DNA from: Haliotis rubra | Lineage: Eukaryota | Length of the DNA stretch: 64,000 bases | Assembly (NCBI RefSeq): GCF_003918875.1 | Contig: NW_025765956.1 | Span: 1 to 64,000 of the forward strand | Direction of reading: 5' to 3' | Shown here: positions 1 to 64,000 of the stretch, one piece after another | Position numbering within the stretch: the stretch's first letter is position 1 | How the letters are laid out: each line of letters starts with the position of its first letter | Notes under the pieces: generated by a model | What the model saw: the letters and a program-made list of their open reading frames with translations, nothing else | What the model was told of the DNA's origin: nothing | The model's database searches: none | Made by a program: the position numbers and the translations under genes

Positions 1-54
1 TCCTGTTTGTACCCTGTTCTGGACTCCAGACCTGGTGGAGACCCGGTCATACGA

Positions 55-109
55 TGACGTCACCACACCTACATGACGTCATCCACGACCCTGTGTCTGT
101 CTATATAAA
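55..109 (+). promoter_or_regulatory. CRE/ATF + TATA promoter of Polinton accessory gene
   Basis: TGACGTCA at 55-62 and 74-81, TATATAAA at 102-109, ATG at 162. Confidence 0.6.
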
Positions 110-161
110 GAGGCGTTTCTGTCAAATCATTGCAGATTCTGTTGTCACAAGAAAGAGAAGA

Positions 162-500
162 ATGGAATCGGATTCACTCGCGATAGGCTTAGGAGGAATG
201 CATTGTGATCTTGGTATGCTAAGCTATCAAACGAATTGAAAGCATTGGTGGAGCATGGAAACTGATCGCGTTTGAAGTCCTGATACCATCCTCCTTGAAA
301 GCCAAGTTATCGATATACCTCAGACCTCACTTGACCCGATGTCAGAGAAATTAATGAACATGCTTCCCCGGCTTATGGACCCCAAAACTTACTCCCTCTT
401 CTATAAAGCTTTGGAGGAATGTGTGGAGAAACAGGAAGCCATGACCTTGCTGGAGTCTCAAGACTCCCACGGACAAGGAACTGTCCACAAGTGTCCACTC
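162..500 (+). pseudogene. CARD-like death-fold domain, frameshifted; possibly the N-terminus of the NADAR protein
   Basis: Joined frames read LSNELKALVEH..EVL.TILLESQVID..MSEKLMNMLPRLMDPKTYSLFYKALEEC..MTLL. This resembles the caspase-2/RAIDD-type CARD pattern ([22 protein letters not shown]). Match made by eye only. Confidence 0.5.
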
Positions 501-504
501 CCTG

Positions 505-1038
505 GCTATTCTTCTATGGAATCAGTCACCGTTCAGCAACTTTCATCCAGCTGTGTTTACCTTGGATGGTGTTACATTTAATTGTGTTGAACAGTGTTAC
601 ATGTACTCTAAAGCCATGTACTTTGGAGATGACGACAGTCGCGGCAGCGTATTCTGCGCGAAGGCTGTTCCAGCAAAGCAAAAACGTCTGGGGCTGATGT
701 GTGAAAGGTTTCACTCAAACGGTGTGGGACACGGTCAGTCTGGAAGTGATGACCAAAGCGTCGCGGCTAAATTTTCCCAGAACAAGGACTTGAAACAGAG
801 ATTGATTCAATCCTACCCAAAGTCGTTAGCTGAAGCTAGTCCCTACGATCAACGATGGGGAATAGGAATGGGTGTATCTCGTCCGAATATTGACAAACCC
901 TGGACGTGGTCCGGGGAAAACAAGTTGGGAAAAGCACTCATGCATCTGCGTGACACGCTATTTGTTGTAGTGAGTGGCGTCATCATGCACGAGCCACGTG
1001 ACGTCATCCATGCACGCGTGACGCGCCACGTGACGTGA
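505..1038 (+). CDS. NADAR (YbiA-like) family hydrolase
   Basis: Motifs FFYG..PFSNFHP, F..VEQCYMYSKAMYFGD, AKFSQNKDLKQRL, LAEASPYDQRWGIG, GENKLGKALMHLRD. The N-terminal motif lies in shifted frames just before ORF 553-1038. Confidence 0.9.
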   Translation, partial: AILLWNQSPFSNFHPAVFTLDGVTFNCVEQCYMYSKAMYFGDDDSRGSVFCAKAVPAKQKRLGLMCERFHSNGVGHGQSGSDDQSVAAKFSQNKDLKQRLIQSYPKSLAEASPYDQRWGIGMGVSRPNIDKPWTWSGENKLGKALMHLRDTLFVVVSGVIMHEPRDVIHARVTRHVT

Positions 1039-1269
1039 TCATCCTGTAATATCTCTATAAAAGACTCTGATCCCATCGTGATTCGTCATCATGCTGTTCA
1101 CGCTGCTCTTTATTGCTTGCCACCTATCTCGAAGAGAGACACTTTATAGAACAGTTCAGAAAAGCCGTGCAAAGAGGCCATCCAGAAACAACACGATCGT
1201 GACGCCATTTGGAAGTGACGTCATTTGAAGTGGCGTCATAGCTAGCGCTGTTGGTGTTGCCCTATAAAA
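974..1269 (+). promoter_or_regulatory. Two tandem CRE + TATA promoters
   Basis: TGACGTCA at 999 and 1216 plus variants (TGGCGTCA, TGACGCCA, CACGTGAC). TATAAAA at 1056 and 1263, then TCAGTT initiator-like sites and an ATG at 1320. Confidence 0.55.
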
Positions 1270-1319
1270 CGCAGGATCGATCGAGCGGGTCATCAGTTGC
1301 ATCAGTTCAGTCGTTGCAG

Positions 1320-2596
1320 ATGGCATCTCACGGCAGCCTCCCTTCTTCCTTCGTCAGCGGCTACCGCATGCAAAGGACCTCGCTTCTGACATGGCCCATC
1401 TCACAACACCATGATGACTCAAAGCCAGTTATACAAGACCAACTACATGGATCTCCAGGACCGGCTGCGTGTGATGGAACAAAGTTGCCGTCGATCATCC
1501 GAACGCAAGCTGGCAGATATTCAGCCGAAAGAAACACTGTATGGCATGATGGGTCGCTTCTGTGAGTTGACTGAGGAAGACTATTACTGGATGGCGTATC
1601 ACCAAGACCACTTGCATTATCCTCTCCGGTAAAAGCCAACAACTCTGTTAAGCAGTCCTCATCGGTATCAACGATGCACATGCCAAAGGAAAATGCAGGG
1701 GAGACCTTCCTCAACAAGATGTTCCACATCGTGTTCAAGTTGAGGAATGGACGCCCTATGACCTATGACCATGGTGTGCTGTACAGCAAGCTGCTGGCCA
1801 AACTCCAGGTGAAACTCTGGCCTCACCCACCCAGCTATGATCTTCGATATGCCACCTGTACTCTACCTTTGTTCTCCAATGATCCAGAGGTCACCGACAT
1901 GACGCCCAAGCCCGTGCCTCGAAAAGGAATACCTCCCAAGACCACGCCTGCCAAGACTTCTCCAAAGAAGAAGAAGAAGGTCTCCACCCGCCCCTTCCCA
2001 AGGCACCCACCAAGATGACGTCACCTCCCCAGGGGACCCTGGCCGCGACTTCTCAAAGAAACAGAAAGAAGAAGGAGGAGGCCCCACCAAGAACAGTCAC
2101 CAAGAGACGTCCCCTCCCAAGACTACTCACCAAGAAGGCACCCCAAAGCTTCTAAGAGTCTCAAAGCACCCCAGACTCCAAAGAAACAGTTGGAATGACT
2201 GACTTGTGGGAGAGCGAAGGGTCAAGGGATCAGTCCTGGGGCTATCAGAGGGAGAGTTACCTCCAGATCTGCAAGACTTGTATGATCTACTCCCGATGGC
2301 TATCACCATGGAAGCAGAGCAAACAAAGGGCAGAGCAGAGAAGTGAAGCAGAGGGCTCAGAGACGACTTCAGTGACGGCTCAGAGACGGATCTAGTGATG
2401 ACTTCAGTGACGGCTCCAGAGACGGATCTAGTGATAGCTTCAGTGACGGCTCAGAGACGGATCTGGTGATGGCTTCAGTGACGGCTCCAGAGGAGGAGTC
2501 AGAGACTTTGCCGACATTCCCATGTTTAACGATGAAAACCATTTTCATCCCGGTCAAATGGACTTTTACGGTGTTCGACTTGCAATCCCAATGATC
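1320..2596 (+). pseudogene. Polinton accessory hypothetical protein(s), frameshifted; Pro/Lys-rich middle and repeat-containing C-terminus
   Basis: Consecutive ORFs 1411-1632, 1674-2018 and 2195-2395 downstream of a CRE/TATA promoter, KKKKK NLS-like run, AATAAA at ~2696. Confidence 0.45.
2365..2492. repeat. ~35-bp tandem repeat, ~3.5 copies
   Basis: GACTTCAGTGACGGCTC(C)AGAGACGGATCTAGTGAT repeated. Confidence 0.85.
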
Positions 2597-2865
2597 CACC
2601 TGAACTGGTGGTGATCTGTGGATGACCTGTTGTTGTTGATCTGTTAATGCATCATTATTATTGTTGATCTGTTTGCCATGTTGATGTTGTTCCTCAATAA
2701 ATTGTGAATTCCATTTTTCAAAGGTTTGTGTCTTCTATATCTTCAGGGATCTTAGCTCTTAGAGGTCATTTCGGTGCAACCCCCGCAGGGTGGTAAGACT
2801 AGTGTGTGTCAGTATGTCAGGGGACACTATCAGGGACAGTGTTAGACTCAGACCTGGTGGAGGCC

Positions 2866-3576
2866 ATGAGTCACCCCACTCACGTTACGTCATCCCTTTA
2901 CCATGTTAATTGCAGGCCCTACAGGGTCCAGGTAAAACATCGTTTGTCAAAAGCCTTCATGGAACATGTGTGTTTCAACCGGGGATCCTAGATCTTCCAC
3001 CTCAGGGCATCGTGTGGGTGTACAGTGAATGGCAACCCATGCATGAGGACTTGGAAGTTCTGACTTCGAGGTTAGGGATACCCTGACGTTTATTGCAGAA
3101 CCATGGGGGAAGACCAACCGCAGTTACCTGCAGGGTCTGGGGCTAAGACCGAGAAGAGGGTTTTGCCCTACGCCCCATTGGTTGATCATTGATGATTTGC
3201 TGGGCGACAATACCAAAGAGGAAGAAGCCGAAGTTCTGCGATGGTTTACCAGAAAAGTCATCATCGCCTAACCGTCCGTGTTGTACTTGACGTATAAAAC
3301 CTCTTTGCTTCATAGCCTCATCATCGCACCATTAGTTTAAATGCCCACTACATGGTGCTGTTTAAAACCCGAGGGACGCCTCGCAAATGGATCACTTGGC
3401 CAGACAAATCTTTCCAGGACAGACGGCCTTCCTTCGGGAAGCCTATGGAGGATGCCACTTTGGCTCCTTATTCCCTATTTGTTTCTGGACTTGAAACCGA
3501 CCACGGCCAAAGAGCACCGTTGTCACGGTCCCATCTCTTTCGTAACCCACCATCCTTTACATTCCCAAAGTCGTGA
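2866..3576 (+). pseudogene. Polinton FtsK/A32-like DNA packaging ATPase (frameshifted as assembled)
   Basis: Joined frames: HPFTMLIAGPTG(S)GKT (Walker A), LIIDDLL (Walker B), FTRKSHH, RTISLNAHYMVLFK, LARQIFPG. Confidence 0.9.
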
Positions 3577-4085
3577 TAAATAGAGATGAGGCGTCTACCC
3601 TGCGGCCAGTTGACCCAGAGCTGCCATGGGAGACAGCGGAAACAGACCCAGCCCATAAGCGTGCTGTTGCCACAGGGTTGTTTAAACCGATCCATAAAAC
3701 ACTCTTGACCACCTTGGGTCGTGATCCCACCGAACAACATCGGTCAGGTGTGCGGTTGTACGAAGTCACTAAGTGCTCCTCCTCTCCTCTGCTTACCTCC
3801 TCCTCCAAACAAAAGACGTTCCTTAAAGCAGTTGTACCCACAGCACCCACCATGAACACGTTTGTCCCTGTCGAGGTACGTATCGTGCCTCTCCTGCTGC
3901 CTTCTCTCCCCTTCTTCTTTTCCGGCCTCTCCCCTTCATTTCCATCGTCTCCCTCTCTCCCACCATGATCCAGCCCTTTCAGCCCTTGACCCAGTACCAC
4001 CAGCACCAAAGGCACCATCAAAGAAAGCGTCACGGGTGCTAAACGCTTCCAGCCGGGCACCTTACACAAGGAAGCCACAGAAAGC

Positions 4086-4727
4086 ATGCCCGCCCGCAGA
4101 AAAGTCAAACCCATCATCATTGAAAGCGACTCCCTTCGGCAGAAGGCGTGGCTGTCAAAGGGCGTCATCGACTGTTGCAATGGTTTGTCATTGCCATTTG
4201 AGAAATCTGCGAGCAGGACGTGTTCCTTTGAAGAGCGCAGCACAAGACCCTGGCTGTTGAGACACCAAGACATGCTGACCAAGATTGCGAATCCGCGACT
4301 ACCTTTGGATGAACGCCTGAGTTACCTGATGAAGCGCCAGTGGAAGTGGTACGTTGGCTGGTGTGTTGACCCGTATCTTGTTGAACTGGCAGTCCTACCT
4401 ACAGGAAAACAGCAGAAGCCCTCAGCACCTCGCCGTCGCCGCCGTGCCCCTAAGCAACCCCCAGGGCGTCGCCAAGTCACCCACCGACAAGAGAACAAAG
4501 AAGAAGAAGAAGAAAGAGGTCACTTCACCCTCAGCCCCAGGTGCAGCCTTGACCCGGATGGTGTTACTGAGAAGTCAAAGAAAAGAAGAAGACCACAACG
4601 GCGGCGTACCCCCACTCCCTCCAGCGACATTACCACCATAAATGAGGCCTCCCACCCCATCCTGGTCAGTTCAGTGGTAGCAGCTGCAGGGACGACACCA
4701 TCATCATCATCATGTCGGCACGTTTGA
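4086..4727 (+). CDS. Polinton hypothetical basic protein (213 aa)
   Basis: Open 213-aa ORF with Arg/Lys-rich C-terminus. The segment LLRHQDMLTKIANPRLPLDER weakly resembles the next gene. Confidence 0.4.
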   Translation: MPARRKVKPIIIESDSLRQKAWLSKGVIDCCNGLSLPFEKSASRTCSFEERSTRPWLLRHQDMLTKIANPRLPLDERLSYLMKRQWKWYVGWCVDPYLVELAVLPTGKQQKPSAPRRRRRAPKQPPGRRQVTHRQENKEEEEERGHFTLSPRCSLDPDGVTEKSKKRRRPQRRRTPTPSSDITTINEASHPILVSSVVAAAGTTPSSSSCRHV

Positions 4728-5048
4728 AGCGTCACAAAAAGCTCTGTCATGTGTGTAGTCCTTCTGCGACACCAGCCATGCGACAGGCTATTTTGAAACA
4801 GGCCCCATCGGAACTGATTCAAGCCATCTGTGAATGCGTGGTGAATTTGTATGGAGGCAACATTCCTATGACAGCACAGCAACGTCAACGTTTACAAAGC
4901 ATGGGTCACTGATGCATACGTTGATGAAAAGAAGGTGTCTGTGTCCAAAGCACGTCAGCTTTTACAGCAGAAAGGAAGGGGGATTAGGTCTCTTGTCTGC
5001 CTTGGCATCGGTGGTGGGTCCTTGGTGTCTGGCCTGTTGGGTAGATGA
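4712..5048 (+). pseudogene. Conserved Maverick small virion protein (pVI/membrane-active-like), frameshifted
   Basis: MSARLKRH..RQAILKQAPSELIQAICECVVNLYGGNIPMTAQQRQRL...GGLGLLSALASVVGP matches the conserved Maverick pattern (AIL..A..LI.AICE...N...GNIPLT ... GGFL..L). Confidence 0.75.
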
Positions 5049-5157
5049 TCCTCAAGGAAGATCCTCAAGGAAGATCCTCAAGGAAGATCATAAATAGGGG
5101 ACACATCCTAGATTGACGTTAGTTGCATCTGCACCGTCCTACCACCAAGATGGAAGC

Positions 5158-6093
5158 ATGCCGCGGAAGATGGTGATGGTCCCAGAAGGGTATGGCAAAG
5201 TCTGCAAGAAGAAAAACGTCAGCGACATTTGCTCAAGTCAACCTGTTGGAACAGAAACGATGTGCACCACACTTCACGATATGGATACCCTCGTCCGTGA
5301 TGACACGGTTCCTTTTAGGGACCGAGGCAACAGTATAACACCTTGTTGCAACACACCTTGGCGTTTCAGAGACCAAGCCGCTGTCAAACCACGACCTTTA
5401 GAGGCCACGGGCACCCCAGGGGTTGGCACTCCAGGGTTGGCACACCCAGGACTGGATCTCCTCACCGTAAGTGCGGTTGACTTACTGAGCCGTGTATCTA
5501 CATGTCAGCGTAGAGGTCGCCTTCCTAAGAAGGAGTCCGCGAAGCGATTAAAATAAGCAGTGGCTCATGGTTTGTTGTTCTTTTTGTTTCCAGAATCCGA
5601 TGATGTCGAAGCCATTCTGAATGAAGTCGTGCAAAGCGGTTCCCAAAAGCGCTACAGACCAAAGGCCAGGCAGTTGATGGCCCGTATTCGTGCTCATCCC
5701 GACTTGGGTTGGAATGAGGCGAGTCAATTCGTGGTGGTGGGGAACCCATGCCTGGGGCGCACATGAGGTGGATCTCATCAATGATCTTGTTGACAGCGTA
5801 CCAAATTAGGCCCTCCACGGGGTTGGAATATTCTGGGTCAGTATCTCGCTTCCAGCAACGTACCCCATGAACTGATTGGTAACCCTCTACGTTGGTCCTG
5901 GATGATGAAAACCAAAGGGTCATCCACCCAGCCTCCTCCTGACACCCCCGTGAAGCGTCCACACCCTCCACCCGCTGACTTGTTTTTGACACCCCCTGCA
6001 TCCAACCTTCCTCTGGAACCCCAGAAGAAGAAAAAAGCTGTAGAGACCCCCTCCTCCCCTCTCAACCGGGTGCGTCAGTGGATTCACTTTTAA
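5158..6093 (+). pseudogene. Conserved Maverick protein of unknown function upstream of the integrase, frameshifted
   Basis: MPRKMVMVP start; ILNEV..KRYRPKARQLMARIRAHPDLGWNEASQF..G....DLINDL; NVPHELIGN; ends W(I)HF. This is the pattern of a core Maverick gene. Confidence 0.7.
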
Positions 6094-6132
6094 TAAAAGG
6101 GAGCAGAGGGTGATGTCAACGACAGTGTCACC

Positions 6133-7364
6133 ATGAGACGTCCAAAGAGAAACAACATCAGCAAAGCATCATCATCATCATCGTCTTTGTCACCTGCATG
6201 GACACGATGGCTCCACCACACCTATTACGATCCCAAACACCCAGCAGGCTATGGAGGGTGGCTTGCCTTGTGGCAAGCAGCAGGACATCAAGCCAAAGCA
6301 GGACATCAAGCCAAAGCAGGACCCAGGAAGGGGAAACAAAACAGGGCCAAAGGCCACCAACGCCAGGTGCGGCAATGGTTGAAAACCCAGGACGCGTACA
6401 CCTTGCACAAACCAAGCCCGGCGGCTCGTTTCCCAGGGATCATTACCGTGTGGGTGGCGTGGATGGTGTGGCAAAGCCGATCTGGCGATCTCCTTGCGTA
6501 TCAGAGAACCAAGGCAACGGTATTTGCTGTGTGTCATGATGTTTTCTCCCAAAATGGCTTGGGTGCAACCCATGAAGAAATAAGACCGGTGCCACTTTGA
6601 TAGAGACCTTTCAGCGGATCCTGAAACAAGCCAAGGACGTGTGCCATCCCAGTTACAGACCGACAAAGGGACTGAATTTGTCAATGCCCCTTTTCAAGCC
6701 TTCCTCAAGAAGCGGGGTATTCATTTCTACACCAGTCAAAACCAGAAACCAAAGCCTCTGTGGTGGAACGTTTTCAAGGACGTTGAAAAACCGTATGTGG
6801 CGTTACTTCACCCAACAAAGGGACGCGCCACTACCTGAAGGCCTTACCCCAACTGATGCATTCCTACAATCATGCGTGTCCATCGATGCGATTGGACAAC
6901 GCCCGTGGATGTACGTCCTAGCGCTCCTACGATGAAATTCGAGTGTTGGATCACATGGAACGGCAGAAGAAGCAGAAGCAGCGCCAACTCAAGAAAACAA
7001 AGAAGAAGAAGAAGAAGAAGTACCCTCTCTTGTTACCCGGGACCCGTGTCCGTTTGAACAAGACCAAGGGTACGTTTGACAAAGATACCTTCCCAACTGG
7101 ACCACGAACTGTTCACCGTGGATCGGGTGGTGAAAGGACGTGTTCCTCCTGTCTACCAAGTGAAAGATGATGGAGAAGGAAGTGCAAGGCACCTTTTACC
7201 CGCAGAACTGCAACCCATTCAGAAAACGGATGATGTGTACACAGTGGATCCAGGTCCTGAAACGACGACGTCGTCAAAAAAAGGATGAAGTGCTGGTGAG
7301 ATGGTCAGGATACCCTGCCAGCTTTGATTCATGGATCCCTGCGGCTCATCTGGTCTTTAAATAG
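6133..7364 (+). pseudogene. Retroviral-like (rve, DDE) integrase with C-terminal chromodomain, frameshifted
   Basis: YYDPKHPAGYGG, VRQWLKTQDAYTLHKP, LQTDKGTEFVN, VERFSRTLKNRMWRYFT, VRLNKTKGTFDK, ELFTV, GTFYP, and chromodomain VLKRR..EVLVRWSGYPASFDSWIP. Confidence 0.95.
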
Positions 7365-7406
7365 CGTGGCCTCCAGTCTCCCACCGTCAGTGGAGCCTCC
7401 ACCATC

Positions 7407-7730
7407 ATGCAGAGTGAACCGATCTCAAGGTGCAAGGAGAGCGGCAAGCCATCCCCACGCTGGTGTTGCTTTGGCATGGACTTGCCACGAAGTGAAGTGG
7501 TGTTTTTCTCCCAAGTGTTTCTGATATATGGCGTGGTCATCATGAGCATGGTTCAGTTGGCGCATTGGACAACGGTGAGAAACAGTTGTGGACAGCTTTG
7601 TTGGCCAGTAGCTTGGGGTACTTGCTCCCACAACCCACGTTGGTGTCGTCGTCGTCGTCATCATCATCCACGTTGCCACCTTCCTCGGCTACATCTCCAA
7701 CCCCCTCTGTATCCAGTCTGGTTCCCTAAG
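7407..7730 (+). pseudogene. Small two-TM Polinton membrane protein
   Basis: WCCFG..EVVFFSQVFLIYGVVIMSMVQL then (shifted frame) LWTALLASSLGYLLPQP, a motif typical of invertebrate Polintons. Confidence 0.65.
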
Positions 7731-7742
7731 AGAGAGAGAGAG

Positions 7743-8805
7743 ATGTCGGTGTCTGTGTTTTCCAAGCGGGACTTTTACGTGACCTTACCCAGCGATGCGT
7801 CCATGGATGTTCATCCCGACAACAGAGTGAATCATTACGAAGTCAAACTACCCTTTCCCATTCAAGTGAATCGTCAGGAGTGGGAAGTCGGCGTCAGTGA
7901 ACTTCATTTCCCCATGACATGGTACAATGTGTCATACCCTTCAACTGGTTTGTCCTTCATGTGAACTTGGAACGCATGACCCGGACTTACAGTTCAGCAG
8001 AAGCGATCACGACCGTGATAGAAAGGCCAGGCCTCATCAGAGCCGTCAGCGAAAAGGTCATTATTCCAGAAGGAGTGTATTCCTGTAAGCCAACTGGTCC
8101 AGAGACTGAACATCCTGCTTCAACACACCTGTGCACGGCTGTTGGACAAGCAGCACGCAAGATGTTTACCAACAGGATGCCGAGCTCGTTCACCGTCACC
8201 GTGAACTACCCCAAAGACCTCCGATTTGAAATGCGTGGCAAAAAAGCATGTCAACTTTATGCTCTCCCACCCGAAAGACATGTGCAGAGCCATCACGGGT
8301 TCCTCCTGCAGAACCTCAAGTCAACCTGACCACGATGCCATCAGGTCTGCCTACACCACCGATTGGTGTTGCCTGCTCCTTTAGTACGTATGCTGGGATT
8401 CATACAGCTCCCCATGGTGGGCGAAGCAGGAGAAATAAGCCAAGTCTCTGCTCAGCCTGTGCAAGTGGCTGCGTTTGACCGCCCTCTACCGTCGTGGGTG
8501 AACAGGAAGCACACCATCTGGCTGGTTTTGATACCGTGTACGTCTACTCGGATGCAGTGGAAGATCAAATCGTGGGGGATACCATGGCTCCCATACTGAT
8601 GTATGTCCCGTGTGGCGCCAGATGATGGAAGACAGCGTCGTGATCAAAACCCCTCAGCACCTACGCTACATGGGATTGCGTCAGGGGAACCACGGATGCC
8701 ATTCGAATCTATTTAACGGATGACGTAGGACGTCTCGTGCCATTCCAGACTGGGAAGACCATCGTGACACTTCATTTCCGTCCCCGTCGTCTGGGTACGT
8801 ACTGA
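7743..8805 (+). pseudogene. Minor capsid (penton) protein, frameshifted
   Basis: N-terminal FYVTLPSDASMDVHPDN...EWEVGVSELHFPMTWYNV; C-terminal YVYSDAVEDQIVGDTMAPIL...IRIYLTDDVGRLVPFQTGKTIVTLHFR. Confidence 0.9.
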
Positions 8806-8813
8806 GAATCAGC

Positions 8814-9197
8814 ATGGTAGGACATCAGTGTATCAGACTCCGCAGCGGCAGTGGTTTGGGTGGTCAGCAGCGAGGAGGCGGCTTAGCCGTGTACCGAGGA
8901 CGCATTCATCAACGAGGGAGAGGTTTCGGTAACATCTTGGGAAACTTGGGACGTTCAGCGCTCTCCATCCTCAAGACGGTGGGAAAATCCGCTCTCAAAT
9001 CAGGTGTCAAGATGTTGCCGGGATTGGTGCAAGATATCCGTTCAGGACACCGAAGTGTGGGGGACAGTTTGAAACATCATGGAAAACAAGCCTTACTCGC
9101 CACCTTGCGACAGCACCCCCCACCAGGATCACCTGCTCGCAAACGAAAACGGAAACAGTCCGTGGGATCCACCAAGAAACGTAAACCCTTGTTTTGA
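8814..9197 (+). CDS. Basic core protein (adenovirus pVII-like) with protease-cleavage-like sites
   Basis: QQRGGGLAVYRGRIHQRGRGFGNILGNLGRSALSILKTVGKSALKSG..., basic C-terminal tail. Follows the penton gene as in other Mavericks. Confidence 0.8.
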   Translation: MVGHQCIRLRSGSGLGGQQRGGGLAVYRGRIHQRGRGFGNILGNLGRSALSILKTVGKSALKSGVKMLPGLVQDIRSGHRSVGDSLKHHGKQALLATLRQHPPPGSPARKRKRKQSVGSTKKRKPLF

Positions 9198-9247
9198 GAG
9201 AAGGCGTCATTTGGCTTCAAGTCGTTGGACAGTGCAGACGTATCAGC

Positions 9248-9726
9248 ATGAGTGCATTCGATGTCCCCGATACGGAATGGGTGTCTCAAAAGATCAGGCA
9301 CAGAAGTTGTATGTGGATATATCCCCATGGAGACCCTCAGAGGATATTCCTTCTCCTCTGTCATCCTCATGGACACAACCTGGATACAGCTAGAAGAATC
9401 CTACTCACCCCGGGTATGCCAAGTTTTATCAACGTGCGAGGTCGTTTCGAACATGGCCTATACAGATGGCCCAGTGTCCTTATGACATGGCCATGGCTGG
9501 CTATTTCTATCATGGACGAGGTGATAGTGTGATCTGTTATTGTTGCGGCCTGAAAATTCATCGATGGGAAGCCACAGACCAACCCTGGCGAGAACACCTG
9601 AAGCATGCCAAAGTCCCTTGTGAATACTTGTGCCTGTTTTGTCCTGAGGAAGAAATCAATGACAACTACAGACAACTGGTGGCCAAAGGAGAAGAAAGAA
9701 GAATGCAAGAGAGCAACGTGCTTTGA
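9248..9726 (+). CDS. Single-BIR-domain (IAP-like) protein, frameshifted N-terminal part
   Basis: MAMAGYFYHGRGDSVICYCCGLKIHRWEATDQPWREHLKHAKVPCEYL is a canonical BIR core with CxxC...H...C zinc ligands. Confidence 0.9.
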
Positions 9727-9888
9727 ACACAGTACAACACCAGCAACCACCTGTAGTTGTTGGGGTCGAGATGTCCCTGATCAGGCAGCATAAAGGGCCG
9801 TCCAGATGAAAGAGGAGTTCAGTTCAACACCAGGCACCGTAGGGTCAAGACGTGTTGTGCAGACCTGCGGTCCAGATCAGCGGTCAAG

Positions 9889-11224
9889 ATGATGCGCCGA
9901 GATGCCTGTGAATGCTCCAAGGCCCAACTGGATCTCTTTTCTGTGCCCCCTGTGGTGACGTCCGTCCAAGAAGGTCAGTGGATTCGATACAGCCCTCTGG
10001 CACCCCCTTCGGTCGCGGGCCCCCTCCAATTTAACATTGCTAACCCTGTCAATGCCTACATCGATTTGAGCCAGTGTTACCTCCGCATCTGCCTCAAAAT
10101 CAAGAATACAGATGGTACGAATGCAGTTCGTGAGGGCGATCACGCACTCGCCGTGTCCACGGTGAACAACATGATGCATTCCCTCTTTCGTGAAGTGCGT
10201 GTACAAGTGGGACACAACCAACTAGAAATTACTCCTTCCATGGGTACCTATCCCTACCGAGCCTATTTGGAAACGTTGCTGAGTTATGGGAAGGCAGCCA
10301 AAGGGACCCATCTCCAGTGTCCAGGATGGTACACCGATGAAGCTGGAAAAATGGATCACTTTAATGCTGGCCCAGAATGCCAACGCCCGGACTTGTCACA
10401 GCACGACAAGGGGTCATTCTACCCACCCGAGGGCGTGGAACTGACAGGACGTCTCCACTGTGACCTGTTTCTCCAAGACCGGTACCTGGTGGATGGAGTC
10501 CCCATGAAACTAGAACTGATTCGCGGCCAGTGATTTCTACTTGATGAGTGCTGGAGACGTCGAGTGCCGATTTGAACTGACCAAAGCCGAGTTTTCGTGC
10601 GCCAAGTCAACATTGATCCTGCCATGCAGGGAACAACACGCGTGAAACACATGTCACCAGGAGTCACGGCCAAATATCCTTTGACCCGAGTCCAAGTCAC
10701 AGCCCACGACATCTCAGGAGGAGGACGCGATTTCCACAAAGATCAACTGATTGGAGGCCAACTGCCCAAACGAGTGGTGTTGGGATTGGTGGACAATGAT
10801 GCTTTGCCGGCAGCAAGGAGAAAGAACCCCTACCATTTCAAGCACAACAACGTGACCAGTCTCAAGCTGAAACTCAATGGGCAAGAAGTGCATGGCACCG
10901 AAATCCAAAAGCGACTTTCAGGACAACAGTGCCTCGCTCAAACAGTTGTACATGAACCTGTTCCGCAACACGGGACACCTGTGGCAAGAACATCCCTGCA
11001 ACCTCACCCTGGACGAATTCAGGAACGGATTCACCGTGTGGGTGGTGGATCTGACGGCAGATCTGGGTGCAGATGAAGGGTATAACTACCCACCGACAGA
11101 CGGGCAAGTTGGGACTTGAACTTCAGTTTGCAGAACCCTACCACGCCCGTCACGCTCGTCTGCTACGAGGAATACGAAAGCGTTTTGGAAATTGATCGGT
11201 TCCATAGCGGCTCTGATGGTCTAA
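9889..11224 (+). pseudogene. Major capsid protein (double jelly-roll), frameshifted
   Basis: CECSKAQLDLFSVPPVVTSV..YSPL, YIDLS, NNMMHSLF, YPYRAYLETLLSY, LTGRLHCDLFLQDRYL, AKYPLTRV, GQLPKRVVLGLVDN, NPYHFKH, YEEYESVLEID. Confidence 0.95.
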
Positions 11225-11226
11225 GG

Positions 11227-11756
11227 ATGGACAGCGGCGACAGTGGCTTGACGACCAGGCACTTGAACGCCTACGTACAACAGGATCCCCTGCTGCGACC
11301 CCTCTACCAAGGTACCTTTGCCCGAGATCACTTTGCCACCACCGTGCTGTGTGAACAGCAGGAGGGACATTATCCTAAAGCCTACATTGTCAATACGGAC
11401 CCCAGCCATCTCCCAGGACAACACTGGGTGTGCGTGTATCGTCCAGTACCCGGTGTCATGGACTACTTTGACAGTTATGGACTCCATCCCTATCAACAGC
11501 ATCCAGACTTTCGGAATGTCATGACCTTCGCCGGATGGCTCCAACAACGGTGGAATGGCCAGTCACTTCAACCCTGGTTCAGTGCCTCTTGTGGAATGTA
11601 CTGTTTGTATGTACTGGCTCATCGTGCCCGTGGATGGTCTTTGACGAAGTGATGGAACAGTTTGATCCCTACGATACCCTCGTCAATGAAGAACGTGTAA
11701 GGCGTTGGTTTCAACCGCTGACGCCTGACAGACAACAACAACAACGCTGGCCATGA
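11227..11756 (+). CDS. Adenain-like cysteine maturation protease (one late frameshift)
   Basis: YIVNTDPSHLPGQHWV (His), YFDSYG (Asp), LQPWFSASCGMYC (Gln, Cys). Confidence 0.95.
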
Positions 11757-11803
11757 TCCACACCCCTGCCAAAGGACACAACCTTATCGTTCTGATGTGA
11801 TGA

Positions 11804-11842
11804 TGTTACAGTTCTGATGTTACAGTTCTGATGTTACAGTTC
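11804..11842. repeat. 16-bp tandem repeat at the 3' end of the protease gene
   Basis: GTTACAGTTCTGAT units repeated ~3 times. Confidence 0.7.
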
Positions 11843-12120
11843 ATACCGTTTGTAAACAAAAGATCAGGGACGCCCCTAATCCTGACTCTTTTGTCAAAGT
11901 GTTCTTGTTAGCGGGGGAAATAAAACGTTTGAAAAATGTCAACCTAGTGTTGTTATTATTGTTGTTGGCATTGAAACGAACCTTTCTTTTGAGAGAGATG
12001 GATGGCCCTGAAAAGGGCCGTTTTTTCCGAGTGTACTTCACTCCAGGGACCACAGTGGGGTCATACATTGGCAGGGATGAATGGTCATCTTTGTCTTGAC
12101 GGGGCACTTGCTCCCATGGG

Positions 12121-12309
12121 TCAAGCGCGGATGTACGTGTCCTTCAAGACAGTGCCACAGTACACACATTGGAAGGTACCACGATAGTCATCAGTCCCAT
12201 TAGCGTAAACAGGTAGGCAGCCATGACATTGTTGACACTGCCATGCCGGCAAGGGGGGTGGCGATGCTGTGTCCATTAACTCTAAATCCCAGTTCTCCAT
12301 TCTGTCCAT
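12121..12309 (-). CDS. Small C4 zinc-ribbon protein (may continue into ORF 11841-12107)
   Basis: PPPLPAWQCQQCHGCLP...FQCVYCG; TATA (CTATATAG) at 12340-12347 upstream on the minus strand. Confidence 0.6.
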   Translation of the reverse strand: MDRMENWDLELMDTASPPPLPAWQCQQCHGCLPVYANGTDDYRGTFQCVYCGTVLKDTYIRA

Positions 12310-12339
12310 TGTAACACTGCTTCGGTCATTCCGCTCATC

Positions 12340-12521
12340 CTATATAGTGAGAGCTCACGATCATGACGTCAGCGGTGCCACGTCATAACCCTCACGCGCG
12401 ACCATGACGTCATCGATACTACGTCATTACCCTCACGCGCGACCATGACGTCATCGATACCACGTCATCGATACCACGTCATCGACGACACGTCATCGCT
12501 GTCTGGTCGCCCATATATAAA
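12340..12521. promoter_or_regulatory. Bidirectional promoter: CRE array flanked by two outward-facing TATA boxes
   Basis: TGACGTCA at 12364, 12405 and 12446 plus several ACGTCA half sites, a 41-bp direct repeat, TATA elements at 12340 (-) and 12514 (+), and divergent ORFs on both sides. Confidence 0.7.
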
Positions 12522-12623
12522 CTCCAGCATGGGTCAGTGAGAGCTATCTTCATGCAACATGAATACAAGAAAAGTAGAAGTCATGCGACCGACGCCTTAC
12601 AGGAAAAATTGTGGTAGGCAGCA

Positions 12624-12962
12624 ATGTCTACGATGCAGCCCTACCTTACAAGGAAGGCTGACATCAAAAGGGAAGAGACAGAAGCAGCGGCAGCCCCACC
12701 ATCCACGGCAGTACCACCTCCGCCACCGGCATGGCAATGTCTACCACCCAATTGGAAGTTCATTATATGCCAAACGTGTTGGAAAGCCTTGCCGTCCAAC
12801 CAATTCGATGTCACCCCAGGTGCACCGTACTACGTGTGTACCTACTGCGGGGGCGGCGTCCGCAAAGGGGCTAACCATCTCCACGACGAAGTCTGCCCCG
12901 GGAAATTTATTTTCCGGGGCCTCGACCTGCTCTGTCTATGTACCATCGCCACCACAAAGTGA
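12624..12962 (+). CDS. Small C4 zinc-ribbon protein (112 aa)
   Basis: Intact ORF: PPPPPAWQC...CQTCWKALP...YVCTYCG, with additional His/Cys residues. Confidence 0.65.
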   Translation: MSTMQPYLTRKADIKREETEAAAAPPSTAVPPPPPAWQCLPPNWKFIICQTCWKALPSNQFDVTPGAPYYVCTYCGGGVRKGANHLHDEVCPGKFIFRGLDLLCLCTIATTK

Positions 12963-13079
12963 GGTCTCACCTTTCCGTCCATACCATCACAACGGCCCTT
13001 TTCAGGGCCACCCACCTGGCTCGAAAGAATGCTCCATCCAATGTTGTTTTAACCACACACACACACTAACACTTGTCTA

Positions 13080-13541
13080 GCCACGCCATCGTGTCCGCCT
13101 CACCCCCTCTCTCCCTCCCTTCCCTCTCCTTTCCTCTCCTTCCCTTCCCTTCCCTCTCCGTCCCGTCCCGTCCGCCGCTCGTCCGTTCCGCCATCTTGAA
13201 AGGCGTCTACGCTCGCGAGATCCCGCGAGAATCCACGAGATCCCGCGAGATCTCACGCGATCCCACCGGATGGGACGCCATCTTGAAACGCGTCCGCCAT
13301 CTTGGCCCGGAGGTGACGTCATCGTCATGTGCGCGCACCCACCGGAACCGGTCGTGACGTCATCGCGATGCGTGCGCACCCACCGGAACCGGAAGCACCG
13401 GAACCGGAACCCGAGTGATCTCCCCTGATGGCGGCACATCCGGTCACCGTGGGTCGCCATCTTGATCCAAGATGGCGGCGCCCATGGGGACCGGATGTGC
13501 CGCCATCTTGAAAAGACCCCAGGGTGACGTTGCACACTACT
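13080..13541. repeat. Putative right terminal inverted repeat of the Polinton
   Basis: Polypyrimidine tract, then a very GC/CpG-rich motif-dense region, ending ACTACT. The partner TIR is outside the window, so the inner boundary is approximate. Confidence 0.7.
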
Positions 13542-15129
13542 AGGAATGATGTCTCCTCAGGAACATTGCCAACCCAGTCTTCTGAATGACTTCTCTTCTG
13601 TCGAGAGGATATTAAACTGTGCTGACATCCGCCATTTCCGTTGCGGCAACACTAACACTTTTACCTGTGGGCAAACTTACATGTAGAGAAGCTGCACATT
13701 ATTCAGTAGATAGCATCAATGATCCCGTAACAAGATTAACGGTTTGACGATGCTATTTGCGAGATAATGGACTGCGGCAATATTCGATCTTTGTATTAGG
13801 GTACTCCTTGTCCATTTCAGAACCCTTTGACATTCTTACAGGACGTTTTTGTTCCTCTCTGTGTCTGGACCTCATCGATCGCGTCCTGATAATGACAACA
13901 TGAGTCATTTGACGTTCTTTCAGCGGTGTTTAGTTACTGAGTCAAATTCACGTTAAGCTTAAATATTAGTCCAACTATATATATAATTCTGAAATCCAGC
14001 AGTGTTTATTCATCTTCAGATGTCCAAATGTATTAGTTTCCCTAAGTAATAAGACACTAACAAGCGCAACAAACTCGCGGTGAAATTCAGTAGCTGCAGA
14101 GAGATAATTGAATCCTTAAATTTAGAGTTACATTTTAAAAGCTCTCAAAAGCTTCGCGGCAAATGGATAACTTTCTTTGCGAAAGGAAGGGTCACGGCAG
14201 ATGCGTTCTTAAAGTTATACGTCGAGACCTTTGTTCCAACTTACAACATATGAACGGTTTGTTTCTCTCTTTTTTTTTAAGCAACTTGTTTGTCCATTTT
14301 ACAAGGTCACAAATGCTTGCTTATTTTATTGACCTGTCACAACGAAATAGTTGGCCTAAATGAACCATGGTTTGGTAGCTATACATGATATCATGCAATA
14401 TCCACACCAACAGATTCAATATTACGTAATTCCTCTAATGTGAGGCTTGGATCTCATCAATTAAACCTCTAAGTGGCCATCATTGCCTCCAATACGTATT
14501 AATTTCCGGTTATATAATAGCATCTCCCTGGTTACAAGTTTCGGGCGACGGATATTCACATTTAACTTCTACACTGTGTTATCACAGCGACTGGTTCAGG
14601 GTAGCCATTGTACGAATGTGCACTTAATTCCATAAGCTAATGTAGCTTGACATGTACATGTCTCCACCACTTAATTGTCATTGTCCATATGACGCTAATC
14701 TCTATCGCTAATCCCCCTCACTATTGTATAGTATAAAGCCTTGTCAACCAACAGTGGCACTGTTCATTAATTGACTTGTTGTTTCATGACATATATAGCC
14801 TTAATGGAATATCCCCGGGTTGTGGCGGTAAATATGCCAATAAGTTCAAAGTCCAGGTCATTGTGTCGTCATCTACCCATTGTTGTCCATTCCCATATAT
14901 ACTGTTCAAAGAAAGTAGGGGATATTCAATCAAATATGTCACAACTATTCTGCCTGATATTTGAATTAGTCGTTGAAGATGGCAAAAGATTTTGTTAGGT
15001 GAGTAGCCAAAGCGACCTTCTGTCCCTTACGCTAATCACCATGATAAGAGAGACACATTAATATTCGCGGGAATCCGCCATTATTCTCAAGACAATCACG
15101 GACTCGACAAGGCATACTTTTAATCAAAC

Positions 15130-15990
15130 GTCCCTTGTCAACTTGGTTCATTTAAACCCATTCTTCCTGCAGGGCATCGCCAAATTCGTTGAGTGTGGTC
15201 GGTGGTTGTTGGGTGACAAGGGTGGGTGATAAGTCTGGACTGAGTGCTGGCCGTGGTGATGTTCTCCTGCAGGACGTAATCTGAAACAATACCAGCCCTG
15301 TGTGCTCTTGCGTTGTAATCCTAAAACACGTCCATGTCGGAGCCAAAATTGCACCATGTGGGCCTTCAGGATGTTGCCATGGTAGTACAAACCAGTGACA
15401 TGTCCCTGAATGAGACGTAAAGATGTTCTGTCAGTCACAGTGATACCCCCACACTATTGGTGACCGACCCCAAATCAATTGTTCTGTCTAACGTTAACGG
15501 CATGAAGCCTTCATTCCGTCTATGTCTCACTGTGCCAAGGAAGTCGAAAGTAAAGCTTTTGATTTATCGGAAAACTTAACGTTTGCTCATCGACAATTGG
15601 GCCAGCGCTCATGCTCTTGACACCAACGACGTCTTGCAGTGACAGTCCGACAATCGTGGTATAACACGTGGACGTCGGGTATGCAGGTTCCATCTGTCTA
15701 ACCGATTACAAATCGCCTGTTTTTTACTCTAACACATGTAACTCTATGAAGCTCATCTCCAATTTGATACGGTGTTGGTCACGGTTTCGTATCACATGTC
15801 GTTCTGATGAAACGTTCTTGGGCGCCAGTTGTCGCTCTTCGTCGTCGATCTTGGTCGACCAGGTTTTTTCTGTGTTGACATCGTGATAGTAACCTGCTAA
15901 TTACTGAGTGTGAAAAATGAAGAGCTCGTACCACAATGCTCTGTCTTGTTCCAGCTACAAACATGCCAATTGCACGAAGCCGAACACGTT
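15130..15990 (-). mobile_element. Degenerate Tc1-family transposase remnant
   Basis: HTH region AGTRQSIVVRALHFSHSVISRL...R.TT.AQERFIR and C-terminal PALSPDLSP; many stops. Confidence 0.75.
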
Positions 15991-17254
15991 TAATTAAGTT
16001 GAAAACAAAACCAGGACAATTTCAGTCTGGTTTTCATCACTGAAGTGTACAGCAGCACATTGACACGATTCACTGCAAATTCTGAATTTTACTTCGACCA
16101 TGTTCACGAGCATATCATGGAAAACCAGCACGAAATAACACCCTGGGATATTCATTTTCCCAAGTAATATCAGGCCAAAATCGAATATACCCTAGTTTTT
16201 GTGACAGTATATTGATGTTAAGTTGTATGCTTCTCTATGTACATTTTTTACTGTTTATCAGTGAGGTATTTACTCTGCGTGTACAGGGACGACCGTAAAC
16301 AGGATGTGCAGCTCGTAGAAACGTCTTGAGGTTGACCTGGAACACCACTCATCTCATTTCAGTTCGAGCTGGAAACGCAGTTCATTGCTGTCCTTCTGAT
16401 TTCTGGCCATATATTCCGTTCATTGTGATGATTTTGTTTATTTTTTATATCTTGTGTATAGAACGTTCCGGGAATATGGAACAGTGATATCGATCTTTCC
16501 TTGTTTGTTCGAAAAGAGCTAGTCCCAGTCGACAATGCTCGCATTGGCACTTTGTCCTTGTATAACGGTTGTGTTTTGATTTAGTTTCCAGAATAGTCCA
16601 GATGAATCCAGTCTGGATTGTCTGTAACCAATTTGTAGGCACCAAGATAGTATCAGGTTGAGACCATATCCTAGATGACATAACGGCTAGGACTTTCAAA
16701 GAGGAGTCTACGGCTCAATGTCAATATTTTATTGAATGAGTCTATTGGGAGACCTTAGAGGATAAAGAACAATCCAGTTCAAGTAGCAAAACAAAAAATG
16801 TATGCTGGAATGAGGCGAAGGAAACCTCTAACCTTTCCATCCCCTGCGAAAAAAAAAACCCCTTTACTTCACTAAATAAATAAATAACAGATCGCGATTG
16901 CTCACAGGATATTTAGTTCGGATTGGTAATGGACACTAAACACGGCAAAGTCTAACCATTAAGACGAGATTAAGTCTTCGAATGTTGTTGTTCAAACAAA
17001 AATATACGTTGTTTGGGTGCCATTAAATGATTTCGAGGTGATATCTTCTCGTCGTTAGTGTCCATTTTTCTGTTTAATTTCTTTACGGCACACAGTTGGC
17101 ATCAAGGCAAAGCAGGGATAGTTCCACAATGTGTCTGTAAGTGTTTGCAATGACACGTCGTAGAAAGGAGAAGTACAATATATAGAGTTGCAATCAGTTA
17201 CAAATAAAGAAAATTATTTGGTTAGGTGTACAATATATAGAGTTGTATATAATG

Positions 17255-17485
17255 TTGGTTGGCTGGTTAATGCCACACTCAGCAATATTCCAGCTATATA
17301 GCGGCGGTCTGTAAATAATTGTGTCTGGACCAGACAATCCAGCAATGAACAGCATGAGCATCGATCTACACAACTGGAGATGCGATACCATGTGTCAACC
17401 ATGTCAGCGAGCCTAACCACTCGATCCCGTTAGTTGCCTTTTTTACGACAAGCATGGGTCGCTGAAGACCAATTCTAACCCGGGT
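17255..17485 (-). repeat. Mollusc SINE (MESC/Meta-core type) fragment
   Basis: Shares CCCATGCTTGTCGTAA...CTAACGGGATCG and the GCTGGAATATTGCTGAGTG tail with copies at ~23685, 28305, 36936, 39335, 43065 and 57240. Confidence 0.75.
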
Positions 17486-19635
17486 TAGTTATATACAGTG
17501 GGTGCGTGTGAGTGGGAGGTCGCCTTGTATATTCCAGGGAAAAAATACGTATCCATGTATGTTTGGTACACAATGGTGATGAGGCTGCGCATAAATATTA
17601 AACTTTGGACATGTTATTAGCCACAAAGTTCCTATTTTCTGACGCAGATTTGTTCATTTACAATACAAACCGCCTTTATAGAGCTATATTATTTCTTAAG
17701 CGTAAAACAACACCAGTCATTCATTTAAGTAAACCATTACACTGGCGTAAGAGAAAAACGATAATACAGCTCCGTGAGGGAACACATCAAGAGTTTACCA
17801 AGCCTGGGGGAATCAGATAAATTGGCAATAAATGTTCTTCTTTCAATTGAAATTTTGAACGAGTCTGCCAATAAACCCTCAAGGCAAGCGTGCAGCTCGG
17901 GAGATGATAACATGGTTCTTTAGGATAAGCTAGAAATATCCCATTCTGACGCTGATTTTAAGAACCCGGATGTAAATTAAGTCTAACGTTGGATTTGTGG
18001 ATAACCCTTTAACTTTAGACATCTCCGCTGAGGGATGCTAATTAACTGGGTATTCTTCGTAAGTACCTGACTATATCCAAGAGCCATTCTGTTTGCTTCT
18101 AAGTGGCAACAAGTGCCCTAGGAATGGAATTTCATCAACACTGCTAATTCAGACAAATATTTTCATTTCCGCGATGGGTTCTCGGCAATCTTAGACATAA
18201 TCTCCTATCTTGAATATCCATTTTTGAGAAGCCTCAGAAAACGAATGTCAAGACCAATTTCGAGTTATTGCGTGGATAATGGAAAAGGAGATCTTTACAG
18301 ATAAATCATAGGCTTCATTTTGAAATGGGGGTCTTTTCCATGGAGGTCCACGTAATAATGGTTAACTAATACTTGTTCAGATAAAGTTTCCTAATCCTTG
18401 ACGAAAGGTTTCGCGGTTGTTAGAGTAAACAGGACAAAGGCTGACTGTTGCCTTTCCATGGTTACATTGTCAACAATGTTGAATCAGTTCTCACTGTTAA
18501 ATGTTGAATAATAATAGCAATTCACAATATATTTGCAGACTTACAAGACTTACACTTGATAATGAAGAGACTGAATTTATTGACAAGGCATTAATACAGA
18601 ACAGTATATCTAATACAGTATATTACAGTATATGTATACATGCATCTCTAAATGTATCTTTACTGAATTGATCAATTGAAAAAAGGATGAACACCTAAAG
18701 GGTCAGATTCAAATCTTGATTTCTTAGTTGTGTTCAATAAACAAAATGTGATGGCTGGAAAAGGGTAAGATGTTTTGTGTGTCCTCACAAATAGTACGAG
18801 GTTATCAGACATGTTACAAGTACCTTTCCAGATACAATGTAAAGGAAGTGTTAAACTATGAGGACGAATATAATTATATATCTACAGATGATATGTGAGA
18901 AATTTGCGGAATTAAGAGGAACACCTTTTATGGATAGACAACTTCTTTATTGCAATAAATGTGACGTTTCGGTGTAGATCATAGCAGCATCATTTGCTTG
19001 ATAACGGTGTTAGGATCTACACTGAAACATCTATTGCAATGGAGAAGTTGTCTAACAATAAAAAAATATTCCTCTTCATCAAACCAGCTTCTAAATGCCA
19101 CTTGAAGAAGTTAGTGCAACCTATGCAGTGCTACTATTACTGCCCCTCGTGAAAAGCCTTTACAGGATTGTAGTATAGAACATACTAAATGCAAAATTAT
19201 TTCGATGTTCGATTAATATTTATCCTGACAAGATATATACATGATAATAAGTGATTATATAAACTGACAAACAAGATCATCAATGTTTAATAATAGTTTC
19301 GTGCTGCTTGTTAACCAAGTGTTCAATAAGTATATAAATGTATGGTCAATGTCGTTTCAGAGCTCTGTCTCCAGTATAGGAGAAATTATTTCAGTGGCAA
19401 TACAATGAATACAAAGCAGCAGTCTAAACAGCTTGCTTTGTCAATATTAACACCGAATCGTTTTCATGTTACATACCTACAAAATGCAACTTTCGTCTTT
19501 CACTATGACAATCATACTTTCATGACTTCAGTGGCTTGGTTGTCGTCCCTTTGAATTATTGGTGATGGGATTGAATCCCAGACCATTATTAACGTAAACA
19601 CCGTCAAATGCTGGTCTGAAGACTGAGTCATCCCG

Positions 19636-20496
19636 TCATGATTGCAAGTGTAGGGAAAGACACGGTATAGACAATTGGTCTGAGAGTGAAGTGGAGACTG
19701 ACGTCGTGTGACCGGAAGTGAGATGCGCCTTCTTCAGGATCTGATTTTGTTTCCACTTTGGTAGTTGACAGAACTGGAAGCGACTGACTCGGATCACCTC
19801 CAGGAAGTCTTTGTCTGTGAGATGATGCTGAAAGTACAAAGGGGAATGTCCAATAGGATCTGCTGATGTTGTCCCAGCCTGGAAGCGGTATAACTGTCAG
19901 CTTGTGATAAATGAACTAGCCGGATACGTCAATCCTGACAAGCAATATCTCACAAAGTAATATTTCTGTCACTAATAGCAAATACAATCAATATCCTACT
20001 GACTGCAAACGTGTCATGCCTGAACTAAAAATAACATTCTCCAGTACAGGGAAATTGTCATCCCTTTTCAATTGTTTCTTGTAATTTTGTTAGGCTTTGT
20101 GAAATCAAAATTTGGAAACTGTTGTTTTGTTTCCATAAACAACATAAAACCACAATCTACCTGTTTGTTTGCTGGGTCTACATCAGGTGGGAGTTCTCCT
20201 CTCACCAACGTCTTGTATGGATACTTAGCCTTTACAACGTGGGACCTGTCGAGCATCTGTGACAATAGACATAAAGAAAATACAGAGAGCTCGAAATAAC
20301 AACCTTTCTTGTTTGAGTTATTGCACTCACTTCAATACATAGCTATGGTAGTTTTGCTGTTATATGATTCCCACTACAAAACATAATATTCAACTCAAAC
20401 TTCCATTCTTCCGTCAACACTTACATGTGAACTGATATCAATCGGAGCGTTTTCTTGCCGCACTCTCTTTCTAGCTAGGCTGTAAACATCTCTTCC
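19636..20496 (-). CDS. Duplicated villin 3' cassette: linker + headpiece exons (20425-20496, 20161-20256, 19636-19827)
   Basis: Three phase-0 exons with intact AG/GT: GRDVYSLARKRVRQENAPIDISSH / MLDRSHVVKAKYPYKTLVRGELPPDVDPANKQ / HHLTDKDFLEVIRVSRFQFCQLPKWKQNQILKKAHL. This is a villin headpiece pattern. Confidence 0.8.
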
Positions 20497-23400
20497 CTGT
20501 AACAGCAATAGTGAAGCGTCCAAGTGAATGAAACTATTTTTATCAACTTGAGACACGTGGATACCATCGAACACATAACATTTCATTGAGATAATAGTCA
20601 CAACATTCTCAATACATCACTAATTATCAACAAAGGTGATTATAGTCCATCTTTTACGTTGTTTGAGTGGCATTTAGAAGTTGGTGTGATGAACAACGAG
20701 GAGAGTTCTATATGAATATACAATTTCTTTTAAAGAAGTTGTATATCCATAGAACTCTCCTCGTTGTTCATCTTGTTCCTGCATTTTGTGTGTGTGTGTG
20801 GGGGGAGTAATCTGACTAATATATGGTATTTTCTTACATATATTTACGTTGCGTTTTTACCTTACATCTTCTCAATCGCACAGTCATTATTTGTCTGTAC
20901 CTCGACATAACATTAAGTCTACAGGGATATGCTCAGTCTGTCCCCCAGCACTTGGAGGGAGGAGAATACTGGAGTGTCCGATATGTACATGCACTCCACC
21001 AGGCAAGGCTTGGTCGATAGGCGAGACCAGAACCGCTACTGGGGCTAAAATACGTAATTATAGTTTCCTAGATATTTCATGTACCAGCTATACCGCGTAG
21101 GGCAGTTAAGACCATATGCACGATGATGAAATGTGGAACTGAAGCGATAGCAAAAATGACATTGCACCACGCTTCTTTGTGTTAACTGTCAAAAGACTAA
21201 ATCAAAGAATCCTTAAGATTATTAAATCTCTTGGTTTGCAGCTGAAACCCTCTCCACTGTGCCCCATGGGCAGGAGAAAGTATATTATCACCTGTGGCAA
21301 ACAAATGGCATGTATTTCCAACCATCTCGGTCGGAGAACCCATCAAATTACCAGATTACATTCAATCTCGCGCCCCCTTCAAGTTAATACCTCGTTGGGC
21401 CAGGATTGATCAAGTGGGAATGTTATGATCAATCTACAGGGCAACGTTTCCTGCAAAGTGGTTTGATTTATAACCTCTGGTGCCGGCGTGTTTATCAAGA
21501 CAAGCCACTGCCCGGTGGTTTGCTGGAACAAGTAGACGTTATCACTCACACAACCACTGTTTCAGAAAGTCCACATGAAATTCAATAGGATCTGGGAGTT
21601 ATGATTTGAAGCTGGACGTTGGGTATTTTGAATATCGAGAGGATGTAAGACGCATATCAAATAGAGGTCAGAATTATATTTAAACTTGCTTCCTCCCTAT
21701 CCAAGTATAAATTAACTACAAACTTACTTCATCGAGGGAAAGGTAGGGGTGGCCTGGATGAAAAGTTTGTTATGTTATGAAGGTATGCCTAGGTTAGTCT
21801 TTATTCGCTATGATAAAACTACAATCTATCCCGAGTCTGAGAATCTACACCGAGCCAACCTGAGATATATCAATCTTAGAACGATCGACGTAATAAAATA
21901 GGAATATTTGATTTTATTCCTTAAGAACAATATATTTGAGACAACCATCAAGACGCATAATGATTCAGTTAGTGTAAAACGCTTTTCATTTCTGAAGTCC
22001 TTTCAGCAAAATAAAGAATCATTTTACAAAGAAAGGGCAGGAGATAAAGATGGTTTCGACAAGAGTACAACCGTCCCACATCCTACACGCTGATGGAAGG
22101 CCGATCGCTTACTCAAACACAACGCTAGCAGAACTTGATTAGATCTTCCACCAGAAATGGATTTACACCAATTACGGCGGCATGCTTGCAGCAGCATCTG
22201 GCACTTCTGTCAACGTGTTCTCAAAACACGTGTACGCCTGTATTCAATCTCCAGGATTGGCAGGGGAACAGAACTAGTTGAGAGTGTTTCAATACCTTGA
22301 TCGGACCTCTGTAGGCAGTGCTTGTAGACATGAAGAGTAAACATTTATCGAGGTTTGGGGTCTTCAGGGTCTGAAGGAGAATGATCAACAGACCTATACA
22401 CATGGTTGAAAATAACATATTCACCGTGAAAAAAAAGTATGACGAGCTATGTTTATATCTTGATTTTAAAACGGATTGAAACGTTTTTGTATTGCAGACC
22501 AATGATTACTGAATCTGAGTCTGGTCGATTTTGTCTGACTATCTGAAGATATAACTCAAGCGCTTCGTCGTTTTTCAACTTGATAAGACATTTCAGAGTA
22601 TGCGTTTTTTTCGGTGCATCGTTTGTGTGAAGCACGTAATAGACTGTAGAAAACCAATCAATCAGTGAATCTATTCACAGATAACAACTACTTCGTGTTT
22701 TATGTTTTTATTCCACCGAGCAGTTAGTTATACGTTGTAGTGATATATATTTCCGCCTCTAAAACGTAACTCTATCAGATCTCATTAACGCTTATTTCCA
22801 CATAGCACGAAAAGAGTCGCTTATGCCCGAAGACGTGGGTTACTGACATACTGAGTCCTGTAGTTAAAACGTGATGAGTGGTTATAGATGTATGGAGTAA
22901 CGTCTGTTTCGACGTGCCCATGGCGACGTCTTATAACACCGTGGTTACCAGATGTGACACACTCAACAGACTCCTGTACTTCCCCAGTTGGATTCCAGAC
23001 AACAGTTGTTCTCCACTGGCCCTGCTTTAAGCGATCATAAGGCGTATTACGTGGCCAAAAAAGCAACGGTATTAGTTTGGTGACGCTCAAATCTAATGGA
23101 TGTGTCCAGTACTGTCTGTTCAAATGCAACATACACAATCACAACAGGTAGTTGCCCAAATAGCGAAGTTGTAGTCATTAACACTTTGGTAACTCCAAGG
23201 AGCACTGATATGGCGAAACTATAGGCCAAATCTGAGACCATTTAGTAAGTATGTGTGTCCGTGTCTGCGTTCTTTTTATTCCTCAATATTACAACAGGGA
23301 AACACGACAATGCACTTCACGCATTATAGTCACATGGGAACTCGAACCAGGGCATTAGCAGTAAGCATTCAACCCACATGGCTAACCTGTCTCTTCTGCG

Positions 23401-23684
23401 CAGCTAAAATTCAGTTAAAAGCTCAGAATTATTGTTTACTGAGAGTAATTAATTTATAACACCACCTCACTATGTTTACCCTAGTGTAAATGTTAGAACT
23501 AAATGTAGTTGCAAAAGCCAAACAGGGAGGAAACAGCTATTGCCAGATCCAGACAGAGGACCATGTCTACGACCAGTGATTGAGTTACTGAACATGTTCT
23601 GCTACTTCATTAACAGAAGGGTCATCCTTGACGTGGATCAATGGCACTAAAGGCACCCATATCCCCCTGTCTACAGAATGGTTC

Positions 23685-23916
23685 GACCCGTGAAGATCCG
23701 GTTTAGAATTGATCTTCAGCAACCCATGCTTGCTGTAACGGGATCGGGTGGTGAGGCTCGCTGACTTGGTTGACACTTATCATCGTATCCCAATTGCGTA
23801 GATCGAGGCTCATGCTGTTGGTCACGTGATTGTCTGGTCCAGACATGACTATTTACAGACCGCCGCCATATACCTCGAACTTGCTGAGTGTGGCGTTAAG
23901 CAACAAACCAACCAAC
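23685..23916 (+). repeat. Mollusc SINE (MESC/Meta-core type)
   Basis: GACCCGTGAAGATCCGG...AACCCATGCTTG...GCTGAGTGTGGCGTTAA + (CAA/CCAA)n tail. Confidence 0.75.
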
Positions 23917-26488
23917 AGAACGGTTCCATCTTATTGACAAGGAAATTGGAGCTAAGACCACAAGGAACATAGGTGATTCACAGATGAACGCCTTAAACAG
24001 ATTACATATTATAAGGGATTCATCCATAATTCAGTTCTCACGGTCGTTCCTGATTTGAAAGAAAGTTCCTGGCCAAGTTTGCAATTACCTTCCGTATAAA
24101 TAAAGCACCTGATTGGATGGCCTCACAGTTTTCACGACACAGTGGCAGTGTGGTAGAGCTAGAGGAGTTCTGGAGAGAGAGGTGTACACGTCCGACATGT
24201 CCACGCTTATCTGGTGCCGGCCATGACAATTTAAATATCTTGACGTACCACGACAGCAGCCATATGGTTTATGTGCTACTTCTTGCCACGTCATGAATAG
24301 AGATCATTTCAAGGGATGAATATTGTACGTCGTTAGGAACGCACTGTCATTAATCACCATGAGGTAAATCCTGCTGTTGGTATGACGATTTCCAGCTCAG
24401 AAGCTTCATTGGAATAGTCCACATACATAATACAGTTACTACATGCATCATTCGGAATATGGTTGTGGTAAACACAATGTTACATGCCTTTGTATGGCGT
24501 AACATGAAACATATCTGTGACATCACTCTTCTGATTAAACGATCGATGAATTTTCAGTATAGGCCTATGTATTTGTAGTCAGTTCGCCGAAACCCTCATT
24601 TTAATTACGTACATTATGTACATAGTGGAACAATTTTCGGAATACACAATGCCAAGTGTTACATGTTACAGTTTGACACCCGTCTGATCGAAACCTTCAG
24701 AAGGTCATGTCCATCAGGGTAATAACATTAAAACTGACTGAAATTATTCCCGTACCCTACCAGTAGACAGGGCTGTTCTCAGTCGAACCTAAATGTTATA
24801 ACATCTTGTCTAAATATATGTTCATGTTGTCTGTCCAAAGTGCGCACTGCCTCAGAAACTGTACTCCCATACACAGAACCTGTATGAATGAAATGGCACC
24901 AGACGTGACGCATACTGCTGTGGAGCTCTTCTCATGTAAACAGGGTTCTGTGATAAATTTAGATGTAATACTTGTCATGTTAACTTATTCATATCCACCC
25001 GAAGTGTGATGTAAGTGGCCGCTTCAAGTTGAAGCATGGCGTTTAGTCGTCAAACCTCTGTTCACGACTGGGAATGATGTCTCCTCAGGAACATTGCCAC
25101 CCCAGTCTTCTGAATGACTTCTCTTCTGTCGAGAGGATATTAAACTGGGCTGACATCCGCCATTTCCGTTGCGGCAGCACCAACACTTTTACCTGTGGGC
25201 AAACTTACATGGAGAGAAGCTGCACATTATTCAGTAGATAGCATCAATGATCCCGTAACAAGATTAACGGTTTGACGATGCTATTTGCGAGATAATGGAC
25301 TGCGGCAATATTCGATCTTTGTATTAGGGTACTCCTTGTCCATTTCAGAACCCTTTGACATTCTTACAGGACGTTTTTTGTTCCTTTCTGTGTCTGGACC
25401 TCATCGATCGCGTCCCGTTAATGACAACATGAGTCATTTGACGTTCTTTCAGCGGTGTTTAGTTACTGAGTTAAATTCACGTTAAGCTTAAATATTAGTC
25501 CAACTATATATATAATTCTGAAATCCAGCAGTGTTTATTCATCTTCAGATGTCCAAATGTATTAGTTTCCCTAAGTAATAAGACACTAACAAGCGCAAAA
25601 ACTTCGCGGTAAAATTCAGTAGCTGCAGAGATAATTGAATCCTTAAATTTAGAGTTACCTTTTACAAGATCGAAAAAGCTTCGCGACAAATGGAAAACTT
25701 TCTTTGCGAAAGGAAGGGTCACGGCAGATGCGTTCTTAAAGTTATACGTCGAGACCTTTGTTCCAACTTAAAACATATGAACGGTTTGCTTTCTCCTCTC
25801 TTTTTTTGAAGCAACTTGTTTGTCCATTTTACAAGGTCACAAACCCTTGCTTATTTTATTGACCTGTCACAACGAAAAAGTTGGCCTAAATGAACCATGG
25901 TTTGGTAGCTATACACGATATCACGCAATATCCACACCAACAGATTCAATATTACGTAATTCCTCTAATGTGAGGCTTGGATCTCACCAATTAAACCTCT
26001 TAGTGGCCATCATTGCCTCCAATACGTATTAATTTCCGGTTATATAATAGCATCTCCCTGGTTACAAGATCGGGCGACGGGTATTTACATTTTACTTCTA
26101 CACTGTGTAGTCAGAGCGACTGGTTCAGGGCAACCATTGTACGAATGTGCACTTAATTCCATAAGCTAATGTAGCTTGAAATGTACATGTCTCAACCACT
26201 TAATTGTCATTGTCTATATGACGCTAATCCCCATCACTATTTTATAGTATATAGCCTTGTCAACCAACAGTGGCAACTCTGACACTGTTCATTAATTGAC
26301 TTGTTGATTCATGACATATATAGCCTTAATGGAATATCCCCGGGTTGTGGCTGTAAATATGCCCATAAGTTCAAAGTCCAGGTCATTGTGTCGTCATCTC
26401 CCCATTGCTGTCCATTCCCATATATACTATTCAAAGAAAGTAGGGGATATTCAATCAAATATGTCACAACTATTCTGCCTGATATTTG

Positions 26489-27055
26489 CCTGAATGAGAC
26501 GTAAAGATGTTCTGTCAGTCACAGTGATACCCCCATACTATTGGTGACCGACCCCAAATCAATTGTTCTGTCTAACGTTAACGGCATGAAGCCTTCATTC
26601 CGTCTACGTCTCACTATGCCAAGGAAGTCGAAAGTAAAGCTTGATTTATTGGAAAACTTAACGTTTGCTCATCGACAATTGGGCCGGCGCTCATGCTCTT
26701 GACACCAACGACAATCGTGGTATATAACACGTGGACGTCGGGCATGCAGGTTCCATCTGTCTAACCGATTACAAATCGCCTGTTTTTACTCTAACACATG
26801 TGACTCTATGAAGCTCATCTCCAATTTGATACGGTGTTGGTCACGGTTTCGTATCACATGTCGTTCTGATGAAACGTTCTTGGGCGCCAGTTGTCGCTCT
26901 TCGTCGTCGCTCTTGGTCGACCAGTTTTTTTGTCTGTTGATATCGTGATAGTAACCTGCTAATTACTGATTGTGAAAAGTGAAGAGCTCGTACCACAATG
27001 CTCTGTCTTGTTCCAGCTACAAACATGCCAATTGCACGAAGCCGTTCCGGACATA
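26489..27055 (-). mobile_element. Degenerate Tc1 remnant (copy 2 paralog, C-terminal part deleted)
   Basis: Paralog of 15405-15990; the segment equal to ~14964-15404 is missing. Confidence 0.7.
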
Positions 27056-28627
27056 AAAGTGGTCAAAACACGTTTAATTAAGTTGAAAACAAAACCAGGA
27101 CAACTTTCAGTCTGGTTTTCATCACTGAAGTGTACAGCAGCACACTGACACGATTCACTGCAAATTCTGAATTTTACTTCGACCATGTTCACGAGCATAT
27201 CATGGAAAACACTTGCACGAAATAACACCCTGGGATATTCATTTTCCCAAGTAATATCAGGGCAAAATGGAATATACCATAGTTTTTGTGATAGTATATT
27301 GATGTTGAGTTGTATGCTTCTCTATATACATTTTTACTGTTTATAAGTGAGGTATTTACTCTGCGTGTACAGGGACGACCGCGAACAGGATGTGCAGCTC
27401 GTAGAAACGCCTTGAGGTTGAGCTGGAACACCACTCATCTCATTTCAGTTCGAGCTGGAAACGCAGTTCATTGCTGTCCTTCTGATTTCTGGCCATATAT
27501 TCCGTTCATTGTGATTATTGTGTTTATTATTTATATCTTGTGTATGGAACGTTCCGGGAATATGGAACAGTGATATCGATCTTTCCTTGTTTGTTCGAAG
27601 AGGAGCTAGTCCCAGTCGACAATGCTCGCATTGGCACTTTGTCCTTGTATAACGGTTGTGTTTTGATTTAGTTTCCAGAATAGTTCAGATGAATTCAGTC
27701 TGGATTGTCTGTAACCAATTTGTAGGCACCAAGATAGTATCAGGTTGAGACCATATCCTAGATGTCTAGGACTTTCAAAGAGGAGTCTACGGCTCAATGT
27801 CAATATTTTATTGAATGAGTCTATTGGGAGACCGTAGAGGATAAAGAACAACCAAGTTCAAGAAGCAAAACCAAAACGTATGCTGGAATGAGGCGAAGGA
27901 AACCTCCAATCTTTCCATCCCCGGCGGAAAAAACCCCTTTACTTCACTAAATAAATAACAGATCGCTATCGCTCACAGTATATTTTAGTTCGGATTGGTA
28001 AAGGACATTAAACAGGGCAAAGTCTAATCAGTAAGACGAGATTAAGTCTTCGAATTTTGTTTGGGTGCCATTAAATGACTTCGAGGTGATATCTTCTCGT
28101 CGTTAGTGTCCATTTTTCTGTTTAATTTCTTTACGGCACACAGTTGGCATCAAGCCAAAGCAGGGATAGTTCCACAATGTGTCTGTAAGTGTTTGCAATC
28201 ACACGTCGTAGAAAGGAGAAGTACAATATATAGAGTTGCAATCAGTTACAAATAGAAAATTCTTTGGTTACGTGTAAAATATATAGAGTTGTATATAGTG
28301 TTGGTTGGCTGGCTATTTAACGCCACACTCAGCAACATTCCAGCTATATAGCGGCGGTCTGTAAATAATTGTGTCTGGACCAGACAATCCAGCAATGAAC
28401 AGCATGAGCATCGATCTACACAATTGGGATGCGATACCATGTGTCAACCATGTCAGCGAGCCTAACCACCCGATCCCGTTAGTTGCCTTTTACGACAAGC
28501 ATGGGTCGCTGAAGACCAATTCTAACCCGGGTGAGTTATATACAGTGGGTGCGTGTGAGTGGGAGGTCGCCTGGTATATTCCAGGGGAAATTTACGTATT
28601 CATGTGTTTGGTACACAATGGTGATGA

Positions 28628-28797
28628 CTGACTGACTGACTGAGTTTGGTTTTACGCCGCTTTTAGCAATATTCCAGCAAAATCACGGCGGGGGAAATCA
28701 GAAATGGGCTTCACACATTGTGCCCATGTGGGGATTCGAACCCGGGCCTTCGGCGTGACGAGCCAACGCTTTAACCATTAGGCTACCCCACCGGCCC
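28628..28797 (-). mobile_element. tRNA-derived SINE with 12-bp target-site duplication
   Basis: A box TAGCCTAATGG, B box GTTCGAATCC, (TCAG)n tail, TSD CAATGGTGATGA at 28616-28627 and 28798-28809. Absent from copy 1 (single site at ~17571). Confidence 0.9.
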
Positions 28798-30856
28798 CAA
28801 TGGTGATGAGGCTGCGCATAAATATTAAACTTTGGACATGTTATTAGCCACAAAGTTCCTATTTTCTGACGCAGATTTGTTCATTTACAATACCAACCGC
28901 CTTTATAGAGCTATATTATTTCTTAAACGTAAAACAACACCAGTCATTCATTTAAGTAAACCATTACACTGGCGTAAGAGAAAAACGTAAATACAGCTCC
29001 GTGAGGGAACACATCAAGAGTTTACCAAGCCTGGGGGAATCAGATAAATTGGCAATAAATGTTCTTCTTTCAAATGAAATTTTGAACGAGTCTGCCAATA
29101 AACCCTCAAGGCAAGCGTGCAGCTCGGGAGATGATAACATGGTTCTTTAGGATAAGCTAGAAATATCCCATTCTGACGCTGATTTTAAGAACCCGGATGT
29201 AAATTAAGTCTAACGTTGGATTTGTGGATAACCCTTCAACTTTAGACATCTCCGCTGAGGGATGCTAATTAACTGGGTATTCTTCGTAAGTACCTGACTA
29301 TATCCAAGAGCCATTCTGTTTGCTTCTAAGTGGGCAACAAGTGCCCTAGGAATGGAATTTCATCCACACTGCTATTTCAGACAAATATTTTCATTTCCGC
29401 GATGGGTTCTCGGCAATCTTAGACATAATTTGCTATCTTGAAATATCCATTTTTGAGAAGCCTCAGAAAATGAATGTCAAGAATGTTATTGCGTGGATAA
29501 TGGAAACGGAGATCTTTACAGATAAATCATAGGCTTCATTTTGAAATGGGGACTTTTCCATTGGGGGCCACGTAATAATGGTTAACTTATACTTGTTCAG
29601 ATAAAGTTTCCTAATCCTTGACGAAAGGTTTCGCGGTTGTAAGAGTAAATAGGGCAAAGGCTGACTGTCGCCATTCCATGGTTACATTGTCAACAATGTT
29701 GAATCAGTTCTCACTGTTAAATGTTGAATAATAATAGCAATGCACAATATCTTTGCAGACTTACAAGACTTACACTTGATAATGAAGAGACTGAATTTAT
29801 TTACAAGGCATTAATACAGAACAATATATCTAATACAGTATATTACAGTATATGTATACATGCATCTCTAAATGTATTTTTACTGAATTGATAAATTGAA
29901 AAAAGGATGAACACCTAAAGGGCCCGATTCAAATCTTGATTTCTTAGTTGTTTTCGATAAACGAAAAGTGATGGCTGGAAGAGGAGAATATGTTTTGTGT
30001 GTCCTCACGAACAGTACGAAGTTATCAGACATGTTACAAGTACCTTTCCAGATACAATGTAAAGGAAGTGTTAAACTATGAGGACGAATATAATTATATA
30101 TCTACAGATGATGTGTGAGAAATTTGATGAATTAAGAGGAACACCTTTTATGGATGGTCAACTTCTTGATTGCAATAGATGCGACGTTTCGGGGAAGATC
30201 ATAGCAAGCATCATTTGCTTGATAACGGTGTTAGGATCTACACCGAAACATCTGTTGCAATGAAGAAATTGTCTATCAATAAGAAAATATTCCTCTTCAT
30301 CAAACCAGCTTCTAAATGCCACTTGAAGAAGTTAGTGCAACCTATGCAGTGCTACAATTACTGCCCCTCGTGAAAAACCTTTACATGATTGTAGTATAGA
30401 ACATACTAAATGCAAAATTATTTCGATGTTCGATTAATATTTATCCTGACAAGATATATACATGAAAATAAGTGATTACATAAACTGACAAACAAGATCA
30501 TCAATGTTTAATAATATTTTCGTTCTGCTTGTTAACCAAGTGTTCAATAAGTATATAAATGTATAGTCAATGTCGTTTCAGAGCACTGTTCCCAGTATAG
30601 GAGAAATTATTTCATTGACAATACAATGAATACAAAACAGCAGTGTAAACAGCTTGCTTTGTCAATATTAACACCGAATCGTTTTCATGTTACATACCTA
30701 CAAAATGCAACTTTCGTCTTTCATTATGACAATCATACTTTCATTACTTCAGTGACATAGTTGTCGTCCCTTTGAATTATTGGTGATGGGATTGAATCCC
30801 AGACCATTATTAACGTAAACACCGTCAAATGCTGGTCTGAAGACTGAGTCATCCCG

Positions 30857-33800
30857 TCATGATTGCAAGTGTAGGGAAAGACACGGTATAGACAATTGGT
30901 CTGAGAGTGAAGTGGGAACTGACGTCGTGTGACCGGAAGTGAGATGTGCCATCTTCAGGATCTGATTTTGTTTCCACTTTGGTAGTTGACAGAACTGGAA
31001 GCGACTGACTCGGATCACCTCCAGGAAGTCTTTGTCTGTGAGATGATGCTGAAAGTACAAAGGGAATGTCCAATAGGATCTGCTGATGTTGTCCCAGCCT
31101 GGAAGCAGTATAACTGTCAGCTTGTGATGAATGAACTAGCCGGATACGTCAATCCTGACAAGCAATTTCGCAATATCTCACAAAGTAATATTTCTGTCAA
31201 AAATAGTGCTCAAATACAATCAATATCCTACTGACTGCAAACGTGTCATGCCTGAACTAAAAATAACATTCTCCAGTACAGGGAAATTGTCATCCCTTTT
31301 CAATTGTTTCTTGTAATTTTGTTAGGCTTTGTGAAATCAAAATTTGGAAACTGTTGTTTTGTTTCCATAAACAACATAAAACCACAATCTACCTGTTTGT
31401 TTGCTGGGTCTACATCAGGTGGGAGTTCTCCTCTCACCAACGTCTTGTATGGATACTTAGCCTTAACAACGTGGGACCTGTCGAGTATCTGTGACAACAG
31501 ACATAAAGAAAATACAGAGAGCTCGAAATAGAAAGGTTAACCCTTTTGGTTTGAAATATTAACCGAGTTATTGCACACACTTAAATGCATAGCTATGGTA
31601 GTTTTGCTGTTATATGATTCCCACTACAAAACATAATATTCAACTCAAACTTCGATTCTTCCGTCAACACTTACATCTGAACTGATATCAATCCGAGCGT
31701 TTTCTTGCCGCACTCTCTTTCTAGCTAGGCTGTAAACATCTCTTCCCTGTAACAGCAATAGTGAAGCGTCCAAGTGAATGAAACTATTTTTATCAACTTG
31801 AGACACGTCGATACCATCGAACACATAACTTCTCATTGAGATAATAGTCACTACATTATCAATACAACATTAATTATCAACAAAGGTGATTATAGTCCAT
31901 CTTTTTCCTGCATTTTGTCGGGTGGGGAGGGAAGTAATCTGACTAACATAGTAAGCAGCAAAAGAAACGTCAGATTGGAATTTTCCTTCGCAGAAACTAA
32001 CTTAATGTTTTGACTGTATATTTTTGACAACATCTCCAACTTTACCTGAGCAAAGAATTTCCTTCCCAAACTCAGAATGGAACCCAGGAAATGGTCTCAA
32101 AAACGCAACCTGATCTCGGAGATGGTACGGTGTTCTCCATGTTTTTCATGCAACTCATGCTGCACGTGCTGTTCACAAGGACCAGCCCTGTAAAATGCAC
32201 CCCCAAATCTGGTTGAAACATTCACATTACAACGTCAGCAGGATGCCGCGACTCACGACAGCTCAGAGGAACCAGGCGCTTGAAGCTGGCTACACTGCAC
32301 AAGCCGTTGCCAATCACTTCCAGGTCAACGTTCGGACCATCTACAGGCTGCAGCAACGTTTCCGGGCCACCAACACCACATATGATCGCCCCCGTACTGG
32401 CAGACCAAGGGTGACCACAGGACGACGAGACCGCCACGCCAGACAGTGGGAACACACGGAAGACCAATCAGTACTGATACAGTACGCCAACGTCTTAACA
32501 GCGGGAACCTTCATTGCCGTAGACCTTACCGTGGACCTATCCTCAGCCCACGTCAAGGCGTGAAAGTCTACAGTTTGCCCTACAACACCAAAACTGGCGA
32601 TACAGGCAATGGAGAACTGTTCTGTTAACAGATGAGAGTCGGTACTGAGCATCAACTGCAGATGGCAGAACAAGAATATGGCGACGTCGTGGCCAGCGTT
32701 ACTCAGACCAATGTGTTATGGAAAGAGACTCATGGGGAGGTGCAAGCATCATGGTATGGGGTGGAATAGGTCTGAACCAGAGAGTGGTTCCTGTGGTGTT
32801 CCAGAACCTTGTTCCAGGGAGAGGAGGCGGCATCACAGGGGTGTGCTACTTCGACCAAGCTGTCAGACCCCCACGTCACACCACATTTCGCACGTCACCG
32901 GAACAACATTTTCCAGCATGATAACGCCTGGGCCCATACTGCCAGAGCTACACAGGACTTCCAACAGCAGAGCGGTGTCAACATTATGCAGTGGCCAGCC
33001 CTTAGTCCTGATTTAAACCCAATAGAACATCTTTGGGATGAAATTCAGACTGAATAATGTCATACCAAAGCCGAACACAGCCGATTGATTGCGCCAAGCC
33101 TTTCTCAGAGTGTGGTTCCAGGTGCCAATGGCCTTCATCAATCGATTGGTGCACTCCGTGCATAGACACTGTGCTGCAGTTATTGCCGCTTGTGGTGGTC
33201 ACACTAGATACTGAAGTCAAGAGTCTGAATGGACTGCAAACGTTCACGTAACGTCTTGAAATTGATGTGTCAAGATATTGTACACAAAAAATGTTTTTTG
33301 ATCCGCTTATTATGTCAATTTCTGTAATGATTTGATAACAGTGCCTATCTAATTTTGAATTCGTACTGACGGGTTATTTTGCTGAGGAGTATATATGGTA
33401 TTTTCTTACATATATTTACGTTTTTACCTTACATCTTCTCAATTGCGTCGTCATTATTTGTCTGTACCTCGACATAACATTAAGTCTACAGGGATATGCT
33501 CAGTCTGTCCCCCAGCACTTGGAGGGAGGAGAATACTGGAGTGTCCGATATGTACATGCACTCCACCAGGAAAGGGTTGGTCGATAGGCGAGACCAGAAC
33601 CGCTACTGGGGCTAAAATACGTAATTATAGTTTCCTAGATATTTCATGTACCAGATATACCGCGTAGGGCAGTTAAGACCATATGCGCTATGATGAAATG
33701 TGGAACTGAAGCGATAGCAAAAATGACATTGCACCACGCTTCTTTGTGTGAACTGTCAAAAGACTGAATCAAAGAATCCTTAAGATTATTTTGCAGCTGA

Positions 33801-36800
33801 AACCCTCTCCACTGTGCCCCTGGGCAGAAGAAAGTATATTATCACCCGCGGCAAACAAGTGGCATGTATTCCCAACCATCTCGGTCGGAGAACCCATCAA
33901 ATTACCAGATTACATTCAATCTCGCGCCCCCTTCAAGTTAATACCTCGTTGGGCCAGGATTGATCAATTGAGAATGTTATGATCAATCTATAGGGCAACG
34001 TTTCCTGCAAACTGGTTTGATTTATAACCTCTGGTGTCGGCGTGTTTATCAAGACAAGCCAGTGCCCGGTGGTGTGCTGGAACAGGTAGACGTTATCACT
34101 CACACAACCACTGTTTCAGAAAGCCCACGTGAAATTCAACTGGATCTGGGAGTTATGATTTGAAGCTGGACGTTGCGTATTTTGACAATCGAGAGGATGT
34201 AAGGCGCATATCATATATTTAAACTTGCTTCCTCCTTGTCCAAGTTTAAATTAACTACATACTTACTTCATCGAGGGAAAGGTAGGGGCTGGGCCTGATG
34301 AGAAGTTCGTTTCAAGACAGTTTCCCCATTGAGCAGTGGTGTTTTCTAATCCTGTGGTATAGCATGTGTGGGCTATGTTATGAAGGTACGAGGGGCGATC
34401 AAAAAAAATGTAGAGTCACCAAGAAAACGATACAAATGCAGTCATTTTTATATTTTATTTTTCTACATATTATCTGTCAAGCTCAAGCATGTTGGTTCCA
34501 GTCTCACGATCCCCATTTTGTTTGACTTTTATCTAGGTACCCTCAAAAAACGCAAAATCTACAATAAATGCATCAAAAACTGCAGGAAACAAAAAATGCA
34601 AGAAATTTTGTGTGTTTGAGATTGATAGAAGTCCCCTAGAATCACACTTATACATTAAAGTTCATAAAAAGCATTTTGAAATTACAATCGCTTGCTAAAG
34701 TGACTCTCCCCTTCATGTTGACTGAAAAGAGTTTGTTTTGGAGACACTACCCATCCCCTTTCAGATGACGTAATCATAAGGACATAACTTATTCTAATGT
34801 TTTCACTTATTCATACATGATGACAAAGGTTCAAACTAAACACTGAATGGTCACACAAGTGTCAGCTCACAATATATTGTAAAGAGTACCCGCTTGAATA
34901 TCTGGACACAATGTTTTAGGAAGATTGAAATGGGGGGTGTCCTTAAAAAACAGCCCTCGACTAAATATAAATTAAGCAATCCAAATATTTGACTGTTGAT
35001 TATGGCGGGAAGTCATCCAATACTATACTGAACATATTTTATATGATATACTCTGAGGGCATACCATTATCCAAGAGGTACCAAATGACAGATCGTTTTT
35101 CATTTTCTGCAGTTTTGTTAGAAATATTATACCTCTATGTGTTGTGATGACTAATATCTCGTTAACCATATTACCCACATATGTGAAAGTTTGGATATGA
35201 CTTTGCTAAAGATTCCTTCAAAATAAAATAGAAGCTTTTCAAACATTGGACATCGAGAATACAGTAAGTCTACGTACTTTTTGATCTACTCACGTATGCC
35301 TAGGTTGCTCTTTATTCGCTATCAAACTACAATCTATCCTGAATCTGTGAATCTAGACCGAGCGTTTGAGGTGCCGACCCAACGTTTGTTCAAGACAAAG
35401 TGAGATCATATATCAATCTTAGAACGGTCGACTTGATAAAACAGGAATATTTGATTCTATTCCTTAAGAACAATATATTTGTGACAACCATCAAGACGCA
35501 TGATGATTCAGTTAGTGTAAAACGCTTTTCATTTCTGAAGTCCTTTCAGCAAAATAAAGAATCATTTTACAAAGAAAGGGCAGGAGATGAAGATGGTTTC
35601 GACAAGACTACAACCGTCCCACATCTTACACGCCGATAGAAGGCCGATCACTTACTCAAACACAACGCTAGCAGAATTTGATTAGATCTTCCACCAGAAA
35701 TGGATTTACACCAATTACGGCGGCATGCTTGCAGCAACATCTGGCACTTCTGTCAACGTGTTCTCAAAACACGTGTACGCCTGTATTCAATCTCCAGGAT
35801 TGGCAGGGGAACAGAACTAGTTGAGAGTGTTTCAATACCTTGATCGGACCTCTGTAGGCAGTGCTTGTAGACATGAAGAGTAAACATTTATCGAGGTTTG
35901 GGGTCTGAAGGAGAATGATCAACAGGCCTGTACACTTGGTTGAAAATAACATAATCACCGTGAAAGAAAAGTATGATGAGCTATGTTTCTATCTTGATTT
36001 TAAAACGGATTGAAACGTTTTTGTATTGCAGACCAATGATTACTGGATCTGGGTCCGGTCGATTTTGTCTGACTATCTGAAGATATAACGCAAGCGCTTC
36101 GTCGTTTTTCAACTTGATAAGATAGAGTAACGTCTCTTTCGACCTGCCCATGGCGACGACATATAACACCGTGGTTACCAGACCTGACACACTCAACAGA
36201 CTCCTGTACTTCCCCAGTTGGATTCCAGACAACAGTTGTTCTCCACTGGCCCTGCTTTAAGCGATCATAAGGCGTATTACGTGGCCATAATCAACGGTAT
36301 TAGTTTGGTGACGCTCACAGCTAATGGATGTGTCCAGTACTGCCTTTATATATGCAACGTACACAATCACAACAGGTAGTTGCCCAAATAGCGAAGTTGT
36401 AGTCATTGTCACTTTGGTAACTCCAAGGAGCACTGATATGGCGAAACTATAGGCCAAATCTGAGACAATTTAGTAAGTATGTGTGTGTGCGTGTCTGCGT
36501 TCTTTTCATTCCTCAATATTACAACAGGGAAACACGACAATGCACTTCAATCATTATAGTCACATGGAAACTCGAACCAGGGTATTAGCAGTAAGCATTC
36601 AACCCACATGGCTAACCTGTCTCTTCTGCGCAGCTAAAATTCAGTTGAAAGCTCAGAATTATTGTTTCAAAGTGTTACGATTTTCTATCCTGAGAGTAAT
36701 TAATTTAAAACACCACCTCACTATGTTTACCCTAGTGTAAATGTTAGAACTAAATGTAGATGTAAAAGCCAGACAGGGAGCAAACAGCTATTGCCAGATC

Positions 36801-39800
36801 CAGGCTGAAGATTATGTCTACGACCAGTGATTGAGTTACTGAACATGTTCTGCTGCTTCATTAACAGAAGGGTCATCCTTGACCTGGATCAATGGCACTA
36901 AAGGTAGCCATATCCCCCTGTCTACAGAATGGTTCGACCTGTGAAGATCCGGTTTAGAATTGATCTTCAGCAACCCATGGTTTTCGTAACGGGATCGGGT
37001 GGTCAGGCTCGCTGACTTGGTTGACACTTGTCATCGTATCCCAATTGTGTAGATCGAGGCTCATGCTGTTGATCACTGGATTGTCTGTTCGAAACATGAC
37101 TATTTACCGACCGCCGTTATATACCTGGAACATTGCTGAGCGTGGCGTTAAACAACAAACCAACCAACAGAACGGTTCAGTTTTGTCCATCTTATTGACA
37201 AGGAAATTGGAGCTAAGACCACAAGGAACATAGGTGATTCACAGATGAACGCCTTAAACAGATTACAAATTTTAAGGGATGCTTCCACCATAATTCAGTT
37301 CTCACGGTTGTTCTGATTTGAAAGAAGGTTCCTGACCAAGTTTGCAATTACCTTCCGTATAAATGAAGCACTAAATAAAGAAGCACCTGATTGGATGACC
37401 TCACAGTTTTCACGACACAGTGGCAGTGTGGTAGAGCTAGAGGAGTAGAGGGAATCTGTGGTGGAGAGAGAGGTGTGTACGTCCGACATGTCCACGCTTG
37501 TCTGGTACCGGTCCTGACAGTTTAAATACCTTGACGTACCACGACAGCACCCATATGGTTTATGTGCTACTTCTTGCCACGTCATGAATAAAGATCATTT
37601 CAAGGGATGAATATAGTACGTCGTTAGGAACGCACTGTCATCAATCACCATGAGGTAAATCCTGCTGTTGATATGATGATATCCAGCTCAGAGGGTTCAT
37701 TGGAACAGTCCAAATACATAGCACAGTTACTGCATGCGTCGGTGGGAATATGGTTGTGGTAAAACAATGTTACAACGCGTAACAATAGGGTTTATGCCGT
37801 AATATGGTGTTACATGATACACACATGTGACGTCACTCAGCTATGTAAACGATCGATTAATTTTCAGTCTATGTATTTGTAGTCAGTTCGCTGAAACACA
37901 CATTTTGATTACGTACATTATGTACACAGTGGAATCATTTCGGAAGACAATGGACGTCAATCAAGCGTTCTTAAACTTATTGTAAACAGTGTGTGTCCGT
38001 GCGTTCGTGCGTGTGTGTACTTGCTCTTAGTTCTATATTTCACATCTACACCATCAGCAGGTTCTCAAAGGACCCATGTTGAACGAAGATTGGCCACAGC
38101 AGTACGGAGCACATTCTACGTGCAATTGTGAATGGTTAATCCCACAATATAGGTACAGAAAACAAAAATTTATACAGTGTATATTTTAAATATTTACATA
38201 AAAAGAAAGTTAAAAAAAAATACATGTAGCGATAATTTGGGTAAGAGAACATGCTCGTAACTGTCAGCTCGTAAAAACGAACTGTTGTCACGAACCGATA
38301 TTTACGACTGTGCTCTCTTCAACACAAACGTCCACTGCCGTCAGCTGCACATTGCATAACAATACACGTCCGCTGCTGTCGGCCGGAGTCTGGTTCCTGT
38401 CCCAATTATATCACACTCATCAGATAGACGCTATCAATATGTTGAGCCAATGATCAGTGTATTCAAATATGCGGCCACGATAACAGAGTACTTAACGGTA
38501 GTGTATCAGACAGGAGTCTCGCGCCTGTGGGTAATGCTGGGGTTAGCGAGGAAACACATACAGGGGCTAATTCTAACGAACGAGACGGGAGAAACGCTCT
38601 ATTCTAGGAACTGAATGACTCGATAATGTCTCTCCAGACAAACAAACACAATTATCTCAGTTTATTCAGTTGCGAGGGGCTATCTGTGTGTCTTGGTATT
38701 TCAAAATACCAGTTCTAATGACACGGTGGCACTACGCTGGTCTCAAGTAAAACATATCAGGTTACACGACGTCGTCAAGTCATGATATAATTAACACTTA
38801 TGTATTTTAATGATATTTTGTTGTAGATGTACTGCTTTTCAAGTGCTATATCAATCAAATGTATCAATTATCGATGATGGGACACATCGTTGATGTTTTG
38901 AACGTGGCAGTTTTCGCCATATCTAAACAAAGGTGATGTTCGTGATACGTTGGGAACATGGTTTACCCACGCTGAAAATGCCTCACCCCGAATCCCTTGG
39001 GTGTCCAACTCCTGAAGTACTTGGTGAAGCCGTGTGGTTCGTGTCCCTGACAGATGTACCACAGCTGGATGTCCCATGAGTCCCGACCTGCCTGGTCCTT
39101 GGCCAGGTAAGCCTGAAACAACAATTGGAAAACGTGTAGCATCGTAACTCAAAGGGTTAAAACTTTACACTTCGTTGCCACGAGACAAATACTCCAATTG
39201 CAAGCTTGCGGTACAATACACGGTAAGATAAAGAAAGCTCGATACCTGTGCTTATAGGAAGCCCTGTCAGCAATTGAAGTGAACGAACTAAGAACATATC
39301 CAGTAAGTAGATCATATTTAATTAACACAATTGTGTTTGTTTGTTGTTTAACACCGCACTCAGCGGTCTGTAAATAATTGAGTCTGGACCAAACGATCCA
39401 GTAATCAAAAGCATCAGCATCAGCATCGATCTACTCAATTGGGATATAATGACATGTCAACCAAGTCAACGAGTCTGACCACCCGATCCCATTAGTCACC
39501 TCTCACAAGAAGCATGGGTTACTGAAGACCAAATTTAACCTGGATCTTCACGGGTCAACAAAATTGTGCCTTGATATTTATTTATTTCTTGGCCACACAA
39601 GAAGAAACAGTTACGTTATTTTCAATTCACGTTCATGAATGTTTTCAACCTGTCAATAAATTCTTCATATCATGGCGGGGAGAACCAATGAACCGATGAA
39701 ACCCAAGGTTAGTGAAACCGTGCCCTTAGTAACTAACTTGCAGCTTAATTTAAGACAGAATCCGTTTATTCTGCATACGGTTAGCTGTTTCCTAACGACC

Positions 39801-42800
39801 TCACTATATGTTATGGAGGGGCTAAATGTTTCGGGCAGTCAGCATAGTTATGCCACCGTCTGTGTTGTATCGAGTTTAGACAAAATATACACAGGGATGA
39901 GTGCACGGTCAACGACCCACGTTGTCGGACGTCACAACATGACCGAAGTCACACACCAGAACAGACGTTAGTTGGCAATCACTTTCAAATAGAGCCAATT
40001 GTTTCCCAAGTGTGCTTGGAAACGTGGCGGCTTACCCACGAGCTAACGCGGAAATTGGCAATAAAGGGTAATAACGCGTGTGATTGGGAGTGTGGCCTGT
40101 CTGGTCATTTCGCCCATCTGACCAGGTGTATGGTGGAGAACTGCTGCTTAGTGTAACCACACAGTGGATGCAAAGCTTACTGTTATCTGGAGTTTCAGAG
40201 GGAAGTAACAGATACACATGCCGTCAGACAGTTATATATACTCAGTTATGTACTCCTTCGTCGGACATTCCGGACTCCAGGCTCAACCTGCCGCCGTTTA
40301 TACTACTGTCGTATACAACATGCCGTATTTAACTGGAATATTTCTTGCTTGGTTGAACCTCACGTAGTAACATATGACTAAGCCATTTACACGTTCTAGG
40401 TGACCCACATGAGCTACTAACAACGAAGGTCAGTGACAAGGTCTCTATGGTACTATAACATTATACTCAACCCCATGTGACAGGGGCGGTGGGGTAGCCT
40501 AGTGGTTAAAGCGTTCGCTCGCCACGCCGAAGACCCGGGTTCGATTCCCCATATGGGTACAATGTGTGAAGCCCATTTCTGGTGTCCCCCGCCGTGATAT
40601 TGCTGGAATATTGCTAAAAGCGGCGTAAAACTAAACTCACTCACTCAGGCCAAGTGACATGTTTTAACACTGGTAACTGTTCTGGATATAACACGTGGCT
40701 GAAATGTCCAGTAGGTGCAAGGCATCAAACGTTGACCACACAACTCACCTGTGCAACGTCTCCAAACATGTTGCGTGTGTTTGAGTCAATGTTCGTACCG
40801 CACCACAGAAAAATCTGTCAAAAACAGGATAGGACAATGTAGTGTTAAACAAGCTTAGTTATTGGTAATGGAAAAGATACGCTCTTACATCTGTGAACTT
40901 TGAATATTTCTCCAAACATTTCTAGTTCATAGCTGACTACATGGTCAGTCATAAATAAGAACCACCTACTTGCCTTGTCTATTTTGTTTCCGAAATCTCA
41001 ACAGCAGTTCAATGTATAAAGACTAAGTGATTGGTTATTGAACTGTAACCTCTAACAATGGATGGCGTGTGGCTCAATAGGTTCAATGAAGACGCATTCG
41101 ACAATCAAACAAGGGAAATAAATATCTGTTACAACACTCAGCAGCTCTCTCCTCCTAAACTTGGCCAAGGGAACGTGTTTCAGGCTACTGTAAAGTACAT
41201 AATGATAGTTGGACGTCCGTCACTAGTGGTAATGGTTCACTTTCCTCCCAGCAAATCGACAGCAATCCCCATGGTGAAAAGAAACTTGCAATTTGTTTGC
41301 GAGACAAATGGCAGTACGCTTCTTCCCCGTCATGACAGACTGATAAATCCCCTCCCCGAATACAGGGTAGTGCACTCGCAGTCTGCATGTGATTTTTTAA
41401 ACGCCAATTCATCAATGTTAAGTCTCCAGACTGGGATTCAAGGGTTTCAGCACTGTGACCGAGGCACCACTGCAGACAGTATGTATGAGGGCGCTTTCTT
41501 TCACGCAGACACCAATCATACTAACGCTGTGGAGGTCAGCCCTGGACAATTACCTGGTCAAATGTGTCGAAGAGCATCAAGTCCTGTTCAGTGAAGTCCT
41601 GTAAACAGATCGATGACAGTCAGGGAAATATAGATCGGGAAGATATAGATTGGGAAGATACAACGTCTACCACATCAACGGGTGCTTCTACAGTAGCTGA
41701 CATCAGACTATGTCCCGTACTTGAGAACATCATATTTATCGTAAACATAATGATATACCTAAAGTAAACGTATACTTGCAAATCGTATAAGTCACTCTTT
41801 CAGTCATGACAAAGATAGGATGACTTGATATTGTCAAATTTTGTTTTCTAAAGCTGAACACGCAGCCATGCATACCTCTTGATTGAAGTCAACCGTCTCA
41901 TCAAAGCTAAACCCAGATACTTCGTCAGAACAGTGGAACAGGCGAGGATTCCTCCTTTCTAGGCGCTGAAACATGTACAACTCCTGGTTATATTATTATC
42001 AGTAACTGGTTTTTCATTCTCCATGATGATATTTAAGCACATGGAATGACGATAGACAGGGTTGCAGATTGGAGTACTAATGTAGAATGTGACAGGACCT
42101 TCATCCCAGGAATTCCTACTTGAACATGTTTCTAATGCATGTAGAGATGTACAGGATGATAGTTACCGTGGTGATGTAATCTGCTTCATACTGGAGTCTA
42201 CCGCCCAACACGGACCAGAACACCTCCGTCTCCTTCGTTTCCGTCACTATGTCGTAATCGTACATTCTGCAACGGGGGAACAACACGTACACATACACAC
42301 TATGTAGTCACAGTTCAGGAAACGTACTAGCATCACACACACACACACACACACACACACGTAGTCACAGTTTAGGAACCGTACTTGCAACATCTAAAAC
42401 ACACACACACACACACACGTAGTCACAGTTTAGGAACCGTACTTGCAACATCACACACGCACACACACACAGATGTACGGAAGACTCAGTTGGAAATCAC
42501 TCCATTGCTCGTTGTGCTTTTGTGATCAGAGGAAACTCGGAACGATATTAAACTTGAAAGTGAAAGTGAGATCGATAATATATATATTTCATATGACGAA
42601 TTACATGAACCTGAAAATCTGTATGATTTATGACCTACTTGCACGGATGAAGATACCCAAGGATGTACTTGGCGTATTCCCTCTCAGGGCCACCAGAACG
42701 CTGCAACAGTCCCAAATCACAACACTCATACCCGTCTGCTGACAACTGATGTTCATTAGTCTTGTCTAGCAAGCTTACCTTATCGGTATATGCCACACAT

Positions 42801-45800
42801 AATGTTGAGATATCAATAAAATATAATCAATAAAACTAAAATACTTTTTCTAAGGAAACAAATTTAATGAACTAGCGTTGAACTTGGCAAAGTACATCTT
42901 AATAATGTTGAGTATGTTAAAGTAATAACTTTGACCGTCTTCTGGTTGGTAAGGGTGAAAACTCGATGAAAAGTAATCAAGCATCTGTGAATATGCAGAC
43001 GGTCGTAAGGAACCATGGTAGTGTGGCTTTACAATAAATCAACGCTTTCTTGTTCTCACACAGTGAGTGAGTGAGTTTAGTTTTACGCCACACTCAGCAA
43101 TATTCCAGCTATATGGCGGCGGTCTGTAAATAATCGAGTTTGGACCAGGCAATCCAGTGATCAACAGCATGAGTGTTCTCATACAAATATGCACAGTTTA
43201 ACCGAGATGTTTTTTGGCAGTAATTGTTCAATTACTTATGAAATGATATATATGCACGGTAGAAGGTAAACGTCAGATCGACAGAAACAAATGATGTTAT
43301 CTTGCACGTACCCGTCCATACCATAAAAAGCAGTCGTCAGGGGAGATAACTACGAAAGCTGCCGACGAGTAAAGTGACGCTGCTGTTGGCGGGACCTGTG
43401 AAAAGGGTCACAATAGAGAACTGGGCGTTTCAACAGCAATCACAATTACCAACATGTTTAGGTGCAGGCGTCGTAAATCTGAGTCGATAACACACAGGAT
43501 GTTAGGTATGTCTTCCTTATGCCACAGGTCTTGGTTCCCATCCCACGTTCGCTCCCAAGTGTACAAAAACCAATGTGAAGGTGTTTACCTGAGCTACTCT
43601 AATGTTTCCCTTGATAAACTCCCGCACGGAGAAGACTTGGACTGACGGTGATGTTTCCTCCAGGTCTTTATCGAACTGTACACAGATCATGATGAATGAG
43701 TTTAAACTTTAAGTTTAAACTTAAAATTTAACATAGCATCGGCATTGTTTCAGCCATGGTGCAAAGAATAAGACAAATCAATAAAGACATTCCGACATTC
43801 ACTTAGTTTCGCAGGGTGATATCGAAGATGAATATCACTCTTTACTTGTGCGTCCATTGTACGCTGATATACCTATTACTGTCAGTCAGTGTCATAAAGT
43901 CTGCTTTAGTTAACTAATGTCATTCGACTGGCTATGTATGGAATATATCCATGGACGTTTCTGAAACGATTTTGAGGGTATGGATGCAATTATGACGTGG
44001 AGTCGACCGGTATGTACCTCAGTCACACTGCATGTATACAACTTGGTTAATGCCACCACAGTTATAATACTAAAGGCAACCTCAGTATCGTGACTGAGAC
44101 TTGATTGTCTCGAACGGTATGATTTTAAGTCAGTTTCACTTCTTTCGCAGCTTAAAACGTGTGTTCGTATTCTATCAGTAATATAAACCTACGACAATCA
44201 TTGAATTTCCCAGGACGTTGAGCATGTGACTGGGTTCTTTTCCATCCAGAACACGCACCTGCAACAGACCAAGAGACAGCTCATGATGATCACGAATGTA
44301 TTATTTGTTGAAACACATACATGCTAAAGGTAATAACTGTTTGGTGTACAGATTATGCTAGGACGTACTGACATTGATTCTTTATCAGTACACAATATAG
44401 ACCTCCATTTACTGAGCTCATTGAAAGGTTTAGCAATATTTTAGTATCTGTTTCCAAGAATGACGTTCCTCTCGCGTCAGCAATCACGTATCATCTGACC
44501 TCCTTTACAATCGATAATGGTTGAATGATAATTTTGGTGAAATTTCACAGCAACACAAGATATTGTTGCGAAAATAGAGTTGCATCACCGCATGTACTCC
44601 ATTATAAAGCGATCATTATCAAGTTTAACTGTTGGATTTCTGTATGTCCTGTGAGGTGATAGTTGTGACCTGAACGAGTCAGAACGAGTCCAACTGATAG
44701 CACCGTTATGAATGTTGAACGATGACTGTTCATGTAGACTGTACGTGGCGAGTAAGGCAGCATTTCCTGCTTTATCTACCGTCTTCTCGAGGTAACGTAC
44801 CAGAGCGGTGTTATGGTGGTACGCCTCCTCCATCACCATCGCCAACTCCACGATCCGCGCCCTGTCTGGCGCGGAGGCCTTACTACCCTAAGACGAGAGA
44901 ACATGGCGATTAGTAACATAACGCGAGTTGAATGAGTAACATTTGACTGAACTGGTTATGTAACATCTGTGACAAGAAGACTTGACTAGATTCACCAGGG
45001 TTAATTATGGTTAACTTGCATCCTTGTTACATCAATGGATGAAGAAACACAATAGTATTTCTAAAACACACAACTATGAGACATTAACTTTACTTGACAA
45101 GATTGCCATTGTATCTTTTTCTATTCAGGAAAGGAAAATTAACGTGTACAAATACGTACATCAAACACTAATATTGTATCTATATCAAACTAGTATCTAT
45201 ATCAACACTCTCCGTAAAACATGTTCCAATATTTACATAAATCAATAACTGTATCGTGACTGCATAACTGTATAATTGTGTTAATTAAAATCCTTCGTAA
45301 TCATAACTGACTCAGTAAACACAACTAATCGACTTTAACGAGACCACTGGTAAGTTCCTAACCAGAATACCACACTCCAGGTGTGAAACAGGTATGGGCA
45401 ACTTAGAGCAACCGAAGTATGACGTACACCAAGGTTAACTGGGTTCACACCCGTTCAAATGGGTTCTCTTGGGTTTGAAATCAAACCCAAACACAGTGAC
45501 ATCAAACACCGACCAAACATCTCTACAAAGACCATTCTGTTCATGATGACAAGTATGTGCGTTAATATCAAGAGTGTAGATCTAATTTCGTGGACGTAGG
45601 CTTTGATTTGATTACAAGCGACAACGTTTATAACCCTTAAGTATTATATTGCTTGATAGTGGTTTTATGATTTAATGAATATTCATTTTGTTTGGATAAA
45701 CAAGGATTACATCTTTCTGTGACGGTGTTAATAACGACGGCTCCTGTTTTCGGCAACGACGACACGAAAGACGAACGCAAGACGGCTTTTGTCTTTAGGC

Positions 45801-48800
45801 CTTCCTAATGTCATCATTCGCTCATAGGAACGAGCGTTTTAACTCACTGAATAATGCAATTTGGTCTGATATACTAGGATAAATGTACAGACATGCACAG
45901 CGTAATGCGTCGTTAGCTGCTAACATCATTAATAATTTCTAGAATGAGTTAGTACTTCAAAGAGTGCCACCTCTATATTGCCTACTTGTTCCCCGCAGTT
46001 GCATACTGAATTTAAATATGCATCTCAACGTCATTATCAAAATATATCTCACTGATAAGGTCAGAAATAGTTCAATTACTCCAGCCTTGTTGAGTGTATT
46101 CCCATTCTTCTATTGATGTCACTCACCCGCAGTTCCCATCCTCTATTGTTGACATTCCTTGCAAACACCTGGCTTAATTCATCTGCCGGTCCCACCCTAC
46201 CATTGCTGATAGCCCTCACGAACACCTGACTTCATTCAAACCAAGTTCCCACCCATTGTTGACGGCCCTCACGAACACCTGACTTCACCCAAACCAAGTT
46301 CCGACCCATTGTTGACGGCCTTCACGAACACCTGACTTCACCCAAACCAAGCTCACACCCATAGTTGACGGCCCTCACGAACACCTGACTTCACCAGAAC
46401 CAAGTTACCACCTATTGAACTTACCATCCAGTAGTACAGGGTCCGCTTGCAATGCCGGTCATCTAGATGTTGGTTGTTTATGATGTAGCACTGGCCGTTC
46501 GAGAAACTACCGTTATCCCATCTGTCCACAAACTCCAGGGAGTTGTCCCTCAGTACGTACACCTGCAGCTGCTGAAAATACCAGAATATGTATAAGCCTT
46601 GTTAGGGTTCTTACTGAATTACAGAAATGTCAAATAATGGGAAAACTTTTCTTCAAACATTAACAAGAGTATTCCTGTCACAACGACCTTCATCTTATCG
46701 ATATCAACATGTGCAACTCTTACCAGATACCTGCATTGACTTTACGCAAACAGTGAAAACATGAAAGCATACATCTGAAAATTGGATTCGATTAATAAAT
46801 TAAAACGTTATCAAAACTCTACTAGGAGGAGACAGTTGCCGAAACTGCCAACTTGAAGCTCCATGGCGCCACAGGGGCTGTATTGCTGAAAATAATACGT
46901 CCTAGGTCCAACATTCGTTCACTGATAGCCATCTACATATAGATATATACTACTTATATTTATCTATATGTAGATGGCTATCAGTGAACGAGCGTTGGAC
47001 CTACAAGCTCCCGTGCATAGCACAACATTAGTTCAATGTTTAGCCACCTTCAGAGGGTGCTCAGCCACACTTATGTACTGTGTCACTGATCTATTCTTGA
47101 ACCCCTCGTCTTAAGATTTATTTTTCTTGTGGCCATTTAAAGTGAACCAAACGGTGGTCAAGCATCTGAATCCTAGCACAACAAACAACGACAGCAGTTA
47201 TGAACCAACCTCGTCCGTGTTGATGATGTCGCTTTCCTCCACTGTATCTTCTGATAACGTGTCCCCCACTTTAGCTACGGTTCGCTTGCTCGATCGAGAG
47301 AATAACACCCTACCTGTGGTGAACAGGAAGCAGTCACAAAAACATCTTCCCTTGTACATTAATCTACTGTTCGAAAGAACTCAAACGGACCACTAATTGT
47401 CTTTTGTTATAACCATAGTTCGTTACATGCATCTCAACTAAAATATACAGCAACAGGTAAGGAAAAAACCGGTTCGTTATAAGAGTGTTCGTGATAAAAG
47501 TTGTTTACTGTATATCGAACAGTCACAGAACATTGGACTAGGCGGTGATTAAGGTGTATGTGGATATTTTGTAAATATACCGTTTTCTATAAAAGTGATT
47601 TTTATTATGGTGGCTCTATGGTTGCTTTAAGTATCGAGGCACGACTAGGGTCACTTTTCTAAGTATCTCTGAACACTCCTTAGAAGGAACATACTAGGGC
47701 TGGGATGGGTCCAAATTTCCTACCCGGGTACCCGACCCCCTATTACCCGACCCGACCCGGGTACCCGTTATAGGTTGATTGGTTTTATAGTTTGAGGGCG
47801 ACGTGGGCCAATCAGAGGCGTATTTGCGCCCAACACATTGACTTGATTTAATAAAACATTATAGTTATTTCATCGCCAAAAGGAATCGTTTAGTTATTAT
47901 TATTAATATTCATTTGGATAGACGTATACATATATCGAATAACCTCTGCTTCATGTTACGGAATTATAACTTTAAGTAATCACTTCCATTTCTGAAACAT
48001 GAAATACTTATTCATTAAAAAAGCAGTAGGTTAAATTGACAGAGCGTTAATATGATTTAAAACCACAGAACTAAATACATTCTAATGTATGTGTAAGCCA
48101 CTTGAGAGCCTGTCTAGATTACATGATATTTTCCAGATGACGAGACAAAATCTAAAACTGCCCGTTGCACGGACCCGTACATGATATTGGGGCCCAAAAC
48201 TGTTTCTAAAGAAAATATTTCATCAACCTCAAGTACAGCACTTCTGAGATTGTGTTTTATGTTGGGTACCCGTTATATCACTAATTGCGAGTTATTCCCC
48301 TTCAATAAAATCAGTTACGGTATTTTGAATACTCGCATCAGGCACAAAGACAAAATGCACTTTGTGCACAGTGCAGCTAAGTCAGAAAGGAGGAAGTACG
48401 TAATCGATGTGGAAACATCTGAAGAAGAAACATCCCTCCGTAACAAACCAGAAGCTACAAACAAATGCCGTTCCAATCTACAGGCAAAATACAATTGAAG
48501 GTAAAAATAAAAAGTGTATACCATTAAACTAACAAGTAAACAATGTAATGTAAACATAAAGTTTTCAAGGTAAATACCTCTCTCCCTCACCCGTGGACTC
48601 ATAATCCAATCACAAAAGTCAGACAGACAGACAGATTGCTTATTTACGTCTCACCATATGTACATTAAAATAAATAATAATGCATATAAAAATATACAGT
48701 AAATATTATAAATGGAGTTTTGAGAGACGGTTGATAATTAAATATCACAGAGCAATATATTAGAAGCATATGAGCAGATAAAATGACAAATAAACTTAAA

Positions 48801-51800
48801 AACATATATGCAAAAATATTAACATTAAATGTAAAACTTATTTATATAAAATTTGGCGGCGTCTTAAAATGGTTTTAAAGCAGGTACATTTATAAGATCT
48901 TCAGAGCTTAAAAGGACTGATGACATTTCAGGTTAGAGGGTAAAACGTGGCATGATAAACTTTGCTGATGTTGAAAGGTTTTCTCTTAAATCGTCGTAAA
49001 GTGGACACAAAGCCGGATTTTATTTACAGCGGAGGCGCTGATTTCTGTACCCGTCGTCGTCCTGAACAAAGCGAGGGCACGTCTGTGAGACTTTGAGGTG
49101 TTAAAACATAGGCCTCTGTTATATCGAATATTGATTTTTGGATTCTGTAGCACAGGCCCTCGAGTCTATGCGAGGATTAAAGCTTTTTTATAAATATAAA
49201 AAAATTTGACATGACCCCCGACTCGAAATGCTTCACAATACAATACATCATGTATTGTACTGTGAAGCATTTCGAGTCGGGGATCATCTCAAAAACAATA
49301 TTTTTAAAGGTCACATGCAACCAAAAAATCAAACATAATTAAAACACAATTATCACTTCTTCATGACATATAATATGCATTGCTGATTATGAAAAAACAA
49401 ATAAACAAAATTATAAGCGTATAATCGCAAATCAAAAGTGCAATATTTTGTACTTGGGTTTACCTCCCTCGAAACGAAGCAGCCGGGATACCGAACCCAG
49501 TCAGAGCGGGTGGGTGTGCACTCAAGTGTAACGGCTGGTTCATTAGCAGATGCCGCCTTCACGGCTCATGTGTGTGTGTATATATAGAGATGTTGGGTTT
49601 GTAAATACATGCTCATTTTTGTGTATAACATTTTGCAATCAACAGACATCATAACATGTCATGTGTTCAAGTATCACACCTGCCTGTCTGTGTAATTACA
49701 TAATGTGACAGAGACCGAACTCGGGCCATAAATCAATGCGTTTTGTTTATGGTGTATAGCCTGATTGGTGTTAAGTTCAAATTGCATGTGGTCAGTGATC
49801 GCAGTTGTGTATTGAATATTGTCATTAGCAGACAGGCAGGCAGACACACAGGTGTCAATAAAACAAGACATTGAGTTTTGTCTGTGACAGCGACATATCT
49901 ATATCACAGTTAGAAATTGTCAACGCTAAATAATGACATTGCTTTTAAGTATCGAACTGAGAAAGTGACTCGGTAAGAAGAACGTGTGGTGAAATAGACA
50001 AATGAAATTATATAAACAGTTTATTTACTGTCATAACATATAAAAAGCTCGCGCCTGTGAGATATCAACAAAACATTATGAAAATAGCTCACACCAAAGC
50101 CTTCACCGAGTATTCACCAGACAGACTGCTTCCAAGTTGCGCGAACCTATTTCACTGCGCACGTGCTATGAGCGCAGCCCAGCTGTTGAAACCCGTATTC
50201 CCCAGAAAAGTCTGGGGAAAATTAGTGAAACGTTTGAACTCCGATTTCGCGCGTTTTTTTTCATCACGTTATTTTTCAACTTTATAAGTTGAATTTGCAT
50301 TTTTGACACTTTGTTTCGGTAAGTCCATACCGAAAGGTATCAGAATCTGCAAAGTTGTGTTTTACGTTGCATGTGACCTTTAAATCTTTAATCCTTGCAA
50401 AAACACGAGGGCCTGTGTTCTGTAGTGCCAGAGTTTGTTTTTCCCCGATCACCGTTTTGCGTTCTCCAGGTGTGATGAAATTTCACTATTGTTTATGAAA
50501 GCTTGTAACGATAGTTCTTCACAGTCTCTTACAGTGATGATGTTGTTTAAATGAGCTTCTTTGGTGATTCCCAATGTGTTCATTCGCCGGTAAAAAGCTA
50601 AGTGCCAAGGCTTGTGTCTGTTCCATGCTTGATTACTTCCCAATTAAAAACATAGGGCTTCATACGTTCTTGGTCCATATTCATCATTCTCCTCCAGTAA
50701 CGAATCAAGCATATATCTTGTCGTACACCTATTTGCAGGGTTCCTCCCCATGTCACCAATAACTGCTTCATTAGCCTCGACTTCAATAGCCTAGACCTAG
50801 GTAAAATCTCATAGCAGGGTTTCGCATTGCGTTGATTGATGAATAGTCCTGTGTTCCATAGATTGAAATGCCTTAAATTACAACTGGCCAATCGGTAAAC
50901 AATAGGTCTACCTTCGCGTTTGTTCAGACTCTATTTGAGGCGACTTCTGAAACCTTGAGTCTTTTACATGTAAACAATTAACTACTTGGCGTACTTGTCA
51001 CTTATGTTACACGTGACATGCTTAGTTGTCGACAATTGATACCTTGTGCTGGTTTAGTCCACAATCTCAAACATAAGACAATTAAGTCTGTAAATATATA
51101 TAATAATTATAAACTCATTCAATTAAGTCTTCATTTATTAGTCACGTGATCAAAGCGGGTACCCGGGTCCAGCTCATTACTCCACCCGTCCTGGGTACCC
51201 GGGTAACCCGTCCCGGCCCTAGAACATACCCATATTTCCAGCACTGTACTTCCTTGTCTGGCTTTGTGGCCGATCCCTCCAGTCATTGAAGGCCTGACGG
51301 AACACTAGCGGCTCGTGCCCCTCCAAAACACGGAACACATTCACGTTGTTGGGGTATTCCTTGTGTTCTGCGAATGTCTACGCGGTTAAAACAACACACA
51401 GTGAAATATTGGAAAACTTGAAAATGAGAAATATACCGGGTCCTGGATATAAATATATACTATATCTTGTATTTGCTCAGTAGACAACGCTTCATGAAGT
51501 AAGCTAAAAAAACAGCTTCGCGACAAATGGAAAACTTTCTTTGCTCCGGAAGGGTCTCGGCAGATGCTGTCTTAAAGTTATACGTCGAGACCTTTTGTTA
51601 CACCTTAAAACATATGATCGATTTGTTTCCCTCTTTTTTGAAGCAACTAGCTTGCAAATTGTCCATTTTACAAAGGTCACAGGGGCGGTAGGGTAGCCTA
51701 ATGGATAAAGCGTCCGCTCGTCACGCTAAAGACCCAGGTTCGATTCCCCACATGGGTACGATGAGTGAAACATATTTCTAGTGTCCCCGCAGTGATATTG

Positions 51801-54800
51801 CTGGAATATTGCTAAAAGCGGCGTAAAACCATACTCACTCACTCATAACATAAGGCGAGTTTGAGTGAATAACCCTGAAAAACATACCTTTCCCCTTGAT
51901 ATAGCATTGCTGACCTCGGTGACCGGAGCGTGAGATCCCACCCACAGAAATAGCGGGTTGTTAGGTCCGGTGTCCAACAGGTAGCACGACTACAGCAAAT
52001 AGGATTTATACTCATTTCTGAACACGTGTTCTTTGTTCACAGTGGGTATATTATATAAACATCCTATATAAGCCAGTAATGTACATTTACTTATACAAGA
52101 AAGATACTAATAGTTACATTTACATAAATGCATTCCTTAGTCCCGCCAGGATCTGATGCTGGTCATGATCTATGGCTTGTCACCACCATAATCGTGTTAA
52201 TGGTTTCTCAAAACCGGGAATTATCCTCTTCGCCATTAATTATGTTCTCATATGAATCTATGAGACCGTCATAAAATTGAAATATTCCCCAGATGGCGTT
52301 CAACGAATAAACCCACTCAGAATGAGAGAAAGAGACGTGTATATACCTACCGAGGACACAAGGTATTTGTACTGGAGAGGTTTCCGTGCAGCGTAGGGCA
52401 TGTCATACAGCACCCGATCTCCGCTCACCCTGGGGAATAAGGACCCGGATATAACCATTCATACAATACTGGCTTTGAAGGGGGGAACGGTTTATCACTG
52501 CTTTCACTAGATATTACAATACTTCTCTTTGTGGCACCAACTAAATATTTACTGAAAAGGAACACTTTTTATGGATAGACGACTTTATCGCAATAGATGC
52601 ATACCTTCTATCCATAAAAATTGTTCCTCTTCATCATACCAGCTTCTAATATTTACTCTATTTCCTTACCGATGGAGCGTGATAGTTTCCTCCGTGCGGT
52701 CAGTGTCCGAGTGCCCATTCATCTGATGGTGGACTGGCGACTCCTCTCGCTCGTCGTCCAACTTCTTCATAAAGGACTTGTTCAGTTCTTCGTCTTTCTC
52801 GTCTACAGAATAACATGGTTACTTCCAGTATTATTCCCCGATTGAGTTTCTAGGTGTGTCAGCACGATACCCGAGCACGTGGGTTTCACTAGAGTGGTAA
52901 ACATCTAACACCTGCATAACTTCGGGATTTCCTCCCACATCAAGCAGACACGCCGTGATACACCTGGAATACTGTTTACAGCGGCTGTACACTCAACACT
53001 CAGCGAGAACTTCAATAGATCTACCACATAGTTTAAATAGTAGATTTACGATATAGTAGACTTGTGACATAATGATCTGCACTGATGGGGACTTTACCGA
53101 ATGTCAAAGAAGACTATAACCAGGATTGCCTTGTAACCAAGTACATTTGAGAATCCTGTGATAAAACTATATATTTTATGCGGGGAACAAAAGAAAACAA
53201 GGTTATCCTGATGTCTTGTTTGGCATATTTGTTACTTTCCAGTGTATTTTATAGATGAAAGAAATAAACCTTCTTGGTCATATAGTTCTAGTGATAGTAG
53301 AAACTCCTCTGAACGTGTTGTAAGATGTTTTCGTGTCGTATTCATGATGACTGCGTGGTGTCACATACCAATAACGACAACATGCGCTTTCCCTTTCCTC
53401 TGCCAATTCCGTATTCGTCGAGCCACCTGAATAGCCTGAAATCAGAGTATCACATGGCATTATAACTTTACAATTACGCTGCAGGAACATATACAAGGAA
53501 TTGCTATGAGCAGACTGTGATTGTTCCTCTACCTTCACACGTGCGACGTAGCCGCACTTGCTGCCGATCCAGACGTAGACGCGAGGGTAGCCGTCCAGTA
53601 TGACGGCCACGGAGGGTTCAAGTGCTGATACCGTCGGCCTCTCCTGGAACACACCGACAGTATATGAATGGTAATGCAGGTGTATGGACATTGTGTATTT
53701 TTTACACAAATTATTGACTTTTAGAAATCAATATATTTGCATTCTGTAGAATCGTCATTGTTACGTTGCAATATTCCAGCAGAAGAGTCAGGCATGTGCT
53801 TCACACATTGCCCCCAACTCATTGAATGTCGATTAAAAGATTCAACCACGAGACGACCGATGCAGGTACATACGCAGGCAGCCCTGACGTGTTTCCTCCC
53901 CGTCACGACGTACAGCCGCTTGACGTATCGGGCAGTTCTGGAGAGGCTGGTGTGGGGTCCTCCCTCCAGATATCTGGAACACAAGACCACGTCCAGAGGA
54001 GCTTAATGGGCGTAGTAAAGGACCTTTAAACAACATTTGCAAATAAACTATGCATATAGATACGACACATATTCATCATAGTTTGTAGTCCTATGTGTCA
54101 CGTATACCCCCATGAATTCATGTATATTCTGTTCTCTGGAAGGCAGTTTTATACCAGGCAGTTATACGCACTCATACATTATGTATTTTGCATCTGATCG
54201 GCATACAATATGAAACGAATAGTTTTACCAACTAACGTGTCCTAGGACGTTATATCACTGATCACAGACGCACCCACAATGTGGTCTGGATACCTGAAGC
54301 TCGTCAATACTTACACAAGTCCCTCTGGGAACAGGCGCAGGAAGCATAACGATTCGTGTCCTTGTACCTACCCAAAGAAAAAGACAACGATGACACACGT
54401 AGTTAAATGCGAAATACCAGGTAGGTAAGTTTATAAAATCATTTAAAGAAATCAGTGAAGTACTATATTGTCCGATATACTATACGTATGTATCCACATG
54501 TATATATACATATACGTCTTACCTCCCTTGAGAATATACTGGCCCGACAGATTGTAGCGTCCAACTCGTGCGCAAGGTCATGGATGTTGGTCACATCATT
54601 CTGAAACACAGTGATGACAGTAGACGGTAGGGTGGACATTCTGAAATACAGAGATGACAGTAGATGGAAGGGTGGATATTCTGAAACACAAAGATGACAG
54701 TAGACGGAAGGGTGCACATTCTGAAACACAGAGGTGTCAGTAGACGGAAGTCTGGACATTCTGAAACACAGAGATGACAGTAGACGGAAGTCTGGACATT

Positions 54801-55279
54801 CTGAAACACAGAGATGACAGTAGACGGCAGGGTGGACATTCTGAAACACAGCGTTTCAGTAGACGGAAGTTTGGACATTCTGCGACACAGATGTGTCAGT
54901 AGACGGAAGTCTGGACATTCTGAAACACAGAGATGACAGTAGACGGAAGGGTGGACATTCTGAAACACAGACGTTTCAGTAGACGGAAGTGTGGACATTC
55001 TGCGACACAGATGTGTTTCTAGACGGAAGTCTGGACATTATGAAACACAGAGATGACAGTAGACGGAAGGATGGACATTCTGAAACACAGAGGTTTCAGT
55101 AGACGGCAGGATGGACATTCTGCGACCCAGATGTGTTTCTAGACGGAAGAGTGGAGGATCACAGTGGACACACCCAATAATGTACTCACAAATCGAATAA
55201 TGAAAAATGTCGTGGAACGTACCTCTGTCGCATTCTTTCCGGTCCAGAAATGTAAGGAGGATGTCTTGTCCTGCGAGAT
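30857..55279 (-). CDS. Villin/advillin-like actin-binding protein (gelsolin repeats + headpiece); 25 exons, first exon(s) not located
   Basis: GT-AG exons in consistent phase: 55223-55279, 54523-54600, 54315-54367, 53874-53973, 53533-53643, 53369-53435, 52670-52802, 52351-52429, 51888-51989, 51230-51377, 47210-47313, 46425-46571, 44801-44887, 44193-44258, 43589-43675, 43312-43395, 42639-42700, 42167-42266, 41876-41965, 41554-41598, 40749-40814, 38987-39112, 31675-31746, 31393-31488, 30857-31048 (2352 nt including stop). Motifs LHFWTG, REVQGHES..F..LF, YLEGG, VYVWIG, CYLLDTG..LFLWVG, VRVLDGKEPSH, FWSVLGG, PRLFHCS, QGHEPHGFTKYF, LPKWKQ. Confidence 0.92.
31951..33389 (+). mobile_element. Tc1-family DNA transposon with degenerate transposase (~32243-33212)
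   Basis: MPRLTTAQR..VANHFQVNVRTIYRLQQRFR..DRPRTGRPRVTT, VLLTDES, IMVWGGI, FQHDNAWAHTAR, WPALSPDLNPIEHLWD. Imperfect TIRs flanked by TA; empty site in copy 1 at ~20820. Confidence 0.92.
34389..35294. mobile_element. Non-autonomous Tc1/mariner-type element
   Basis: TA|CGAGGGGCGATCAAAAAAAATGTAGA ... TCTACGTACTTTTTGATCTACTCACG|TA. Copy 1 shows the empty site AAGGTATGCC at ~21780. Confidence 0.85.
39335..39556 (-). repeat. Mollusc SINE (MESC/Meta-core type)
   Basis: Same family as 17255 and 23685; ends GGATCTTCACGGGTC. Confidence 0.7.
40483..40647 (+). mobile_element. tRNA-derived SINE
   Basis: GGGGCGGTGGGGTAGCCTAGTGGTT (A box), GGGTTCGATTCCC (B box), (CTCA)n tail; same family as 28628. Confidence 0.9.
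42303..42470. repeat. (CA)n microsatellites inside a triplicated ~58-bp unit
   Basis: GTAGTCACAGTT(C/T)AGGAA..GTACT + (CA)n repeated three times. Confidence 0.8.
46130..46420. repeat. ~52-bp intronic minisatellite
   Basis: CCCATTGTTGACGGCCCTCACGAACACCTGACTTCACCCAAACCAAGTT repeated ~4-5 times next to the donor at 46424. Confidence 0.85.
46903..47003. mobile_element. Palindromic MITE-like hairpin
   Basis: TAGGTCCAACATTCGTTCACTGATAGCCATCTACATATAGA ... TCTATATGTAGATGGCTATCAGTGAACGAGCGTTGGACCTA. Confidence 0.75.
49151..50417. mobile_element. Palindromic MITE with 8-bp TSD (split by the Kolobok)
   Basis: TIR CACAGGCCCTCG.G...GGATTAAAG / CTTTAATCC...CGAGGGCCTGTG; TSD TTCTGTAG at 49143-49150 and 50418-50425; internal hairpin ~49215-49282. 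Confidence 0.85.
49308..50379. mobile_element. Non-autonomous Kolobok-type DNA transposon
   Basis: TTAA|AGGTCACATGCAAC ... GTTGCATGTGACCT|TTAA. Confidence 0.85.
51681..51845 (+). mobile_element. tRNA-derived SINE
   Basis: Same family as 40483: A/B boxes and (CTCA)n tail. Confidence 0.85.
54601..55148. repeat. 40-bp minisatellite (~13.7 copies) containing the exon acceptor motif
   Basis: Unit CTGAAACACAGAGATGACAGTAGACGGAAGGGTGGACATT. Confidence 0.92.
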
Positions 55280-57239
55280 CTGTAACCAATGTCATAGTGA
55301 GCACACACACAATATCAGACATATAAGCCGCATTCAGTACACATACCGTTTCCGACCAACATGTTTCAATCAACGCGGTATATCAGACGTACCGGGCATA
55401 TTCGACATACACATCATATTGGACCTACCGGACATAGTCAATAAATATACCGCGCACCTGGCATTAACCAGTTGACAGCTATTACAGGGTTAACCTATAG
55501 CATAAGCTATTACACATAATTATATAAAAGCGACAAAATAATGTTTGACATCAATAAGACATTTCGTGGTGCAATTCCGACTATATGATGAGCACGAGTC
55601 TGTATGTTTAACGCCACACACATTATTACGGCTATATGACGGCGGTCTGTAGAGATTCGAGTCTGTTTAGTGATCAAAATCATGAGATACGAGGACAGAG
55701 CATATATTTATGAATCACTAACAAATAGTGATGATACTTGGTGTTCGCAAAAAGGTGGGCGTATCCTGCCCCACCGGTCTCATTTGTCATAAACATATGG
55801 AAAGGCTTGTCAACTGTTACAAGTCAAAATAGGGAATTGCATCGGACATCACTTTGGTCATTGATGCATCATGTTTTAAAATGTCCTCCACATATCTACC
55901 ATGAAACGTTCACTCAACCACTGACTATATCAGAAACATTACGTGCATTGTCGCTAAATGTTACAAAAGACGCAACGGTGTTCACCAAACACACCACAAT
56001 ATAAGCATGGGTGGTGTAGCTTGTTAATTCGGAAAGGAAACTTTCTCCATCCCCTTTGTTAAACACGACTGAAACACGTTATGATAAAAATATATACCAA
56101 CGGTAAATTTTCCCATAAACACGTTGATTACTTTAAAAAATAAACTTTGTCCTCATGTTTCATAGACTAAGAGTTATTTGGAAAGTCCTATTATAGACTT
56201 GTCACGAACCGATTGATTAGCGGGGGCTAGAGTTGTCACATGACACATCATGGTTGACAAATGGCAAGGTCAGTCCGTGTTTGAGCATACTGATGCACTA
56301 GATGATTCATTACAAAGCTGTCATTACAAACTGTTCCCGGGGTGACAAAACAGCCACTTCTTCAGACGTGGAAACGAACTTGTCTATACGTTTAGAACGA
56401 TCCTCAAACTGATCTTCAGACTGAGACATAGATTGGGAATTGATTTGTCAAATACGGATGTATGTGTGTACATATCCCGCTCTGTACAGGCCGCGTCTGA
56501 GACCAACAATTCCATGGAGCGGACATAATATAGCGATTCTTCGCTTGACATTCAGTATTTGTCCGGATCAAAAGTCTCCCTAATCCATGAGGTAATGCGG
56601 CCCGGCTCCTTAGCTTCTGTCAAGGAACTCCATCTAATACCCCCTCGTCACAGGAACCGCCACAGTGTTACACAGCGAATCGACGTGTGTAAATAGTTCG
56701 ATTTGTGGTAGTTGGAGACTGAATGCTATGTATGGGTTACAGACATGCGTGTAACTAATTGTAGGGCAGGCTACAAGATGGGACGAAATTCAATACGAAA
56801 TGTATTCAGTAACAGAACACCATTACTCAATGGAGATAGATCCACAGCAGTCTCAGCACAAGTTTGGAACACGTGAACACGTCCTGCTATACATGTACAT
56901 TTGCGATATTCTGAACACTTGATATTAACTCATCTTTAGTTTCTCTACTTGTTAGTCTGCTGTGATAGTCCTGGAATATTGATAAACGCGGCGTAAAACC
57001 CCAACTATATTTACGTGGCACATCATATAATTACAAAAGGCGGCCAGACTAGTCAGTACCACCCCATCTACCCAAAATACATGAATATAGGTACATAAAA
57101 TGATAAATCACGCATGCGGGGGTGAAGTATTTAACAATTTCTTTATGAAAATAGGACATTAGGTGTTTGAAAGCTTTTGGTAAGAGTAATATATTAGGAA
57201 GGCCAGTGAGGCCACCTATTTCCTTTAGCTGTGTGTGTA

Positions 57240-57362
57240 AGTGAGTGAGTTTTTGTTTTACGCTGCACTCAGCAATATTCCAGCTATCTGGTGGCGGTCT
57301 GTAAATAATCGAGTCTGGACCAGACAGTCCAGTGATCAACAGCATGAGCATCGATCACGGGT
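57240..57362 (-). repeat. Mollusc SINE 3' fragment
   Basis: (GAGT)n tail + CAGCAATATTCCAGCTAT...GTCTGGACCAGAC. Confidence 0.7.
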
Positions 57363-57770
57363 CTGCATTAGCCGTGTCTTTAAGGGTCATTGTTAAGCAT
57401 AATATGGGAAGACTTCCTTTCCTCTTATAGTGGCATATTTAATGTAAGTGTATACGAACAAAAGTGTATGAGCTGTTTAATCCAGAAATAAAACCATGTT
57501 TTTATATCATTATTTATTTGATTGTGGTATTTGCTGTTTTCCATGAATGTTAAGGGTACGTATTCCTTGAAAGGGAAAAAGCAATTAAGATATCTGTATT
57601 TTCATTTCTTCGCTGGAACACTATTTTCACAGATCTTTCATTGATAACTTGTTCAGATCACAAACACGACAGCTAAAATACAATTTTGAATCATTCTGAA
57701 AATGTATACTTCCTCTGCACATGCACTTGGGTCGTATGTGAATCAGCTGGTTTGATAACATTGTTAATGG

Positions 57771-58023
57771 CATCCTCGATAATCTCCAGGCCATACGTTA
57801 CGATCACTCTCCACTATACCCTGTATAGCATACCAGGGTATACGTTACGATCACTCTCCACTATACCCTGTATAGCATACCAGGGTATACGTTACGATCA
57901 CTCTCCACTATACCCTGTATAGTATACCAGGGTATACGTTACGATCACTCTCCACTATACCCTGTATAGTATACCAGGGTATACGTTACGATCACTCTCC
58001 ACTACACCAGATTATCGAGGATG
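57771..58023. mobile_element. Small TIR element filled with a 41-bp tandem repeat
   Basis: CATCCTCGATAATCT ... AGATTATCGAGGATG inverted ends enclosing ~5 copies of ATACGTTACGATCACTCTCCACTATACCCTGTATAGCATACCAGGGT-type units. Confidence 0.75.
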
Positions 58024-59849
58024 AAAGACTATCGGAAAGTGAAACATGGCACACGGGATATACACAGCGTCCTGTATAATGTTCAGATATCCCGATCCGT
58101 GCTAATGCATCATGATAAAGTGGGACAAACTGACTTCTTTAACCTTTGCCGGAAGCAGATGAACTATTGCAGCTTTCAAACAGAGTTATAGTTGGCGTTG
58201 GAAACAGCGTACAGTTTGTCAGCTTACACCTAGCCTGTCGGGGCTGTTGAATACAGAGGGCAACCTCTTCCATACACAGAATCATATAACATGATCGATG
58301 TTGTGTTACTACCTATCAATCCTGCCTATCAGAGCGTAACTCTACCAGATTGTCACCACCTTCAGTCCTGGAGATCGATTTCTTAATGCCAAGTACACAA
58401 ATGTATTAAAGCCTTTAGAATTAATGCTTATCTCTAAATTGCTGCTTAAGGGGACCGTGTTAATGAGCTTATTTGTGAAAACTGATTTCATGCTTGAAGC
58501 CACAACGACAATACCTGATTTCCTGCCCAATAGCTCAGCATTGTGGTGGAGGTTAAGGTTGGAACAGAGAGTGATCATACAGAGTAAGCGTTAGCCTTAC
58601 GCCTGGTGAATAGGAGCAAGGAGGCAATAGTTCTAGAAGGAATCCTTAACACACATATATATATATATATATATATTAGATATTGAAAGAATTTGAATGT
58701 TGTTGGATGTTTACCTTGCAAAAAAGCGTAAAAAATGGGAATGTTTTTCTGCCATAGAAAATGTCCCTCTGATGTTGTCATATATATGGTACTTTAAAGA
58801 AAGTCGTCCTAAATGCATTGACAGATAAAACTAGCAATATGATACACCTAAAGAAGGGACAAGAACTAGCCCAGAATGGTCGTGACAAACAAATATAGAA
58901 GTTGTTATCCACAACATTTGTCTCTTATGATACAATCGGGTATTCTTCAGGTCATTAATATATTATGTGAGCCTAAAAGACATGGATCCTACTATAACTG
59001 ACTGGTTTGAAAATATGTTCTTATTACTTCAACATTTTGGACAGAGACAGAATTCAATTACATTTCGATGTATGAAGAAACTATTGTATCATAGCATTTT
59101 CTGATATTTTCTGATGATGAAGCATTAAAAGGCACGACGAGGACATTCCGATACAGCCTGATTGCCTCAACAGAGAAGAGGCGGAATGTAATATATGAAC
59201 AGGAATTTTGAACCATTTTAAGCCCTCAGTAGTTTACGTCAATATCGGTTGGAACCATACCCTGATCGGATATTGATAGAAGCTTTGATATATCATCTGC
59301 GGTGTAGAGAAACATGAAGCGAGGTACTAAAGTGGACAATCATCGGCTTTTGAGGATCTCTCAGGATTTGCCACGAAGCTACTCGCTCTGGAATGACTGT
59401 GAATGCTACTTTGTGCTTGGGGCAATAATAACTATAATACACCCATTGTACAAGCAATGTGTTTCTCAAGAAGGACATTATCCGTTATTATTAAAGCCTG
59501 ACGTGTTGCCGTGCGTCTTAGTGCAGATTTGACAGTGAAATAGATCAACGACATATTTTTGAGCACATGAAAATACATTTTAAAGGTAAATGTACTTTGA
59601 AATATGCTTATAACAGATATCAAGTGATACAGATCACCTCTTTATTTATAGAGCAAACTCGATCAGTGATCCTCGTCATTCAAACATCTATCATAGCTGT
59701 TTACAGTTATAGCCATTGACTAAATCTAAACAGATTATGTTTCTCGTGACAGCAGGTTTCTGAATAAAGTTTCTCAAGCGAAATGTATATTTAGGGGACT
59801 AGGAATAACCCGAACTACCTAAATGTAGAACAATGTACGGAGGACTTAA

Positions 59850-62800
59850 AATGTATTTTCATGACCAGCTTCAACGATCTATTTCGCTATCAAATCTTCC
59901 ACTAAATTTTACGTACGACGAGCGCAACGGATATGTCGCTAACGTGCTTACCTGAGTGTATTACCGGATATTGTTGCCCCAACAATGCCGATCTGTCATT
60001 CAGAGCGAGCGCAGCACAAATGACAATCTGATCCTAAAGCACCGATATTCGACGCTGTATATCGCTTTCATGTTCTCTTCCACTTGCGGGCCTGTTCTAT
60101 CAGCTTCATCAACTGTCGATCGGTATATTCGATCTATTGACGACAATGATTCCGGAAACCCTGTTCGCTATCGTACATTGCTTCTTCTCTGTTGAGCAAT
60201 CGACTTTATCGGAATGATATAAATAGATGCCACCAACAGCTATCGAAAATGCGCTCGATGACTGTTCATGCATCGAGTATGACTGACTCGCTACTGACTC
60301 ATGTTGAGCTGTACCTTTCAAGCCGGTCGGTCATGAGCAGGCTTTCGCCAATATATTGACGAACGAAAAATACGATTATATCGCCAAGAGACGAAATGTT
60401 ATTGATCTTTAACTTCTGCCCCGTTTGATGCGACAATTGTCGCCCTAACACCGGAATGCGTATCGCCGATTGCTTCAGTTTTATCTTGTCGGCTTCTTAA
60501 AGTGCCGCTTATATGATGACATCGAGAGGACATTTTGAAGAAAAATGATAAAGATAACGTCAACAACGTCGGAACTGTTTCGATATCTTCAATATGTATG
60601 TATATGTATTCGTTGGGGTCGCTCTGAGGAACGACCCAGCATCGCTTGCTCTATTCACCGAGGCGTGGACGGCATATTTAATGATCGCTCTGTTCAACGC
60701 TGGCCTCCGCCGCAATGCTATTGAACGAAATCATTGATAAATGGGCCATTGACTTCCTTGAAATCGATTTCACAAATAGCTCATTGTACGATTACGCTAA
60801 CGACGGTGAAGATAAGCATTAATTCTGAAGACTTTAACCTACGACCATTGCTGGCATTAAAATCGTCAGAACTGAGCGGTAACCGGGGCCACGCTCGATA
60901 AACAGATTGATGAGCAATGACTTTGGCATCGATCATGTTCTATGATGCCAGTAATGAAGAAGGTTGCCCTCTGTATTCAACGGCCGACGAACTGGAATTA
61001 TCAGCTGACAAACTGTGCGCTGACTTTTGCCAACTACAACTCTGTTTGCTTTGCAATATATTCATCTGCTTCCGACAGGTAAAGAAATTCGGTTTCGATC
61101 CCCTTTATCATGATGCGTGGCACGGATCGAATATCTGAGCGGACATGTCTTCATCGATGATTCTGTTTTCGATGATCTTTAAATCTCGATGATCTGGTTG
61201 GCCGAACAATTCGATCGTGACTACCCTGTTGTACTTTATTACGAGGGAGCATGGTGGTGATAAACGGCATTCACCCTGATGTACTGCTCACGGGGTATCA
61301 GTCGGAATTATGATGTGCTACGGTTATGGAGGAATAAACAACATATGACGTATATGCAGTGATGGTGACTAACGTATGACTGAATGTCGAGGATGCCGTC
61401 AGCAATATCGAAACCGGCGATTACGCTTGGTAATTCATTTTTCAGGTGATTCAAGGTATTGTTTTTGATATGTTGTGATCTGGCTGAGACCATCAATGAA
61501 TCTTATTAACGGTGTTCAACGGCGAATATCTTATTGCTTTTCGCTTTCGGGCTCGCCGCCAGCATTAATGGAAAACGTGAAATACCACGATGACGATATG
61601 AAAACTCATCGCACGTTCATTAATACGTATCTTTATCGGAAGGAAGGGTAACAACTTATTAATGACCGCTTAAGGTTCCGCGACTGTCACGAACGCGTGA
61701 TCGTCTTCATGATCTTCGGATCGATTACGATTCGTTACGAACCGCCGCAATTCAATGGCGATTAACGGCGTCAAAATCGCCACACGGCAAAGGGTAATTT
61801 TCAGCCGCCTAATCTCGATACTAACAAAGAAAGCCGGGTAAATACTACTTCCCCATGCGTCACTATCTTCGCCTATATTAATGACGATGGTGTTACTGAT
61901 GATCTGACCGCCTATGATTATGATTATTAACCGCATTAATGGTTGGGGATACGCCATCGCCAAATCACCGGGCCCCAATGAAAGATGATTAATATCGAGT
62001 GTTCGAAATATCACCATCGCCATTAATATAACGGAACATGTTCGTGTTCAACTTTATTATACGAACCTGCCGATGTCTTCCATTGATAATGTTCGGATCT
62101 ATACCTTCGGTCAACTTACCACCAAATCGACAATTACGTCATTCGCTGATAATACTGCCCGTTCCTGATTAGATGAGTTCACTGACAAATGAGAGCTTGC
62201 GATACCGTAGACCAGGAACTTTGATATCGGACAAATACTGAGTGTCAGCGAAATTATATTATATTCGCTCGAATTGAACGTCAACACGAAGCAGGATATC
62301 ATACGCACATACATCCGTATTTATTCAATTACAATCTATCTCTGAAGATATCGATTTGAAAATTCTAAACAGCGAGTTCTCCCGTCTGAAAGAAGATGGC
62401 GGCACTGTGGCAACTTTGGCATCTGATCCATCGTATCCAAACGCGGACACTGACGTAACCATGATGACGATAAATGTGTTAACTTCCGCTATCAATCGGT
62501 TCGTGATGAAGTCTATAATAGAACTTTCAAACTCAACTTTCACCGAATCTGGCTATGGTTAAAGTTTATTTTTAAACCAATCGGCTCGGAGAACCGTTGA
62601 CTACATCTATTTTATCGCCAACATAATGTGTTTAGCAAAGGATCTTTCGGAAATTGACGAAGCACCGCCCATTCTTATCACCCGACGAACGATATTTGAT
62701 ATTTTCGCCGTCTTTTGTGGCTGATGGCGACAATACGTGACTCTACCGATGCCAGTCAAATTGATTTGGTTTCATGTTGATATGGAGGACATTTTAAAGC

Positions 62801-64000
62801 ATGATAAATCGTGACGAGGCTGTCGACAGCGGCAGTTGACGAAACCTTTCACATATGTTGCCGAACGGAAATGAACCGTGAGGGCGGAACCGCCCACCTG
62901 CCGAACAATGGCGCTATTTGTCCAGTGACTAAAATATAAACATCTGTTTGATCTTCAAACGAGCTCGGTGCGCAAACTAATATTGATATTGATTAAGCTT
63001 ACGGGCTCGTTAACAAATCGCTAGTCGGAATTTTCTGTCGAAGCATTATTTTGTCTTTCCTCAATTAGCTGTGACCAACTTATGCTACTGGAATCAACCT
63101 GTAATCGCTTTGTCGGCAGTTATCTTCGGGTGCGCAGTACGTCCGATATGTCCCGGCAGGGTAATGATATTGACATGCATGATATACCGCGTTGATGGCT
63201 GTGATGATCGAAGCTTTGATGTGATGCGGCTTATCATGTCATTATTGTATTATTGATAACTTTCTGATTTTATCTCGCGGAACAAACATCCTCGCCTGAC
63301 TAAGCAGGCACGTTCCGGTACGACACTAAATTATTCATTTGTCGATACGTGGCTGGTGATCCCTTATTGATCACTTCCGCTCTTCGAATCTGGCTGCATG
63401 CCGAACAAAGAGGTAATCACGCGATCTGAACACTGCGTGTTTCAGGCTGTCCGTCGGCTTTCGAATACCAGTAAATCTCTGTGATTTCGCTGTCGGGCTT
63501 TCGTCTGGCAAATGCGATATCACTTCATTCTACTGGCGATCGCGGTGATCACGCCTTTCGGAAATCTGCCAGTAAATGCTGTGCCGTTTCGAATGTTCCG
63601 GACAGTACTGACGTCGTGATGGCGGAATGTCCCGAACCGAATATGACTTTGGCGATTTTCAGAATGTCACGCACTGTCATTCTCTGTGTTTCGGGCGTCT
63701 TTATTAATCTTTCTGTCGGGAATGATCCGGACTCGAATCCCCGCATCTTTGATAGCGAGAATGTCGAAACCGTGCTGGGCATATTCGTTTTCATGCGCCC
63801 TTCGATCTGCTGATAATCAACCGGTTTCAATCGCCGCTTTCAAATCGCACGATAATCTTCTTGACGTTTCATCGCCCACCGCGATCCCCTTCCGATAAAT
63901 CGCTTATTTCGTTTCGAATGATGGCGTTCCACGAACTTTATACATGGGATGAAGGGGTGTCAACATAGCCGTATTGGATACGTACGTATGTTCGTATCAG
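59850..64000. other. CpG-rich foreign-looking segment with decayed coding-like sequence, unidentified
   Basis: Visible jump in CG/ATCG/CGA frequency, no SINEs or microsatellites, and protein-like plus-strand frames broken by stops and frameshifts. Confidence 0.45.

Follow-up and report, generated by a model that had tools for sequence, protein, structure and literature searches.

A CARD–NADAR fusion encoded by Polintons of the abalone Haliotis rubra, a candidate eraser of DNA ADP-ribosylation

Phage AdfN (T4 gp30.3) is a proven counter-defence NADAR that acts against DarTG1 (PMC11257639), and NADARs are also reported from giant viruses, iridoviruses, ascoviruses and invertebrate RNA viruses (PMC9503650). 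All NADAR subtypes tested are described as cutting guanine-linked ADP-ribose in vitro and as specific in cells (PMC11125620), and stand-alone NADARs may act on other substrates (PMC11125620, PMC11543638); NADAR is further reported to clear cytidine marks (PMC12945103), and the guanine-N1 mark of PARP15 resisted a NADAR (bioRxiv 2026.03.31.715305). Among large integrating elements, Polintons and adintoviruses carrying IAP and Bcl2 genes are known (PMC8502044).

We have analyzed a 64,000-nucleotide stretch of DNA from the abalone Haliotis rubra (contig NW_025765956.1, positions 1 to 64,000 of the forward strand; hereafter the window), which begins within a Polinton encoding a CARD and a NADAR domain. 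The Polinton NADAR resembles AdfN in being a viral NADAR without a toxin of its own and a proposed cleaner of viral DNA, but the subfamily position is a histidine in AdfN, whose writer is known, whereas the Polinton NADAR has a glutamate there, a CARD, and an animal host. The viral NADARs surveyed previously are likewise cargo of eukaryotic viruses and predicted to oppose host ADP-ribosylation, although the available sections of that survey list neither Polintons nor CARD fusions (PMC9503650). The described Polintons and adintoviruses share the core genes, terminal repeats and anti-apoptotic cargo, but CARD, NADAR and recoding are not described in the available parts of that report, its supplementary gene maps aside (PMC8502044). 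Relative to the solved structures 8BAU and YbiA (2B3W) the fold, the catalytic Glu-Lys-Glu and most ADP-ribose contacts are the same, but the Polinton NADAR is fused to a CARD, resides on an integrating animal DNA virus, has two contacts changed, and its activity is predicted. Viral CARD-only proteins similarly represent a virus-borne CARD, a form also found in a related element (L115), but the Polinton CARD is otherwise fused to an enzyme, a BIR or PC4. Our literature search, whose scope took in few subscription papers, turned up no Polinton reported to have a NADAR, a CARD fusion or readthrough.

The family A Polinton and its CARD–NADAR gene

The contig starts within the element, referred to here as Polinton family A (Table 1), and the left end lies outside the window; in sibling copies a 1081-aa protein-primed polymerase B (pPolB; DNA_pol_B_2 E 1.3e-30) is encoded upstream. 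Judged from its gene content, the element is a Polinton, with polymerase B, an rve integrase, an ATPase, a protease, a capsid protein and terminal inverted repeats, and its terminal AGTAGT motif is presumably a typical Polinton end. The protease and capsid, weak by Pfam, both have counterparts in a second group, family B (described below), whose own core is recognized by Pfam (polymerase E 5.6e-44, rve E 2.2e-14). The capsid candidate is 25-30% identical to its family B counterpart, and its assignment leans on what we take to be the usual position and size of this gene in Polintons. Boxes of the sequence TGACGTCA recur at 999, 1216, 2016, 12364-12446, 13314 and 13355, in front of several genes and within 41-bp repeats close to the right end, and transposase-like fragments, judged by eye, lie outside the Polinton at window 15148-16021.

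Table 1. Features of the window element and locations of the family C and D NADAR genes elsewhere in the genome. Coordinates are window positions; E values are from Pfam.
Feature	Position or loci	Strand	Evidence and remarks
Polinton family A, right-hand 13.5 kb	1..13541	+	94.5% to two siblings over 10 kb
Promoter-like block	55..108	+	CRE boxes TGACGTCA at 55 and 74, TATATAA at 102; layout shared by siblings
CARD coding part, broken and noisy	162..445	+	Sibling frame PF00619 E 5.5e-14
Linker, ~13 aa, disordered in model	446..502	+	Sibling alignment, structure model
NADAR, YbiA-type glutamate, TGG first codon	503..973	+	PF08719 E 7.7e-31; ~7 indels
Packaging ATPase, broken in window copy	2820..3580 (approximate)	+	Sibling frame Pox_A32 E 2.2e-6, over cut-off
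Integrase and chromodomain, broken in window copy	6097..7290 (approximate)	+	Sibling frame rve E 2e-13, Chromo E 7.9e-8
BIR (IAP-type) gene	9394..9726	+	PF00653 E 1.6e-18
Probable major capsid protein, broken in window copy	9781..11120	+	Weak Capsid_N E 0.16
Adenovirus-type protease	11086..11652	+	Peptidase_C5 E 0.0079, under family cut-off
Right terminal inverted repeat, AGTAGT end	12990..13541	-	~550 bp, 96% to left end of two siblings, inverted
Family C	L081-L084, L087, L089		321-329-codon frame ending in NADAR; unassigned N-terminal domain and proline-rich linker
Family D	L085, L086, L088, L090, L092		Stand-alone NADAR beside integrase

An earlier note, made from the letters of this region, had described a NADAR domain behind a single CRE/TATA promoter, and both are borne out: Pfam matches a NADAR over window 445-1035, and the CRE and TATA elements, a putative promoter, stand ahead of the gene in the siblings as well. 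The ATG at 162 is the start of the sibling frame, and the gene ends near 973, the extension to 1038 being peculiar to the window copy. The same note held that no stop intervenes between the two parts and that two 1-bp shifts would fuse them, and here it was mistaken; two frame-3 stops lie between 162 and 276, and about 18 small indels separate the window copy from its siblings (CARD about 9, linker 2, NADAR about 7). Its proposed upstream CARD is matched by Pfam in the sibling frame but not in the window piece alone, and the helical peptide that it had singled out is a damaged form of the sibling CARD.

With window positions 100-1100 as query, 243 candidate copies were found in the 1.38-Gb genome, of which 40 were scored. 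The same genome encodes a protein labelled Haliotis rubra by NCBI, at 100% identity. Substitutions in the window CARD amount to 23-25% relative to 19 siblings, which differ among themselves by 1.3% on average. The concentration of divergence in this segment, against 3-5% in the NADAR and mostly 1-3% in the remainder of the element, would suit a real, fast-evolving CARD variant of this copy, reflecting neither assembly noise nor decay, but we think this unlikely. The changes are spread 19/18/26 over the three codon positions, unlike the dN/dS of ~0.2 of true CARD divergence; G>A and A>G predominate and 1-2 nt insertions are plentiful; the closest other copy among the 40 scored is at most 82% identical; and the segment falls within the first 500 bases of the contig, in an element with 4-37 gaps per kb. 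Assembly noise at the contig end is probably responsible. A short-read contig (run X2, record 9) spans window 381-1008, from the end of the CARD into the NADAR; window 177-352 has no short-read contig cover in four runs, a gap that is uninformative.

The fusion holds independently of the broken window copy because siblings keep unbroken frames. Comparison of sibling copies, which the earlier note had proposed for fixing the frame, places CARD and NADAR in one reading frame: an unbroken 260-aa CARD–NADAR frame is present in five of the 19 siblings (L003, L005, L007, L018 and L020) and a full frame in five of nine additional family A loci, and three more of the 19 have a frame open across both domains with its end shifted. 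In the 260-aa frame Pfam identifies the CARD at residues 7-87 (E 5.5e-14) and the NADAR at residues 109-257 (E 3.7e-43). That the two domains are joined in a mollusc Polinton is thus seen in natural copies, with Pfam and PDB matches to both, and we regard the fusion as real with near certainty. In 15 pairwise comparisons of six copies dN/dS is 0.18-0.38 for the NADAR and 0.12-0.46 for the CARD, and by this measure purifying selection has acted on the NADAR and the CARD alike since families A and B diverged.

A tRNA-Met(CAT) gene, presumably initiator-like, lies ~125 bp upstream of the CARD–NADAR start in eight of the 19 siblings (for example L005:1364-1435); other copies, including that in the window, are without it. 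A tRNA gene is also present at eight of the nine further family A loci, one of them called as Leu-CAA and one 1.7 kb away.

The fusion appears in none of the protein sets searched. No CARD+NADAR protein was present in 75 matches among 924 candidate proteins, among the best 150 of 14,426 representatives (54 of these Pfam-scanned), among 18 CARD-PC4 relatives or, in a weak search, among longer proteins. Eight CARD–NADAR fusion proteins were looked up in a collection of 15 billion proteins and none was present, and IMG/VR yielded distant phage and giant-virus NADARs only, and no CARD-PC4.

The NADAR and CARD domains and their relatives

The sibling NADAR scores 148 bits against PF08719 (cut-off 35.1), and its closest solved structure is Phytophthora nicotianae 8BAU (profile E 2.7e-17). 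A model with pLDDT >90 in this domain matches 8bau (E 7.8e-11) and E. coli YbiA, 2b3w (E 1.4e-8), by Foldseek; a single-sequence fold prediction (pLDDT 38) was discarded. Residues were matched to 8BAU using an inferred +2 numbering offset, with their roles taken as reported in PMC11543638. E43, K50, K75, G78, R79, W89, E125, D130 and W133 of 8BAU are kept as E135, K142, K165, G168, R169, W179, E215, D220 and W223, the catalytic E43/K50/E125 corresponding to E135/K142/E215, and two ligand contacts are changed (D86 to Q176 and R93 to S183). The Polinton NADAR is probably an active base-ADP-ribose hydrolase. By its sequence, glutamate E215 assigns it to the YbiA subfamily, apart from the DarT1 antitoxins; a DarT1-NADAR system would have an aspartate where this glutamate stands, and a darT neighbor. 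No transferase was found among 22 scanned window frames, the lone ART match (E 0.15) falling inside the integrase.

Four Polinton families in the abalone genome, A to D, carry a NADAR, those of families C and D (Table 1) being 46-54% identical to the family A NADAR. The N-terminus of family C had appeared PC4-like by eye, which was not confirmed on follow-up. In an unrooted tree of 83 NADAR rows (quick search, no clade test), A and B form a clade with SH-aLRT 92 and C and D one with 96, and both group with two unnamed proteins at 90; the Polinton NADARs lie apart from those of oyster, scallop and Mytilus edulis. At least seven partial NADAR matches fall within 90 kb at G000:C2156:3438104-3525944, and are perhaps exons of a host gene array, and a database protein (P0201) has an L1 ORF1 RBD-like domain ahead of its NADAR. 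A NADAR-like remnant in a Haliotis asinina protein was rejected as too weak (E 0.01).

The CARD scores 52.4 bits in the sibling frame (PF00619 cut-off 23.9). A profile of 14 copies matches NOD1 (E 7.7e-5), with the CARDs of cIAP1, RAIDD, Dronc and caspase-9 about equal, and the Atlas assigns it to CARD clusters at 0.91. Among the CARD matches is PDB 6J52, a 'Caspase recruitment domain-only protein', which we take to be of iridovirus origin. The earlier claim of an N-terminal death fold is upheld by these Pfam and profile matches but gains little from structure, the helical model having a pLDDT of 50-60 and Foldseek returning only CARD9 at a non-significant E of 4.7.

The same CARD, at 70-80% identity, keeps varied company. 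It can be followed by a PC4 pair with a CxxC tail; of 14 other loci, 12 have it adjoining or in frame with a BIR, seven of them as an unbroken fusion; and a related metagenome element has a CARD-only form in the same slot (L115). NADAR is absent from the relatives L030, L077-L080, L114 and L115. Because the CARD is interchangeable between BIR, PC4, NADAR and nothing, and NADAR is missing from relatives, the pairing of the two domains may be loose. The coupling of the eraser to a death-fold decoy, as originally put forward, is correct as to the fusion, but the coupling is weaker than was claimed, as this CARD also occurs alone or with BIR or PC4; the odds that the CARD serves as a decoy are about even.

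Several further arrangements were observed. In the Polinton family of loci L116-L128, CARD and BIR share one frame beside the ATPase. At L030, L077, L078, L080, L133 and L134 a CARD-PC4 gene, ending in TAA where it was read, is followed by a BIR in a frame of its own, and NADAR is absent. Contig C86 contains several CARD-PC4 matches ~2.5 kb apart.

An in-frame stop codon ahead of the family B NADAR

Family B encodes CARD-PC4-PC4-CxxC followed by a single in-frame TGA-C and then, in the same frame, a NADAR lacking an ATG. Its NADAR is 72-78% identical to that of family A, whereas the polymerases are only 33-38% identical. Of 32 CARD-PC4 loci examined five are without NADAR, and among the 27 family B loci with NADAR the junction is TGA-CT in 26 and TAA in one decayed copy. 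A codon-free pattern applied genome-wide, which requires exact flanks and so misses decayed copies, gave TGA-C in 29/29 junctions, the codon next to the TGA being CTA in 16, CTC in 12 and CTG in one; these counts are not independent because family B copies are related. The Leu codon after the junction doubles as a NADAR residue.

The NADAR frame beyond the stop behaves as coding sequence. It is open for at least 149 codons in 17 of the 27 loci, and in these the terminal NADAR stop varies (5 TGA, 12 TAA) whereas the junction is TGA in 16 of the 17. In four family B lineages the NADAR dN/dS is 0.18-0.35, with CARD and PC4 alike, and the first 12 codons after the TGA have 30 synonymous and 15 non-synonymous differences over ~40 and ~175 sites, respectively, in six pairs. 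The first in-frame ATG is at NADAR codon 33, beyond the catalytic Glu, and in all four B copies the sole AATAAA comes after the NADAR, ~20 nt past its stop. Codons 106-135 have a silent variation of 0.06-0.12 per site, against 0.2-0.6 elsewhere, which may reflect either recent recombination or an RNA element. Public annotation ends at the family B TGA and omits the NADAR, and H. asinina proteins, compared at the protein level, stop at the same residues.

UGACUA, present in 16/29 junctions, is described from animal viruses as the motif of type II readthrough (PMC13517186); a stimulatory 3' RNA structure accompanies several, though not all, cases. Family B shares with the readthrough described for alphaviruses and PSIV the in-frame UGA-C, often followed by CUA, that gates an enzyme domain (PMC13517186), but it is a DNA virus-like element, has CUC or CUG in 13/29 junctions and has no shared hairpin; a search for a 3' stimulatory RNA structure after the TGA found no common hairpin or fold (z +0.9 to -2.7). 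Taken together, these features make alphavirus-type stop-codon readthrough the likely mode of expression of the family B NADAR.

It is unlikely that the TGA is instead spliced out within a 54-69 nt intron, A-to-I edited, or decoded as selenocysteine. A short intron is formally possible in 22/27 loci, with GTAAY 5 nt before the stop in 25/27 and a frame-keeping AG at +49 in 16 and at +58 or +64 in six more, but no single acceptor is common to the family B loci, and such an intron would take out the FFYG-FSNF strand, which shows protein-like change over its first 12 codons. Editing has no shared duplex around the junction to act on, and for selenocysteine there is no Rfam SECIS match in five loci, the one weak pattern falling within coding sequence and occurring in family A too; the position of the AATAAA so close behind the NADAR stop also counts against it. 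A suppressor tRNA had been considered and was ruled out, the adjoining tRNA being tRNA-Met.

Family A has no PC4, and the codon aligned to the family B TGA is TGG in 85/85 matches; the next base is free to vary and is T in 26/85. This TGG could have arisen from the stop codon or could correspond to the Trp that ends the PC4 protein. Judging by the junction that the two families share and by the placement of the family A NADAR within family B diversity, in the tree that has no clade test, we infer that the direction was from B to A.

Proposed function and its alternatives

We propose that in family A the CRE/TATA promoter drives a single 260-residue CARD–NADAR protein. The NADAR is predicted to release ADP-ribose attached to N2 of guanines in the Polinton DNA itself, a mark that some host ADP-ribosyltransferase has likely put there. 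The CARD would likely engage the CARD-dependent death and immune complexes of the host, either as a decoy or as a tether. Family B would make a short CARD-PC4 protein together with a minor long form by stop-codon readthrough. PC4 binds single-stranded DNA, and the PC4 pair would anchor the eraser to the single strands formed in strand-displacement replication. Family A would be the derived form, and as it would have lost PC4 and the stop, every chain would carry the enzyme. We put at roughly 0.5 the probability that the protein clears viral DNA of guanine ADP-ribosylation added by the host, with the fused CARD as a decoy, and the balance tilts slightly in favor of a counter-defence role. The Polinton with CARD–NADAR carries a BIR gene of its own, which we count as death-pathway context.

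The earlier proposal of an eraser of DNA ADP-ribosylation is strengthened by the kept catalytic residues and by purifying selection; its weak point is the writer. A CARP-1-like host enzyme, which that proposal had invoked, is not favored: the host is a gastropod, whereas CARP-1 homologues are reported chiefly from bivalves (PMC12945103), and a search for the Scabin-like family in the host gave no matches, with the control equally silent. There are 50 exon-level matches to host PARPs in the genome, but these many PARPs are not an obvious writer because a NADAR is reported to have left the PARP15 guanine-N1 mark in place.

Two alternatives were weighed against the eraser. The NADAR could be active in metabolism or RNA clean-up, on small ADP-ribose or riboflavin-type N-glycosides, with the CARD as a passenger, namely a leading module, well expressed, onto which recombination has joined BIR, PC4 or NADAR. 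YbiA-type NADARs are reported to cleave riboflavin intermediates (PMC11543638), many DNA-virus NADARs have been argued to act on small ADP-ribose derivatives (PMC9503650), the CARD does exchange partners, and the empty writer search (Scabin-like family, control silent) can be counted on this side also. However, purifying selection has acted on both domains since the A/B split, the family B linkage to PC4 suggests nucleic acid, and NADAR is recurrent in four Polinton families, and we hold both the metabolic role and the passenger CARD to be doubtful. Still less probable is a non-host writer, such as a bacterial pierisin/DarT-type toxin or the enzyme of a co-infecting virus, against which cell and element would be shielded together: guanine writers are reported to be common in bacteria (PMC12945103) and no host writer was found (Scabin-like search, control silent), but no foreign writer partner is seen either, and the presence of a CARD and a BIR suggests a link to host death pathways.

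With the eraser as the preferred reading, the family A and B NADARs likely point to a DNA-marking defence in abalone. A broader and rather speculative proposal is that gastropods use CARD-linked immunity to label invading DNA with base-linked ADP-ribose, and that the Polintons counter this with a NADAR eraser aimed by a CARD decoy and PC4 and, in one lineage, dosed by UGA readthrough. If so, gastropod DNA marking would be an animal counterpart of bacterial DarTG1, and programmed UGA readthrough would be a recoding that we have not found in print for Polintons. The family B junction offers a ready test of readthrough in a DNA virus-like element, with family A as its stop-free counterpart. These elements bear on the function of animal NADARs and on base-linked DNA ADP-ribosylation as an animal antiviral mechanism, and a NADAR selected in four Polinton families would offer a defined enzyme for tracking down both the mark and its writer.
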